Shown: one piece after another, positions 1 through 64,000 of the stretch
Position numbering within the stretch: the first letter of the stretch is position 1
Layout: each line of letters starts with the position of its first letter
Source: Pseudomonadota bacterium
GTDB lineage: Bacteria > Pseudomonadota > Gammaproteobacteria > Burkholderiales > Burkholderiaceae_E
DNA length: 64,000 nucleotides
Direction of reading: 5' to 3'
NCBI GenBank assembly: GCA_039800205.1
Contig: JBDLRB010000049.1
Location: 6,464-70,463, forward strand
The notes under the pieces: model-generated
The model's database searches: none
What the model saw: the letters and a program-made list of their open reading frames with translations, nothing else
Told to the model about the DNA's origin: nothing
Made by a program: the position numbers and the translations under genes

Positions 1-569
1 CGGCGTTCTTTGGCGCACTGTTCTACGCCCGAACGATCACCATGCCCTGGCTGGGCGATCTCGATCACAAGTCCGTACTCTGGCCCGGCTTCCAGGCCGT
101 GTGGCCCAATGTGGGTCCGGCCGGCACGATCGATCCCTTCCAGACCATCGGTCCCTGGCCCATTCCGACGATCAACACGGCCTTGCTGCTGCTGTCGGGC
201 GTGACCCTCACGATCGCCCACCATGCGCTGAAAGAGAACCACCGAGGCAAGGTCATTTTCTGGCTGTTCGCAACGATCGCGCTGGGTGCTGTTTTCCTGG
301 GTTTCCAGGCCTACGAGTACAAGCATGCCTATGTTGACCTGAACCTCAAGCTCACCTCCGGCGTATTCGGATCCACCTTCTTCATGCTGACGGGTTTCCA
401 CGGTTTTCACGTGACGGTCGGCGCGATCATGCTTGCGGTCATTCTGTTTCGCGTGATCAAAGGCCATTTCACGCCACAGCAGCACTTTGGCTTTGAGGCC
501 GCGGCTTGGTACTGGCACTTCGTCGACGTGGTCTGGCTCGGCCTGTACGTCGTCGTTTACTGGCTCTGA
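1..569 (+). CDS. ctaE: cytochrome c oxidase subunit III (aa3 type), 5' end cut by window edge
   Basis: Frame 3 is open from nt 3 (AFFGALFYARTIT precedes the listed Met at 42). Motifs FFMLTGFHGFHVTVG and AAWYWHFVDVVWLGLYVVVYW are typical of subunit III. Oxidase assembly genes follow. Confidence 0.9.
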   Translation, partial: AFFGALFYARTITMPWLGDLDHKSVLWPGFQAVWPNVGPAGTIDPFQTIGPWPIPTINTALLLLSGVTLTIAHHALKENHRGKVIFWLFATIALGAVFLGFQAYEYKHAYVDLNLKLTSGVFGSTFFMLTGFHGFHVTVGAIMLAVILFRVIKGHFTPQQHFGFEAAAWYWHFVDVVWLGLYVVVYWL

Positions 570-575
570 CGAGTA

Positions 576-601
576 ATGAGGGCGCGTCCACGCGCCCTCA
601 T
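576..601. terminator. GC-rich hairpin between convergent genes (11-bp stem, 4-nt loop)
   Basis: ATGAGGGCGCG tcca CGCGCCCTCAT lies 7 nt after the ctaE stop and between convergent genes. There is no clear U-tract on either strand. Confidence 0.4.
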
Positions 602-633
602 CCAACGGGGTCCGGCCTTGTCCCGGCCCCGTG

Positions 634-870
634 CTAACGCTGACCGACCGGAATCCCGGTGCTCTGAATCCAGCCCATCTGATGGGCGATGAGGATCAGC
701 ACGAACAGCGCGATCGAAAAACCGACCCGAAGAGCCAGCGCCCGCACCGTATTGTGCGTCCGGCCCCGGTCACGGATCAGAAACACCAGAGCCGAAGCCA
801 GGCTCCCGATGATCAGCACGAAGGCCACCACGATCACGATCTTCAATGTTGCGCTCCTGATGAAGAGCAT
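634..870 (-). CDS. small twin-transmembrane-helix protein (DUF2909-like), cox-cluster associated
   Basis: The 78-aa product MLFIRSATLKIVIVVAFVLIIGSLAS...FSIALFVLILIAHQMGW has two hydrophobic helices. This is the conserved position between subunit III and SURF1. Start set at the internal ATG (868-870); the upstream part of the 201-aa ORF is Arg/Gly-rich antisense of SURF1. Confidence 0.6.
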   Translation of the reverse strand: MLFIRSATLKIVIVVAFVLIIGSLASALVFLIRDRGRTHNTVRALALRVGFSIALFVLILIAHQMGWIQSTGIPVGQR

Positions 871-924
871 GATTGTAGGCGCCCGAACGATGACCCGTCC
901 GGCTGAGCCGGGTCGCGCACGGTC

Positions 925-1683
925 ATGAGTCGATCGGGCGAGCCCGCTGCGCGCACCCGTCCCGCAGGCGTTCTGCGCGTGATACCCACCCTGGCCGCGC
1001 TGGCCTTGATCATCCTGACCGTTTCGCTGGGAAACTGGCAGATGCGCCGGGCGGCAGAAAAAGAGCAGGCTCAGCAGCGCCTCGATCAGGCGGCGGCCGC
1101 CCCACCCATCGTACTGGGGTCGGAGCGGAGGCTGGGTCCCGACGACCTCAATCGCCGGGTCAGTCTGGTGGGTGAGTGGTTGAGTGCGCACACCGTCTTT
1201 GTCGATAACCGTACTTGGCGTGGGCACGCCGGATTTCATGTCGTGACCCCCGTTAAAATAGAAGGGTCGGGTCAGGTTGTGCTGGTCCTGAGGGGTTGGG
1301 TGCGAGGCGATCCGGCGCAGCGCAATCGATTGCCCGATCTCGGTGCGGCTGCCGAACGGGTTCGGATCGAGGCCCGGGTCGAGGCCGACTTTCCTCAGAC
1401 CCTTGAGTTATCCAGAGGCGCGGTACTGGGCCCGGAGGATCGCCTGTGGCAGAACATCAGCCGAGCCCGTTTCGAAGCGTGGTCCGGTGTGACGGTCGCG
1501 CCCGCGATCCTGCGACAGACGGCCGCGATGCCCGATGATCAGCTGATCCGCGAGTGGGTGCTGCCGGGTTCGGGGGTGGACAAGCATCACGCGTATGCGG
1601 CGCAGTGGTACGGACTCGCGCTGCTGGTTGCAGGTCTCTGGATCGGTTTGACCGTGCGAAGGAAGTCTGGAAAGGCATCATGA
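925..1683 (+). CDS. SURF1 family cytochrome oxidase biogenesis protein
   Basis: 252 aa with N- and C-terminal TM helices. Contains the LGNWQMRRAAEKE motif and C-terminal HHAYAAQWYGLAL. Sits in the cox assembly cluster. Confidence 0.8.
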   Translation: MSRSGEPAARTRPAGVLRVIPTLAALALIILTVSLGNWQMRRAAEKEQAQQRLDQAAAAPPIVLGSERRLGPDDLNRRVSLVGEWLSAHTVFVDNRTWRGHAGFHVVTPVKIEGSGQVVLVLRGWVRGDPAQRNRLPDLGAAAERVRIEARVEADFPQTLELSRGAVLGPEDRLWQNISRARFEAWSGVTVAPAILRQTAAMPDDQLIREWVLPGSGVDKHHAYAAQWYGLALLVAGLWIGLTVRRKSGKAS

Positions 1684-2291
1684 CGACGTCTGTTTCTTCA
1701 GTGAGCCCCCCGGGAGGCCACCGCGTGCGCGGGCGGCTCAAGCTGGCGCTGATTCTCCTGGCCTGTGCTGCGCCCGTCCTGGCGTCCTACTTCACGTACT
1801 ACGTCCTGCGGCCTGAGGGCCGAACCAACTACGGTGAGCTGATCGAGCCGCAACGGCCCGTCGGCGACGTACCGGTCGTCACGCTCGAGGGTGAGGCGCG
1901 CACCTTCTCCAGCCTGAAGGGAAAGTGGCTGATGGTCACGGCAGCGTCCGCCGACTGTTCAGGGGATTGCCCCGATCGGCTGCTCCAGATGCGACAGGTG
2001 CGGCTCATGACCGGGCGTGAGCGCGACCGGATCGAACGCGTCTGGCTGGTGACCGATCCGGCGGTGCCCCGCCCCGCCATGCTTGAGCCCCATGAGGGGC
2101 TTCAAGTGCTGCGCGTCGACGCCCAAACTTTCGCTCGGCATTTTCCGGCCGCCCCAGGCGGCGATCCGACCCGTCACATTTTCATCATCGATCCGCTCGG
2201 CAATCTGATGATGCGGTTCCCCGGCGCCGCCGAGCCTGCTCGCATGAAGAAAGACCTGAGCAAACTGCTGCGCGCCTCGCGCATCGGTTGA
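1680..2291 (+). CDS. membrane-anchored CxxxC protein of the cox assembly cluster (SCO/thioredoxin-fold-like, function unknown)
   Basis: ATGA overlap with the SURF1 stop (ATG 1680, TGA 1681-1683). Has an N-terminal TM helix (LKLALILLACAAPVLASYF) and a CSGDC motif. This is the conserved slot between SURF1 and ctaA. Confidence 0.5.
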   Translation: MTTSVSSVSPPGGHRVRGRLKLALILLACAAPVLASYFTYYVLRPEGRTNYGELIEPQRPVGDVPVVTLEGEARTFSSLKGKWLMVTAASADCSGDCPDRLLQMRQVRLMTGRERDRIERVWLVTDPAVPRPAMLEPHEGLQVLRVDAQTFARHFPAAPGGDPTRHIFIIDPLGNLMMRFPGAAEPARMKKDLSKLLRASRIG

Positions 2292-2319
2292 TCACCGCAC
2301 CCTGGCAGACGAGTCAAGT

Positions 2320-3372
2320 ATGTCCACTGATTCATTCCGTTACCCTGAGTCTGAACCCGGTCGCCCTGCGCTGGTCCGCTATGCCCGACTGATCGGATTC
2401 ACCGCAGCCCTCACGCTGCTGTTGATCATGATCGGTGCCTGGGTCCGATTGACCGACGCGGGGCTCGGCTGCCCGGACTGGCCGGGCTGCTACGGCAAAC
2501 TGACCCCGAAGGGCGCGAGCACGCAGATTGCGCAGGCCGTGGCCGAGCAGGGCGGTGAGCACGGTCCCGTATCGATGGGCAAGGCGTGGCGTGAGATGGT
2601 GCATCGCTACATCGCCTCTTTTCTCGGACTGCTGATCATCGCCATCGCGGTGGCCGCCTGGCGGCTCAGAACACGACTCGATCAGCCGCCCGGCTTGCCG
2701 CTGGCGCTGGTGGGTATCGTCATCTTTCAGGGTCTGTTGGGCATGTGGACGGTCACCCTGCTGCTCAAGCCCGCCATCGTCACCTTGCATCTGGCCGGCG
2801 GGCTCCTCACCTTTGCCTTGCTGGTCTGGCTCTACTGTCGCCAGGTTCGTGAGCCGCGTCTGCGTGATCCGGAACTGTTGTACGAGTTACGGCGTCCTGC
2901 GGTGATCGGACTGGTTTTGCTCTGCGCTCAGATCCTCCTGGGCGGCTGGACCAGCACCAATTACGCGGCGCTCGCGTGTACCGATCTGCCGACCTGTCAG
3001 GGACGCTGGTGGCCCGAGATGAATTTTGCCGACGCCTTTCATGTCATTCGTGAGCTGGGACGAACGAGCGATGGCGAGTTCCTGCCCATGCAGGCCCTGA
3101 CGGCAATCCACATGATGCATCGGATCGGCGCCGTGCTGGTCCTGGGCTGGCTCCTCTGGCTGGCGGTGCGCCTGATGCGGACCGAGGGCGCGCGCGACCT
3201 GGGGCGTGCGATTCTGGCCATGGTGGTGCTGCAGTTCTGCCTGGGCCTGTCCAACGTCTGGTTCAGCTTGCCGATCAATGTTGCGGTCGCCCACACTGGG
3301 GGCGCCGCCCTCCTGCTGGCCTTGATGGTGGTGCTAAACTTCAGGGTTGCTCGAGCACCGCTTCAGATCTGA
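2320..3372 (+). CDS. ctaA: heme A synthase (COX15/CtaA family)
   Basis: 350 aa, polytopic. Contains the [12 protein letters not shown] motif and conserved His-containing helices. Confidence 0.85.
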
Positions 3373-3382
3373 ACGCCCACCC

Positions 3383-4279
3383 ATGCAACTGTCCCAGTCC
3401 CGGTACGCTGCCCTTCGGCACGTCATTCGACAGTACTACGAGCTGACCAAGCCCCGCGTGGTCATGCTGGCGGCGTTTTGCGCACTGATCGGCATGCTGC
3501 TCGCCACGCGTGATCCGATTCCCTGGACCGTGCTGGTGGCCGGCATCGCCGGGATCTCGCTGCTGGCCGGAGCCGGCTTCGCATTCAATTGCCTGATCGA
3601 GCGCAGCATCGATGCGCGGATGGCGCGGACCCGCGCTCGTCCCTTGCCCCGAGGCGAGGTCGGGGTGACCGGCACAATTATTTTCGCAGGCGTGATCGGC
3701 GGCATCGGGTCGTTTCTGCTCTATCAATACGTCAATGCGCTCACGATGTGGCTGACCATGGCCACTTTTGTCGGCTATGCCGTCATCTATACGGTGCTCC
3801 TCAAGCCGGCCACACCCCAGAACATCGTGATTGGCGGGGCCTCGGGCGCCATGCCCCCGCTCCTGGGCTGGACGGCGGTTGCCAACGAGGTCACCGCGCC
3901 CGCTCTGGTGCTCTTTCTGATCATCTTCGTCTGGACGCCGCCGCATTTCTGGGCGCTCGCGCTCTATCGCATCGAAGACTACCGCCGCTCCGGTCTGCCG
4001 ATGTTGCCCATCACCCACGGCCCCGAGTTCACGCGACTCAATGTGCTGCTCTACACGATCCTGCTGGTGGCCGTGAGCCTGCTGCCCTTCATGATCCACA
4101 TGAGCGGACTCTTCTATCTGATGGCCGCGCTCGCGCTCGGGATCGTGTTCCTGGTGTACGCCTGGCGGTTGTGGCGTCAGTACAGCGATGCGCTCGCCCG
4201 CAGAACCTTCAGTTACTCGATCTTCTACCTTGCCGCACTCTTCGGTGCCTTGCTGATCGATCACTATCTGAACGCATGA
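3383..4279 (+). CDS. ctaB: protoheme IX farnesyltransferase (heme O synthase)
   Basis: UbiA-family motifs ([31 protein letters not shown]). Start set at ATG 3383, after the ctaA stop at 3370-3372. Confidence 0.9.
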
Positions 4280-4893
4280 AGCCGAATTCTGAGGGGCGCT
4301 ATCCGGATGCCCTCCGGCGGGTGCTGTTGCTGGCGCCTGCCGCAAGCGGGCTCCTGAGCGCATGCGGGGCCCGGCCCGCGCCCTTTCAGAACACCGACAT
4401 CACGGGCGCCGATTTCGGCAAGGATTTCAGCCTGACCGATCATCACGGCAGAGTGCGTCAACGGGCTGACTTTCGTGGCCGGATCCTGACCGTATTCTTT
4501 GGCTACACACAGTGCCCGGATGTCTGTCCGTCGACGCTGTCCGAAATGGCTCAGGTGATGAGTCAGCTGGGTGAGCGGGCCGCGCAGGTTCAGGTTGCGT
4601 TCATCACCGTTGACCCGGAGCGGGACACCCAGGCGCTCCTGGCCGAGTATGTGCCGGCCTTTCATCCGAGTTTTCTGGGTCTGCGGGGCGATCTCGAGAC
4701 CACGGCTCGTACGGCCAAGGCGTTCAGGGTGTTCTACCAGAAGGTCAAGGGCAAAACCCCCGACCAATACACGATCGACCACACCGCCGGCAGCTATGTC
4801 TACGACCGCCAGGGTCGGATCAGGCTGTTCATCAAGCATGGCACCGGGCCGGCGCCGATTCTGGCCGACCTCCGGCGCTTGCTCGACGAGTAA
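4276..4893 (+). CDS. SCO1/SenC family copper chaperone
   Basis: ATGA overlap with the ctaB stop. Has a lipoprotein-like signal (LLSAC) and the [11 protein letters not shown] CxxxC motif plus a downstream DHT. Only the C-terminal 205 codons of the 434-aa ORF are real. Confidence 0.85.
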
Positions 4894-4918
4894 CAAGCGA
4901 CCGGTTCAGCCTGGCCGC

Positions 4919-5803
4919 TCAGCGTGCGCGTGCGGCGAGCAGGCTGGCCAGCAGGATCAGGCTGCCGCCTGCAAGGACCTGCGGCCCGAGGGCCTCGCCC
5001 GCAAACCAGGCCGCAGAAAGCGCGGCCACCAGCACTTCGGACAGCAATACGATCGAGGTGACTCGCGAGGGCAATCGGGCGGCGCCATATTGCAGCATGA
5101 GGTTTGCGACGAGCATCACTAGCGCGAATCCGATCAGTGCTTGAACCCAGTGTGCCGCAAGGGGGGGTGGCAGGCCGATCAGATCGGCGCTGAGCAGCAC
5201 GGGCGTCAGCAGCAGCGGAATGATCAGCCCGCCCACGGACATTGCCAGCGCCCGATCGGTGGCCGGCGTGCCTGCCTGTCGCCGCAGGATGATGTTCACC
5301 AGGGCAAAGCCCATGCCTCCCACGATTCCGAGCCCGTCGCCCAGGCTGGCGGGGAGCGGCAGCCCGACCGCCGGATCCCACAGCACGACCCCTGCACCGA
5401 TGAGCGCGAGCCCAGCCCGGACGACAACGCCGGGAGTGAGGGGCTCGCCCAGGAGCCAACGAGCCAGCAAAGCCGCCCAGACCGGCATCAGATAGAACAG
5501 CAGCACGACCCGGACGACTTCGCCCACGGTGACGCCCCAGTTGAAGGCGCTGTTCGTCACGCCCGAGACCAGAGCGAGCCCCCACAGCCAGGGCGCGCGC
5601 AGCACCCCTCGGATACTGGCGGGGCGGGTGGCCGCGATCACCACGCAGGCGAACCCGAAAATGGCCGAAGTCGTCCAGAGGCTGTGCAAGCCCACCGATT
5701 CGAAGTAACGCATCGGCCACCAGGTGAGGCCCCAGGTGCTTGCGTTCACCAACAAGGCGAGGACGGGCCAGGTCAGCGCAGAACCTTTCGGCGTCGTGTT
5801 CAT
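4919..5803 (-). CDS. EamA/DMT family transporter
   Basis: 294 aa with about 10 hydrophobic helices and the duplicated EamA-type architecture. Confidence 0.75.
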   Translation of the reverse strand: MNTTPKGSALTWPVLALLVNASTWGLTWWPMRYFESVGLHSLWTTSAIFGFACVVIAATRPASIRGVLRAPWLWGLALVSGVTNSAFNWGVTVGEVVRVVLLFYLMPVWAALLARWLLGEPLTPGVVVRAGLALIGAGVVLWDPAVGLPLPASLGDGLGIVGGMGFALVNIILRRQAGTPATDRALAMSVGGLIIPLLLTPVLLSADLIGLPPPLAAHWVQALIGFALVMLVANLMLQYGAARLPSRVTSIVLLSEVLVAALSAAWFAGEALGPQVLAGGSLILLASLLAARAR

Positions 5804-5821
5804 TGAGCTGAACCTGCTGGT

Positions 5822-5858
5822 GTTAAAAGACCCGTCACACGCAGTCGTGCGACGGGTC
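5822..5858 (-). terminator. rho-independent terminator downstream of rpoH
   Basis: GACCCGTC(A)CAC / GTG(C)GACGGGTC stem with a 6-nt loop at 5829-5858. On the minus strand it is followed by TTTTAAC. Lies 21 nt after the rpoH stop. Confidence 0.5.
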
Positions 5859-5878
5859 GGAGATCGAGAACGGATCGC

Positions 5879-6775
5879 TTATGCGTAGGCACTCAGCGCT
5901 GTCTTCATCTTCTGGAGCGCCTTGACTTCGATCTGGCGGATCCGCTCTGCGGATACGCCGAACTCGTCAGCCAGTTGGTGCAGGGTCAGTGCTCCTCCGT
6001 CGGACTCGTCTCGCAGCCAGCGCGTTTCGATGATTCGTCGGCTGCGCGGATCGAGCGCCTCCAGGGCCCCGCGCAGTCCATCGCTTTGCAGCCGGTCGTA
6101 CTCGAGCGCCTGGAGGCGGGCCAGCGGTTCCGCATCGGGCGCAGACAGATACGCAATCGGCGCGAACGATTCCTCACCATCATCGGTCTGAGGATCGAGC
6201 GCAAGATCCTGTCCGCTCATCCGGGTTTCCATCTCGACCACGTCCTTGTCCCGGACATTCAGTTCACGGGCGATCGCTTCGACCTCATCGGGCGTGAGCG
6301 TGGCCGAGCTGGTCTTGTGCGAGCGCAGATTGAAGAAGAGCTTGCGCTGGGCCTTGGTGGTGGCTACCCGCACCAGGCGCCAGTTTTTAAGGATGTACTC
6401 GTGAATCTCGGCTTTGATCCAGTGCAGTGCAAACGACACCAGACGAACGCCCCGCTCGGGGTCAAAGCGCTTGACGGCCTTCATCAGGCCGATATTGCCT
6501 TCCTGGATCAGGTCGGCATGGGGCAAGCCGTACCCAAGGTACTGGCGGGCCACCGAGACGACGAGTCGCAGGTGTGACATCACGAGTTCGCGCGCCGCTT
6601 CCAGGTCCTGCTCATCGCGAAAGCGCCGGGCCAGATCGGACTCGCGCTCCAGGGACAGCATCGGCAAACGGTTGACGGCGGAAATGTAGGCATCGAGATC
6701 TCCGACCGGGGGCAGCGCAACCGCTGCGCCGGCCACAGAACCGGGCACGAGGGCAGTGGGATTCCAGGCGGACAT
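5879..6775 (-). CDS. rpoH: RNA polymerase sigma-32 (heat-shock sigma factor)
   Basis: Contains the RpoH box QRKLFFNLR and sigma-70 regions 2-4. ATG at 6775 is preferred over 6784 because AAGGA lies 8 nt upstream of it. Confidence 0.9.
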   Translation of the reverse strand: MSAWNPTALVPGSVAGAAVALPPVGDLDAYISAVNRLPMLSLERESDLARRFRDEQDLEAARELVMSHLRLVVSVARQYLGYGLPHADLIQEGNIGLMKAVKRFDPERGVRLVSFALHWIKAEIHEYILKNWRLVRVATTKAQRKLFFNLRSHKTSSATLTPDEVEAIARELNVRDKDVVEMETRMSGQDLALDPQTDDGEESFAPIAYLSAPDAEPLARLQALEYDRLQSDGLRGALEALDPRSRRIIETRWLRDESDGGALTLHQLADEFGVSAERIRQIEVKALQKMKTALSAYA

Positions 6776-6847
6776 ACAGAGCATCCTTTCAGTGGGCCCG
6801 GAACCGGTCCGGGCATTTTCCTGACCAGCCGGTCAGTTGTTGGGAAA

Positions 6848-6877
6848 ATGTTAGCACTCTTCACTGGTGAGTGCCAA
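6848..6877 (-). promoter_or_regulatory. candidate sigma-70 promoter of rpoH (TTGGCA-18 nt-TAACAT) with an embedded 6-bp inverted repeat
   Basis: Read on the minus strand: TTGGCA (6877-6872), an 18-nt spacer containing GCACTC...GAGTGC, then TAACAT (6853-6848). Confidence 0.3.
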
Positions 6878-6968
6878 GACTTGGCCGGATCCGATCAAGG
6901 GTCAATCGTGAGGGGCGTCACACAGGCGGCCCGCCCGACGGCGCTTGGGCTCTCGGGTTGGCGGCCGA

Positions 6969-8045
6969 TCAGCCCAGGAGCGCCGTCGAGAACTCCCGGG
7001 CGCTGAAGGCCTGGAGGTCATCCAGCCCTTCTCCAACCCCGATGAAGTAGACCGGGATCGGGCGTTCGCGACGCTGATGGGCCAGCGCAACGATGGCGCC
7101 GCCCTTGGCTGTGCCATCGAGCTTGGTGATGATCAGGCCCGTCAGATCGAGCGCTTCGTCGAAGGCCTTGACCTGAGCGAGCATGTTCTGTCCGGTGTTG
7201 CCATCGAGCACCAGCAGGATCTCGTGCGGCGCGCCGTCCAGGGCCTTGCCCGTCACCCGTTTGATCTTGCGCAGTTCTTCCATGAGGTGAAGCTGGGTGG
7301 GCAGTCGACCCGCCGTGTCGATGATCACGACGCCGGTGCGCCGAGCTCGGGCGGCGCTGACCGCGTCGAAGGCGACCGCCGCAGGATCACCGCCCTGTTG
7401 CGCGATCACCTCGACGCCGTTGCGCTCACCCCAGCGAGCCAATTGCTCGCGTGCCGCGGCCCGAAAGGTATCGCCTGCGGCGAGGAGGACCGACTTGCCC
7501 TCGGCTTGCAGGTGGCGCGCAAGCTTGCCGATCGAGGTGGTCTTCCCCGCACCGTTGACGCCGGCGATCATCATGACCAGCGGCTCGGCCCGGTCGATGT
7601 CAACGGGCTTTTCCATGGGCGCAAGGAGCGACTCGACCATCTCGCGAAGCGCGGCACGCAGGGCCTCGCCGGTCTCGATGCGGTCGGCGCGGGCCGTGCG
7701 TCTGAGGGCTTCGATCAGCCATTCGGTGGTGGCCACACCTGCGTCACTGGCCAGCAATGCGGTCTCGAGCTCTTCGTAGAGCGCCTCATCGACACGGCTG
7801 CCGGTGAAGATCGTGGTGAGCGTCGACCGGGTGCGCGCCAGTCCGCCCTTCAGGCGATCGAGCCAGGACAGGCGCTCTGGCCGAGGCGTCTCGGGATCGG
7901 AAGCGGTCTGGGTCGCCGGGGCTCCGGAAACGGGCGTTCCCACCTCCTGTCCAGACGAGGGCAAGACGGGCGAAGGAGGACTGGGGGCCTGCGCCTGATC
8001 AGGCTCGTCGACAACAGGTCTTTTGCGGCGCAGGAATCCGAACAT
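6969..8045 (-). CDS. ftsY: signal recognition particle receptor FtsY
   Basis: C-terminal NG domain with GVNGAGKTTSIGKLA, DTAGR and TKLDGTAKGG. Has an acidic/Pro-rich N-terminus. ATG 8045 (MFGFLRRK) is preferred over the TTG at 8057. Confidence 0.9.
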   Translation of the reverse strand: MFGFLRRKRPVVDEPDQAQAPSPPSPVLPSSGQEVGTPVSGAPATQTASDPETPRPERLSWLDRLKGGLARTRSTLTTIFTGSRVDEALYEELETALLASDAGVATTEWLIEALRRTARADRIETGEALRAALREMVESLLAPMEKPVDIDRAEPLVMMIAGVNGAGKTTSIGKLARHLQAEGKSVLLAAGDTFRAAAREQLARWGERNGVEVIAQQGGDPAAVAFDAVSAARARRTGVVIIDTAGRLPTQLHLMEELRKIKRVTGKALDGAPHEILLVLDGNTGQNMLAQVKAFDEALDLTGLIITKLDGTAKGGAIVALAHQRRERPIPVYFIGVGEGLDDLQAFSAREFSTALLG

Positions 8046-8097
8046 GGCTACACTCAAAATTCAATTCTAACCCGCACCTTTTCCGACCCGCTCTTCG

Positions 8098-9516
8098 ATG
8101 TCACCCGCCTGTTCGACCGCTTTTCGCTCTGGCTGCTCCCGGATCCGAACCACGCCGCTTCGGGCGCTGTGGCTGGGCCTGATCGGGCTCTGCATCAGCT
8201 CGGCCGTGTGGGCCCAGACCGTCGTGGAGTCCACGCTCGAAAACGGTCTCAAGGTGCTGATCAAGCCCGACCGTCGCGCGCCCACCGCCGTACAACTGCT
8301 GGCGTATCGGGTGGGTTCGGTGGACGAACATAACGGGGTGACCGGTGTGTCGCACCTGCTCGAGCACATGATGTTCAAGGGCACCCCCACCGTCCCGGCG
8401 GGCGAGTTCTCACGAAGGGTGTCGGCCGCGGGGGGGCGCGACAATGCCTTCACCTCGAGGGATTACACCGGCTATTTTCAACAGGTGCCGCGCGCCAGCC
8501 TCGCTACGATGATCGCACTGGAGGCCGATCGGATGACGCACCTGGTCCTGAAGCCCGGTGACTTTGCCACCGAGCGGGAAGTCGTCATCGAGGAGCGCAG
8601 ACTGCGGACCGACGATCGCGCGCGGGCGCTCGTCGCCGAGCACTTGATGGCGCTGGCCTTTACCGCGTCGCCCTATCGCCAGCCGATCGTGGGCTGGATG
8701 AGCGATCTGCAGTCGATGACCCTGGGTGATCTCGAGGATTGGTATCGCAAATGGTATGCACCGGGCAATGCAACCCTCGTGATCGTTGGCGACGTTGACC
8801 CCGATGCGGTACTTGATCAGGTCCGCCAGCATTACGGCGCAATTGCGGCTCGGTCCCTGCCTCCCAGAAAGGCACAGGCCGAGCCCGTGCAGCGCGGATT
8901 GCGCCAGGCCGTCGTCCGCGCGCCTGCGGAGAACCCCTACCTGTTGATGGCCTTCAAGGTGCCGGGTCTGTCGGACGTCGAGGCAGAGACCGATGCCTTT
9001 GCGCTCGAAATGCTGGCTGCGGTCCTGGCGGGCGACGACAACGCTCGTCTCGCCCGTCAGCTGGTTCGGGTCGATCGGGTGGCCGATCAGGCTTTTGCAT
9101 CGTATGACATGACCGGTCGAGGGCCCTCGCTCTTCATGCTGGGCGGCGTACCGGCTGCAGGGCAGTCCGTGACGGGGCTGCGCCGGGCGCTGGTCGAGCA
9201 GGTCCGCCGAATCGCCGAGCACGGCGTCGAGGTCAATGAACTCGAGCGCCTGCGGATCCAGTACGTGGCGTCCCGCATCTATCAGCGGGATTCGCTGATG
9301 GCTCAGGCGACCGAGCTCGCCGGGCTCGAAATGGCGGGCCTGGGCTGGCGAGCGGCCGATCGTCTGCTCGAGCGGATTCGTACCGTGACGCCCGAGCAGG
9401 TACGACGGGCGGCGGGCAAGTATTTCTCCGAGGATCAGCTGACGGTGGTCGAGCTCGATCCACAACCCGTCGCGTCGGTGCGCCCTGCCGGGCGTTCGTC
9501 CGACCGTCCCCACTGA
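8098..9516 (+). CDS. M16 family zinc peptidase (catalytic subunit, secreted)
   Basis: Signal peptide ending AVWAQ. Inverted zincin motif HLLEHMMFKG (HxxEH). Confidence 0.85.
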   Translation: MSPACSTAFRSGCSRIRTTPLRALWLGLIGLCISSAVWAQTVVESTLENGLKVLIKPDRRAPTAVQLLAYRVGSVDEHNGVTGVSHLLEHMMFKGTPTVPAGEFSRRVSAAGGRDNAFTSRDYTGYFQQVPRASLATMIALEADRMTHLVLKPGDFATEREVVIEERRLRTDDRARALVAEHLMALAFTASPYRQPIVGWMSDLQSMTLGDLEDWYRKWYAPGNATLVIVGDVDPDAVLDQVRQHYGAIAARSLPPRKAQAEPVQRGLRQAVVRAPAENPYLLMAFKVPGLSDVEAETDAFALEMLAAVLAGDDNARLARQLVRVDRVADQAFASYDMTGRGPSLFMLGGVPAAGQSVTGLRRALVEQVRRIAEHGVEVNELERLRIQYVASRIYQRDSLMAQATELAGLEMAGLGWRAADRLLERIRTVTPEQVRRAAGKYFSEDQLTVVELDPQPVASVRPAGRSSDRPH

Positions 9517-9537
9517 ACCCGAGCGACTGGCGGACAC

Positions 9538-10893
9538 ATGCGCCTTGCCCTGCCCATCCCGTCGATCCGGCCTGTGGCGCTCACGCGACGGCTCCGAATA
9601 CTGATCGCGCTGATCCTGGCTGTGCTCCTGCCCTCCGCCTGGGCTGCGCTGCCGATCGAGCGGTGGACCACTTCGACCGGAGCGAAGGTGTTGTTCGTTC
9701 GCTCAGACGCCATCCCAATGATCGACCTGGCGATTCATTTCGATGCCGGTGGCCGTCGCACTCCGATCCATCAGGCGGGTCTGGCCTCGCTGGCGGCCGA
9801 GCTGCTCGACGCGGGGTCGGGCGAGCTCGACGAGGACACGATTGCCGATCGTTTTGCCCGTACCGGGGCGCAGCGTTCGGCCAGCGCCAGCGCAGACGGA
9901 GCCTCGATCACGCTGCGCAGCCTGTCCAGTGATCGCGAGCTCGATGCGGCGCTGGGTCTGCTGTCCCGGATTCTGTCTTCGCCCAGCTATCCGCAGGCGG
10001 TTCTGGATCGCGAGCGCGCCCGGATGATCGCGCGCCTGCGCGAAGCCGACACCCAACCGGGATCGATCGTTCGGCGACGTTTCGCCGAACAGGTCTTCGG
10101 CGACCATCCTTACGGCCGAAGCGCGACCGAAGCCAGCCTTTCGGCGATCACCCGCCAGGCACTGCTGGATTTCCATGCGCGCCATTACACCGCCTCGCGC
10201 GCGGTCATTGTGATGATCGGCGCGGTCAGCCGCCTCCGGGCGGAGTCGATCGCAGAGACGCTGTCGAGCGATTTGCCGACCGGCGAGCCCGGGGCGCTTC
10301 CGGTTGCGGAAGCGCCCGCGCCTGAGCCCCGGGTGCTCCGGGTGGCCCACCCAGCCTCGCAGAGCCATATTCTGATCGGTGCCCGGGGCATTGCCTACGG
10401 GGATCCCGATCTGTTAGCGCTCCAGTTGGCCAATCATGTGCTGGGCGGAGGGGGATTCACGTCGCGTCTGTATGCCGAGATTCGTGAAAAACGGGGTCTG
10501 GCCTACAGCGTCTACTCCTATTTTTCCCCGGGTATGCAGCCAGGACCGTTCACGATCGGCCTTCAGACCCGTAAGGACCAGGCCGACCAGGCCCTCGCGG
10601 TGGTCCGTGCGACGCTTGATCGCTTTGTTCGCGAAGGCCCGAGCGAGGCCGAGCTCGATGCGGCCCGCGCCAATCTGATCGCGGGCTTTCCCCTGCGACT
10701 CGACTCGAACCGCAAGATTCTCGGGCAGCTCTCGTTGATCGGTCTTCATGACTTGCCCACGGACTGGCTCGAGCGCTGGACCGAGCGTCTGGCCGCGGTG
10801 TCCCGGGACCAGGTCATGAAGGCCATCGCCCGTCACATCGATCCCGACCGAATGGTGACCGTTGTCGTCGGTGCACCGGATCCCGTGCGCTGA
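9538..10893 (+). CDS. M16 family peptidase-like protein (no HxxEH motif, probable non-catalytic partner)
   Basis: Signal peptide ending SAWA. M16 fold-like repeats (RLYAEIREKRGLAYSVYS). I found no HxxEH motif. In tandem with the preceding M16 gene. Confidence 0.8.
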   Translation: MRLALPIPSIRPVALTRRLRILIALILAVLLPSAWAALPIERWTTSTGAKVLFVRSDAIPMIDLAIHFDAGGRRTPIHQAGLASLAAELLDAGSGELDEDTIADRFARTGAQRSASASADGASITLRSLSSDRELDAALGLLSRILSSPSYPQAVLDRERARMIARLREADTQPGSIVRRRFAEQVFGDHPYGRSATEASLSAITRQALLDFHARHYTASRAVIVMIGAVSRLRAESIAETLSSDLPTGEPGALPVAEAPAPEPRVLRVAHPASQSHILIGARGIAYGDPDLLALQLANHVLGGGGFTSRLYAEIREKRGLAYSVYSYFSPGMQPGPFTIGLQTRKDQADQALAVVRATLDRFVREGPSEAELDAARANLIAGFPLRLDSNRKILGQLSLIGLHDLPTDWLERWTERLAAVSRDQVMKAIARHIDPDRMVTVVVGAPDPVR

Positions 10894-11537
10894 TGTCAAG
10901 GTACGCGACCGGTCGATTCAACCCGGGTTCGAAGCGGGGTCCGACAGCGACCCCGCCCCAGCGCGTGCGCATCATCGGGGGCGTCTGGAAGCGCACGCCG
11001 ATCGAGGTCGCCCAGGCGCCCGGTCTTCGCCCCACCCCTGACCGGGTGCGCGAAACACTTTTCAACTGGCTGGGGCAGGATCTCTCTGGACTGGATTGTC
11101 TCGATCTGTTTGCCGGGACCGGAGCGCTCGGTTTCGAGGCCGCCTCGCGCGGTGCCCGGTCCGTCGTGATGGTGGAATTGAGCCGTACACCCCGCCAGAT
11201 GATCGAGACGCTTGCAGCACGGCTACAGGCCCGGACGATCTCCGTGATCGAGTCGGATGCGCGGCGGGCCCTGGCCCGTTTCGCACAGGCCGGCAGTCGC
11301 TTCGATCTGGTCTTTCTCGATCCGCCTTTTGGTCAGGGCTGGCTGGAGCGGGTGATGCCGGAACTCCCCGTGGTCCTCGCGTCCGGCGCCCGCGTCTATC
11401 TTGAGTCGGAAACCGCCTGGAGCTCAGGGGCGGGCGCGTTCGAGCTTGAGCGGAGCGGCCGTGCGGGACAGGTCCATTATCATTTGCTGCGATATGTTCC
11501 GGTCGCTCTGGCGGCGGATCCGGATCAAGACCCTTGA
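10893..11537 (+). CDS. rsmD: 16S rRNA (guanine966-N2)-methyltransferase
   Basis: Motifs [32 protein letters not shown] and DPPF. Start overlaps the upstream stop (TGATG). Confidence 0.85.
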
Positions 11538-11547
11538 AGGAGTGCGC

Positions 11548-12352
<805 letters not shown>

Positions 12353-12373
12353 ATCTGCGGGCATGATAGTGGG

Positions 12374-12850
12374 ATGGAGCTGATTCTGTGGCGGCATGCC
12401 GACGCCGGTGAGCCCTCTGACGATCCCGAACAGGACCTCGCCCGACGCCTGTCGCCGCGGGGTCGCAAGCAGTCGGCCCGCGTGGCGGCCTGGCTTGCGG
12501 CACGCCTGCCCGAGCGTTATGGGCTGGTCTCGAGCCCGGCGCCCCGAGCCGTCGAAACCGCAGAAGCCCTGGGGCCGAAGGTGCGCCTGGATCCAATCCT
12601 GCTTCCGGGAGCGCGCGGTGAGGACGTACTGAAAGCGGTTGCCTGGCCCAGTGGCCAGGAGGGTCGTCCCCGGCACTGCGTGCTGGTCGGTCATCAACCC
12701 ACGCTGGGCCGCGCGGCGGCGCTGGCCTTGACGGGGGTTGAGCTTGACTGGGCCATGAAGAAGGCCGCCCTCATCTGGCTGACCGCGCGTCCGGATGATC
12801 CCGATCGACCGATCCTGTTACGCGCGGTCATCGGGCCGGATCTGCTTTAG
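12374..12850 (+). CDS. sixA: phosphohistidine phosphatase SixA
   Basis: N-terminal LILWRHADAG (RHG-type histidine phosphatase motif). 158 aa. Confidence 0.75.
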   Translation: MELILWRHADAGEPSDDPEQDLARRLSPRGRKQSARVAAWLAARLPERYGLVSSPAPRAVETAEALGPKVRLDPILLPGARGEDVLKAVAWPSGQEGRPRHCVLVGHQPTLGRAAALALTGVELDWAMKKAALIWLTARPDDPDRPILLRAVIGPDLL

Positions 12851-14346
12851 ATATCCACGTAATCGAAACGTTCAACGATACCGGCTTCGACCCACAGGCG
12901 CGCTTCGTCTGCAATCGCGTCGGCGGCGGCGGGGTGTTGCCTGCACCAGGCGCCGGGCAGTTCGAGCCGGATCGCCTTTCGCCGGAAGAAGAGCGCAACC
13001 ATCGGCGTTTCGCCCATCGATCGGGCACGCATCAGGAGGCAGGCCAGCCGTAACGCAAGCACAGCGATCCAGCCCAGCTCATCCTGGACTCGGCCGCGCA
13101 GTTTGCGGAGGCCTCCGGACTGAGCCAAGGCGAGCAGGGCCAGTTGCTGTTGTTCATCCTGACTGAACCCGGGCAGATCCCCTTGCTCGAGGATGTAGGC
13201 GGAATGACGGTGATGGTGGTGATGCGAGATCGACAAACCGACTTCGGAGAGGTGGCAGGCCCAGGCCAGTAACTGGCGCTGCGCCGACAGGGCCTCGCGG
13301 TGTGCCCGCGCGGCCTGATCGAAGAGCGACAGCGCCAGGTTGGCCAGCGCCTGGCCGTAGCGCTGGTCCACCTGGTATCGCGCGCACAAGCGTTCAACGG
13401 TGAGTGACCGACTGTCGAGGCCCGCGCGACGGTCGAGCAGTTCCAGGAGAACCCCCTGACGTAGCGCTCCCGGGCAGTAATCGAGGGTCGACAGACAGAA
13501 CGCGTCGAACGCACCGGCGAGGACGGCGAGGCCGCCCGCAAGCACCGGTCGTCGCTCAGGCTTGAGTCCCGCCCAGCTTAATGTCATGGGGTCCTGCGCG
13601 ACGAGTGCCTGAACCATCCGGGAGAGGGTGGGTTGATCGAGACCGTCTGCGCCGAAGTGTTCGGCCGCGATCTGTATGAGGGCCTTGGCCGTGCCGGAGG
13701 TCCCGACTGCGTACCGCCAGCCGGCTTCGCGATAGCGGTCCGCGATCGCAGCGAACGCGGTTTCAGCGTGGTGACGGGCCCGTTCGAACTGGCGCGCATT
13801 GATCGGGCCTTCGTCCGGAAAATGGTCCCGCGTGGCGGCGACGCAGCCTTGGTCGATGGACTCCAGGAGCAGCGCGTCATGCCCTCGCCCAATGATGCAT
13901 TCCGTGGAGCCGCCCCCGATATCGATGACCAGGCGCTGGTGACCATCGTCCGGCAGCGCCTGCGCCGCGCCTCGATAGATCAGGCGTGCCTCCTCGTGCC
14001 CGCTGATCACCTCGATGGGTACGCCCAGGACCGCTTCAGCGTTACCGATGAATCGACGGGCGTTCTGGGCGATCCGTAGCGTGTTGGTTGCGACCGCTCG
14101 CACCGCGTCGGGTTTGTACGAGCGCAGGCGCTCGGCGAACACCGCCAAGGCCTCGAGCGCGCGCCGTTGGGACGCGGCGTCGAGCCGCATCTGCGCATCC
14201 AGCCCGGCAGCCAGCCGAACGCTTCGTTTCACGCTGTCAATCGTTTTCAGTCGGCTACCGGCGGGCCCGAAGCCTGACTGACCGATAATCAGTCGGAAGC
14301 TGTTCGACCCCAGGTCGACTGCCGCAACAAGTGTCTTGTCTGTCAT
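12847..14346 (-). CDS. ppx: exopolyphosphatase (Ppx/GppA family)
   Basis: N-terminal VAAVDLGSNSFRL and DIGGGSTE ASKHA-fold motifs, plus a C-terminal HD-like region. Start set at MTDKTLVAAVDLG. Divergent from ppk1. Confidence 0.85.
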   Translation of the reverse strand: MTDKTLVAAVDLGSNSFRLIIGQSGFGPAGSRLKTIDSVKRSVRLAAGLDAQMRLDAASQRRALEALAVFAERLRSYKPDAVRAVATNTLRIAQNARRFIGNAEAVLGVPIEVISGHEEARLIYRGAAQALPDDGHQRLVIDIGGGSTECIIGRGHDALLLESIDQGCVAATRDHFPDEGPINARQFERARHHAETAFAAIADRYREAGWRYAVGTSGTAKALIQIAAEHFGADGLDQPTLSRMVQALVAQDPMTLSWAGLKPERRPVLAGGLAVLAGAFDAFCLSTLDYCPGALRQGVLLELLDRRAGLDSRSLTVERLCARYQVDQRYGQALANLALSLFDQAARAHREALSAQRQLLAWACHLSEVGLSISHHHHHRHSAYILEQGDLPGFSQDEQQQLALLALAQSGGLRKLRGRVQDELGWIAVLALRLACLLMRARSMGETPMVALFFRRKAIRLELPGAWCRQHPAAADAIADEARLWVEAGIVERFDYVDI

Positions 14347-14411
14347 CCGGGAAATGCGGGGTCTATGTGGCCAAAGTGTGCAAGTATGACAGGCCGCTCT
14401 TTGGGCGATCG

Positions 14412-14429
14412 CTGTCATCGATTCGTCAC
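14412..14429 (+). promoter_or_regulatory. candidate Pho box (PhoB site) upstream of ppk1
   Basis: CTGTCAT CGAT TCGTCAC matches the E. coli consensus CTGTCAT-A(A/T)A(T/A)-CTGTCA(C/T) at 14 of 18 positions, with the first heptad perfect. It ends 22 nt before ATG 14452. Confidence 0.3.
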
Positions 14430-14451
14430 CTTTCGCAGGCAGCATGGCTCA

Positions 14452-16530
14452 ATGAACACCTCTCCGCCCTCTGCCATGGTTCGTTTGCTCAATCGAGAAC
14501 TGGGCATCCTGAAGTTCAATGAGCGCGTGCTCGCCATGGCGGCCGATGAGCGGGTTCCCGCGCTCGAGCGGCTGCGCTACATCACGATCGTCAGCAGTAA
14601 CCTCGATGAATTTTTCGAGATCCGCATCTCCGAACTCCAGCAGCGAGCACGAATCGGACGGGACGAGGCGGGACGGTCAGGCACCCGCCTGGACGAGATC
14701 TCAGCGGCGGCGCGCTCGCTGGTGGATGCCCAGTATCAGCTGCTGAACGAGTCTGTATTGCCCGCGCTTGCGGCCGAGGGCATCACAGTGCTGCTCAGCC
14801 ACCTCTGGAATGCCGAGCAGCGTCAATGGGCAGGGCAGGTCTTTGACGCTGAGATCGAACCGTTGCTCACGCCCATCGCGCTGGACCCAGCGCATCCCTT
14901 TCCGCGCATCCTCAACAAGAGTCTCAATTTCATCGCCGAACTCGATGGCGAGGATGGCTTTGGCCGCCGGGCCGATGTGGCCATCGTGCAGGCACCGCGC
15001 GTGCTGCCCAGAGTGCTGCCCGTGCCTCCCGAGATCGCGGGCGTGCCGCATGGGGTGATGCTGCTCAGTTCGATCATGCTGGGATTCATGGGTCGTCTGT
15101 TTCCCGGGATGCTGGTCCGGGAGGTGCACCAGTTCCGATTGACCCGTAACAGCGATCTTTTCGTCGACGATGAGGACGTGACCGATTTGCGCGAGGCTTT
15201 GAAGGGAGAACTTCAGCAGCGCAATTTTGGCGACGAGGTCCGTCTCGAGGTGTCTGCCGGGACGCCTGCGCACCTGGTGGCTCGACTGCTGCGCGAATTC
15301 GATCTTCAGCCGCGCGATTGCTTTGCCGTCAATGGGCCAGTCAACCTCGTTCGCCTCCAGCAGATTATCGACCTGGTCGACCGAAGCGACCTGAAGTTCC
15401 CCTCATTTGATCCGAGCGTGCCGACCGTTCTGCAGGCTCCGGATCTGTTCGCAGCGATCCGTACCCGCGACATTCTGGTCCATCATCCCTATCAGTCCTT
15501 CGCACCGGTGATGCGCTTTTTGCTCGCAGCGGCCCGTGATCCGGCCGTCGTGGCGATCAAGCAGACGGTATATCGAACCGGTGCGGATTCAGCGCTGATG
15601 CAGGCATTGATCGAAGCGGCCCGGGCGGGCAAGGAAGTCACCGTGGTGGTCGAACTGATGGCCCGGTTCGACGAGGAAACCAATATCAACTGGGCGGCCC
15701 GGCTCGAAGAGGTCGGCGCGCATGTCGTGTACGGTGTCGTCGGTCATAAGACCCATGCCAAGATGGCGCTCGTGATCCGTCGTGAAGCCGACGAAGACGG
15801 TCACACGCGGCTGCGACGATATGTTCACCTCGGTACGGGCAACTATCATCCGCGTACCGCGCGGCTCTACGAGGATTTTGGCCTCTTCACCGCGGAACCC
15901 GAACTCTGCGCGGATGTTCACCAGGTGTTCAACCGGCTGACCGGGCTGGGGCAACGCGATCCGCTCAGAGTCCTGCTGCAGTCGCCGTTCACCCTGCTCG
16001 AGCGGATCCTGGCGTCGATTCGCCGTGAGACGGAATTCGCGCGGGCCGGGCAGCCCGGCTACATTGCCGCCAAAATCAACGCGCTGCTGTCGGAAAGTGT
16101 GATTGAGGCGCTCTATGAAGCCAGCCAGGCGGGCGTCAAGGTCGATCTGATCGTCCGCGGCGTGTGTGCCTTGCGTCCGGGCGTACCGGGGCTGTCCGAG
16201 ACGATCCGCGTGCGGTCCATCATCGGGCGTTTTCTCGAGCACAGCCGCGTCTATGTCTTTGGCAATGGCGGCGATCCCGAGGTCTGGCTGTCCTCGGCCG
16301 ACTGGATGGACCGCAATCTGCTTCGTCGGGTCGAGATCGCGTTCCCCATCCGCCGCGACGATCTGCGCCGCCGTGTGATTCGCGAAGCGATTACCGTGCA
16401 CATGAATCGCCATGAGGGCGCGTGGGTGATGGACGCCGAGGGCGACTACACCCGGCTCGACGCAGGCGCGCGCGCTGCAGGCCGGCACGCCCAGCAACGC
16501 CTGCTCGAGCGCCTGGTCAAGCAAGGCTGA
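14452..16530 (+). CDS. ppk1: polyphosphate kinase 1
   Basis: N-terminal LLNRELGILKFNERVL, the autophosphorylated His region VGHKTHAKMALV, and two PLD-like C-terminal domains. Start set at MNTSPPSAM; ATG 14476 is also possible. Confidence 0.9.
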   Translation: MNTSPPSAMVRLLNRELGILKFNERVLAMAADERVPALERLRYITIVSSNLDEFFEIRISELQQRARIGRDEAGRSGTRLDEISAAARSLVDAQYQLLNESVLPALAAEGITVLLSHLWNAEQRQWAGQVFDAEIEPLLTPIALDPAHPFPRILNKSLNFIAELDGEDGFGRRADVAIVQAPRVLPRVLPVPPEIAGVPHGVMLLSSIMLGFMGRLFPGMLVREVHQFRLTRNSDLFVDDEDVTDLREALKGELQQRNFGDEVRLEVSAGTPAHLVARLLREFDLQPRDCFAVNGPVNLVRLQQIIDLVDRSDLKFPSFDPSVPTVLQAPDLFAAIRTRDILVHHPYQSFAPVMRFLLAAARDPAVVAIKQTVYRTGADSALMQALIEAARAGKEVTVVVELMARFDEETNINWAARLEEVGAHVVYGVVGHKTHAKMALVIRREADEDGHTRLRRYVHLGTGNYHPRTARLYEDFGLFTAEPELCADVHQVFNRLTGLGQRDPLRVLLQSPFTLLERILASIRRETEFARAGQPGYIAAKINALLSESVIEALYEASQAGVKVDLIVRGVCALRPGVPGLSETIRVRSIIGRFLEHSRVYVFGNGGDPEVWLSSADWMDRNLLRRVEIAFPIRRDDLRRRVIREAITVHMNRHEGAWVMDAEGDYTRLDAGARAAGRHAQQRLLERLVKQG

Positions 16531-16537
16531 AGCGTGC

Positions 16538-17317
16538 TCAGCGCTGGAGCCAGACTGAACCCTCCAGCGTCAGGCTGACGGTGCTTGACCCCTCTGCGCG
16601 TGCGATCGGTCCTGCACCTGTCGCCATGGCCATGGCAGTGCCACTTCGCGCAGCCAGGATCGGCGGGCCGGACGACGCTTGATTGAGGCTCACCATCCGA
16701 ATCGTTGCGTCCCGGTAGCCCAGCGCGCGGGCGGCCGCGCGGGCCTTGTCCTGAAAGCGGGTCGAGACCTCGGTGAGCAGTTCGGCCTCGATGCGCTCGC
16801 GCGTGTTGCGGCTGAGTTCATGCCGTAGCGATTCGATGCCCAGCGTCGCTGAGAGGGTGCCGACCCGTGCGGCGAGGGCGTCTGATGCGGGACCGTGCAC
16901 CCGCAGCGAGGCTCGCGCGCGCCACCCCCGGATCTGACCGTCGGTCGTGATTGGCCAGCTTCGCCAGCCGACCGTCTCGATCTCGAGTTTTGGGTCGGCT
17001 CGACGAAGCGTGTCAAGCGCCGGCCCGATCAACTGATTGACCTCGGCTTGCGCGCGGCCCGCGTCGGCTGCCTCGCGCTCAGCGTAAAGCACCACGACCA
17101 TCCGGTCGTTGGCGACCTCCCGCGAAGCGCTGGCCGCCATCGAGAGGATCGGAGGGTCGATCCAGGCGCGCGCCGTGCGGCTGGCCTGAGCCGCAGCCGC
17201 CTGTGCCGCCTGGGTGGCCGAGCCGAGCAGCCCGCTCGGGTCCCGGTTGTCCTGGGCCTGCGCCTGGGCCGACAGGCCGAAGACCCAAAACATCAGGATC
17301 ATCAAACTGAATCGCAT
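16538..17317 (-). CDS. SIMPL (DUF541) domain periplasmic protein
   Basis: Signal peptide MRFSLMILMFWVFGLSAQAQA. Size and two-lobed composition resemble YggE/SIMPL proteins. No catalytic motif recognised. Confidence 0.55.
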   Translation of the reverse strand: MRFSLMILMFWVFGLSAQAQAQDNRDPSGLLGSATQAAQAAAAQASRTARAWIDPPILSMAASASREVANDRMVVVLYAEREAADAGRAQAEVNQLIGPALDTLRRADPKLEIETVGWRSWPITTDGQIRGWRARASLRVHGPASDALAARVGTLSATLGIESLRHELSRNTRERIEAELLTEVSTRFQDKARAAARALGYRDATIRMVSLNQASSGPPILAARSGTAMAMATGAGPIARAEGSSTVSLTLEGSVWLQR

Positions 17318-17428
17318 GGTTGACCTCCTCTTTCGGGTGAGACAGTACGGTCATTTTTTGAAAACCGGGACCCGATCCAGGTCGCGTTCCGGACGACAGG
17401 TCGATGATGATCAGGGCATAATTGAAAA

Positions 17429-18367
17429 ATGACTACGTTAATTGACACCCAGACCCGCGGCGTCTTCGTGATTGCCGCGACGCCCTTCACCGAATCCGGC
17501 GAAGTCGACTACCCCAGCATCGACACCCTGACCGATTTCTACATGAGTTTCGGGATCGATGGCTTGACCATCCTCGGCATCATGGGCGAGGCGCAGAAGC
17601 TCTCCGGCGAGGAATCCCTCGCGGTGATGCGTCGCTTCATCGACCGGGTGGCGGGTCGCATTCCGGTCATCGTCGGCGTTTCGGCGCCCGCGTTCGACCC
17701 GATGGTGTCGCTCGCCCAGGCGTCCATGCAGGCCGGGGCCGCGGGCGTGATGGTTGCGCCGCCCGCCTCGGTCAAGCATGACGAGCAGTTCTTCTCGTTT
17801 TACGCCGGGGCCTGCCGGGCGCTGGGGCCCGATGTACCGGTGTGCCTGCAGGATTATCCTGCGGTGACCGGCGCCTACATGTCGGTGCCCGTCTTCACCC
17901 GCATCGTGAACGAGTTGCCCCAGGTGGTGATGCTCAAGGCCGAAGACTGTCCGGGGCTCACCAAGATCGCCCGTATCCGCGAGCTCGAAGCGCAGGGCCA
18001 GCGCCGCACCTCGATCCTTGTCGGCAACAACGGATTGTTCTATCCCCTTGAACTCGAGCGCGGGGCCGACGGTCCCATGACCGGGGTCGCCTATCCGGAA
18101 ATGCTCACCGACGTGTACCGCGCCATGCAGGCCGGACACCGCGATCTGGCTGATGACCTGTTCGAGATTTACCTGCCGCTTGTCCGTTACGAGACTCAAG
18201 CGGGCGTGTCGCTCGCCTGGCGTAAGGAGATCCTGAGACGGCGGGGTGCGATTGCGAGTGCTCGTGTTCGCGCGCCGGGCGCAGTGCTCAATCGGGCCGA
18301 ATTGGCCGATCTCGATCGAATGATGGCGCGCATCGATGCCAAGCTTGCCGCGCTGAAGGGCGCTTGA
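17429..18367 (+). CDS. dihydrodipicolinate synthase / N-acetylneuraminate lyase family class I aldolase (not a canonical DapA)
   Basis: DHDPS-family layout: GIMGE in place of GTTGE, LQDYP (Tyr), and VVMLKAED (Schiff-base Lys position). Sits at the head of the hydantoinase cluster. Confidence 0.75.
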   Translation: MTTLIDTQTRGVFVIAATPFTESGEVDYPSIDTLTDFYMSFGIDGLTILGIMGEAQKLSGEESLAVMRRFIDRVAGRIPVIVGVSAPAFDPMVSLAQASMQAGAAGVMVAPPASVKHDEQFFSFYAGACRALGPDVPVCLQDYPAVTGAYMSVPVFTRIVNELPQVVMLKAEDCPGLTKIARIRELEAQGQRRTSILVGNNGLFYPLELERGADGPMTGVAYPEMLTDVYRAMQAGHRDLADDLFEIYLPLVRYETQAGVSLAWRKEILRRRGAIASARVRAPGAVLNRAELADLDRMMARIDAKLAALKGA

Positions 18368-18458
18368 GTGTCGATGCATTGTTCCGTGCCCGCGGTCGAG
18401 TATGTAGCGACCGCCGCCATTCGCGTACCCCACATCATTGCTTGAGGCCCGTCAGGAC

Positions 18459-19928
18459 ATGCACTACGACACCGTGATTCGGGGCGCCACCGTGGTGAAC
18501 GCCACGGGCATCGACCCTGCCGTCGATGTCGCCCTCCGAGGCGAGACCATCGTTGCGATCGGACCGGCGCTGGCCGGAACGGCCGGCCGAGAAATCGATG
18601 CCCGGGGGCTGCTGCTGATGCCCGGCGGTGTGGACAGCCACTGCCATATCGAGCAGGTCTCCTCTTTCGGCATTCCCTGCGCCGATGACTTCTACTCGGC
18701 GACCGTGTCGGCGGCGTTCGGGGGCACCACCACGGTCATTCCATTCTGTGCGCAGCATCGCACCGATCACATTCCGGAGGTCCTCGCCGATTACCACCGC
18801 AGGGCCGCTGAAAAGGCGGTGATCGACTACGGCTTTCATCTGATCGTGGCCAACCCGGATGCCCAGACCATTGGCGTGGATCTTCCGGCTGCGATCGAGA
18901 CCGGCATCCGCTCCTTCAAGATTTTCATGACCTATGACCGCATGCGGCTGCACGACGAGCAGATTCTCGACGTGCTGATGACTGCGCGCCGACATGGGGC
19001 GCTCACCCTGGTGCATGCCGAAAACCACGGCATCATCAGCTGGTTGTCGGGGCGCCTGGTCGGACAGGGGCATGTGCTGCCGCGCTATCACGCGATCTGT
19101 CATACGCGATCGTCCGAGGCCGAGGCCATCAACCGGGTGATTGCACTCGCCGAGGTCGTCGACACGCCCATCCTGATCGTCCATGTCAGTACGATCGAAG
19201 GCGTCGATGCGATTCGACGCGCCCAGGCGAGAGGCGTCAAGGTCTACGGCGAAACCTGTCCCCAGTATCTGTTCCTGACGGCCAAGGATATTGATCGCGG
19301 GCTTGAGGGCGCGATGTTCTGCTGCTCGCCGCCGCCGCGGGACGAGGCGGCGCAGCAGGCGTGCTGGCAAGGCCTGAAGGATGGCGCCCTGGCGGTTTAC
19401 TCATCGGATCATGCGCCCTATCGGTATGACGAAACCGGCAAGTTGCCCAAGGGCGAAAAGACCACCTTCAAAGAGATGGCCAATGGCGTGCCGGGGCTTG
19501 AGCTCAGGCTGCCCCTTCTGTTCAGTAACGGCGTGGGCAGCGGGCGCATCAGCCTGACCGAATTTGTCAATCTCACGGCGACTCGCCACGCTGAAATCTA
19601 CGGCCTGCCGCAGAAAGGCCGGATCCAGGTGGGTGCGGATGCGGATCTTGCGCTGTGGGACCCCGATCGTGAGATCGTTGTCGACACATCGATCCTGCAC
19701 GACAACACGGGCTATACACCCTATGCGGGTCGTTCCCTGAAAGGCTGGCCGATTCGGGTCTGGTCGCGTGGCGATCTGATCGTGGATCAGATCGAGGCGC
19801 CGGGTGAGATTCACGTGACCCGCGGCCGTGGCCGCTTCCTCGCACGTGAGCGTTCCGACGCGACCCATCCGGCCGGCCGCAGCATTCCCGAAATGAATCA
19901 GCTCGCGCAGTGGGGGATCGAGCCATGA
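18459..19928 (+). CDS. D-hydantoinase / dihydropyrimidinase (cyclic amidohydrolase)
   Basis: Metal-binding GGVDSHCH (HxH) and SFKIFMTY (carbamylated Lys context). About 489 aa. ATG 18459 is preferred to the TTG at 18438. Confidence 0.85.
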   Translation: MHYDTVIRGATVVNATGIDPAVDVALRGETIVAIGPALAGTAGREIDARGLLLMPGGVDSHCHIEQVSSFGIPCADDFYSATVSAAFGGTTTVIPFCAQHRTDHIPEVLADYHRRAAEKAVIDYGFHLIVANPDAQTIGVDLPAAIETGIRSFKIFMTYDRMRLHDEQILDVLMTARRHGALTLVHAENHGIISWLSGRLVGQGHVLPRYHAICHTRSSEAEAINRVIALAEVVDTPILIVHVSTIEGVDAIRRAQARGVKVYGETCPQYLFLTAKDIDRGLEGAMFCCSPPPRDEAAQQACWQGLKDGALAVYSSDHAPYRYDETGKLPKGEKTTFKEMANGVPGLELRLPLLFSNGVGSGRISLTEFVNLTATRHAEIYGLPQKGRIQVGADADLALWDPDREIVVDTSILHDNTGYTPYAGRSLKGWPIRVWSRGDLIVDQIEAPGEIHVTRGRGRFLARERSDATHPAGRSIPEMNQLAQWGIEP

Positions 19929-20872
19929 GTCGACGTCTGCATGTTGCAGCGGCCCAGATGGGCGGCATTCATCTGTCCGACACGCGTGAGCAGGCGGTCG
20001 AGCGGCTGCGGGCCCTCCTGGCCCAGGCCCATGCGCGGGGTGTGCGTTTCGTGGTTTTTCCCGAGCTCGCGCTCACGACCTTTTTCCCGCGCTACTGGTT
20101 CGACGATCAGGATGAGGTCGACCAGCGTTTCTTCGAAGCCGCGATGCCTTCGCCGGTCACGCAGCCTCTCTTTGATGATGCGCGTCGGTACGGGATCGGC
20201 TTTTACCTGGGGTATGCCGAGCTCGTCCATGAGGCGGGACGGATGCGTCGCTTCAACACCGCGATTCTGGTCGCCCCCAATGGCGAGCTCGTCGGCAAGT
20301 ACCGCAAGGTGCATCTCCCCGGGCACGCCGAACACAAGCCCCAGGCGGCGTTTCAGCACCTTGAAAAAAAATACTTTGAGGTCGGCGATCTGGGCTTTTC
20401 CACCTGGCGCACTCAGGATGCCATTCTGGGCATGCTGATCTGCAACGATCGTCGCTGGCCCGAAGCCTTTCGTGCGCTGACGCTTCAGGGCGCCGAGCTG
20501 GTCACGCTGGGTTTCAACACACCCACCGAAAACCTGCACTATTCCGAACCCCCGGCCCTGCGGGTGCATCATCACCTGATCATGGCCCAGGCGATGGCGT
20601 TCATGAATGCCACCTGGCTGATCGAAACCGCCAAGTGCGGTTTCGAAGATGGCTACCGGATGTTCGGGCATTCCGTGATCGTCGCTCCAACCGGCGAGAT
20701 TGTGGCCCGCACCGTCAGTGAAGACGATGAGCTGATCAGTTTCGATGCTGATCTCGATCTCGCGCAGAATCTCAAGCAGACCATGTTCAACTATGCGGCG
20801 CATCGTCGGCCCGAGCACTACAAGATCCTGATCGAGCGGGTCGGTGCTCAGGTGACGCCGGCCAACGCCTGA
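19925..20872 (+). CDS. N-carbamoyl-D-amino-acid hydrolase (D-carbamoylase, nitrilase superfamily)
   Basis: ATGA overlap with the hydantoinase stop. Long collinear matches to my recollection of Agrobacterium DCase: FPELALTTFFPR, GYAEL, RRFNT, GKYRKVHLPGH, FQHLEKKYFE.GDLGF, ICNDRRWPEA, IVAPTGEIVA. The Glu/Lys/Cys triad contexts are present. Confidence 0.85.
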   Translation: MSRRLHVAAAQMGGIHLSDTREQAVERLRALLAQAHARGVRFVVFPELALTTFFPRYWFDDQDEVDQRFFEAAMPSPVTQPLFDDARRYGIGFYLGYAELVHEAGRMRRFNTAILVAPNGELVGKYRKVHLPGHAEHKPQAAFQHLEKKYFEVGDLGFSTWRTQDAILGMLICNDRRWPEAFRALTLQGAELVTLGFNTPTENLHYSEPPALRVHHHLIMAQAMAFMNATWLIETAKCGFEDGYRMFGHSVIVAPTGEIVARTVSEDDELISFDADLDLAQNLKQTMFNYAAHRRPEHYKILIERVGAQVTPANA

Positions 20873-20895
20873 TGAGTCGCACGCCCGGATCTCTC

Positions 20896-20911
20896 AGGTA
20901 CGTGATTTGCT
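20896..20911 (+). promoter_or_regulatory. candidate sigma-54 (-24/-12) promoter upstream of the ABC transporter genes
   Basis: AGGTACG-TGAT-TTGCT against consensus TGGCACG-N4-TTGCW. The GG (20897-20898) and GC (20909-20910) have the correct spacing. It lies 52 nt upstream of ATG 20963. Confidence 0.35.
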
Positions 20912-20962
20912 TCAAACCCTGAACCCGGCCATTTCGGCCGTTTCACCCAACGAGGAGATGAC

Positions 20963-21811
20963 ATGAAAAGGACCGCTCTCAAGGCGCTGATCGTGCTGGC
21001 TGCAGGAACACTGTCCGCTGTGTCGATCGCGCAGGACAAGCCCCTGGTCGCCGGCGTCGATGGCACCTTTGCTCCCCATGCGATGCCCAAACTCGGCGGT
21101 GGAGTCGAGGGCTTCAATATCGATCTGATCGAAGAGATCAGCAAGCAGCTGGGTCGCAAGATCACGATCCACGCCGCCGAGTTTTCGGGTCTGATCCCGG
21201 CCATGAACGCCGGCAAGATCGACTTCGTCGGCGCGCCCACCACGGTCACCCGCGAGCGCGCAAACAATCTGCTCTTCACCGAAGGCTATCTGAACACGTA
21301 CTACCAGTTCCTGGTCCCAGCCGGCAAGCCTGATCTGCAGACGCTCAACGACCTGAAGGGCAAGACGATCTCCTCGAACAAGGGATCCGCCTACGATAAG
21401 TGGTTGAATGACAATGCCAGCAAATACGGGTTCCGCACCGAGTCATATCCCACCAATTCGGATGCCGTTCAGGCCGTCCTGTCCGGTCGGGCGGACGCCA
21501 CGCTCGGCGGCAATACGGTTTCGGCGTATGCCGCCCTCCGCAACAAGGGCAAGCTGCGGGTCACCACGCTAGTGGTGGACGAGGGTCTGGTCTGGGCTGC
21601 GGTCTTCAGGAAGGGCGATACGGCCCTGCGAAATTCGGTCGACGGTGCGATCGAGTGCCTGAAGAAGAACGGCACGATCGCGCGTCTGCACGAAAAGTGG
21701 TTTGGCACCAAGCCCGGTCCGGGCTCGGCTGCGGTCACGACCTTTGCGGGTTACGGTGTGCCGGGTATGCCGGGTTATGACGCCACCGCGCATACGCCGA
21801 AGTGCAAGTGA
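20963..21811 (+). CDS. polar amino acid ABC transporter substrate-binding protein (family 3)
   Basis: Signal peptide ending AVSIAQD, with GAGGAG 6 nt upstream of the ATG. Family-3 SBP features are present (GFNIDLIEEISKQLG, the position of the SNKGS loop). Confidence 0.85.
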   Translation: MKRTALKALIVLAAGTLSAVSIAQDKPLVAGVDGTFAPHAMPKLGGGVEGFNIDLIEEISKQLGRKITIHAAEFSGLIPAMNAGKIDFVGAPTTVTRERANNLLFTEGYLNTYYQFLVPAGKPDLQTLNDLKGKTISSNKGSAYDKWLNDNASKYGFRTESYPTNSDAVQAVLSGRADATLGGNTVSAYAALRNKGKLRVTTLVVDEGLVWAAVFRKGDTALRNSVDGAIECLKKNGTIARLHEKWFGTKPGPGSAAVTTFAGYGVPGMPGYDATAHTPKCK

Positions 21812-22560
21812 GCGATCAATCCGAAGCGCCCCTGCTCGAAATCAGGGCGCTGCGCAAGTCCTTCGGCACCACAGAGGTGCTGAAGGGCATCGACTTGTCG
21901 GTCGTTCGGGGCGAGCTGGTGTTCGTGATCGGACCCTCGGGTTCGGGCAAGTCGACGCTCTTGCGGTGCTGCAACCGGCTCGAGGAGCCCAGTGCGGGCG
22001 AGATCTGGTTCGAGGGCAGCAACATTCTCGCGCCCTCGACCGATCTCAATGCGATGCGCCGGCGCATCGGCATGGTGTTCCAGTCCTTCAATCTGTACCC
22101 CCACCTGAATGCCCGCGACAACGTGGCGCTGGCGCTGATCCACGTCTTGAAGCGTCCCCGCGATGAGGCGCATGCCCAGGCGATCGAGGCGCTTCGCAAG
22201 GTCGGCTTGGCCGATCGCGGCGGGGCCAAGCCGGGCGAATTGTCCGGTGGCCAGCAGCAGCGGGTGGCGATCGCCCGCGCCCTGGCGCTTGAGCCCGCCA
22301 TTGTCCTGTTTGATGAACCGACGTCTGCGCTCGATCCCGAACTGGTCGGCAGCGTGCTTGCGGTGCTGCGTGAATTACGGACCGCCGGCATGACGATGAT
22401 GGTGGTTAGTCACGAGATGGGCTTTGCGCGCGGGGCGGCTGACCGAGTGGTGTTCATGGAGTCTGGAGCCATCCTGGATCAGGGACCGCCCGACCGTATT
22501 TTCGGGCCGGACGCCCCCGCCCGCATTCGCGACTTTGTTGCGAGTGTTGAACATCGCTGA
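21802..22560 (+). CDS. amino acid ABC transporter ATP-binding protein
   Basis: Walker A GPSGSGKST, signature LSGGQQQRVAIARAL, Walker B LFDEPTSALD. GTG start overlaps the SBP gene end; GTG 21808 is an alternative start. Confidence 0.9.
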   Translation: MQVSDQSEAPLLEIRALRKSFGTTEVLKGIDLSVVRGELVFVIGPSGSGKSTLLRCCNRLEEPSAGEIWFEGSNILAPSTDLNAMRRRIGMVFQSFNLYPHLNARDNVALALIHVLKRPRDEAHAQAIEALRKVGLADRGGAKPGELSGGQQQRVAIARALALEPAIVLFDEPTSALDPELVGSVLAVLRELRTAGMTMMVVSHEMGFARGAADRVVFMESGAILDQGPPDRIFGPDAPARIRDFVASVEHR

Positions 22561-22575
22561 GGGGGGGTCGATCGC

Positions 22576-23247
22576 ATGGCGGGCCTGGTCGAGACATTCT
22601 TCAACGTCGAGGTGATGGCCCAGTACGCGCCCAAGATCATCGAGGGCATGGGCATCACGGTGGTGCTGGCTGCGGTGGTCGTGGTGAGCGGTCTCGCGTT
22701 GGGTTTTGTACTGGCCGTGCTTCGCGCCTTGCGCTTCAAGATCCTCAATGCCCTGATCGTGCTGTTTGCCGATGTGTTTCGAGCCGTTCCGCCACTGGTG
22801 ATTCTGATCGTCATCTACTTTGCACTGCCCACGGTCGGCATCAAGTTTTCCGGTTTTGTTTCGGCCTGGATCGGTTTGTCCCTGGTGCTGGCCGCGTTCG
22901 CCGAGGAAGTCGTCTGGGCGGGCATCCTCTCGGTACCTCGAGGTCAGTGGGAGGCGGCACGGGCGACTGGGCTCGGTTTTTCGCAGGCCATGCGGTGGGT
23001 GATCCTGCCGCAGGCGCTGCGGCTCACCGTCGCGCCGCTGACCAGCCGCGCGATTGTCATCACCAAGAATACGGCGCTTGCCTCGGTCGTGGCCGTGGGC
23101 GAGATCCTCTACCAGGCGCAGGCGGGATACTCCTTTTCGTATAACCCGTCGCCCCTGACCTTGGGCGCGATCGCTTATCTGATCCTGTTCATTCCGCTGG
23201 TCTGGTTCGGTCGCTGGGTCGAGACCCGCTTTGCCTGGAAACGCTGA
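22576..23247 (+). CDS. amino acid ABC transporter permease
   Basis: 223 aa. HisM/GlnP-type permease with the EAA loop region (EAARATGLGFSQAMRWVILPQA). Confidence 0.85.
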   Translation: MAGLVETFFNVEVMAQYAPKIIEGMGITVVLAAVVVVSGLALGFVLAVLRALRFKILNALIVLFADVFRAVPPLVILIVIYFALPTVGIKFSGFVSAWIGLSLVLAAFAEEVVWAGILSVPRGQWEAARATGLGFSQAMRWVILPQALRLTVAPLTSRAIVITKNTALASVVAVGEILYQAQAGYSFSYNPSPLTLGAIAYLILFIPLVWFGRWVETRFAWKR

Positions 23248-23253
23248 GTCGCG

Positions 23254-23925
23254 ATGAATACGCTGATCGACGGCTTTTTCAACCTGGAGATCCTGCGGCA
23301 GTCGCTGCCCTACCTGGGGCAGGGTCTGCTGATGACTCTGGCGCTGTGCCTGGTCGCGATTCCTCTGGGCTTTGCAGGCGGCCTGGCGCTGGCGCTCGCG
23401 TCCACGGTCCAGAGCCGCACCGTTCGCTGGTCGGTCATCGTCTACACCGATCTGTTTCGCGCATTCCCACCCCTGGTGCTGCTCCTCTTCATTGCGTTCG
23501 GGCTCCCCTTTATTGGATTTCAGCCCCCGCCCTTCATTGCGGTCGCCATCGCCTTCCTGCTGAACACCTCCAGTTACTACGGTGAAATTCTGCGCGCGGG
23601 CATCGAATCGGTCCCTGGCGGACAACATGAGGCCGCCCGCTCGACCGGTCTGAGCCGATGGCAGAGCCTGCGCTGGGTCATCCTTCCCCAGGCGGTGCGA
23701 AACGTCGTCCCGGACCTGGTCAGCAACACGCTTGAGGTCGTCAAGCTCACCTCGATCGCCAGCGTGGTTGCGCTGCCCGAGCTTCTTTATGCGGCCCGCC
23801 AGGTGCAGTCGGTCACGTACAACGCCTCGCCCGTCATCGCCGCGGGTCTTTTGTATCTGCTGTTGTTGTGGCCGCTGGTCCGACTGTTGTCGCGCTTTGA
23901 GCGGCAGGCCGTCAGCATTCGATGA
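23254..23925 (+). CDS. amino acid ABC transporter permease
   Basis: 223 aa paralog of the preceding permease (EAARSTGLSRWQSLRWVILPQA). Confidence 0.85.
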   Translation: MNTLIDGFFNLEILRQSLPYLGQGLLMTLALCLVAIPLGFAGGLALALASTVQSRTVRWSVIVYTDLFRAFPPLVLLLFIAFGLPFIGFQPPPFIAVAIAFLLNTSSYYGEILRAGIESVPGGQHEAARSTGLSRWQSLRWVILPQAVRNVVPDLVSNTLEVVKLTSIASVVALPELLYAARQVQSVTYNASPVIAAGLLYLLLLWPLVRLLSRFERQAVSIR

Positions 23926-23961
23926 CGCACCGTTTGGGCGGGCTTTTCGGGAGTTCATGTC

Positions 23962-24633
23962 ATGACTGAAGACCGTATTCTGGTGATCAATCCCAACTCG
24001 ACGGTGGCGGTGACGCAGGGCATTGATCGGGCGCTCGAGCCCTTGCGAATCCCGGGGGGACCGCAGTTTGAATGTGTGACTCTGGCCGAAGGGCCACCCG
24101 GTATCCAGAGCCAGCGCGATGTCGACTCGGTCATTGGTCCGCTCTGCGCGTTGATCGAGCGGCGCTCGGATTGTTCGGCCTTCGTGATCGCCTGCTACAG
24201 CGACCCGGGTCTGCATAGCGCCCGAGAGGTCACTCGCAAACCTGTACTCGGCATTTCCGAGTGTGGGGTCTTCACCGCTCTGACGCTGGGCCAGCGATTT
24301 GGTGTCATTGCCATTCTGTCGGTTTCAATTCCGCGCCATCTCCGTTATCTGGGCGCGATGGGTGTGACCGATCGACTGGCCGCCGAATTGCCCGTCGGTC
24401 TCCAGGTGACCGAACTGAGCGATGCGTCCCGCACCCGATCCCGGCTGATCGACACCGGTCGTCGCTTGGTCGAAGAGCACGGCGCGCATGTGGTTGTGAT
24501 GGGTTGCGCGGGGATGGCGCAATATCGCGAACCCCTTGAGGACGCCTTGGGCGTTCCGGTGGTCGAGCCCACCCAGGCCGCTGCAGGGATGGCGCTGGCG
24601 CGGGTGCGTCTGGCCCGGCGCGCTTCGGTCTGA
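23962..24633 (+). CDS. hydantoin racemase (Asp/Glu/hydantoin racemase family)
   Basis: Starts ILVINPNST. Both catalytic Cys contexts are present: VIACYSDPGL (C78) and VVMGCAGM (C182), matching the two-Cys mechanism of hydantoin racemases. Confidence 0.8.
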   Translation: MTEDRILVINPNSTVAVTQGIDRALEPLRIPGGPQFECVTLAEGPPGIQSQRDVDSVIGPLCALIERRSDCSAFVIACYSDPGLHSAREVTRKPVLGISECGVFTALTLGQRFGVIAILSVSIPRHLRYLGAMGVTDRLAAELPVGLQVTELSDASRTRSRLIDTGRRLVEEHGAHVVVMGCAGMAQYREPLEDALGVPVVEPTQAAAGMALARVRLARRASV

Positions 24634-24677
24634 TCGTCAAACCGGCGCTCATGCGGTCCGTCCGGATCCGCGCGCGC

Positions 24678-25211
24678 TCAGTCAGCGGGCGGACGCGGGC
24701 CTCCGGGCGTCGGGTGCGACCCCCCCGGTTCACGCTCTGTCCGGTGCTCGAGTGCGAGCAGGGCGGTCTTTCGGTCCAGCCCGGCGGCGAACCCCCTCAG
24801 GCTGCCATCCGAACCGACGACCCGATGACAGGGCCGAATGATCAGCCACGGGTTACGCCCAACGGCCTGTGCAACTGCACGTACGGCCAGGGGCCGCCCG
24901 ATCGCGCTGGCCAGCCCGCTGTACGTCAGCGTCTGGCCGTAGGCGATGGTATCGAGAGCTCGCCAGACCTGCTGTTGCAGTTCAGTGCCGCGCAGGGCGA
25001 GCGGCAGATCGAAGCGGGTTCGCCGTCCCGCCAGGTACTCTTCGATCTGTTTGCGGGCGCGATGCAAGAGCAGACTGTCCGGATTGGCCGGTGCGCCGGA
25101 CAAATCGGGCAGGTGGCGTTGGTCAGAGAAGTAGACGCCCTCGAGGGATCGGCTCGACCCAACCGCGATCACCGTGCCGAGGGACGTCTTGAACTGAAGG
25201 GTTTCGCTCAT
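24678..25211 (-). CDS. ogt: methylated-DNA-protein-cysteine methyltransferase
   Basis: Active-site PCHRVV and the helix-turn-helix TYSGLASAIGRP. Start set at MSETLQFKT. Confidence 0.85.
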   Translation of the reverse strand: MSETLQFKTSLGTVIAVGSSRSLEGVYFSDQRHLPDLSGAPANPDSLLLHRARKQIEEYLAGRRTRFDLPLALRGTELQQQVWRALDTIAYGQTLTYSGLASAIGRPLAVRAVAQAVGRNPWLIIRPCHRVVGSDGSLRGFAAGLDRKTALLALEHRTEREPGGSHPTPGGPRPPAD

Positions 25212-25403
25212 CTGGAAGCGCTCCTGCGACCATGGCCCACTTCCGGACTCTAAACGATTCAAACGTCCTCGGGCGTAGGGGCGTCCTGGGGCGTCCGTCC
25301 CAAGATCGCCGAAGATCAGCGACAATCACCGGTGCGACGCGGGTCGCTGGCCTCGGGCCCGACGACTGCGAATCAGAAGCCAAATTTTCAGGAGAAAACT
25401 CGT

Positions 25404-26396
25404 ATGCACATCATCCGTAGAAAATTCGGAGCCCTCGCAGCCACCAGCCTGCTTGCAGCCGGGCTCGCCGGGGTGGTTCCAGCCGCATTGGCTCAGGAGT
25501 GGCCCACCCGCCCGGTCCGTATGATCAACCCCTTTGCGGCAGGTTCGGCCGTGGACGTGGTGGCGCGGCTTCTTGCCGAGCGGATGTCAAAAGAGGTCGG
25601 GACCCAGTTCCTGGTCGAGAACCGGACGGGCGCATCGGGCAATATCGGCACAGAGGTGGCGGCCCGCTCCAAGCCCGATGGGTACACCTTCCTGGTCGGC
25701 TCGCCGGGCACGATGGCGATCAACCCGGCGCTCTTCGACACCCTGCCGTACAACGCGCTGAAGGACTTCGTTCCGGTCTCGCATCTGGTGTCGTTTCCTC
25801 AGGTGCTCGTGGTCAACCCCAAGATTCCCGTGAAGACGGTGGCCGAACTCATTGCCTGGGTCAATGCACAGCAGGGCAAGGTCAATTACGGTTCGTCCGG
25901 AAGGGGGTCGACCTCGCATCTGGTGATGGAACTGATCCGTTCCGAGGCCAAGCTGCAGATGACCCATGTGCCCTATCGGGGCGGTTCACCGGCCATCCAG
26001 GCGCTGATTGGCGGTGAAGTACAGCTGGCGGTCGAAGGCCTGCCCTCGCTGCCCGGTCACCTTGCGGGCGGCACGATCCGTCCCCTGGCAGTGACCTCCG
26101 AGAAGCGCGCGGCCTCGCAGCCAAACATCCCGGCCTTGTCCGAGACCTATCCCGGCTTTGATGCCGCCGCATGGATCATTCTGTTTGCGCCGACCGGGAC
26201 GCCGCCGGCCGTTGTCGATCGCATGGCGACCCACGTCAAAAAGGCCCTCGAAGCACCCGAGGTCCTCGCTCGACTGGGTTCGATGGGCGCGACGGCCTTC
26301 GGTAGCTCGCCTGCGCAGACCGCTGAGTTTCACAAGCGCGAGATGGCGAAGTTCAAGCGCGCCGTCGATATTTCGGGCGCGAAAGAGCAGAAATAA
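25404..26396 (+). CDS. Bug family (TctC-like) tripartite tricarboxylate transporter substrate-binding protein
   Basis: AGGAGA lies 8 nt upstream of ATG 25404. Signal peptide ending ALAQE. Typical Bug N-terminus: WPTRPVRMINPFAAGSAVDVVARLLAERM...ENRTGASGNIG. Confidence 0.85.
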   Translation: MHIIRRKFGALAATSLLAAGLAGVVPAALAQEWPTRPVRMINPFAAGSAVDVVARLLAERMSKEVGTQFLVENRTGASGNIGTEVAARSKPDGYTFLVGSPGTMAINPALFDTLPYNALKDFVPVSHLVSFPQVLVVNPKIPVKTVAELIAWVNAQQGKVNYGSSGRGSTSHLVMELIRSEAKLQMTHVPYRGGSPAIQALIGGEVQLAVEGLPSLPGHLAGGTIRPLAVTSEKRAASQPNIPALSETYPGFDAAAWIILFAPTGTPPAVVDRMATHVKKALEAPEVLARLGSMGATAFGSSPAQTAEFHKREMAKFKRAVDISGAKEQK

Positions 26397-26426
26397 ACGG
26401 GGCCGGATGGACCCGGTCGGCCCCGT
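26397..26426. terminator. GC-rich hairpin between convergent genes
   Basis: ACGGGGCCG (12-nt loop) CGGCCCCGT, immediately after the Bug gene stop and 5 nt before the FAD gene stop. Confidence 0.4.
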
Positions 26427-26431
26427 GACCC

Positions 26432-27814
26432 CTATCCCGTCACTCGCGCGATCGACTCGCCGCAGATCAAGCCCAGCCCGAAGGATTGCGCGAGCCCGTT
26501 GCCCGGTAGATAGCCGGCGCCGCCGATCCCCGAGATGGATGCGGCCGCTCCGCCCGCGGCATAGAGGCCGGGAATCGGCTGGCCGACTGCATTCACGACT
26601 CGGCCCATCGTGTCCACCCGCAGGCCGCCCTGCGTGTGGGCCAGCGCACCGGTCACCCACGCTGCGCGCAGGGGCGCCTGCAAGGCCGGGCCGAAGCGCT
26701 TTCGGCCCATCTCCGGATCGTTGCCGGCCGCGACGTACCCGGCAAAATCGGCGAAGGTTTTCGCGAAGACAGCGGGGTCGATATCGAACAGTCGCGCGAG
26801 CGCCTCGGGGCTGTCGGCCTCTTTGACATGACCCGCCTCGCAGGCTTCCCGATAGGGGCCCTGGCGCGAAGCGATTTCGTGAACACGCTGATCGAACACC
26901 TCGAGCGCGACGCCACCAGGTTGTGCCAGCACGAACGCGCCCAGCTCTGACGGACCGATGTCCTCTGCGATAAATCGACGGCCGGTCTTGTTGACCATGA
27001 AGGCACCGAGCGACGGGAGCGCCATCCCCAGTCGGGTCTTGCCGCCCGGGTTGACGTGGCCTTGACCCTGATAGCCCTGCATGAAGGCCACATCGGCACC
27101 CAAGTCGCGCGCCCAGACGACCGAGCAGCCATCATTGGCACCCGCCCCGATATGCATCGCACCCGCCATGTCCGGGATGTACTGAGCCAGCAGTTCCGGG
27201 TTACTCGCGAATCCTCCTGTGGCAAGCAGGACGCTCGCTGCCCGGAAATCCCGCACTTCGCCTCCGACTCGGGCCTGCACACCGGTCACACGCCCAGCGT
27301 CACTCAGTAAGCCCACGCCTTCGGCATCGGCAAGTAGCCGGATTCCGGGTTCGCGGCTTACAGCGTCCCGCAGCAATTGATGAAGTTCACGCCCACTTTC
27401 CTTGGGCGTCGCATGAATCCTGGGGATTGAATGCCCAGGGACCTGCAGATCGGGTAACCATTTGATCGGCAGCCCGATCTCGTCGATCAGAAAGTGAACG
27501 GCCGGCGCCGTTTGTCGCGCGATCGCATCCAGGATTGGTGGATCCACGATGCCTTCCGCCTTGGCCGTGACATCGGCTGCAAAACGCTCTGGGCTGTCGA
27601 TCACCCCGGCCTCAGCCTGAAACCGGGTGCCAGCACCCGGGAACAGGCCGCCACTCACCAGCAAATTGGACGGCCCATTGAGATCGCGTTCGAGCAGCAG
27701 GACGGTGACCCCCCGGCGGGCGGCGACCAGCGCAGCAAACAGTCCGGCGGCGCCGGCGCCGACGATGATCGAGTGGGCATTGGGATCGGAACGAGCGGGT
27801 GCTTGATGGGTCAT
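26432..27814 (-). CDS. FAD-binding oxidoreductase (fumarate reductase / succinate dehydrogenase flavoprotein-like)
   Basis: N-terminal dinucleotide fold SIIVGAGAAGLFAALVAARRGVTVLLLE and C-terminal GLYAAGGAA motif. 460 aa. Confidence 0.7.
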   Translation of the reverse strand: MTHQAPARSDPNAHSIIVGAGAAGLFAALVAARRGVTVLLLERDLNGPSNLLVSGGLFPGAGTRFQAEAGVIDSPERFAADVTAKAEGIVDPPILDAIARQTAPAVHFLIDEIGLPIKWLPDLQVPGHSIPRIHATPKESGRELHQLLRDAVSREPGIRLLADAEGVGLLSDAGRVTGVQARVGGEVRDFRAASVLLATGGFASNPELLAQYIPDMAGAMHIGAGANDGCSVVWARDLGADVAFMQGYQGQGHVNPGGKTRLGMALPSLGAFMVNKTGRRFIAEDIGPSELGAFVLAQPGGVALEVFDQRVHEIASRQGPYREACEAGHVKEADSPEALARLFDIDPAVFAKTFADFAGYVAAGNDPEMGRKRFGPALQAPLRAAWVTGALAHTQGGLRVDTMGRVVNAVGQPIPGLYAAGGAAASISGIGGAGYLPGNGLAQSFGLGLICGESIARVTG

Positions 27815-27821
27815 GGCGGAA

Positions 27822-27839
27822 TCAGACGTTGAACCGGAA
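27822..27839. repeat. left copy of 18-bp direct repeat TCAGACGTTGAACCGGAA
   Basis: Identical to 28935-28952, and 20/21 if extended to 27842 / 28955. Lies 7 nt upstream of the FAD gene ATG. Confidence 0.9.
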
Positions 27840-28125
27840 ATGGAATTGGTAAGGGTTTGTTTTTATTCACAAACACCCGCCTCGGTGTCGAGACATGGAT
27901 TATCCCATCGAAGCGTCGCTCACACCAGGCAGAGCGCCTCGCCCACAGTCTTTCGCCGGCGGGTGCGAATACCGCGGATCCCAACACAGAATCCGGAGTT
28001 CGTTGTAGACATGAAGGCTTTGCACTAGGCTGGACGGGATCCGCCGCTCGCAGGCTCGGACGGTGCGGCGCTTCCTGCTCGTGCGCGCCAAGGTGGGACG
28101 CATGAAATCCCGTTGCGGAACGACA

Positions 28126-28539
28126 ATGGCCGAAGACAAGATCGACCTGGGCCCACTTGAACGAGCGATCGATCGCTTGAGCGAAGGCTGGGATCGTTAT
28201 CTGCGGGACACAAGTGACACACAAATCAGAGATGGACTGATTCAACGGTTTGGATTCACCTATGAAATCAGCCACAAGATACTCAAGCGTTACCTGGAAT
28301 CCGTTTCGGCGAACCCGGCAGTCTTTGACGAAATGAGTTTTCAGGATTTGATCCGGTCAGGCAATGAACAAAACCTGCTCCTGGGCGAATGGCGTGAATG
28401 GAGGCGCTACCGTGAGCTGCGATCCAAGACCAGTCACACCTATGATGAAACCACTGCGTTGGACGTCGTGGGCGGCATTGCGCCATTTCTCGCAGAGGCG
28501 CGCGCTCTGCGTGACCAACTCAAGGCGCGACTGGCATGA
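28126..28539 (+). CDS. HEPN domain protein, HI0074 family (nucleotidyltransferase substrate-binding protein; HepT-like toxin)
   Basis: Contains RELRSKTSHTYD (the Rx4HxY motif). About 137 aa and all-helical in composition. Paired with the MNT gene. In-frame ATG 28102 is an alternative start. Confidence 0.8.
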   Translation: MAEDKIDLGPLERAIDRLSEGWDRYLRDTSDTQIRDGLIQRFGFTYEISHKILKRYLESVSANPAVFDEMSFQDLIRSGNEQNLLLGEWREWRRYRELRSKTSHTYDETTALDVVGGIAPFLAEARALRDQLKARLA

Positions 28540-28865
28540 AGCGGAACATACCGCCGATCGAAATCGAGCCCGAGCACTGGGTCATCGTGCACGACACATT
28601 GCAAAAATATGTGCCGCAGTATGAGGTGTGGGCCTTTGGCTCCCGCGCGCGCGGCCAGGCCAAAAAATTTTCAGACCTGGATTTGGCGATCATGACGGAC
28701 CGGCCGCTCACGCTGGATGTCAGTGCGGGTCTGCGTGACGAGTTCTCCGAATCCGATCTGCCGTGGAAGGTGGATACCGTCGATTGGGCGTGTACCAGCG
28801 AGTCGTTCAGGGCGATCATCGAACGAGACAAGGTGGTGGTCAAGCGTTCGGGGGCGCTCGCCTGA
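28536..28865 (+). CDS. minimal nucleotidyltransferase (MNT, MntA-like antitoxin)
   Basis: ATGA overlap with the HEPN gene. Contains FGSRARGQAKKFSDLDLAI (the GSxxxG ... DxD Pol-beta superfamily motif). 109 aa. Confidence 0.85.
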   Translation: MKRNIPPIEIEPEHWVIVHDTLQKYVPQYEVWAFGSRARGQAKKFSDLDLAIMTDRPLTLDVSAGLRDEFSESDLPWKVDTVDWACTSESFRAIIERDKVVVKRSGALA

Positions 28866-28934
28866 CGCGGTGACGACAGACCCTCGGGGGGCGCGGGGCG
28901 CACGGCTTCAGCCCCGTGTCGGTACCCCCGACCG

Positions 28935-28952
28935 TCAGACGTTGAACCGGAA
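28935..28952. repeat. right copy of 18-bp direct repeat (equals ychF last five codons plus stop, reverse strand)
   Basis: The reverse complement TTCCGGTTCAACGTCTGA encodes FRFNV followed by the stop. Confidence 0.9.
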
Positions 28953-30029
28953 GTGCATCACGTCGCCATCCTTGAGGACATAGTCCTTGCCCTCCAGCCG
29001 CATCTTGCCCTTTTCCTTGGCGCCCGTTTCGCCCTTGCACGCGACGTAATCGTCAAACGCGATGGTCTCGGCCCGGATGAAGCCGCGTTCGAAATCCGTA
29101 TGGATCACACCGGCCGCCTGCGGGGCGGTGGCGCCAACGCGAACGGTCCAGGCGCGCACTTCTTTCTCGCCCGCCGTGAAATAGGTCTGCAAGCCAAGCA
29201 GCTTGAAGGCCGCGCGGATCACCCGATTGAGCCCGGGCTCGCTCATGCCCATGTCGTCCAGGAAGACTTGCTTGTCCGCGTCATCCATATCTGCAATTTC
29301 GGCTTCGATCGCCGCGCAGACCGGCACGACGATCGAGCCCTCGCGCGCCGCCAGCGCACGCACGGCCTCAAGGTGTGGATTGTTTTCGAACCCATCATCG
29401 CGCACGTTGGCGACATACATCGCGGGCTTTGCGGTGATCAGGCACAGCGGACGAATGAGGGCCTTTTCCTCTTCATAGAGGTCCAGCGAGCGGACGGGTC
29501 GTGCCTCATTGAGCACGGCCATACACTTCTCAAGCACGGGTACCAGGCGCTGGGCGTCCTTGTCGCCGCCGGCGCGCGCGACCTTGGAATAGCGGACCAG
29601 TGCCTTGTCGACCGTTACGAGATCCGCGAGCGCGAGCTCGGTATTGATGATCTCGATATCCGACAAGGGATCGACCCGACCGCTGACGTGCACTACATTG
29701 CCATCTTCGAAACAACGCACGACATGTGCGATCGCGTCGGTTTCCCGAATATTGGCGAGAAACTGGTTGCCCAGGCCTTCTCCCTTGGACGCGCCCGCAA
29801 CCAGTCCAGCGATATCAACGAATTCAACGGTCGCGGACAATACCTTTTGCGGTTTGACGATATCGGCCAGGGCCTGCAGCCGCGGATCGGGGACCTCGAC
29901 AATGCCGACGTTGGGCTCGATCGTGCAAAAGGGATAGTTCTCGGCCGCAATCCCCGCCTTGGTCAGCGCATTGAACAGAGTGGACTTACCGACGTTGGGC
30001 AGCCCAACGATACCGACCTGGAGGCTCAT
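28935..30029 (-). CDS. ychF: redox-regulated ribosome-binding ATPase YchF
   Basis: Starts [18 protein letters not shown]. Has the C-terminal TGS/YchF domain ending VMHFRFNV. 364 aa. Confidence 0.95.
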
Positions 30030-30131
30030 TTGACGTCCTTGCTGGGAAACGGAGGAGCGTCAACATAGCGGGCCCGGGCGAGCGGGTCAAACGGAGACGC
30101 GTTCCCGGCCGGTGCTGTTAAGCTGTCGACT

Positions 30132-31070
30132 ATGGCTGCGTCGCTGGATGGCAAATTGGTCGTCGCGATTTCTTCGCGCGCGGTGTTTGATTTCGAAGAA
30201 GAAAATCGCGTCTTCGAGGGCGGCGATGCGCAGACCTACATGGCGATCCAGCGCACCCGTCTCGAAGCTCCCGCCCCGCCGGGCGTCGCTCATGCGCTGG
30301 TCAAGAAATTACTGACCTTCGATCCGCCGGACTGTCCGCCGCAGGACCGCCGGGTCGAAGTGGTGGTCCTCTCGCGTAACGATCCGGTCAGCGGGCTGCG
30401 GGTCTTTCGCTCGGCCCGTCACCAGGGGCTGCGGCTCGAACGCGGCGTGTTCACCAGTGGTCGCACGCCCTGGCCGTATCTCAGCCCGCTGAAGGCCAAC
30501 CTGTTTCTGTCTGTCAATACCGACGATGTACGGGCCGCGCTCGCTGCGGGGTTTCCGGCGGCGCGCGTCTACCCCGAGTCCGTCAAGGCTTCGGAGTCGC
30601 ATCCCGAAGAAATCCGGATTGCCTTCGACGGCGATGCGGTGCTTTTTTCCGACGAATCCGAGCGGGTCTTTCAGGCGAACGGCCTGGCCGCATTTCAACG
30701 TCATGAGGCCGATCGGGCCGAACACCCGTTGCCGCCCGGCCCCTTCAAGCCCCTGCTCGAATCCCTCCACCGTCTGCAGGCCCGCGCGAGCGGGCCAGGG
30801 GCCATGCGAATTCGAACCGCCCTGGTCACGGCACGCAGCGCGCCCGCCCACGAGCGGGCGATCCGAACGCTGATGGCCTGGGGCGTGGGCGTGGACGAAG
30901 CGATGTTCCTGGGGGGCTTGGGCAAAGGCCCTTTTCTTGCGCAGTTCGAGCCCGATTTCTTTTTTGATGACCAGACCGGCCATGTGCAATCGGCGGCCCA
31001 ATTCGGGCCGGCGGGTCATGTGCCGGCTGGGGTGGCCAACGAAGTTCCGACCGCGGGTGGCTCGGCGTAA
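30132..31070 (+). CDS. 5'-nucleotidase family protein (cN-IA-like, PF06189-type)
   Basis: N-terminal KLVVAISSRAVFDFEEENRVFE and C-terminal FFFDDQ resemble the bacterial cytosolic 5'-nucleotidase family. Assigned from memory only. Confidence 0.55.
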   Translation: MAASLDGKLVVAISSRAVFDFEEENRVFEGGDAQTYMAIQRTRLEAPAPPGVAHALVKKLLTFDPPDCPPQDRRVEVVVLSRNDPVSGLRVFRSARHQGLRLERGVFTSGRTPWPYLSPLKANLFLSVNTDDVRAALAAGFPAARVYPESVKASESHPEEIRIAFDGDAVLFSDESERVFQANGLAAFQRHEADRAEHPLPPGPFKPLLESLHRLQARASGPGAMRIRTALVTARSAPAHERAIRTLMAWGVGVDEAMFLGGLGKGPFLAQFEPDFFFDDQTGHVQSAAQFGPAGHVPAGVANEVPTAGGSA

Positions 31071-31159
31071 CGCTGTCTGGTTCGCGTCAAGGGCGCGCGA
31101 GTCCGCCAGGCGGTGTGCCCGAGCGGGGACGGCCGATGGTCAGGAGCTCAGGCAGAGCG

Positions 31160-31750
31160 TCAGGCGCCCGTATGCAGTCGATGCATCGCCTGCTCGGTTC
31201 GACCGGCGACCATGTCATCGATGATTGCGATCGATCGGTCGATCGCTTCGTCGATCGCAGCCCGCTCTTCGCGGCTGGGCCGATGCAGTACAAAATCGAT
31301 CACGGCCTGTTCGAGCAACAGCGTACGCGGGTGACCAATGCCCAGCCGTATTCGCCAGAAGCTTGCAGAGCCCAGCCGTGCCTGGATGTCTTTCAGACCG
31401 TTATGGCCGGCCGGGCTGCCGCCCAGCTTGGCCTTGACGGTGCCCGGCATCAGATCCAGCTCATCGTGAACAATCAGAATCGATTCGGGCGGTATGCGAT
31501 AAAAGCCCGCAAGCGCTGCGACGGCCTGACCCGAGCGATTCATGAAGGTTGAGGGCTTCAGCAGCCAGACGGACTCACCGCCGATCAACACGCGGGCGGT
31601 CGCGCCGGAGAATTTGGCTTGCTGAGTGAAGGACGCCGAGCCGCGCGCGGCGAGCCGATCGACGAACCAGAAGCCCGCGTTGTGGCGGGTTTCGTCGTAC
31701 TGAGGCCCGATGTTGCCCAGGCCTGCAATCAGGCGAATCCCGAGGCTCAC
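31160..31750 (-). CDS. pth: peptidyl-tRNA hydrolase
   Basis: Motifs [22 protein letters not shown] and [13 protein letters not shown]. Confidence 0.9.
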
Positions 31751-31828
31751 AGTCAGTTCGTCTTTCGGGGTGAGTCAGCGACCTGGGGCTGGGAGCGCCT
31801 GATCACGGCGGCCCCAGCCCGGGGCGGA

Positions 31829-32452
31829 TTACTTCTTGCCGCCTTTTCCACCCTTGGCCGCAGGGGCCGCTGCGGCGGCAGGAGCTTCTTCGGCCGCCTG
31901 GACCGTGACGGTCACCAGTACCGGGTTTTCACGACCCCGCAAGACGGGCGAGACGCCAGCCGGGAATGCGATGTCGCGAATATGCAGGGGCTTGCCGGCT
32001 TCGAGGCTGGACAGGTCGACCGCGATGAAGCTGGGTAGATCCTTGGGCAGGCAGGTGATGTCGATCTCGGTCACCACATGGCTGACCGTACCCCCGGATT
32101 GCTTGACCGCAGGCGAGTTTTCCTGACCGCTGAAATGCAGTGGCACCCGCATGTGAATGGGCTCGTCGGCCGAGACCCGTTGAAAATCGATGTGCATGAC
32201 AAGGGGTTTGTACGGATGCCACTGAACATCACGCAACAAGACCTGCTCGGGCTGGCCATCGAGCTCCATGTCGAGCACGGACGAGTGAAATCCCTCGACG
32301 CGCAGGGCGTGGTAGAGCGGGTTGTGGTCCAGCGAAATCGGGGTCGGCGCCGACTTGCCGCCGTAGATGATTCCGGGGACCTTCTGGTCTCGGCGCAGTC
32401 GGCGGCTCGCACCCGATCCTTGCGCCTGTCTGGTTTGGGCAACGACTTTCAT
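31829..32452 (-). CDS. rplY: 50S ribosomal protein L25 / general stress protein Ctc
   Basis: Starts RRLRRDQKVPGIIYGG. It is the long Ctc form with an Ala/Lys-rich tail. In the conserved prs-rplY-pth order. Confidence 0.9.
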   Translation of the reverse strand: MKVVAQTRQAQGSGASRRLRRDQKVPGIIYGGKSAPTPISLDHNPLYHALRVEGFHSSVLDMELDGQPEQVLLRDVQWHPYKPLVMHIDFQRVSADEPIHMRVPLHFSGQENSPAVKQSGGTVSHVVTEIDITCLPKDLPSFIAVDLSSLEAGKPLHIRDIAFPAGVSPVLRGRENPVLVTVTVQAAEEAPAAAAAPAAKGGKGGKK

Positions 32453-32522
32453 CGCGCACTCCTTTCGTTGAAGGCGTTGTGCCTTCGTGATCCCAGCGTC
32501 CGCGACCAGACAACCGGGCGTT

Positions 32523-32556
32523 GAAAAAGCCCGATCAGTCCGAAGCCTGACGGGCT
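32523..32556 (-). terminator. rho-independent terminator downstream of prs
   Basis: Minus strand reads AGCCCGTCAG gcttcgga CTGA(T)CGGGCT followed by TTTTTC. Lies 16 nt after the prs stop. Confidence 0.55.
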
Positions 32557-32572
32557 GCCTGAATACAGGGAA

Positions 32573-33532
32573 TCAGTCGACGAACAGCGACGACACCGAG
32601 TCGGCGCGATTGATTCGCAGAATGGTTTCCGCAAAGAGCTGCGCGCAGGACAGGACGCGAATCTTGCCGCACGCCGCAGCCGCGGGCGACAGCGGAATGG
32701 TGTCAACGACAATGAGTTCGTCGATGGCCGGCCCGGCGACCCGCTCGACCGCGGAACCCGACAGGACAGGGTGCGTACAGTAGGCGAGTACCCGCCGCGC
32801 GCCCCGATCCTTCAGCGCAGCCGCTGCCTTGACCAGGGTATTGGCCGTATCGACGATGTCGTCCATGATCACGCAGGTTCGACCCGAGACATCGCCGATG
32901 ATGTTCATGACCTCGGCAACATTGGCCTTCGGGCGACGCTTGTCGATGATCGCGAGATCACAGTCGAGACGCTTGGCGAGTGCCCGCGCACGCACCACCC
33001 CACCGACATCGGGCGAGACGACGATCAGGTCGTCGTAGGGCGCCTTGTGCAGATCGGCAAGGAGCAGGGGCGCCGCGTAGATGTTGTCGACCGGGATGTC
33101 GAAGAAGCCCTGGATCTGATCGGCGTGCAAATCCATGGTGAGCACACGATCGACCCCAGCCGTCTGCAGCATATTGGCGACCACCTTGGCGCTGATGGCC
33201 ACGCGTGTGGACCGAACCCGCCGATCCTGACGCGCGTATCCGAAATACGGCAGCGCAGCGGTAATTCGACCCGCCGACGCGCGCTTCAGGGCATCGACCA
33301 TGATCATGACTTCCATCAGGTTGTCATTGGTCGGCGAGCAGGTGGATTGGACGACGAAAACGTCTTTTCCCCGGACGTTTTCGAGAATTTCCACCATGAC
33401 CTCGCCGTCAGAAAACTGGCCGACTGTCGCGCGGCCCAGCGAGATGTGCAGATGGTGGGCGATGTCCGTCGCCAAGCGGGGATTGGCATTGCCCGTGAAG
33501 ACCATCAGGCCTTCCGGCGAAAGCGACTCCAT
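32573..33532 (-). CDS. prs: ribose-phosphate pyrophosphokinase
   Basis: Motifs [24 protein letters not shown] and the PRPP loop [11 protein letters not shown]. Start set at [12 protein letters not shown]. Confidence 0.9.
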
Positions 33533-33610
33533 GGATCGACGCGGTCCCGGCAGCATGTCAGCGCTCGCAGCAGTCAGAGTGTGCGCCAAAGAGGCGAAAT
33601 ACGGGTGGTT

Positions 33611-33687
33611 TGGCTGGGGAGGTAGGATTCGAACCCACGCATGCCGGAATCAAAATCCGGTGCCTTGACCAACTTGGCGACTCCCCA
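33611..33687 (-). tRNA. tRNA-Gln (anticodon UUG)
   Basis: The 77-nt reverse complement folds by hand into a cloverleaf. Acceptor UGGGGAG/CUCCCCA. Anticodon stem CCGGA/UCCGG with loop UUUUGAU. T-arm GUGGG-UUCGAAU-CCUAC. CCA is encoded. It starts 12 nt after the ispE stop. Confidence 0.9.
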
Positions 33688-33699
33688 AACGTATCTCGA

Positions 33700-34620
33700 T
33701 CAACCCGACCTGATGCCGTGCCGTGCTGACAAAGCCCATTCCCGAAGCGGGTGCGTCTCGATTGACCGGACCGACCAGACCCGCATCGAACGAGCGGCAG
33801 GCAGCGCCTTGACCCCACGAACAATGCATTCGGCCTGACGATCTTCTTCAACCGGCACAAATACGCAGGACCCCGAGCCTGTCATCCTTGCATGCGAGGC
33901 ATCAAGCCCGGTTGCCTGAGTGACCCTGCACAGCATGCTGAGCGAGGTTTGTACATCGGGCTGCAAGCGAAAAACGACATTCTGGAGATCGTTGCGCCCG
34001 GAAAAGACGCGATCACCTCGTGAAAGACCGAAGATTTTGATGGGTTTCGTATCACGTGTCAATTCGGGGGCCGAGAACACCGCTGCCGTTGCGACCGCCG
34101 TCGCCGGCGCGAGCAGCGCGAATGCGCGTCGGGGTTGCGGGCAATTCTGGAGCCGCTCGCCCACACCGGTCGCGTAGGCGGTCCGCCCGAAAATGAAGAA
34201 CGGGACGTCCGCACCGAGCTCGAGCCCAATCTGCATCAACTCACGGCGCGTGAGCGAGAGCCCCCACAGGCGATTGAGACCCATCAGCACGGTTGCGGCG
34301 TCGCTGCTGCCCCCGCCCAGCCCCCCCCCCATTGGAATCCGCTTGTCGATTCGAATCGTGACACCCAGCCCGCAGCCGCTGCGCTGGGCAAGCAGTCGTG
34401 CGGCCCGAACCGTCAGGTCGTGTTCGACGGGCACGCCTTTCAGGGGGGTCTCGAGCAGGATTGTGCCGTCAGGACCCCGCTCGAGGTCGATCCGATCCGC
34501 CAGGTCGATGAGTTGAAAGACCGTTTCGAGCAAGTGATAACCATCCGGGCGGCGTCCCGTCACATGCAGAAAGAGATTCAGCTTCGCTGGGGCCGGCAGA
34601 TTGCGCAGGGCAGTGATCAT
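33700..34620 (-). CDS. ispE: 4-diphosphocytidyl-2-C-methyl-D-erythritol kinase
   Basis: Motifs PAPAKLNLFLHVTGRRPDGYH and the GHMP motif PMGGGLGGGSSDAA. ATG 34620 is preferred over the TTG at 34668. Confidence 0.85.
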   Translation of the reverse strand: MITALRNLPAPAKLNLFLHVTGRRPDGYHLLETVFQLIDLADRIDLERGPDGTILLETPLKGVPVEHDLTVRAARLLAQRSGCGLGVTIRIDKRIPMGGGLGGGSSDAATVLMGLNRLWGLSLTRRELMQIGLELGADVPFFIFGRTAYATGVGERLQNCPQPRRAFALLAPATAVATAAVFSAPELTRDTKPIKIFGLSRGDRVFSGRNDLQNVVFRLQPDVQTSLSMLCRVTQATGLDASHARMTGSGSCVFVPVEEDRQAECIVRGVKALPAARSMRVWSVRSIETHPLREWALSARHGIRSG

Positions 34621-34664
34621 GGGCGGGCGCTCGGGGCAATGGAAAGGCGGCTTGACCGTGCCGT

Positions 34665-35276
34665 TCAACGAGCCGATTCGATGACCAGTCGCAGGTTGAT
34701 CCGGCGGCTGGCGTCCGGTTCGACGCCAGGGAAATTCAGTTCGAGCATGCGGGGCCGATCAGGCATCCCGCCCGAGCGCCGGACCCGCCAGTCACGCGAC
34801 CGGTCGGCCGGATCCGACGTGGACTGCGGCTGAATGGGAGCGTCGGCGTCATTGGCTCGGTCAATCCGACCGTTCAGCCACCGCGGCAGTGCGCGAACGG
34901 GGATCGGCCAGCCGAACAGCGTTTCCGTCAATTGCTCGTCGCTGGCGGCACGGTGGATGTCGCCGCGCGCATCCTCGAGCTCGGCCCGATCCGGGGCGAC
35001 CCGCGCACGTGCGATCAGTTGCCCCAGAGGGCTCGACAGTTCCAGCAGAATGGTCCCACCCGGCAGGTTCTCAATCCGGAAGCGTCCGTTCGCCTGGCCC
35101 TGGCCGGTGGCGCTTTGCGGATCCGGAAAGCGGGCAGCGAAACGGCCGGTCCAGAGCCGTGCTTCGCGATCAGCCGACGTGGGCAGGGGCGGCGGGCTCG
35201 CGCAGCCGGCCAGCAAAGCGCCGAGGAGCGCGGTGATCAGGAGCAGGAGGCCGATCGACCGCGTGCCTGTGTGCAT
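34665..35276 (-). CDS. lolB: outer membrane lipoprotein LolB
   Basis: Lipobox LLAGC after the signal peptide. 203 aa. In the conserved TPR-lolB-ispE order. Confidence 0.75.
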   Translation of the reverse strand: MHTGTRSIGLLLLITALLGALLAGCASPPPLPTSADREARLWTGRFAARFPDPQSATGQGQANGRFRIENLPGGTILLELSSPLGQLIARARVAPDRAELEDARGDIHRAASDEQLTETLFGWPIPVRALPRWLNGRIDRANDADAPIQPQSTSDPADRSRDWRVRRSGGMPDRPRMLELNFPGVEPDASRRINLRLVIESAR

Positions 35277-35280
35277 GGGT

Positions 35281-37143
35281 TCAGAGTTGGATCTTGAGCC
35301 GGCGAAGGGTCTCGCGCAGGGTCTCGTTGTCCGGATCGAGCGCCTTGCCTTCGCGCAGGATGTTCAGGGCTTCGTCGCGCCGGCCGGCGGCGAGCAGCAC
35401 CTCGCCCAGATGGGCCGCGATCTCGGCTTCGGGCAGGAGCTTGAACGCGCGCTTCAGTTGCTCGATGGCACCCGGCAGGTCGCCCCGCCGAAACAGCACC
35501 CAGCCCAGACTGTCGATGATGTGTCCATCGCCCGGCGACAGACTGACCGCTTTTTCGATCAGCTTCTGCGCCTCGTCCAGGTGGATGCCCCGATCGGCAA
35601 AGGTGTAGCCCAGCGCGTTGTAGGCGTGTGCGTGTTCGGGGCGAAGCTCGATCAGCCGTCGCAGGCTCTTTTCCAGGACGTCGAGACGATCGACTTTCTC
35701 GGCCGCCATCGCATGGTCGTACAGCAAGTCGGCTTCGTCGGGTTGCTGTTTCAGGGCATCGTCGAGCAATCGGAAGGCGTCCTCGTTTCGGCCGGCCCCG
35801 CGCAGGATCTGGGCCTCGACCGCGATCAGGCGATTTCGCTCCTCGCGCTCGGTCACCGGCGCATCGCGAAGTGACCCGCGCGCCTCGTCCACCCGATTCA
35901 GTCGGCCCAGCACGATGGCCCGTCGGATCAGGGCATTGAGTTGCTGTTCGCCTGGGCCCACCTGCCCGTACCAGTCAATTGCCTGTTCAAATTGTTTGGC
36001 CTCCTCGGCCAACTGCCCGAGAAACAGGAGCGCCGGATTCAAGTCGCGCTCGATCTGAGCCGGCAGGTCGATGTACCGGCGCAGGTAGCGCTCGGCGTCC
36101 TCCGGGTGCTTGGTCTGATACGCCAGCTGCGCAAGGGCGAACAGGATCGTGGGACTTTGGGGTTCGATCGCCAGGGCGGCCTCGAACTGCGCGCGCGCCT
36201 CGGCACGCCGATCCGAGAGGGCGAGCAGGCGGGCGAGTTCGAAACGCGCTTCGGTCGAAGCGGGACGGCGCTGCACAAAGGTATCGAGGGCAGCGATCGC
36301 ATCGGGGCGCCGCGCCGCGTCCGCCGCGATCAGCTGCGCTGCCTTGACGACGATCGTGACGTCATCCCCCGCCAGCGCGAGCGCGCGTTCGCTGTAGCGC
36401 AGGGCCCGCTCAGCCTCCGAGGCGGCCCGGGCCAGCGTGGCGAGCGCCAGATTGGCTTCGGGCAGTGCGAGGTCGGGCGCGGCCACACGCTCGAGTAGTT
36501 CAAGTGCCCGGGTGCGATCCTGAACCCGCAGCAGTGCGCGCTGCACCGTTTCGTAGGCCGCGGGCAGCCGCGCCTCGCGGCGGGCCTGCTCAAGTTGCCG
36601 GACGATGCTTTCTTCGGCGGCCTGAAGGTCCCCGGTACTCAGTTGCAGCGCTTGAACGGTCTGGGCGGCCAGCGTCGAACGAGGGTCGAGCTCGAGCCAC
36701 AGTCGCGCGGCGGTGAGCGCGCGCTTCGTGGCCCGTGCGCTCAGCGACAGTTCGGCGGCTCGCCGCGCGAGTCGGGGGTCCCGATATTTCTGAGCGATGG
36801 ACAGGTAGGTGGCCGACGCCGTGCCGACTTCGCCGCGTTGCGCTGCGACCTCGGCCGCCAGCAACTGGAAGATGAGCTGAGGTGTGAGTTCGACGGCGGG
36901 CCCCTCGGCACGGTCCGTCGCGCCGTCCGCGGGCCTCTGGGGTGCGGTCAAGGGGGCCTGAGGCGGCGAGGCCTGGGCTTCTGCACGGCCCGTCGTCAGG
37001 GCCGCAGGGACAGCCAAGGCGAGGGCCAGCGACCACCCGAGCGCGCGAACGCGGGTCGCTGGCCGATGACGCTTGACGGGGTTCGGCGGCGACCCCGCAC
37101 AGAGACCGCGCGGAGCGCCCTTCAGGGAGAGAAGATCATTCAT
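35281..37143 (-). CDS. tetratricopeptide repeat protein (secreted)
   Basis: 620 aa with a signal peptide ending AEAQA. Has many Ala/Leu/Arg-rich TPR-like repeats. This is the conserved neighbour of lolB in Burkholderiales. Confidence 0.7.
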
Positions 37144-37203
37144 CTGTTGATGGTAGGTTCAATTACACTGCGTCGCAAGCGAAGTTCGGAGCGGTCGGGG
37201 AAT

Positions 37204-38031
37204 ATGCCGGAATTACCGGAAGTTGAAGTGGTCAGGCGGGGCCTCGAGCCCCGGGTCGCCGGCCGTGCGGTCGAGCATGTGACGGTGCGGGAGACGCGCC
37301 TTCGGTGGCCGATCACAGCAGATCTCGCCGTGGTTTTGCCTGGGCTGACGCTCCGTGCGCTTGATCGGCGCGGCAAGTATCTGTTGTTCGATTTCGGCGC
37401 TGGTACGTTGATCGTCCATCTGGGCATGTCGGGGCAACTGCGCTGGCTGGTCGAGCCCGGCCCGGCCCAGCGCCACGACCATGTCGATATTGCGATGAGC
37501 GGGGGCGGGGTGCTTCGCTATACCGATCCCAGGCGCTTCGGCGCGCTGCTCTGGCATCCAGCCGCATGCGGCCGTACCGACCACCATCCCCGACTGGCGG
37601 GCCTGGGCATCGAACCCTTGTCGGATGCCTTCAATGGCGAGCGCCTCTACCGCCTGACCCGCAAACGCTCTGTGACGATCAAGCAGTGGCTGCTGTCGGG
37701 GCGGGCGGTCGTCGGTGTGGGCAATATTTACGCGTCCGAGAGCCTTTTTCGGGCGGCCATCCGGCCGACGACCCGCGCCGGGCGCCTGACCCGTGCGCGT
37801 TGCAACGCGCTGGCGGATGCCATTCGCGAGACCTTGAGCGATGCGATTGCCCGAGGGGGCAGCACCCTGCGCGATTTCGTCGACAGCGCAGGCGAGCAGG
37901 GGTATTTCCAGCTCGATTGTCTGGTGTATGGCCGGGCCGGAGCGCCCTGTCGGCGCTGCGGGACGCCGATTGCCCTGATCCGTCAGCAGCAGCGCGCAAG
38001 CTACTTCTGTCCGGTCTGCCAGGCGCATTGA
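37204..38031 (+). CDS. mutM: formamidopyrimidine-DNA glycosylase
   Basis: N-terminus MPELPEVE. C-terminal zinc finger CRRCGTPI...YFCPVCQ. Only the last 275 codons of the 478-aa ORF are real. Confidence 0.9.
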
Positions 38032-38037
38032 ACGCAG

Positions 38038-39168
38038 ATGCGCGAAGAAGATCCGGGCGCGCGCGCACAAGGGACGGCATTCGCCGAACGGATCATCCGA
38101 TGGCAGCGAATCGAGGGGCGCCACGACCTGCCCTGGCAGGGAACACGGGACCCGTACCGGATCTGGCTGTCCGAGATCATGCTCCAGCAGACGCAGGTCA
38201 CGACTGTTCTCGATTACTACCCGAGATTTCTCGAGCGTTTTCCGGATCTGGCGGCCCTGGCGGCTGCGCCCCTCGAGGCCGTTCTGGAACGTTGGAGCGG
38301 ACTGGGCTACTACAGCCGCGCACGCCATCTCCATCGATGCGCTCGCCTGCTGATGGACGAGCGGGGCGGACTATTTCCGACCGATGAAACGGCCCTGGCG
38401 ATGCTTCCGGGCATCGGTCCCTCGACTGCTGCGGCCATTGCCGTGTTTGCCTTCGGTCGACGCGCGGCGATCCTCGACGGCAATGTCAAGCGTGTGCTGT
38501 GTCGGGTACACGGGATCGTTGAGGATCCCGGGCGCGGCGAGGTCGAGCGCCGACTCTGGGCCCGGGCCCGCGCAGCGCTCCCGGATCGCGATCTCGAGGC
38601 CTACACGCAGGGCTTGATGGATCTCGGCGCGACCGTGTGTGTGCGCAGGCACCCGGCGTGCAGCCGTTGCCCGGTTGGGGCGATCTGCGAGGTGGGGCGC
38701 AGCGGCCAGTGGGACCGCATACCGGCACCCCGGGCGCGCGCGTCCCTGGCCGATCGCGAGATCGCCTGGCTGGTTCTCATTGACACCGACCGGGTACTGG
38801 TCGAGGAGCGGCCGGGACAGGGGATCTGGGGTGGGCTGCTGAGCCTGCCCGAGTTCGACCCGGAATCACCCGGCCTGCTGGCCGAACGGATCGAGCGCCG
38901 TCTGGGCCTGGTCCCGCACGGGCTCTGCCCGCTTCCATCGGTGCGTCATTCGTTCACGCATTTCCGCTTGATCGCGCAGCCCTGGTTAGCGCGCGTGGAC
39001 CACGCGGCGCACTGCGTCGCGCAGACGCCCCCCGATCCGGCAGGCCGAACGCTGCGCTGGTTGCCTTTTGACGCGATCGCTTCGGCGGCCTTGCCCCGCC
39101 CGGTCAAGCAGCTGCTTGTCCAGCGCGAGGCCTGGCCTGCGCTCGACCTGCCGCAGGCACGAAAATGA
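38038..39168 (+). CDS. mutY: A/G-specific adenine DNA glycosylase
   Basis: HhH-GPD region (GLGYYSRARHLH, LPGIGPSTAAAI). [4Fe-4S] loop CVRRHPACSRCPVGAIC. C-terminal NUDIX-like domain. Confidence 0.9.
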   Translation: MREEDPGARAQGTAFAERIIRWQRIEGRHDLPWQGTRDPYRIWLSEIMLQQTQVTTVLDYYPRFLERFPDLAALAAAPLEAVLERWSGLGYYSRARHLHRCARLLMDERGGLFPTDETALAMLPGIGPSTAAAIAVFAFGRRAAILDGNVKRVLCRVHGIVEDPGRGEVERRLWARARAALPDRDLEAYTQGLMDLGATVCVRRHPACSRCPVGAICEVGRSGQWDRIPAPRARASLADREIAWLVLIDTDRVLVEERPGQGIWGGLLSLPEFDPESPGLLAERIERRLGLVPHGLCPLPSVRHSFTHFRLIAQPWLARVDHAAHCVAQTPPDPAGRTLRWLPFDAIASAALPRPVKQLLVQREAWPALDLPQARK

Positions 39169-39870
39169 TCAATCGTTCAGCGGATCGCCGGCGCCTGGCG
39201 GATCGGATCCCTCGGGACTCAGCATCGCCGCGATTTGGCTCAGCCGGTCGATTGGATCGGTGAGGCTCATCAGTTCCTGACGGACGGCCGCGCTGAGGGG
39301 AAGCAGTTCGCTCAGCCTGTTCGCAACCCACCCGCAATCCTGCATGCGCAGTGGCTCGGCCAGTACATTGACGAACGCGTCGCCGAGCTTTTTTCTCAGG
39401 TCCTGGACGATCGCTTCCATCAGTTCGACGCACACGGACAGCGCCGGAGGGATGGCCATGATCGGGTCGGGCGCAAGGGTGCGAATCGTGCCGACCAGCA
39501 GGCCGTCCTTGCGCAGCGTCCGGTGCAGGACCTCGAAGCGCTCGTGGCCGACCGTTCTCAGTTGCAATACACCGCCCGCGTCCATATCGAAATCCACGAT
39601 TCGAGCCGAGCAGCCGATCGAATGGTGTTCAGCGGGTGTGCCGACTTCGCCGCCCCGCGTGATGAGGCATACGCCAAACGGGCTGTCCTGGGCCATGCAT
39701 CGCCTGACCATATCGAGATAGCGGGTCTCGAAAATCCGAAGGGGCAGGACACCGTCCGGAAACAGTACGGTCCCCAGCGGGAAAAGAGGGAACTCGGCGC
39801 ATCCGTCGCCTGAGGCGGTCGGCAACACGCGAGCGGGATCCGGGCTGGGGTTCACGGGCGTGCCGGCCAC
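39169..39870 (-). CDS. LON peptidase substrate-binding (N-terminal) domain protein
   Basis: LFPLGTVLFPDGVLPLRIFETRY is the typical LON N-domain start. GTG start abuts the rapZ stop. Confidence 0.7.
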   Translation of the reverse strand: MAGTPVNPSPDPARVLPTASGDGCAEFPLFPLGTVLFPDGVLPLRIFETRYLDMVRRCMAQDSPFGVCLITRGGEVGTPAEHHSIGCSARIVDFDMDAGGVLQLRTVGHERFEVLHRTLRKDGLLVGTIRTLAPDPIMAIPPALSVCVELMEAIVQDLRKKLGDAFVNVLAEPLRMQDCGWVANRLSELLPLSAAVRQELMSLTDPIDRLSQIAAMLSPEGSDPPGAGDPLND

Positions 39871-40758
39871 TCAAGCCGCCTGGGCCGGGAGTCGGCTCTG
39901 CGTTGCAAGCGATCGGTGACGGGTCAGGACCCGGTCGGTCGATCCGAAGCGGCGTGCAAGACGTTCGACACAGAATACCGAGCGATGCTGGCCCCCGGTA
40001 CAGCCGATGGCAACCGTCAGATAACTCCGGTTGTCCAGGATGTAGTGCGGCAGCCAGTCTTCGAGGAATCGAGCGATGTCATCGACCATCCGGGCAGCGG
40101 CAGGGATGGCGTCGAGGAAAGCGGCCACCGGCGGGTCGAGTCCGGTGAGCGGCCGAAGGGCCGGTTCGTAATAAGGATTGGGCAGGCAGCGCACGTCGAA
40201 GACGAGATCGGCATCCAGCGGCACGCCGGACTTGTAGGCGAAGGATTCGAAGAGAAGGGTCAGCGCAGCTCGGTCTGATCCGACCAGTTCCCGGACCCAT
40301 TTGCGGAGCACGTTGGGATGGAGGTCGCTGGTATCGATCGACACCCCCAGCCCGTCCAGAGCCGACAGCAGGTCGCGTTCGCGCTCGATCGATTCGAGCA
40401 GGGTGCCGATTGCTTCGCCCCCAACGGGTTGTGCGGGTGAGAGCGGATGGCGACGCCGGGTCTCGGAGTAGCGCTGAACCAGCGATTCGGTCCGCGCATT
40501 GAGAAAGAGAACCTTGACGTCATGCCCCAAGCGCGTGAGGCCGTGCGTGATGGCCCGCAATTCCGACAAGGACTCGCCGCCGCGCGCATCAATGGCAACC
40601 GCGACCCGATCGGGTCCCGTCTCGCCCAGGTGGCCGATCACATCCTGCAGAAAACGGATCGGCAGGTTATCGATGCAGTAATAGCCATCGTCTTCGAGGA
40701 CCTTCAGGGCAATCGACTTGCCCGAGCCCGACATGCCGGTGATGAGAATGACGCGCAT
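39871..40758 (-). CDS. rapZ: RNase adapter protein RapZ
   Basis: Motifs ITGMSGSGKSIALKVLEDDGYYCIDNLP and C-terminal GCTGGQHRSV. Confidence 0.9.
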   Translation of the reverse strand: MRVILITGMSGSGKSIALKVLEDDGYYCIDNLPIRFLQDVIGHLGETGPDRVAVAIDARGGESLSELRAITHGLTRLGHDVKVLFLNARTESLVQRYSETRRRHPLSPAQPVGGEAIGTLLESIERERDLLSALDGLGVSIDTSDLHPNVLRKWVRELVGSDRAALTLLFESFAYKSGVPLDADLVFDVRCLPNPYYEPALRPLTGLDPPVAAFLDAIPAAARMVDDIARFLEDWLPHYILDNRSYLTVAIGCTGGQHRSVFCVERLARRFGSTDRVLTRHRSLATQSRLPAQAA

Positions 40759-40787
40759 AGATTTCGATCCTAGCCGAAAAGGCCCCT

Positions 40788-41726
40788 CTAGATCATCGGG
40801 TCGTCAGATTCGATCAACTGGCGTTGGCGGGCGATGAAGTCGCCCATCGTGTCAAAGCCCCGGAGTTGCAATACGGTGCTCCGAACGGCGGCCTCGGTCA
40901 GCACCGCGAGGTTGCGCCCGGCCGCAACCGGAATGACGACCTTGCGAATGGCGACACCCAGCACGTCCTGCGTCAGGGCTTCCAGCGGCAGTCGCTGGTA
41001 CTCGCTGTCGATCGCGCTGCGCTTGACGAGGTGAACGATCAGTTTGAGTTTCATCTTCGGGCGGATCGCGGTTTCGCCGAAGATGGCTCGAATGTCGAGC
41101 AGGCCCAGGCCCCGGACCTCGAGCAGGTTGCGGAGCAAGGGCGGGCAGCGACCCTCGACCGTGTGCGGCGCGATGCGGCTGAAGTCCACCACATCATCGG
41201 CGACCAGTCCGTGCCCGCGGCTGATCAGTTCCAGTGCAAGCTCACTCTTGCCCAGACCCGACTCGCCAGAGATCAGTACCCCCATGCCCAGTACGTCCAT
41301 CAGGACGCCGTGCATCTGGCAGGATTCGGCCGCCGCCTTCCCGAGATAGATCCGCAGGGTGTCGATGACCCGGGCCGCTGACAGGGGACTGACGATGATG
41401 GGCAGCCGATGGGCGCAGGAGTGCTCAAGGAGCGCCTGGGGCGGCTGCTGGTCCTCGGCCAGGATGACGGCAGGGGGGTTGCCCGCGATCAGTTCAGCGA
41501 GGATTTCGGCTTGTCGACCCGGCCCCTGGCGCTTCAGGTATTCGATTTCCGCGACGCCCAGGACCTGGAGTCGATTGGGGTGGATCAGGTTCAGGTGGCC
41601 GATCAGCTCGGACGGTTCGGCCACGGTCTGTGCCACAGCCCGCCGGGCGCCGGCCTCGCCACACAACCATCGCAGGCCCAGCTCGGCGGCGTTATGTTCG
41701 ACCAGCGCTTCGACGGTGACTGACAC
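40788..41726 (-). CDS. hprK: HPr kinase/phosphorylase
   Basis: P-loop GESGLGKSELALELISRGHGLVADD. 312 aa. Confidence 0.9.
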   Translation of the reverse strand: MSVTVEALVEHNAAELGLRWLCGEAGARRAVAQTVAEPSELIGHLNLIHPNRLQVLGVAEIEYLKRQGPGRQAEILAELIAGNPPAVILAEDQQPPQALLEHSCAHRLPIIVSPLSAARVIDTLRIYLGKAAAESCQMHGVLMDVLGMGVLISGESGLGKSELALELISRGHGLVADDVVDFSRIAPHTVEGRCPPLLRNLLEVRGLGLLDIRAIFGETAIRPKMKLKLIVHLVKRSAIDSEYQRLPLEALTQDVLGVAIRKVVIPVAAGRNLAVLTEAAVRSTVLQLRGFDTMGDFIARQRQLIESDDPMI

Positions 41727-41741
41727 GGCAACGGGCCCCGG

Positions 41742-42212
41742 TCAGGCGGCGGGCCTGCAGGGTTCCCAGAGCATCAGCTGGTCGTGGATCCGAAACGATT
41801 GCGGCTCGTTCGCCAGCACCGCCCGCATGGTCGGATCAGACAAGAGCTCAGCGACCTCTGAGAGGATCTCCAGGTGTTCGTCGGTCGCGTGTTCGGGCAC
41901 CAGCAGGAACACCAGCAGGTTGACCGGCTTGCCGTCGGGCGCATCAAAGGGAATCGGCGTTGCGAGTCGGACCAGCGCGGCGTGGGCCTCGCGCAGCCCC
42001 TTGATTCGGCCGTGCGGGATCGCAACCCCCTCGCCCAGACCGGTGGAGCCCAGGCGTTCCCGAGCAAACAGGGAGTCGAAGACCCGGCCCCGCTCGATGC
42101 CGTGGAGGTTCTCGAACAACAGGCCAATCTGCTCAAACAGACGCTTCTTGCTGGTCACCGACAGATCGACGATGACCTTTTCAGGGCTGAGGAGGCGAGT
42201 CAGACGGCTCAT
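41742..42212 (-). CDS. ptsN: PTS IIA-like nitrogen regulatory protein PtsN
   Basis: Phosphorylatable His context GVAIPHGR. 156 aa. Sits downstream of rpoN. Confidence 0.85.
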   Translation of the reverse strand: MSRLTRLLSPEKVIVDLSVTSKKRLFEQIGLLFENLHGIERGRVFDSLFARERLGSTGLGEGVAIPHGRIKGLREAHAALVRLATPIPFDAPDGKPVNLLVFLLVPEHATDEHLEILSEVAELLSDPTMRAVLANEPQSFRIHDQLMLWEPCRPAA

Positions 42213-42301
42213 GGGTGATTCCCCGACGCAGGCGTGGTGCAGTGCGGCATGTCAGTCACAACCGCGCAGAACACTAGTTTCGTCCCGTAAAAAGTGGCGC
42301 G

Positions 42302-42329
42302 ATTATAGCGCCGGCGCCCTGCTTGTCGA
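42302..42329 (-). promoter_or_regulatory. candidate sigma-70 promoter for ptsN-hprK-rapZ (TCGACA-16 nt-TATAAT)
   Basis: Minus strand has TCGACA (42329-42324), a 16-nt spacer, then a perfect TATAAT (42307-42302). This lies about 90 nt upstream of the ptsN ATG. Confidence 0.35.
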
Positions 42330-42413
42330 ACGGTGTTGCTGCGCTGCGGGGGCATTGTCCTGGCCGCAAACCTGGGGCGGCGCCCCGCCGAAGGCGGATC
42401 GGGCGAGCCGGTC

Positions 42414-43937
42414 TCATAGCGTGCGTCGCTGGGCAACCGCTGGAATACGCAGGGATTCGCGGTATTTTGCGACCGTTCGGCGGGCCACGACAAAACCCTG
42501 ATCGCCCAGCAGTTCGGCGATCCGGCTATCCGACAAAGGCCGTCTGGAATTCTCGGCGCTGATCAACTGCTTGATCAGGGCGCGCATCGCAGTGCTCGAG
42601 GCCGCACCGCCGCTCTCAGTGGCCACATGACTGCCGAAAAAGTACTTCAGCTCCAGGGTGCCGTGCGGCGTCAGCATGAATTTCTGGGTGGTGACGCGCG
42701 AGATGGTCGATTCGTGCAGTCCCAGCGTATCGGCGATTTCCCTCAGTACCAGGGGGCGCATGGCCACCGCCCCATGGGAAAAAAACCCGCGCTGCCGTTC
42801 GACAATCGCCTGTGAAACCCGCAGGATGGTTTCAAAGCGCTGAGCGACGTTCTTGACCAGCCAGCGCGCTTCCTGGAGGGCTCCGGTCAGGTTGCTGCCG
42901 CCCGAACTCCGGTGAGCCCGTAGCAAGCCGGCATAGTGGGCGTTGATGCGAAGCTGGGGGACGACGTCCGGATTGAGCGCGGCCTGCCAGCCGTTTCGGG
43001 TGCGCCTCACGATCACGTCGGGGGTCACGTACTGAGTGGTGGGTGGGGCATGACGTGCGCCCGGCCTGGGGTCCAGTGACCGGATCAGCGCCCCTGCAGC
43101 CTTGAGTGGACCTTCCTCGCAGTTCAATACGCGTTTGAGCTTGCCGAAGTCTCGTGCGGCCAGCAGGTCGAGGTGTTCGTCAACGATTCGCCAGGCGAGG
43201 CCGCTGACCGGATCTGCGCGGTCGCTTCGGCGTGCCAACTGCAGGAGGAGGCATTCCCGCAGATCGCGCGCCGCGACGCCTGCGGGGTCGAAGCTCTGGA
43301 GCAGCTTCAGCGCAGCGGCGACCTCTTCGGGTTCGATCTCGAGCGACTCCGGCAGCGCCGAACGGAATTCGTCGAGAGGGGTCTCCAGCATGCCGCTGTC
43401 ACTGAGCTCATCGATCAACAAGGTGACCAGCGCCCGGTCACGCTGAGAAACCCGGGTGGCCGCAAGCTGGCTGCGCAAGTGTTCAACCAGTGAGCCCAGA
43501 TGGACGCTCAGCTGCGGGGCGCCCGAGTCGTCGTCGCCGTCATCGCCGGTGCCGCGTGAGCCGGGATCACCGGACCAGTCTTGCACCCCTCGATCGTCGT
43601 GATCGTCGAAAGGACCCTCTGCAGGATCGAATTCGCCCCCGCTTTCAGGCCGCTCGGGGCCCTCCCCTTCGGAGGAGGAGGCGACGGGCCCGCTGGCCGG
43701 CTCGAGCGCCGCTTGCGAAAGCGCGGAGGGGGTTTGCTCGTAGCGGCCGTCCGCGCCGATCCGGACGGCGCTGTCCATCGGGTCGTCGGTGCGCTCAAGG
43801 AGTGGGTTGTCGGCCAGCGCCTGCTCGATCTCCTGGTTCAGCTCGAGCGTCGACAGCTGCAGCAATCGGATCGACTGCTGCAGTTGCGGGGTCAGCGCCA
43901 GGTGCTGACCCAGTTTGAGCTGGAGAGAGGGCTTCAT
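42414..43937 (-). CDS. rpoN: RNA polymerase sigma-54
   Basis: N-terminal Gln/Leu-rich region I ([15 protein letters not shown]). C-terminal RpoN box ARRTVAKYR. Confidence 0.95.
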
Positions 43938-43970
43938 CAGGGACTGCTCCGGTTGCCCGACCGGTACCGA

Positions 43971-44762
43971 TCACATCGAGAAATGCTCACCAAGATAGTA
44001 GCGGCGCACGTCATCATTCTGGACAATCTCGTCCGGGCGCCCGAAAGCAAGAACGGTACCATCTCGAATGATATAGGCCCTGTCGCAAATGCCAAGTGTT
44101 TCTCTGACATTGTGGTCGGTGATCAACACTCCGATCCCGCGTTCCTTGAGGAAGCGCACGATGCGCTGGATCTCGATGACCGCGATCGGGTCCACGCCGG
44201 CGAAGGGTTCGTCGAGCAGGATGAAGCGGGGAGAACTGGCCAGGGCACGCGCAATTTCCACGCGCCGGCGCTCGCCACCCGAGAGTGACAACGCAGTGTT
44301 GTCCCGGATGTGACCGATCTGCAGATCGGTCAGCAGCGATTCAAGGCGCTCGCCGATCACTTTGGCGCTGAGCGGGCGGTTCTGCTCATCGCGCTGCAGT
44401 TCGAGCACGGCCTGGATGTTCTGTTCGACGCTCAGCTTGCGAAAGACCGATGCCTCCTGAGGCAGATAGGACACACCGAGGCGCGCGCGGCGATGGATGG
44501 GCAGGCGGCTGATCGCCTGCTGATCGAGTTCGATGGTGCCGTCATCGCTCGAAACGAGCCCCACGATCATGTAGAAGCAGGTTGTCTTGCCTGCGCCGTT
44601 GGGTCCGAGGAGCCCCACGACCTGACCACTTTCGACCTCGATCGAGACATCCTTTACCACGGCACGGCCGTGGTAAACCTTGCGCAGATGTCGCGCGGAC
44701 AGGCGACTGGCGGCCGTCGGCCGTTCGGGGTGTGAAGGCATCAGGAATGCGGCTCGTGTCAA
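43971..44762 (-). CDS. lptB: LPS export ABC transporter ATP-binding protein
   Basis: Walker [10 protein letters not shown] and signature [15 protein letters not shown]. In the conserved lptC-lptA-lptB-rpoN order. Confidence 0.9.
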
Positions 44763-45340
44763 CGGGCGGGCGGACGGGCGAGGGCCGGAGCGGGTTTTAA
44801 CGGGGCGGTCGCCGGGGCGGGCGGGTCGCCGCTGCGCTTGGGCTGGATCACGACCCGGACCCGTTCGCCGACGGGGCCGCTTTCAACCGTGTAGAACTCG
44901 CTTCGACCCTGGTAGACGATGCGCGTGCCGTGTACCTCGTCGGTCAGCTTTGCGCCTTGCAGGCGCCGAAGCGAGGCTTGACCCGTCAATGTGACCACCT
45001 CGGACTTGCCGTTGTAGTCGATGGTCTGACCTTCACCCTCGATAAATTCATCCACGCCATCGCGTTTTTGCCGGAAGCGGGCGGGCCGGCCTTCGGCCAG
45101 ACCGAATGAATTGCCCTCGGCGTCCTGGCGGACGACCAGACGATCCGCACGGATGCGGATCGTGCCCTGCGTCAGTTGCACGCGGCCACTGAAGGTATTG
45201 ACCTTGCGTGCATCGTCGTATTCCATGCGATCGGCTTCGACCTGAATCGGTTGATCGCGGTCCGCCCGTTCCGCCGCTGCGGTCAGGGGCATCAGCGCAA
45301 TCGCGCAGGTGATCAGAAAGGATGAGCGATGCGGAATCAT
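44759..45340 (-). CDS. lptA: LPS transport periplasmic protein LptA
   Basis: Signal peptide, then an OstA-like beta-jellyroll sequence ([13 protein letters not shown]). 4-nt overlaps with both neighbours. Confidence 0.8.
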
Positions 45341-45933
45341 GGTGTGCGGGGCGCCGGTAAGAAGGTCGCTCGCACCTGACGGTCGACCGTCAGGATGCGG
45401 GTCCGATTATTGAATTCCATGCCCGTACCGGTCAACACGTCCGCACCGATTCGCACCACGACGGGCCGGTCGCTGCGTGCGATGTCATCATCGGGCAGGA
45501 TCTGGGCCTCTTCGGTCTCGATGGTCATGCGGGCGTCCTTGCCGTCGGCCTCACGATCGAGCAGCACGCCGCCCGTCAACAGGATATCGGAGCCCCCTGT
45601 GCCGGATCGGCCGGTTCGCGCCCGCACGCTGACGGTGGGCCGGTCCGTATCAAGACTCACCAGGACAGGCCGTTCGAGCACGGTCGAGTCGTCGCCCCGG
45701 AAATAGTCCAGACGTTCTGCGGTGAGCAGGAAGGCGGGCGTCCCATCTTTCCGGGTACGGTTGACCATCACCGATTCGGCGAAGGATTCCGGCCGGTCGC
45801 CGGGGTCTGCGCTCGGGGCGAGCCCGGGTGCTTGATCGGCGATCCGGGACAGATAAAGACTGCCCGCCGCGAGGGCCGTGCCGATCGCGATCGTCAACAA
45901 CGCCGACAGGCGATCTTCGCGCCGGGATGCCAT
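45337..45933 (-). CDS. lptC: LPS export system protein LptC
   Basis: Single N-terminal TM helix. 198 aa. Position is between kdsC and lptA. Confidence 0.7.
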   Translation of the reverse strand: MASRREDRLSALLTIAIGTALAAGSLYLSRIADQAPGLAPSADPGDRPESFAESVMVNRTRKDGTPAFLLTAERLDYFRGDDSTVLERPVLVSLDTDRPTVSVRARTGRSGTGGSDILLTGGVLLDREADGKDARMTIETEEAQILPDDDIARSDRPVVVRIGADVLTGTGMEFNNRTRILTVDRQVRATFLPAPRTP

Positions 45934-45936
45934 CGC

Positions 45937-46497
45937 TCAGTGCCAACCGTGGGTCAGACGACGGGCGAGCGCGGCCTCATATTGGCCCCGAGCCCGGAGC
46001 ACGAAATCAGCGAGTTCGCGGATGGCGCCGTGTCCGGCCCGGGCGTCGGACACCCAGTGTGCCCGGGATCGAACCTCGGGGTGCGCGTCGGCAACGCTGG
46101 CCGCAAAACCCGCGAGGGCAAAGGCCGTGAGATCGGGCCAGTCGTCACCGACGAAGCCCACTTCGTCGAGTGAAACGCCCTTGCGCATGGCCAGTTCGCG
46201 AAGCGCTTGCCCCTTATCGGCAACCCCCTGCAGCACCTCGTCGATACGTAACTCGGCGGCGCGTCGCTCGACGATCGTCGACTGCCGGGCGGTAATGATT
46301 GCGAGGCCGATTCCAGCCTCCCGCAGCAGGGTCAGACCGAGCCCGTCACGCACGTTGTAGGCTTTCATGGCCTCGCCCTGGGGGCCGATGTAAATGTGGC
46401 TGTCGGTCAGAGTGCCGTCCACATCAAGCGCCAGCCAACGCAAGGCGATCACGCGTTCGATGATGCGGGGATCGGTCGCGCGGTGGGGGCCGGCCAT
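45937..46497 (-). CDS. kdsC: 3-deoxy-D-manno-octulosonate 8-phosphate phosphatase
   Basis: HAD motif I LALDVDGTLTD and motif GFVGDDWPDL. Confidence 0.85.
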   Translation of the reverse strand: MAGPHRATDPRIIERVIALRWLALDVDGTLTDSHIYIGPQGEAMKAYNVRDGLGLTLLREAGIGLAIITARQSTIVERRAAELRIDEVLQGVADKGQALRELAMRKGVSLDEVGFVGDDWPDLTAFALAGFAASVADAHPEVRSRAHWVSDARAGHGAIRELADFVLRARGQYEAALARRLTHGWH

Positions 46498-46500
46498 GGG

Positions 46501-47526
46501 TCAGACCACGCGTGCAAGAAGCAGGTCATGCAAGTGAAGCGCGCCACACAAGTCGCCACGTTCATCCACGACCAGCAGGGCGCTGATGCGTCGCTCTTCC
46601 ATCAGCCGGACGGCCTCGGCGGCTAGCGCCGATGGCCCAATGGTCACGGGCGTGCGCGTGATGACCTCGCGCAGCGAGCGGGCTTCGATCGATCCACCGT
46701 TTTCGAGCATCCGGCGCAAATCGCCATCCGTGAAGACGCCGACGAGTCGGCCATCAGCGGATTCGATCGCTGTCATCCCCATGCGTTTACGGGTGATCTC
46801 GAGGATCGCTTCAGGCAGGCTGACGTCCAGGCCGACGCGGGGCAGCGCATCGCCGACCCGCATGACATCGGCCACCCGGGTCAGCAACTTGCGTCCCAGT
46901 GCTCCGCCGGGGTGCGATCGGGCAAAGTCCTCGGGCCCGAACCCCCGTGCCTCAAGGAGGGCCACAGCGAGCGCGTCTCCGAGCGCCAGGCTGGCCGTTG
47001 TACTGGCCGTGGGCGCCAGATTCAGCGAACAGGCTTCGCGCTCGACCCGGGCGTCAAGGTGCACGTCCGCGAGCAGGGCGAGGCTCGACTGCGGGTGACC
47101 TGTAATCGCGATCAGAACGGTACCCTGACGCTTGATCAGCGGAACGATCTGAAGCAACTCGTCGGTGGTTCCCGAGTTGGAGAGCGCGATGAAGACGTCG
47201 TCCTGGGTGACCATGCCCAGATCGCCGTGGCTCGCCTCGGCCGGATGCATGAAAAATGCCGGGGTGCCGGTTGATGCGAGTGTGGCGGCGATCTTGCCGC
47301 CGATATGGCCCGATTTGCCCATGCCACTGACCACCACCCGGCCCGTGCACGCGAGCATCAGTTCGCAGGCCCGCGCGAACGCGGTGCCCAGAGCATCCCG
47401 CACACGAATAACGGCCTGGGCTTCGATTTCGAGCACCTGTCGGCCGCGCGCAATCAGCGCTGCGTGGCGCTCAGCGTCCGCGGGCGTCCGGTCGCCCGAT
47501 AGAATGGATACGGTCGGTTCACTCAT
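46501..47526 (-). CDS. kdsD: arabinose 5-phosphate isomerase (KdsD/KpsF)
   Basis: SIS domain GMGKSGHIGGKIAATLASTGTPAFF, plus two C-terminal CBS repeats. Confidence 0.9.
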   Translation of the reverse strand: MSEPTVSILSGDRTPADAERHAALIARGRQVLEIEAQAVIRVRDALGTAFARACELMLACTGRVVVSGMGKSGHIGGKIAATLASTGTPAFFMHPAEASHGDLGMVTQDDVFIALSNSGTTDELLQIVPLIKRQGTVLIAITGHPQSSLALLADVHLDARVEREACSLNLAPTASTTASLALGDALAVALLEARGFGPEDFARSHPGGALGRKLLTRVADVMRVGDALPRVGLDVSLPEAILEITRKRMGMTAIESADGRLVGVFTDGDLRRMLENGGSIEARSLREVITRTPVTIGPSALAAEAVRLMEERRISALLVVDERGDLCGALHLHDLLLARVV

Positions 47527-47538
47527 TCGGCAAAGTAT

Positions 47539-49542
47539 ATGCTTTCAGGCCTCGAGCTCGCCCTGATTCTGATCGCCGCGGCGACCCTCGTGGTGTTGCC
47601 CTTCCGGCGATTCGGTATTCCGCCTCTGGTGGCCTATCTGGCCGTCGGGGTGGGCGTGGCGCCCTACGCCTCCGAACTGCTCGACAACGAGGGCGTGCTC
47701 CACTCTGCGGCTGAGCTTGGCGTTGTGTTTCTGATGTTCACCTTGGGGCTCGAATTCAGCCTGGCGCGGTTGAAGGTCCTGCGCCGCTTTGTGTTCGGCC
47801 TGGGCGGCGCGCAGGTCCTGAGCTGCGCTGCGCTGATCATGGCGATCCTGCTTGTACTGCCCGCCTCGTGGGCGGGCTGGCTGCTTCCCGGGGGCCTCGA
47901 CTGGCGTCTGGCCTTCACGATCGCGGCAGCGCTTGCCCTCTCGTCGACTGCGCTGGTCGTCAAGCTGCTGGTCGAGCGACGTGAACTCGAGACGGAGCAC
48001 GGTCGCAGGGTGTTCAGTGTGCTGCTCTTTCAGGACCTTGCGGTCATTCCGCTGCTCATCGTCATTCCCGCGCTGGGCAAGGGGTCCGACGGATTGGCTG
48101 TTGCGCTCGGGCTCGCCTTCCTGAAGACGGCGGTTCTGCTGGGCGTGCTGCTTCGATTCGGGCCCCGAATCATGCGGACCTGGTTCGGCCTGGTCGTGCG
48201 GACGCGATCGCATGAACTGTTTACGCTCAATGTCCTGCTGGCGACCCTGCTGTTTGGCTGGATCACCCATCAGGCCGGACTGTCCATGGAGCTCGGTGCC
48301 TTTCTGGCCGGAATGATGATCTCCGAGACCGAGTACCGGTTTCAGGTCGAGGAAGACATCAAGCCCTTTCGCGACGTCCTGCTCGGGCTTTTTTTCGTGA
48401 CCATCGGTGCGCGGCTGGATCCGATGGGCCTGCTCTCGAGCTGGCCGCAGGTGTTGACGATTCTGATCCTGGCGTTTGCCATCAAGTTCGCGGTTGTTGC
48501 GTGGCTGGTGATGCGTAGCGGTGCGGGTGCGGGAGTGGCGATCCGCACGGCATTGTGGTTGTCGCAAACCGGCGAATTCGCCTTCGTGTTGCTTGCTCAG
48601 CTGGTCGAGGGCGGCCTCGGTTCGCACGAGGCCCTGCAACCCGTCACGGCTGCGATCCTCCTTTCGTTGCTGCTCAGCCCAGCGATCATTTCGCAGTCGC
48701 AGCGTCTTGCCCTTTGGGTGTCGGGCGAGGAATGGCTCAGGCAGTCCGTCCAGTTGCAGCAAGTGGCCACACAGTCCATGAGTCTGCGTGGACACGTGAT
48801 TGTCTGCGGCTTTGGTCGTTGCGGGCAGGGTCTGGGTCATATTCTTGCAGCCGAGCAGGTTCCTTTTTTTGCGATTGACACCGATCCCGATCGGGTTCGG
48901 CGGGCCCAGGCCGCGGGCGAGCCGGTCGTGTACGGTGACGCTCGCCGGCAGGCGATGCTCGTCGCCGCGGGCATTTCCCGAGCCCGTGCCCTGGCGATCA
49001 CCTTTGACGATCTGCCTCAGGCCCTCCACCTGCTGGCCACCGTGCGCACGCTCGCTCCCCGGCTGCCGGTGCTTGCCCGCTGTGCGAATGAGGCCGACAT
49101 CGAGCGCTTGAGGGCGGCCGGTGCGACCGAGGTGGTCCCGGAAATTGCTGAGGGCAGCCTGATGATCGCATCCCACGCGATGGCGCTGGCCGGAGTGCCC
49201 TTGTCGCGGGTGCGACGACGGGTCCGCAAAATCCGGGACGGGCGATACGCTCTCCTGCAGGGGTTCTTCCAGGGGGCGGACGACGAGCCGATCGAAGCGA
49301 TCGAAGCCGACCCCCATACCTTGCGAGCCGTGCCGATCGAGCCCGGCGCCCCGGCCGTCGGGCAGGTGCTCGCACGTATCGCCACCGCCGAAGTACGAAC
49401 GATGGCCCTGGTTCGGGGCACGCAGAGGTTGGTCGAGCCCGATCCCTCGACCGAAATTCAATCGGGCGATGTGCTGGTGCTGTCGGGTCGACTCGACCAT
49501 ATCGCTGCGGTCGAGCAACAATGGTTACTGCCGCCGGGTTGA
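47539..49542 (+). CDS. monovalent cation:proton antiporter-2 (CPA2) family protein with RCK/TrkA-N and TrkA-C domains
   Basis: About 12 TM helices, followed by the Rossmann motif VIVCGFGRCGQG and a C-terminal TrkA-C-like region (GDVLVLSG). Confidence 0.85.
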   Translation: MLSGLELALILIAAATLVVLPFRRFGIPPLVAYLAVGVGVAPYASELLDNEGVLHSAAELGVVFLMFTLGLEFSLARLKVLRRFVFGLGGAQVLSCAALIMAILLVLPASWAGWLLPGGLDWRLAFTIAAALALSSTALVVKLLVERRELETEHGRRVFSVLLFQDLAVIPLLIVIPALGKGSDGLAVALGLAFLKTAVLLGVLLRFGPRIMRTWFGLVVRTRSHELFTLNVLLATLLFGWITHQAGLSMELGAFLAGMMISETEYRFQVEEDIKPFRDVLLGLFFVTIGARLDPMGLLSSWPQVLTILILAFAIKFAVVAWLVMRSGAGAGVAIRTALWLSQTGEFAFVLLAQLVEGGLGSHEALQPVTAAILLSLLLSPAIISQSQRLALWVSGEEWLRQSVQLQQVATQSMSLRGHVIVCGFGRCGQGLGHILAAEQVPFFAIDTDPDRVRRAQAAGEPVVYGDARRQAMLVAAGISRARALAITFDDLPQALHLLATVRTLAPRLPVLARCANEADIERLRAAGATEVVPEIAEGSLMIASHAMALAGVPLSRVRRRVRKIRDGRYALLQGFFQGADDEPIEAIEADPHTLRAVPIEPGAPAVGQVLARIATAEVRTMALVRGTQRLVEPDPSTEIQSGDVLVLSGRLDHIAAVEQQWLLPPG

Positions 49543-49641
49543 GCCGCCCCGTGGGGCAGGTGATCAGGCTTCGGGGCTTTGAATCACGTGCGACGGCTTA
49601 CCGGCTAAAATGAAGGGTTCAACTAAAACACTCCGAGCATC

Positions 49642-50445
49642 GTGGTCCAAGACACGCTCCGCCTCGAAGGGGTTCGCTTCGGGTATCGGGAGCGCCTCAT
49701 CATCGATGATGTCAGCCTGACGGTTCGACCCGGTCGCATCGTCGCGCTGGTGGGCGGTTCAGGTTCCGGCAAGACGACCCTGCTGCGGCTGATGGGTGGC
49801 ATGCTCCAGCCCGAGCGCGGGGCGGTCGTGTTCGAAGGTCAGTCTCTCGCCTCGCTCGACCGTGATGCGCTGTATGCGGTGCGCCGGCGGATGGGGATGC
49901 TGTACCAGTTTGGTGCCCTCTTCACCGATCTCTCGGTGTTCGACAACGTGGCCTTTCCCCTTCGTGAGCACACCGATCTCGACGAGACCGCCATTCGCGA
50001 TCTGGTCCTGCTCAAGCTGAACGCCGTGGGCTTGCGCGGGGTGTCCCACTACCGGACGGCCCAGCTCTCGGGCGGCATGGCGCGACGGGTGGCACTTGCG
50101 CGGGCCATCGCACTGGACCCGCCGCTGATCATGTATGACGAGCCCTTCGCCGGTCTGGATCCCATTTCGCTGTCGACCGTTGCGCAACTGATCAGGCGCC
50201 TGACCGAGACCCTCGGTTGTGCGTCGATCGTCGTGTCGCACGACATCAAGGATACCTTCGCGATCGCAGACGATGTCTATCTGCTGTCGCGTGGACGGAT
50301 TGCGGCCGAGGGCACGCCGGCCGCCATGCGTGTCTCCACCGATCCGAACGTTCGCCAGTTCCTGGACGGTGATATCGACGGACCGGTTGCCTTCCATCAC
50401 GCAACGCGTCGGACGCTGGCCGAGGATCTTGAGGTGGGCCCATGA
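49642..50445 (+). CDS. mlaF: phospholipid ABC transporter ATP-binding protein MlaF
   Basis: GTG start. Walker A GGSGSGKTT and signature LSGGMARRVALARAI. First gene of the mla cluster. Confidence 0.85.
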   Translation: MVQDTLRLEGVRFGYRERLIIDDVSLTVRPGRIVALVGGSGSGKTTLLRLMGGMLQPERGAVVFEGQSLASLDRDALYAVRRRMGMLYQFGALFTDLSVFDNVAFPLREHTDLDETAIRDLVLLKLNAVGLRGVSHYRTAQLSGGMARRVALARAIALDPPLIMYDEPFAGLDPISLSTVAQLIRRLTETLGCASIVVSHDIKDTFAIADDVYLLSRGRIAAEGTPAAMRVSTDPNVRQFLDGDIDGPVAFHHATRRTLAEDLEVGP

Positions 50446-51224
50446 GTTCGGGCGGATTGCGGGGTGTGCGTGGGCTGACCGATCACATCGCCCGGGTGGG
50501 CTACGGTGCGCGCTTCTTTCTGCGACTGTGTGGGCTGGCGCTGGCCGGTTTGCGCCGCCCGCGGTTGATCGTCGATCAGATTCATTTCATCGGGAACCAC
50601 TCGCTCTCGATCATCCTGGTATCGGGGCTCCTGATCGGGTTTGTATTGGGTCTGCAGGGGTACTACACCTTGCGTCGCTACGGATCCGAGGAGGCGTTGG
50701 GCCTCTTGGTCACGCTGTCACTGGTGCGCGAGCTCGGACCGGTGGTGACCGCGCTGCTCTTTGCTGGGCGGGCGGGTACTTCGCTCACCGCCGAAGTGGG
50801 CCTGATGAAGGCCGGGGAGCAGATCGATGCGATGGAAATGATGGCCGTCGATCCGGTGGCCCGGGTGCTTGCGCCAAGATTTGCGGCAGCGCTCCTTTGC
50901 ATGCCGCTGCTTGCCGCACTATTCTCGGCCATGGGGGTGCTGGGCGGCTATGTGGTGGGCGTCGAGATGATCGGCGTGGACGCCGGCGCGTTCTGGTCGC
51001 AGATGCAGGGTGGCGTCGACTGGTTGCTTGATGTGGGCAACGGCGTGCTGAAGAGCATTGTCTTCGGCTTTACCGTGGCCTTCGTTGCGCTCTATGTGGG
51101 TTACCACGCGGAAGCGACGCCGGAGGGCGTCTCGCGCGCCACCACCAGTACGGTCGTGGTCGCGTCGCTCGCGGTGCTGGGTCTGGATTTCATTCTGACG
51201 GCTCTGATGTTCAGCTCGAACTGA
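50442..51224 (+). CDS. mlaE: phospholipid ABC transporter permease MlaE
   Basis: 260 aa. Contains the MlaE-type motif ELGPVVTALLFAGRAGTSLTAEVGLMK. Confidence 0.85.
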   Translation: MSSGGLRGVRGLTDHIARVGYGARFFLRLCGLALAGLRRPRLIVDQIHFIGNHSLSIILVSGLLIGFVLGLQGYYTLRRYGSEEALGLLVTLSLVRELGPVVTALLFAGRAGTSLTAEVGLMKAGEQIDAMEMMAVDPVARVLAPRFAAALLCMPLLAALFSAMGVLGGYVVGVEMIGVDAGAFWSQMQGGVDWLLDVGNGVLKSIVFGFTVAFVALYVGYHAEATPEGVSRATTSTVVVASLAVLGLDFILTALMFSSN

Positions 51225-51245
51225 TGCAGGGCGGAGGTGGGCAAC

Positions 51246-51716
51246 ATGAATCGCAAGGGTGTGGACGTACTCGTCGGTCTCTTTGTTCTGCTCGGGTTCG
51301 CCGCATTGCTGTTTCTCGCCCTTCGGGCGGGCAACATGAGCAGCAGCGTCGGCCTGAACGACACCTACAGTGTCGTCGCCCGGTTTGACAACATCGGGGG
51401 GCTGAAACCCCGCGCCGCAGTGCGTAGCGCCGGCGTTGTCGTCGGGCGCGTTGCATCGGTGACCCTGGACGGCACGTCATACGAAGCCGTCGTGAAGATC
51501 GACCTCGATACGCGCTATCGGTTTCCCAAGGACACGTCCGCCAAGATCCTGACGGCGGGTCTCTTGGGCGAGCAGTACATTGGCCTCGAGCCCGGAGGCG
51601 ACACGGCCGTCCTCGAAGCGGGCGCTCGGATCACGCTGACGCAATCGGCGGTGGTCCTCGAAAACATCATCGGCCAGATGCTCTACAGCCGGGCGGCCGA
51701 GGGAGAGCGCAAGTGA
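51246..51716 (+). CDS. mlaD: MCE-domain phospholipid-binding protein MlaD
   Basis: N-terminal TM helix plus an MCE domain (GGLKPRAAVRSAGVVVGRV). ATG 51246 has GGAGG 8 nt upstream; GTG 51237 is an alternative start. Confidence 0.8.
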   Translation: MNRKGVDVLVGLFVLLGFAALLFLALRAGNMSSSVGLNDTYSVVARFDNIGGLKPRAAVRSAGVVVGRVASVTLDGTSYEAVVKIDLDTRYRFPKDTSAKILTAGLLGEQYIGLEPGGDTAVLEAGARITLTQSAVVLENIIGQMLYSRAAEGERK

Positions 51717-52435
51717 TCCGATGGCGCATTGCCCCCTGGTTGATCGCGATTGCACTGGGCACGGCAGGCGGGGTGCAGGCGCGTCCGGTGTCCGACCCCC
51801 TGGAGCCGCTCAACCGTTCGGTGTTCGCGTTCAATGATGCGCTCGACCGGACCGTTCTGAAGCCAGTGGCGCAGCAGTACGTTCGCTGGGTGCACCCGGG
51901 CATTCGTCAGCTGGCCGGCAATGTGTTTGCCAACTTTGCGGAGCCCTGGACGGGCGTCAATAATCTGCTTCAGGGCAAGCCCGTCGAGGCGCTGGGCGAT
52001 TTTGCCCGCTTCGCGATCAACACCCTTTTCTGCTTCGGCGGTCTCGGCGATCTTGCGGCCGATCTGGGTCTGCCCCGGCACAGCGAGGATCTCGGTCAGA
52101 CCCTTGGCGTTTGGGGTGTGCCGGCTGGGCCTTATCTGGTCCTGCCCCTGCTGGGCCCCTCCAGTGCGCGGGACGCCGTCGGCACCCTGGGCGGCCTGGC
52201 GGCTGATCCGGTTCGGCAGATTCATTCCGAAGGTGACCGCACCGCAGTGTCGCTCGTGCGTGTCGTGGATACCCGTGCTGCGCTCCTGCCCCTGGATCGT
52301 TTGATTGAGGGGGCAGCGCTTGATCGCTATACCTTTGTTCGAAATGCTTACCTTCAGCGACGCAACAACCTCGTTTATGACGGTGACCCGCCCGAACCGC
52401 CTGAACCGGCGGGGCCCCGTGGATCCGGAGACTAA
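51713..52435 (+). CDS. mlaA: MlaA/VacJ family protein (no lipobox cysteine seen)
   Basis: GTGA overlap with mlaD. Contains the VacJ core DPLEPLNRSVFAFNDALDRTVLKPVA. The signal sequence ends AGGVQA-RP without a Cys. Confidence 0.75.
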   Translation: MIRWRIAPWLIAIALGTAGGVQARPVSDPLEPLNRSVFAFNDALDRTVLKPVAQQYVRWVHPGIRQLAGNVFANFAEPWTGVNNLLQGKPVEALGDFARFAINTLFCFGGLGDLAADLGLPRHSEDLGQTLGVWGVPAGPYLVLPLLGPSSARDAVGTLGGLAADPVRQIHSEGDRTAVSLVRVVDTRAALLPLDRLIEGAALDRYTFVRNAYLQRRNNLVYDGDPPEPPEPAGPRGSGD

Positions 52436-52439
52436 TCCG

Positions 52440-53153
52440 ATGGTGATCTCGATCAATGCCCCCAAGCGCCGACCGTTTGCGGCGGCGCTGCACGCTCTGA
52501 TTTCTGCGATTCGGGTCCTGTCCCGTGGGTGCGCGAAGAACGCCGCACGGGCGGTCATGCTTGCCCTGCTTTGGGGTTTGGGTGCGCATGCCGTGGCGCA
52601 GACCGCGCCGGACAAGTTCATCGAGAACGTGAGCAACAAGGCGCTCGATCGGATCAAGAAAGACCCGACCATCCAGTCCGGCGAGACCGAGCGGGTGCTG
52701 CGCTTTGTCGATGAAGAAATCATGCCGCACGTCAATTTCGAGCGGATGACCGCGCTTGCGGTTGGGCGGGCGTGGCGACAGGCGACCCCCGCCCAGCAGC
52801 GAGACTTGATCGAACAGTTCCGCTTGTTGCTCGTACGGACCTACTCGGGTGCCCTCGCCCAGGCCGTCGACAAGTCCATTCGGCTTCGGCCCTTGCGCGG
52901 GGACCCGAAGGCCGCCGAGGTGCTGGTCCGAAGCGAACTGGTGGGTTCGCGGGGCGACCCGATCCAGATCGATTATCGGCTCGAGCGGGTGGGCGAGGCC
53001 TGGAAAATCTATGACGTCAATGTGCTGGGCATCTGGATCGTCCAGACCTATCGCGATCAGTTCAGCCAGGAGGTCTCGGCGCGTGGCCTCGAGGGTCTGA
53101 TCGCCGGTCTCAAGGACCGTAATGCCAAGGCGGCGAGCGGGTCGAAACGCTGA
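52440..53153 (+). CDS. mlaC: phospholipid-binding periplasmic protein MlaC (Ttg2D family)
   Basis: Signal peptide ending AHAVAQ. Toluene-tolerance Ttg2D-like sequence (WKIYDVNVLGIWIVQTYRDQF). A later Met start is possible. Confidence 0.75.
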   Translation: MVISINAPKRRPFAAALHALISAIRVLSRGCAKNAARAVMLALLWGLGAHAVAQTAPDKFIENVSNKALDRIKKDPTIQSGETERVLRFVDEEIMPHVNFERMTALAVGRAWRQATPAQQRDLIEQFRLLLVRTYSGALAQAVDKSIRLRPLRGDPKAAEVLVRSELVGSRGDPIQIDYRLERVGEAWKIYDVNVLGIWIVQTYRDQFSQEVSARGLEGLIAGLKDRNAKAASGSKR

Positions 53154-53452
53154 TGGGTACGCCCTCGCCCGGACCGGAGTCCCGGATCCATGTGTTCCCC
53201 GAGCACCTGACCCTCCATGAGGCGATGGTCGAACGAGACCGGCTGCTCGCCGCGCTCCGGCAGGGGGCGACCCGCGCAGATCTGCGTCCCCTCCGGCACT
53301 TCGATTCGAGTGCACTGATCGTGATGCTGGCCGGTGTTCGGGCGTCGCGCCGGTCCGGGACGCCGTTGGCCTTCGAAGGCGTACCCGACACGCTCCGTGG
53401 GCTCGCGCGTCTCTACGGACTGCAGGAGTTGCTGCCCGATGCATTCGTCTGA
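53153..53452 (+). CDS. mlaB: STAS domain protein (MlaB-like)
   Basis: 99 aa. Start overlaps the mlaC stop (TGATG). STAS-like pattern (FDSSALIVMLAGVR). Position is at the end of the mla cluster. Confidence 0.6.
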   Translation: MGTPSPGPESRIHVFPEHLTLHEAMVERDRLLAALRQGATRADLRPLRHFDSSALIVMLAGVRASRRSGTPLAFEGVPDTLRGLARLYGLQELLPDAFV

Positions 53453-54404
53453 GGCGACTGTTCGCGCGGGCGCTGCGCGTCCAGGTCGCTCGCCCGATCG
53501 CCCCGCCGCGATCGCGATCAACGGGCTCGTCAAGCGCTATGGCCGCTTCGAGGCACTGCGTGGGGTGTCGCTCGAAATCGAGCAGGGCGAATTCTTCGGA
53601 TTGCTGGGCCCGAACGGTGCCGGCAAGACCTCGCTGATCTCGATCATCGCCGGTCTTTCACAGCCCAGCGCGGGATCGGTCGCCGTGATGGGGCATGATG
53701 TCACCGCCGATTTCAGACAGGCTCGTCGTATGCTGGGGGTCGTCCCCCAGGAACTGGTCTTCGATCCGTTCTTCACGGTTCGTGAGACCCTGCGCCTGAC
53801 GTCGGGCTACTACGGGGTTCGCGGCAACGATGACTGGATCGATGAGATCCTCGCCCACCTTGACCTGTCCGCCAAGGCCGACGCGAACATGCGGGCCCTG
53901 TCCGGCGGAATGAAACGACGGGTGCTGGTCGGGCAGGCCCTGGTCCACCGACCGCCGGTGATCGTGCTCGACGAGCCGACCGCAGGGGTCGATGTGGAGC
54001 TGCGCCGCACGCTCTGGGATTTCATCCGGCGTCTCAACCGCGAAGGCCACACGATCGTTCTGACCACGCACTACCTGGAAGAGGCCCAGGAATTGTGTGG
54101 GCGGATCGCGATGCTCAAAGCCGGACAGGTGGTCGCGCTGGCCCGCACGGCCGAACTGCTTGGGCGATTCGCGGGCGGCACGCTTGCCTTGCGGCTATCG
54201 GGCGCGCCGTTTCCCGAAGCGCTCGCGAGCGTCCGGATCGACGGCGGTGCAGCGGGGTGGCATCTGTTGCGGGTCGATGCGCCGGATGCCCTTGAGCCCC
54301 TCCTGGCTGCGCTGCGTCTGGCCGGGTGTCGGATTGAAGAAATGAATTTCGAGCATACCGATCTCGAGGATGTGTTTTTGCGCATCATGCGGGAGGCGGC
54401 TTGA
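53439..54404 (+). CDS. ABC-2 type transporter ATP-binding protein
   Basis: Walker [10 protein letters not shown], signature LSGGMKRRVLVGQAL, Walker B VLDEPTAGVD. Confidence 0.85.
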   Translation: MHSSEATVRAGAARPGRSPDRPAAIAINGLVKRYGRFEALRGVSLEIEQGEFFGLLGPNGAGKTSLISIIAGLSQPSAGSVAVMGHDVTADFRQARRMLGVVPQELVFDPFFTVRETLRLTSGYYGVRGNDDWIDEILAHLDLSAKADANMRALSGGMKRRVLVGQALVHRPPVIVLDEPTAGVDVELRRTLWDFIRRLNREGHTIVLTTHYLEEAQELCGRIAMLKAGQVVALARTAELLGRFAGGTLALRLSGAPFPEALASVRIDGGAAGWHLLRVDAPDALEPLLAALRLAGCRIEEMNFEHTDLEDVFLRIMREAA

Positions 54405-54429
54405 GCGCGTGAGCGCTCGTACGGATCAC

Positions 54430-55191
54430 ATGATGAGCATCGGTTTTCAGACGCTGTTTCGCAAGGAGATGCTGCGCTTCCTCAAGGTGAGTGTGCAGAC
54501 CGTGGCCGCGCCGGTCCTCACGGCTCTGCTCTATCTGGTCGTCTTTTCGCAGGCACTCAGCGGGCGGGTCAAGGTCTTCGATTCAATCGAGTACACCTCG
54601 TTTCTGGTCCCCGGCCTGGTCATGATGGCAATTTTGCAAAATGCCTTCGCAAACGCATCCTCGTCCTTGATCCAGAGCAAGGTGACCGGCAATATCGTCT
54701 TTGTTCTGTTGCCGCCCCTTTCGCACCGGGAGCTCTTTTCCGCTTACGTTCTGGCCTCGATCGTCCGGGGCCTGGCGGTCGGGGTCGGGGTGTATGTCTG
54801 CACCCTGGGTTTCGCCCAGTATGGCTATGCCGCGCCGCTCTGGTCGCTCGCCTTTGCCCTCGCGGGTGGTTTCATCCTCGGTTCGATGGGCCTGATTGCC
54901 GGCATCTGGGCCGACAAGTTCGACCAGATTGCGGTCTTTCAGAACTTCATCATCATGCCCTTGACCTTTCTGTCGGGGGTGTTCTATTCGGTCGATTCGC
55001 TGCCTCCTTTCTGGCAGCTCGTGTCCCACCTCAATCCTTTTTTCTATATCGTCGACGGCTTTCGTTACGGCTTCTTCGGGGTGTCCGACGTCGACCCCCA
55101 AATCAGTCTGGCGATCGTGGTGTGTGCCGCGCTGGCGTGTTCGGTCATCGCGTTGCGTATGCTGTCGAGCGGCTACAAGTTGCGTCTATGA
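54430..55191 (+). CDS. ABC-2 type transporter permease
   Basis: About 253 aa with six hydrophobic helices. Paired with the preceding ATPase. Confidence 0.8.
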   Translation: MMSIGFQTLFRKEMLRFLKVSVQTVAAPVLTALLYLVVFSQALSGRVKVFDSIEYTSFLVPGLVMMAILQNAFANASSSLIQSKVTGNIVFVLLPPLSHRELFSAYVLASIVRGLAVGVGVYVCTLGFAQYGYAAPLWSLAFALAGGFILGSMGLIAGIWADKFDQIAVFQNFIIMPLTFLSGVFYSVDSLPPFWQLVSHLNPFFYIVDGFRYGFFGVSDVDPQISLAIVVCAALACSVIALRMLSSGYKLRL

Positions 55192-55200
55192 GGTCAAGCA

Positions 55201-55449
55201 ATGGTCAATCCGGATGATGTGCGTGCCTATATCCTTCAGGGGCTGTCCTGCAGCCATATCGAGGTGAGTGGCGATGGCCGTCACTTTGAGGCCTTGATCG
55301 TGTCCGACCAGTTCGCAGGCAAGCGGCTGGTCCAGCGCCACCAGCTGGTGTACGCGGCCCTGGGCGACCGGATGCGCGAGGAAATCCATGCGCTTTCGAT
55401 GCGCACGCTGACTCCCGACGAGCATGCCGGTGGCGCCGGTGCGGCCTGA
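55201..55449 (+). CDS. ibaG: BolA family protein (IbaG-like)
   Basis: 82 aa with BolA-like motifs (GDGRHFEALIVSDQFAGKRLVQRHQLVY). Sits immediately upstream of murA, as in E. coli. Confidence 0.8.
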   Translation: MVNPDDVRAYILQGLSCSHIEVSGDGRHFEALIVSDQFAGKRLVQRHQLVYAALGDRMREEIHALSMRTLTPDEHAGGAGAA

Positions 55450-57403
<1,954 letters not shown>

Positions 57404-57407
<4 letters not shown>

Positions 57408-59839
57408 CGGCGACCCGAGCAGCGGCAGGGGGGCCGGATGCACCGGGCCTGATCCACGAGCTGGAGGCCGACCACCCGGACTTTGATGCGCAGCTTGGGC
57501 GTCTCCTCGCTTGGGAGGCCGCCCAGGACGACTCAATCCGCCAGACCGTTGCCGACATTCTGTCGCAGGTGCGCGCCCGAGGCGATGAAGCGCTCCTCGA
57601 CTACACCCGCCGTTTCGATCGACTGGCGGTGGACGCTGCGGCCGGGCTGGAGTTGAGCCGGGCTGAACTTGACGCAGCGCTCGCCGGGTTGAGCGAGCAG
57701 GCGCGCGACGCCTTGATGGCCGCAGCAGACCGAGTCCGGTCCTACCACGAGCGCCAGTTGCTTCGCTCCTGGGACTATGTCGAACCGGATGGCACCCGTC
57801 TGGGTCAGAAGATCACGCCGCTTGATCGGGTGGGTCTGTATGTCCCGGGAGGCAAGGCGGCCTATCCCTCATCGGTTCTGATGAATGCGCTGCCGGCCCG
57901 TGTGGCGGGTGTGGGCGAGCTGATCATGGTCGTCCCCACTCCCGACGGGGTGCGTAACCCGCTGGTCCTCGCCGCGGCGGCCGTGGCCGGGGTCGATCGC
58001 GTGTTCACGATCGGCGGTGCGCAGGCCGTGGCCGCGCTCGCCTGGGGTACGCAGACCATTCCGGCCGTTGACAAGATCGTCGGGCCCGGGAACGCCTATG
58101 TCGCCGAGGCCAAGCGGATGGTCTTTGGCACGGTCGGCATCGACATGATTGCGGGTCCCAGCGAGATCCTGGTGATCTGCGAGGGTCAGGCCGACCCCGA
58201 CTGGGTCGCCATGGATCTGTTTTCGCAGGCTGAACATGACGAGCTTGCACAGGCGATCCTGATCAGTCCTGATCGGGCGTTTCTTGCTCGTGTCCGCGAG
58301 GCGATCCAGCGCCGTTTGCCCACGATGGCCCGGCGCGCCGTCATCGAACGATCCCTGGCCGATCGCGGCATGCTCATTCACGTACCGGACATGGAGGCCG
58401 CGTGCCGCATCGCCAACCGGATCGCCGCCGAGCATCTCGAAATCATCGCTGAGGACCCGGGTCGTTGGGCCCACCGGATCCGTCATGCCGGGGCCATGTT
58501 CCTGGGGCCCTACGCCTCCGAGTCGCTGGGCGACTACTGTGCGGGCCCCAACCATGTGCTGCCGACCATGCGTACGGCGCGCTTTTCATCCCCGCTGGGC
58601 GTGTACGACTTCCAGAAGCGGACCTCGATCATCGAGGTGTCCCGCGCGGGCGCGCAGTCCCTGGGGCGGATTGCATCCACGCTGGCCCGGGCCGAGGGCC
58701 TCGAGGCGCATGCGCTGAGTGCCGAGCTGCGTCTCGAGGGCAGCGGATCGGCGGTCGGGTCCGGGACGCCCGACCTTGGGACCGCAGCGGTCGTGCGCGA
58801 TGAAGTCCGTGCGATGTCGTCGTACCACGTCCCGCCCGCCGAGGGTCTGATCAAGCTCGACGCGATGGAAAATCCCTATCGCCTGCCCGAGACCCTGCGT
58901 GATGCCCTGGGCAGACGTCTGGCGGATGCCTTGATCAATCGTTACCCGGTGCCCAGCTATGCGCGGCTCAAGTCGTTGCTGCGCAGCCGGATGGCGATGC
59001 CCGCTTCGTGCGAAGTTCTGCTGGGCAATGGCTCGGACGAGCTCATCTCGATGGTGCTGACCGCGTGCGCGCGTCCGGGCGCAGTCGCCCTCGCGCCCGT
59101 TCCCTCGTTCGTGATGTACCGCGTGTCGGCCGAACTGGCGGGGATGCGTTTTGTCGGGGTCCCCCTGGCGGCTGACCTGGGCCTGGACGTCGACGCGATG
59201 ATTGATGCGATTCAGCGTCATCGGCCGGCAGTCGTCTTCATTGCCTTTCCCAACAATCCGACCGGCAACTGTTTTGATCGGGCGGCAATCGAGCGCGTGA
59301 TCGCCGCTGCGCCCGGCCTGGTGGTCCTGGATGAGGCCTATCACCCGTTTGCGCAGGCAAGCTGGATGGATCGCCTGCCGGACCACCCCAGATTGCTGGT
59401 CATGCGTACGCTCTCCAAGCTCGGTCTGGCTGGGCTTCGGCTCGGCTACCTGGCGGGCGACCCGCGCTGGATCAATGAGTTTGACAAGGTTCGACCGCCC
59501 TACAACATCAGCGTGCTGAACGAAATCGCCGCGGAATTCGCTCTCGAGCATCTTGAGGTGCTCGACGAACAGGCGACGATGATCCGGGCCGAGCGCGCCC
59601 GCCTGTCGGCCGAACTGGCCCAATTGCCGGGCCTTCAGGTCTTGCCGTCTTCGGCCAATTTCCTGCTTGCCCGGGTCCCGGATTCGGCGGATGCCCACCG
59701 GCGGCTCAAGGCTGCAGGCGTTCTGGTGAAGGACGTCGGTACAATGCACCCCCTGCTTGCAAACGCGCTGCGCCTGACCGTCGGAACCCCCGAAGAAAAT
59801 CGGGCGCTGGTCGACGCCCTCCGGGCAGTGCTTCGCTGA
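57404..59839 (+). CDS. hisD-hisC: single 811-codon ORF fusing histidinol dehydrogenase (N-terminal, about 445 aa) with histidinol-phosphate aminotransferase (C-terminal, about 350 aa)
   Basis: The HisD part ends ...[16 protein letters not shown]. The linker is [14 protein letters not shown]. The HisC part begins [18 protein letters not shown]...LDAMENPY and contains the PLP-Lys context [17 protein letters not shown] read codon by codon across 58721-58816 and found no stop. Confidence 0.8.
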
Positions 59840-59877
59840 TCCGATCGTCCGTCCACGTCCGTCAACGACCCCCGACC

Positions 59878-60465
59878 ATGCGAATTGCCGAGATTACCCG
59901 CAACACCGCCGAGACCCGGATCCGTGCGCGACTCAACCTCGATGGCACGGGGACGCGCACGCTGGCCTCGGGCGTTCCCTTCCTCGACCATATGCTCGAC
60001 CAGATTGCCCGCCATGGTCTGATCGATCTCGATATCCATGCCGACGGTGATCTTCACATTGATGCGCATCACACCGTCGAAGACATCGGCATCACGATGG
60101 GGCAGGCCTTCAATCAGGCCATCGGCGACAAGGTCGGCGTTCGGCGCTATGGACATGCCTATGTGCCCCTCGATGAGGCGCTTTCCCGGGTTGTGGTCGA
60201 TCTCTCTGGCCGGCCCGGTTTGATCTGGCAGGTCGATTTCCGTCGCGCGATGATCGGCAGCTTCGACGTCGATCTGGCGCACGAATTCTTCCAGGGCTTC
60301 GTCAATCACGCCCAGATCACTGTTCACGTCGACAACCTGCGCGGCGATAACGCTCATCACCAGTGCGAAACGATCTTCAAGGCTTTTGGCCGCGCACTTC
60401 GGCAGGCGGTCGAGCTGGACCCCCGCGGTGCGGGCCGTGTACCCTCCACCAAGGAAGCGCTCTGA
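59878..60465 (+). CDS. hisB: imidazoleglycerol-phosphate dehydratase (monofunctional)
   Basis: Contains [13 protein letters not shown] and [19 protein letters not shown]. At 195 aa it has no phosphatase domain. Confidence 0.9.
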
Positions 60466-60490
60466 GCGCCCGTCGTCGAGAGTCGTTGCG

Positions 60491-61132
60491 ATGACACAAA
60501 CGATCGTTGTCGTGGACTACGGTATGGGCAATCTGCGCTCGGTCGCCAAGGCGCTCGAGCACGTCGCGCCCGAGGCGCGGGTTCGGGTCTCGGGCGATCC
60601 GGAGGTTGTCCGCAGTGCAGATCGGGCGGTGCTGCCGGGCCAGGGCGCCATGCCCGACTGCATGCGGCATCTGCGTGAATCGGGTCTCACCGAATCCGTG
60701 CTCGAGCTCGCGCGCACCCGGCCCCTCTTCGGGGTCTGTGTCGGTGAGCAGATGCTGTTTGACTGGAGCGCGGAAGGCGATACCCCGGGGCTTGGGCTTT
60801 TCAAGGGACAGGTCGTGCGCTTTGCGCCCGCTGACATGGCTTTGCCGGATGGCCAGCGACTGAAAGTGCCGCACATGGGCTGGAACGAAGTCCATCCGAC
60901 CCGCGCGCACCCGGTCTGGGAGGGCGTCCGTCCGGGCGCTCGATTTTATTTCGTACATAGCTATTACGCTGTGCCGGACCAGGCCGAGGATGTCCTGGCG
61001 CAGTCGGATTACGGGGCGCGCTTTACCTGTGCCGTTGCGCGGGATAACATCATCGCGACACAATTTCACCCGGAAAAGAGCGCGGCCGATGGTCTGACGC
61101 TCTACCGTAATTTCGTGCATTGGCGTCCCTGA
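60491..61132 (+). CDS. hisH: imidazole glycerol phosphate synthase glutamine amidotransferase subunit
   Basis: Contains [12 protein letters not shown], the nucleophile context GVCVGEQML, and FHPEKS. Confidence 0.9.
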
Positions 61133-61225
61133 TTTCCCATTGACTGACCCGGTTCCCATCGGGTGCGTCCAGGCGTTCTGTTCAAAACCCGTACCCGACA
61201 CCAACCTCTTCGCCCAATTGCTCCC

Positions 61226-61966
61226 ATGCTGCTCATCCCCGCTATTGACTTGAAGGACGGTCGCTGTGTGCGTTTGCGCCAGGGCGACATGGACGACGCC
61301 ACGGTGTTTTCCGAGGATCCGGCCGAGATGGCCCGGCATTGGCTTGATCTGGGCGCGCGGCGTCTGCATCTGGTCGATCTGAATGGCGCAATCGCGGGCC
61401 GGCCACGAAACGAATCGGCGATCCGGGCGATTGTCGACGAAATCGCCGGGCGAATCCCGGTCCAGCTCGGTGGCGGTATCCGCGACCTCGACACGATCGA
61501 GCGCTATCTGGACAGTGGTCTGTCCTGGGTGATCATCGGTACGGCGGCCGTCAAGAATCCCGGGTTTCTGCAGGATGCCTGCACGGCCTTCCCGGGGCAG
61601 GTGATTGTTGGACTGGACGCGCGCGACGGCAAGGTTGCCACCGATGGATGGAGCCGCCTGACCAAGCACGAGGTCGTCGATCTGGCCCGGAAATTCGAGG
61701 ATTACGGCATCGAAGGGGTGATCTACACCGATATCGGTCGTGATGGCATGCTCACAGGCGTCAACGTCGAGGCGACCGTTCGTCTTGCGCAGGCGCTTCA
61801 TGTGCCGGTCATTGCATCCGGTGGCATGGCCAGCATGGCCGATGTCGAGCGCTTGTGCGCGGTGGAAGACGAGGGCATCGAAGGCGCCATTCTGGGTCGG
61901 GCGATCTACGAAGGCGCGCTCGATTTCGCAGCCGCGCAGCAGCGTGCCGACGAACTGAACGCTTGA
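61226..61966 (+). CDS. hisA: 1-(5-phosphoribosyl)-5-[(5-phosphoribosylamino)methylideneamino]imidazole-4-carboxamide isomerase
   Basis: Starts [17 protein letters not shown]. Contains VQLGGGIR and IASGG. Confidence 0.9.
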
Positions 61967-61977
61967 TGGGCGCAAGC

Positions 61978-62736
61978 ATGCTGGCCAAGCGCGTGATCCC
62001 TTGTCTCGATGTGACCGGTGGCCGGGTCGTGAAGGGGGTTCAGTTTGTCGACTTGCGAGACGCTGGCGACCCGGTCGAAATCGCCCGCCGGTACGACGAG
62101 CAAGGCGCCGATGAGCTGACTTTTCTCGACATCACGGCCTCCAGCGACGAACGCGACATCATTCTGAACGTGATTGAGGCGGTGGCCGACCAGGTCTTCA
62201 TTCCCTTGACCGTGGGCGGCGGGGTTCGGGCGGTGGGGGATGTGCGTCGGCTGCTCAATGCCGGAGCCGACAAGGTCTCGATCAACTCCGCAGCGCTCGC
62301 GGATCCTTCGCTGGTTGCCGACGCAGCCAGCCGTTTCGGGTCCCAATGCATTGTGATCGCCATCGATGCACGCGGCGACGGACCCGGGCGGTGGCAGGTC
62401 TACAGCCACGGGGGGCGCCGACCGACCGGGCGCGACGTCATCGATTGGGCATGCGAAGTCCAGCGACTGGGCGCCGGCGAGATTCTGCTGACCAGCATGG
62501 ACCGCGATGGCACGCGCCAGGGCTTTGATCTTGAATTGACGCGTGCGGTCTCGGATGCGGTCTCGATCCCGGTGATCGCCTCGGGCGGCGTGGGCACGCT
62601 TGAACACCTGGCCGAGGGAGTCAGCGTCGGGCGGGCCGATGCGGTGCTGGCCGCCAGCATTTTTCACTTTGGCGAGTACACGGTTGAGCAGGCCAAACGC
62701 GTGATGGCTGATCGCGGCCTGATCGTGCGGCTTTGA
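61978..62736 (+). CDS. hisF: imidazole glycerol phosphate synthase cyclase subunit
   Basis: Starts [12 protein letters not shown]. Contains TVGGGVR and IASGGVG. Confidence 0.95.
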
Positions 62737-62739
62737 GCG

Positions 62740-63174
62740 ATGAATTCGACACCGCCTGCCGACCCCGGCCGACCCGATCCAGCCAGTGATTCCGAGGCCT
62801 GGCTCGATGCGGTTCGCTTCGATGAGCGGGGTCTGGTGACCGCCATCGCGCAGGACTATGCCAGTGGTCGGGTCTTGATGCTTGCCTGGATGAACCGCGA
62901 GTCCTTGTCCGAAACGGTGAGGACGGGCCGCGCAGTCTACTGGTCGCGTTCGCGTAACCGCCTCTGGCGCAAGGGCGAAGCGTCAGGCCATGAGCAAGCG
63001 GTTCATTCGATTGCACTCGATTGTGATGGCGATGCGGTGTTGCTCAAGGTCGAGCAACGGGGTGGGATCGCGTGCCACACGGGCCGTGCGTCCTGCTTTT
63101 TTCTCGAGCTGCATGGCCGTCGCTGGGACGCCATCGAGCCCGTGCTCAAGGATCCGGAGCTGATTTACCGATGA
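62740..63174 (+). CDS. hisI: phosphoribosyl-AMP cyclohydrolase
   Basis: Contains [20 protein letters not shown] and [11 protein letters not shown]. Confidence 0.9.
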
Positions 63175-63569
63175 CCCCCGAACCTTCTCATGACGCGGTG
63201 CTCGAGCGCCTGGCGCAGGTGATTGCCTCCAGGCGTCAGGGCGATCCCGAGCGCTCTTACGTTGCACGACTGCTCGCCCGCGCGCCCGACGCGGTCCTCA
63301 AGAAGATCGGCGAAGAGGCCACTGAAACGGTCATGGCCGCCAAGGACGGCGATGCCGCCCGGATCGTCGCCGAAACGGCTGACCTCTGGTTTCACTGTCT
63401 CGTCATGCTCGAGCACTATGGTCTGGGGCCTCGCGCGGTGCTGGATGAGCTCGCGCGGCGCGAGGGCCTGTCCGGCCTCGAGGAAAAGGCCGCGCGCAAA
63501 GCGATCGAGCGCGAACGCGAGGACCTGGGCACGGTCGCCGCAACCCCTTCCAATGTGAGGCCTGGATGA
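63171..63569 (+). CDS. hisE: phosphoribosyl-ATP pyrophosphatase
   Basis: ATGA overlap with hisI. Contains [16 protein letters not shown] and [13 protein letters not shown]. Confidence 0.85.
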
Positions 63570-63925
63570 GTACGGATCACGATTGCATTTTCTGCCGCAT
63601 CGTCCGCGGCGAGATTCCTGCCCGCAAGATTCATGAGGACGAGCACATCCTCGCCTTTCACGACATCAACCCCAGCGCGCCGGTTCATTTCCTCATCATC
63701 CCGAAGCGGCACATCGCGAACTTCTACGATGTCCGTGATGAAGACTTCGACCTGCTGGGGCACTTGTTCGGCATGATCGGACCGCTTGCGCGTCGCGAGG
63801 GTCTCGATGATGGCTTCAGGGTCATTGTCAATAACGGTCGTGTGGGGCGGCAGGAGGTGTATCATCTTCACGTCCATGTGCTGGGCGGGCCCGAACCTCT
63901 CGGTTCCATGATGGGTCGACGCTGA
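63566..63925 (+). CDS. histidine triad (HIT) nucleotide-binding protein
   Basis: Starts [13 protein letters not shown]. Contains the HIT motif [13 protein letters not shown] overlap with hisE. Confidence 0.85.
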
Positions 63926-63948
63926 GCCTTCATTTTCAGGAGTGAGTT

Positions 63949-64000
63949 ATGGGAGCGATGAGCATTTGGCACTGGCTGATCGTGCTGGTGATCATCATGC
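63949..64000 (+). CDS. tatA: twin-arginine translocase subunit TatA, 3' end cut by window edge
   Basis: AGGAG lies 7 nt upstream of the ATG. MGAMSIWHWLIVLVII matches the TatA N-terminal helix. The expected position after the his operon and HIT gene also fits. Confidence 0.7.
   Translation, partial: MGAMSIWHWLIVLVIIM

Follow-up and report, generated by a model that had tools for sequence, protein, structure and literature searches.

A HEPN-MNT gene islet bracketed by a duplicated ychF 3' end in a Burkholderiaceae_E genome: a candidate relic of site-specific integration

In type VII toxin-antitoxin systems an MNT nucleotidyltransferase AMPylates its partner, a HEPN toxin. Decayed islets at gene ends that carry toxin-antitoxin cargo are already a known kind. 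The closest general description is that of the CIMEs, decayed integrative elements that keep both attL and attR and are without integrase and transfer genes (PMC5704250). The conserved gene ychF has itself been met as a landmark of integration in two other settings: pipolins with large serine recombinases adjoin it in Actinobacteria (PMC11551731), and a pneumococcal prophage uses a 14-bp attB inside the ychF promoter (PMC6375853). We found no description of a ychF-targeting integrase family in Proteobacteria in the literature searched.

The locus described here lies in a 64,000-nucleotide stretch (hereafter the window) of contig JBDLRB010000049.1 from a Burkholderiaceae_E bacterium (assembly GCA_039800205.1), in which an earlier note had observed a HEPN/MNT gene pair between two copies of an 18-bp direct repeat and had interpreted the arrangement as an att-type insertion at the ychF 3' end. 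Our analysis confirms the observation and partly supports the interpretation. The islet resembles a CIME in being flanked by direct repeats, one of which is the intact 3' end of a conserved gene, in having no recombination or transfer genes, and in its small cargo of foreign composition. It differs from one in that the window holds no functional partner element or integrase and shows no accretion or tandem structure, and in that the left repeat copy is decaying in a sister species (L084, below), so that the islet may be a dead relic that can no longer be mobilized. With the pipolins and the pneumococcal prophage it has in common that ychF is a recurrent landmark for integrative elements, but those elements belong to other phyla and use another recombinase class or the other side of ychF.

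The 18-mer TCAGACGTTGAACCGGAA is present in exactly two exact copies in the window, at 27822–27839 and 28935–28952 on the + strand; they match at 18/18 positions, or 20/21 when extended to 27822–27842 and 28935–28955, and the lone mismatch of the 21-mer, CAT versus CAC, is silent in the ychF frame, both being His codons. The right (proximal) copy, read on the − strand, is the end of an intact ychF gene (28935–30029, − strand, 364 aa, with MMR_HSR1 and YchF-GTPase_C domains): the 18-mer is its terminal five codons (FRFNV) plus stop, and the 21-mer its last six codons (HFRFNV) plus the TGA stop. The left (distal) copy still spells HFRFNV-stop in the ychF frame but is non-coding (no ORF was seen to read into it by sequence inspection), and it ends 7 nt 5' of the ATG (27814) of a FAD_binding_2 oxidoreductase gene (26432–27814, − strand, 460 aa) on the far side of the islet. 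All of these particulars are as the earlier note had given them: the positions, the two match counts, the identity with the ychF end and the 7-nt spacing. A third copy of the 18-mer is absent from both strands of the window with up to 3 mismatches allowed, which disposes of the possibility raised in that note that it is a dispersed repeat, and there is likewise no third copy of the 21-mer, which would be a sign of tandem islands, in the window with up to 5 mismatches.

Repeats of nearly this length occur at arbitrary places in the window (two exact 17-mers and seven 16-mers), so the length of the 18-mer alone is unremarkable and a chance expectation of 0 copies overstates its significance, but is its position equally unremarkable? 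The probability that the end of a given gene recurs as an exact 18-nt copy within 1.2 kb is ~1.5e-7, or ~2e-5 across all gene ends in the window, and the repeat pair is therefore non-random because of its position, not its length. A chance coincidence in GC-rich DNA could appeal to the fact that, with two 17-mers and seven 16-mers present, the 18-mer is the longest repeat by a marginal amount. Against this stand its exact placement, flush with the ychF stop and 7 nt short of the start of the next gene, its bracketing of the segment of lowest GC (the P of ~2e-5), the extension to 21 nt that keeps the His codon, and the homologous copy, partly decayed, that L084 has in the corresponding position; we regard coincidence as scarcely credible. 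Similarity between the two copies ends abruptly past 21 nt, which fits an att core better than a decayed segmental duplication. The left-copy 21-mer is identical to the ychF tail of a different species (L004), and none of 80 GTDB ychF loci has a second ychF-tail copy within 6 kb of ychF.

The islet between the copies (27840–28934, 1095 bp) has a GC content of 58.5%, compared with 64.5 ± 2.1% for all 1095-bp windows; it falls in the lowest 0.6% of these, and all ten of the ten lowest-GC windows of that size overlap it. The third-position GC of the HEPN gene is 0.59 versus 0.72–0.77 in neighbour genes. The hand counts on which the earlier note had based its statement that the insert is AT-richer than its flanks (27/60, 63/120 and 83/120) are exact on recount, and the window-wide calculation agrees with it. 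The same holds for its description of the gene content: the HEPN/MNT pair is all that the insert encodes, and integrase, transposase and terminal inverted repeats are absent. Having neither transposase domains within it nor inverted repeats at its ends, the islet does not have the makings of a transposon, IS or MITE, and neither it nor the rest of the window contains integrase, primase or helicase remnants.

Two non-coding spacers make up the remainder of the islet. The larger, between the left copy and the HEPN gene (27843–28125, 283 bp), is 82% identical to its counterpart in L084, which is its only homolog. The blocks conserved between the two, TTGTAG-N17-TAGGCT at 28003–28031 (+ strand) and GATAAT at 27897–27909 (− strand), resemble divergent promoters, and on this resemblance the spacer probably drives HEPN/MNT in one direction and the FAD gene in the other. 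The FAD gene start has no Shine-Dalgarno sequence, and the gene shares no native upstream region with other clades; judged by these conserved blocks, the islet may now provide its promoter. There is no Rfam match in the islet at E values up to 1, and no hsdM/hsdS or further restriction-modification (R-M) remnant in the 283-bp spacer. A conserved ORF in this spacer was considered and rejected, as the stop-free stretches differ between the window and L084. The smaller spacer (28866–28934, 69 bp, 78% GC) separates the convergent MNT and ychF stops and contains a CGGGGC...GCCCCG hairpin that may be a putative bidirectional terminator, with a fold no better than that of shuffled sequence.

An attC-like or other junction structure was also sought and rejected, its folding energies being those of shuffled sequence, and this bears on whether the islet could have come from an integron, as a gene cassette that an integron integrase placed at a GTTRRRY core within the ychF tail. 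The 18-mer does contain GTTGAAC, which fits that core, a relative with 82% identical YchF (L007) has a frameshifted integron integrase gene ~300 nt downstream of ychF, and integron cassettes that encode HEPN proteins are known (PMC3710099). However, a match to so degenerate a 7-mer occurs by chance in ~2% of 18-mers, intI is absent from the window, nothing folds like an attC at the islet's 3' end (z ~0), and 18-nt repeats are not a product of integron recombination, so that a cassette origin appears highly improbable.

Both islet genes are on the + strand. The first (28126–28539, 137 aa) encodes a HEPN protein of the HI0074/NTase_sub_bind family (PF08780, E 6e-30; TIGR01987, score 73.7, above its cutoff of 55.8; PDB 1JOG, which is HI0074, E 1e-16) of the same length, 137 aa, as its homologs and with an intact Rx4HxY motif (RSKTSHTY, residues 99–106, nt 28420–28443). 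The second (28536–28865, 109 aa), the start of which overlaps the HEPN stop by 4 nt (ATGA), encodes an MNT nucleotidyltransferase of the HI0073 family (PF18765 and PF01909; PDB 1NO5, which is HI0073, E 2e-30) with an intact GSx10DxD motif (GSRARGQAKKFSDLD, from residue 35, nt 28638–28682). Its score against the MntA antitoxin equivalog model NF047752 is 42.7 bits, below the cutoff of 60, and by these profile scores we place it in the HI0073 branch, outside the MntA equivalog. By homology HEPN is thus a predicted RNase toxin (Rx4HxY) and MNT the nucleotidyltransferase predicted to neutralise it, as in type VII systems; a pair of this kind could favour the keeping of the DNA that carries it. The likeness to HI0073/HI0074 and to type VII systems lies in the domain and PDB matches, the two intact motifs and the overlapping genes, while the order in the window, HEPN then MNT, and the sub-cutoff MntA score set the pair apart from type VII.

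The HEPN gene is under purifying selection, as 33 of its 44 differences between the window and L084 are at third codon positions. Outside the species its nearest homologs (71–77% aa identity) sit, in every context fetched, between hsdM and hsdS in type I R-M operons on unrelated contigs, and DNA homology to those loci is limited to 28120–28846, that is, to the two genes. This placement in unrelated contigs and the gene-only extent of the DNA homology are our grounds for calling the cargo horizontally mobile, as judged by sequence comparison. Association of HEPN proteins with type I R-M operons has been described (PMC3710099); in contrast to these closest relatives, embedded in such operons, the pair in the window stands alone.

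The filled site with both repeat copies is present in 8/8 independent same-species assemblies, from 7 samples, and their identical structure excludes an assembly artefact. Exact-protein look-ups of YchF, FAD and MNT returned filled same-species sites only; a look-up of HEPN, made with a one-residue-longer ORF, gave no match. The earlier note had predicted that some relative would show the empty site, ychF stop followed by 7 nt and the FAD ATG (expected junction GTGATGCACTTCCGGTTCAACGTCTGATTCCGCCATGACC); it turned up in no relative and in no same-species assembly, and the excised form (expected circle junction CCCCCGACCGTCAGACGTTGAACCGGAAATGGAATTGG) was likewise seen in none of the relatives and in none of the eight same-species assemblies.

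The most informative relative is the sister species L084, whose FAD and HEPN proteins are 95% and 89% identical (aa) to those of the window and which has the islet spacer. Its left copy is TTTCGATTCAACATCTGA, followed by the identical 7 nt and the ATG, and departs from that of the window by 3 substitutions and 1 indel. Identity between the two species is 92% for FAD, 89% for HEPN, 82% for the spacer and 18/21 for the 21-mer. The insertion is thus older than the species split, and the segment identities indicate that the left copy drifts as neutral DNA. In L085 (YchF 90%, FAD 82%) ~2 kb separates ychF from FAD; this interval holds a frameshifted Schlafen/ATPase gene (SLFN_AlbA_2/HATPase_c_4/HTH) and no second ychF-tail copy. 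The earlier note had allowed that relatives lacking HEPN/MNT might keep both copies, which would have told against an insertion; L085, which lacks the pair, has a single copy. A degenerate ychF-tail copy upstream of FAD in L085 was tried as a candidate and rejected (p = 0.68). L086, of the same clade as L085, has the end of the same Schlafen/ATPase gene upstream of FAD, together with an AAA_21 + DUF4276 gene pair (a PADLOC HEC-01 defence candidate) and a SWI2/SNF2 fragment, within the 3.9 kb of contig available, which stops short of ychF. By their annotated content, then, these ychF-FAD intervals point to a breakpoint that holds variable cargo of toxin-antitoxin or defence type.

Farther out the two flanks part company. 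FAD relatives at ~80% identity (L123–L130) keep the FAD-TctC-Ogt-racemase block, but the place upstream of FAD that ychF takes in the window is filled there by a divergent FAD paralog and a PrpD cluster; GTDB relatives with 86–88% identical YchF have unrelated metabolic genes after ychF; and the protein database contains no FAD relative in the range of 82–95% identity. These differing neighbours mark ychF-FAD as a lineage-specific synteny breakpoint, and, ychF being absent upstream of FAD in the ~80% relatives, the operon-like ancestral ychF-FAD junction that the earlier note had envisaged stays hypothetical.

Because ychF-FAD is itself a breakpoint, a rearrangement could have made the duplication. 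The event would then have been non-site-specific, with no dedicated recombinase or att site (illegitimate or microhomology-mediated recombination, staggered-break repair, or an unusually long target-site duplication are candidates), and would have joined a pth-ychF block to the FAD-TctC block while trapping a HEPN/MNT fragment from a defence locus. The lineage-specific adjacency, with other neighbours in both the ~80% FAD relatives and the GTDB relatives, is what such an event predicts, and it would sit well with an islet that has no integrase remnants, arm sites or inverted repeats, with homology to other HEPN/MNT loci that spans the two genes only, and with a break 7 nt from the FAD ATG in front of which no upstream region is common to other clades. 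On the other hand, a duplication of this kind, 18–21 nt long and leaving the frame and stop of a conserved, essential-type gene exactly as they were, is what integration into a gene 3' end classically produces, and integrases elsewhere use the same gene end (below). Transposon target duplications are typically 2–15 bp, and 18–21 nt exceeds this usual range. We consider a breakpoint event the chief rival explanation, a possible but unlikely source of the duplication.

Do integrases act at the ychF 3' end in other genomes? Examination of ORFs downstream of ychF in 80 species loci shows that they do. P4-type tyrosine integrases with Arm-DNA-bind_3, Phage_int_M and Phage_integrase domains are encoded after ychF, that of L011 beginning 195 nt past the ychF stop codon, a position at which L072 carries a truncated homolog; the DNA from ychF to the integrase gene is free of tRNA genes. 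The integrase has 6379 matches at E below 1e-30, and in every context retrieved (L115–L122, which include Pseudomonas sp. SJZ079, and the IMG/VR contigs L131 and L132) it stands at the same distance, ~195 nt, after ychF. The intervening DNA has a conserved layout in which the TAA stop of ychF is followed by a GGATTCCGsyGG motif, an intrinsic terminator and 3–5 arm-type repeats (CCGGGTAY or GCGGGTAY), and the cargo of these elements is often defence-like (SIR2, or an Hsp70-like protein with TPR). In Beta- and Gammaproteobacteria, P4-type integrase elements have a genuine attachment region at the 3' end of ychF.

In L131 (~7.2 kb), the sole complete element, the integrase is accompanied by a DnaD-like initiator, a DnaB helicase and a Phage_tail_S protein. 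A pair of arm repeats stands at its far end and is followed first by GAATTTTGTTTTAACGTCTGA (a degenerate version of the ychF tail, 7050–7070) and next by a terminator. A degenerate ychF-tail pattern run across 135 kb picks up this site and, beyond it, hardly anything but true ychF ends (null expectation 2; false-positive rate ~1–2 per 135 kb), and in a generic local-alignment test the site does not stand out; as a single case the distal copy is suggestive. A distal att was not found within the 10-kb flanks of L115, L118 or L121.

The window shares with these P4-type elements the target gene end and a ychF-tail copy at the far junction (27822–27842 here), so that L131 and the window have the same architecture of gene end, cargo and gene-tail copy, and the window repeat, at 18/18, is far longer and cleaner than the copy in L131. 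They differ in that the window has no integrase, arm repeats, GGATTCCGsyGG motif or terminator after ychF, its ychF stop is TGA rather than TAA, and there is no sequence similarity; the islet flanks are not significantly similar to the arms of the integrase elements (p = 0.2–0.9), and none of the integrases of these elements is linked to the 18-mer of the window.

The reading that we favour, with a probability of about 0.55, is that the islet is a fixed, integrase-less relic of site-specific integration, of the tyrosine-recombinase type, into the ychF 3' end. The attP core of an incoming element would have matched the last ~18–21 nt of ychF (the expected attB is TTCAACGTCTGA, and an integrase att core that would fit is TTCAACGTCTRA); recombination would have kept ychF intact at one junction (28935–28955) and given the other a second, non-coding ychF-tail copy (27822–27842). 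The recombinase and other element genes would later have been deleted, or were perhaps never carried, the integrase having been used in trans, and what remains would be a CIME-like islet with an HI0074/HI0073-type HEPN-MNT pair as its sole cargo, retained because that module is selected.

For such a relic speak the repeat, found twice, once at the end of ychF and once 7 nt short of the FAD ATG, with its positional P of ~2e-5; the islet as the 1.1 kb of lowest GC, the horizontally mobile cargo and the variability of the interval beside FAD (L084, L085, L086); the P4-type integrases ~195 nt after ychF, the distal ychF-tail copy of L131 and the 21-mer identity with L004; and the purifying selection on HEPN with both catalytic motifs intact. 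Against it, the empty site and excised form are seen nowhere; the islet lacks an integrase and arm-type repeats and resembles the ychF-targeting elements in neither protein nor DNA; the TAA stop, GGATTCCGsyGG motif and terminator of those elements are absent from the window; the distal ychF-tail copy comes from one complete element and is degenerate, L118 having none within 10 kb; and loss of genes on both sides of HEPN/MNT requires two deletions. Of the att-type insertion proposed in the earlier note, there thus stand the real duplication of the ychF terminus, the foreign DNA that it brackets and the use of this gene end by integrases elsewhere, but the predicted empty site has not turned up and the islet sequence is unlike that of the integrase elements.

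That note had also offered a minimal self-stabilising cassette. If such a cassette were mobile today, the islet would be a two-gene HEPN-MNT addiction module that is still mobilizable, with functional att sites on which integrases of the L011/L131 kind act in trans, and, in a wider version of this reading, HEPN-MNT pairs would pass as separate units from type I R-M operons to att sites at gene ends and back. We see no sign of present mobility: the insertion is an old one, it is fixed, and in the sister species it is decaying; a present-day cassette is very doubtful, and the islet is probably no longer mobile.

To specialists in mobile elements such an islet is of an ordinary kind and will cause no surprise. 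If it is indeed an integration relic, it would be a clean, small case of toxin-antitoxin or defence cargo that has outlived the mobile element that delivered it and persists as a fixed islet at the 3' end of a conserved gene, where it may supply the promoter of a metabolic neighbour. The more reusable result is that the ychF terminus is a recurrent attachment region for a widespread and conserved P4-like integrase family, and so an additional gene-end hotspot for annotators to check for islands and defence cargo.

A family of P4-type tyrosine integrases, widespread and 84–98% conserved in amino acid sequence, lies about 195 nt 3' of ychF in every context retrieved (the ychF loci L011:7096–8561 and L072:7093–8133 of other species, loci L115–L122, and the IMG/VR contigs L131 and L132). 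A GGATTCCGsyGG motif, a terminator and arm-type repeats lie between ychF and the integrase gene. Among the cargo of these ychF-adjoining elements are SIR2, primase/helicase genes and a gene for an Hsp70-like protein with TPR; L131 looks like a satellite-like element of 7 kb that is complete. The sequence GATTCCGCC (window 27815–27824), beyond the left repeat copy, is similar to the GGATTCCGCC motif of these integrase elements, and the 9-mer CGGTCGGGG stands immediately 3' of the ychF stop in three loci, the window (28926–28934) and two from other species (L007:7096–7104 and L063:7111–7119); either coincidence or faint att homology could account for both the shared 9-mer and the likeness of the two motifs. 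L007, from a Burkholderiales MAG whose YchF is 82% identical, also carries a frameshifted or partial integron integrase (7391–7926; TIGR02249, E 1e-31 and 5e-35) about 300 nt downstream of ychF and on the opposite strand to it.

About 100 nt of ychF-downstream DNA is common to L007 and the more distant relative L085, whose ychF–FAD interval holds a frameshifted SLFN_AlbA_2/HATPase_c_4/HTH gene (3468–4884). In another such relative, L086, the region upstream of the FAD gene carries, at 1427–3243, a PADLOC HEC-01A/B pair (AAA_21 + DUF4276) along with a SWI2/SNF2 fragment; ychF is absent from the 3.9 kb that this contig holds. The nearest homologs of the HEPN-MNT pair (L098–L105) lie between hsdM and hsdS in type I R-M operons, with MNT fused to HsdS by the gene caller in several of these loci, and the window's own MNT is matched by the PADLOC 'Specificity_I' model at 2e-21.

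The repeat copies coincide with or contain the breaks of two Logan contigs: L108 ends at window 28955 and L114 starts at 27837. Interpretable only with reads, these breaks might stem from variation within the population at the junctions. The most closely spaced of the window's other long exact repeats is a 16-nt direct pair, 59124–59139 and 59604–59619, with a spacing of 480 nt. In one same-species contig (L001:9633–10526), the DNA that separates the FAD and TctC stop codons carries ~894 bp of GC-rich nested palindromic repeats with ~35-nt terminal inverted repeats, and the window (26397–26431) and contig L002 have a single short copy only; the array looks like a strain-variable, REP/MITE-like expansion.

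The FAD gene's ATG has no Shine-Dalgarno sequence upstream (27815–27821). Inside the islet, two blocks conserved with the sister species' islet (L084) look, from their sequence, like divergent promoters: GATAAT on the minus strand (27897–27909) and TTGTAG-N17-TAGGCT on the plus strand (28003–28031). Given these promoter-like blocks, the FAD gene may be transcribed from the inserted DNA.
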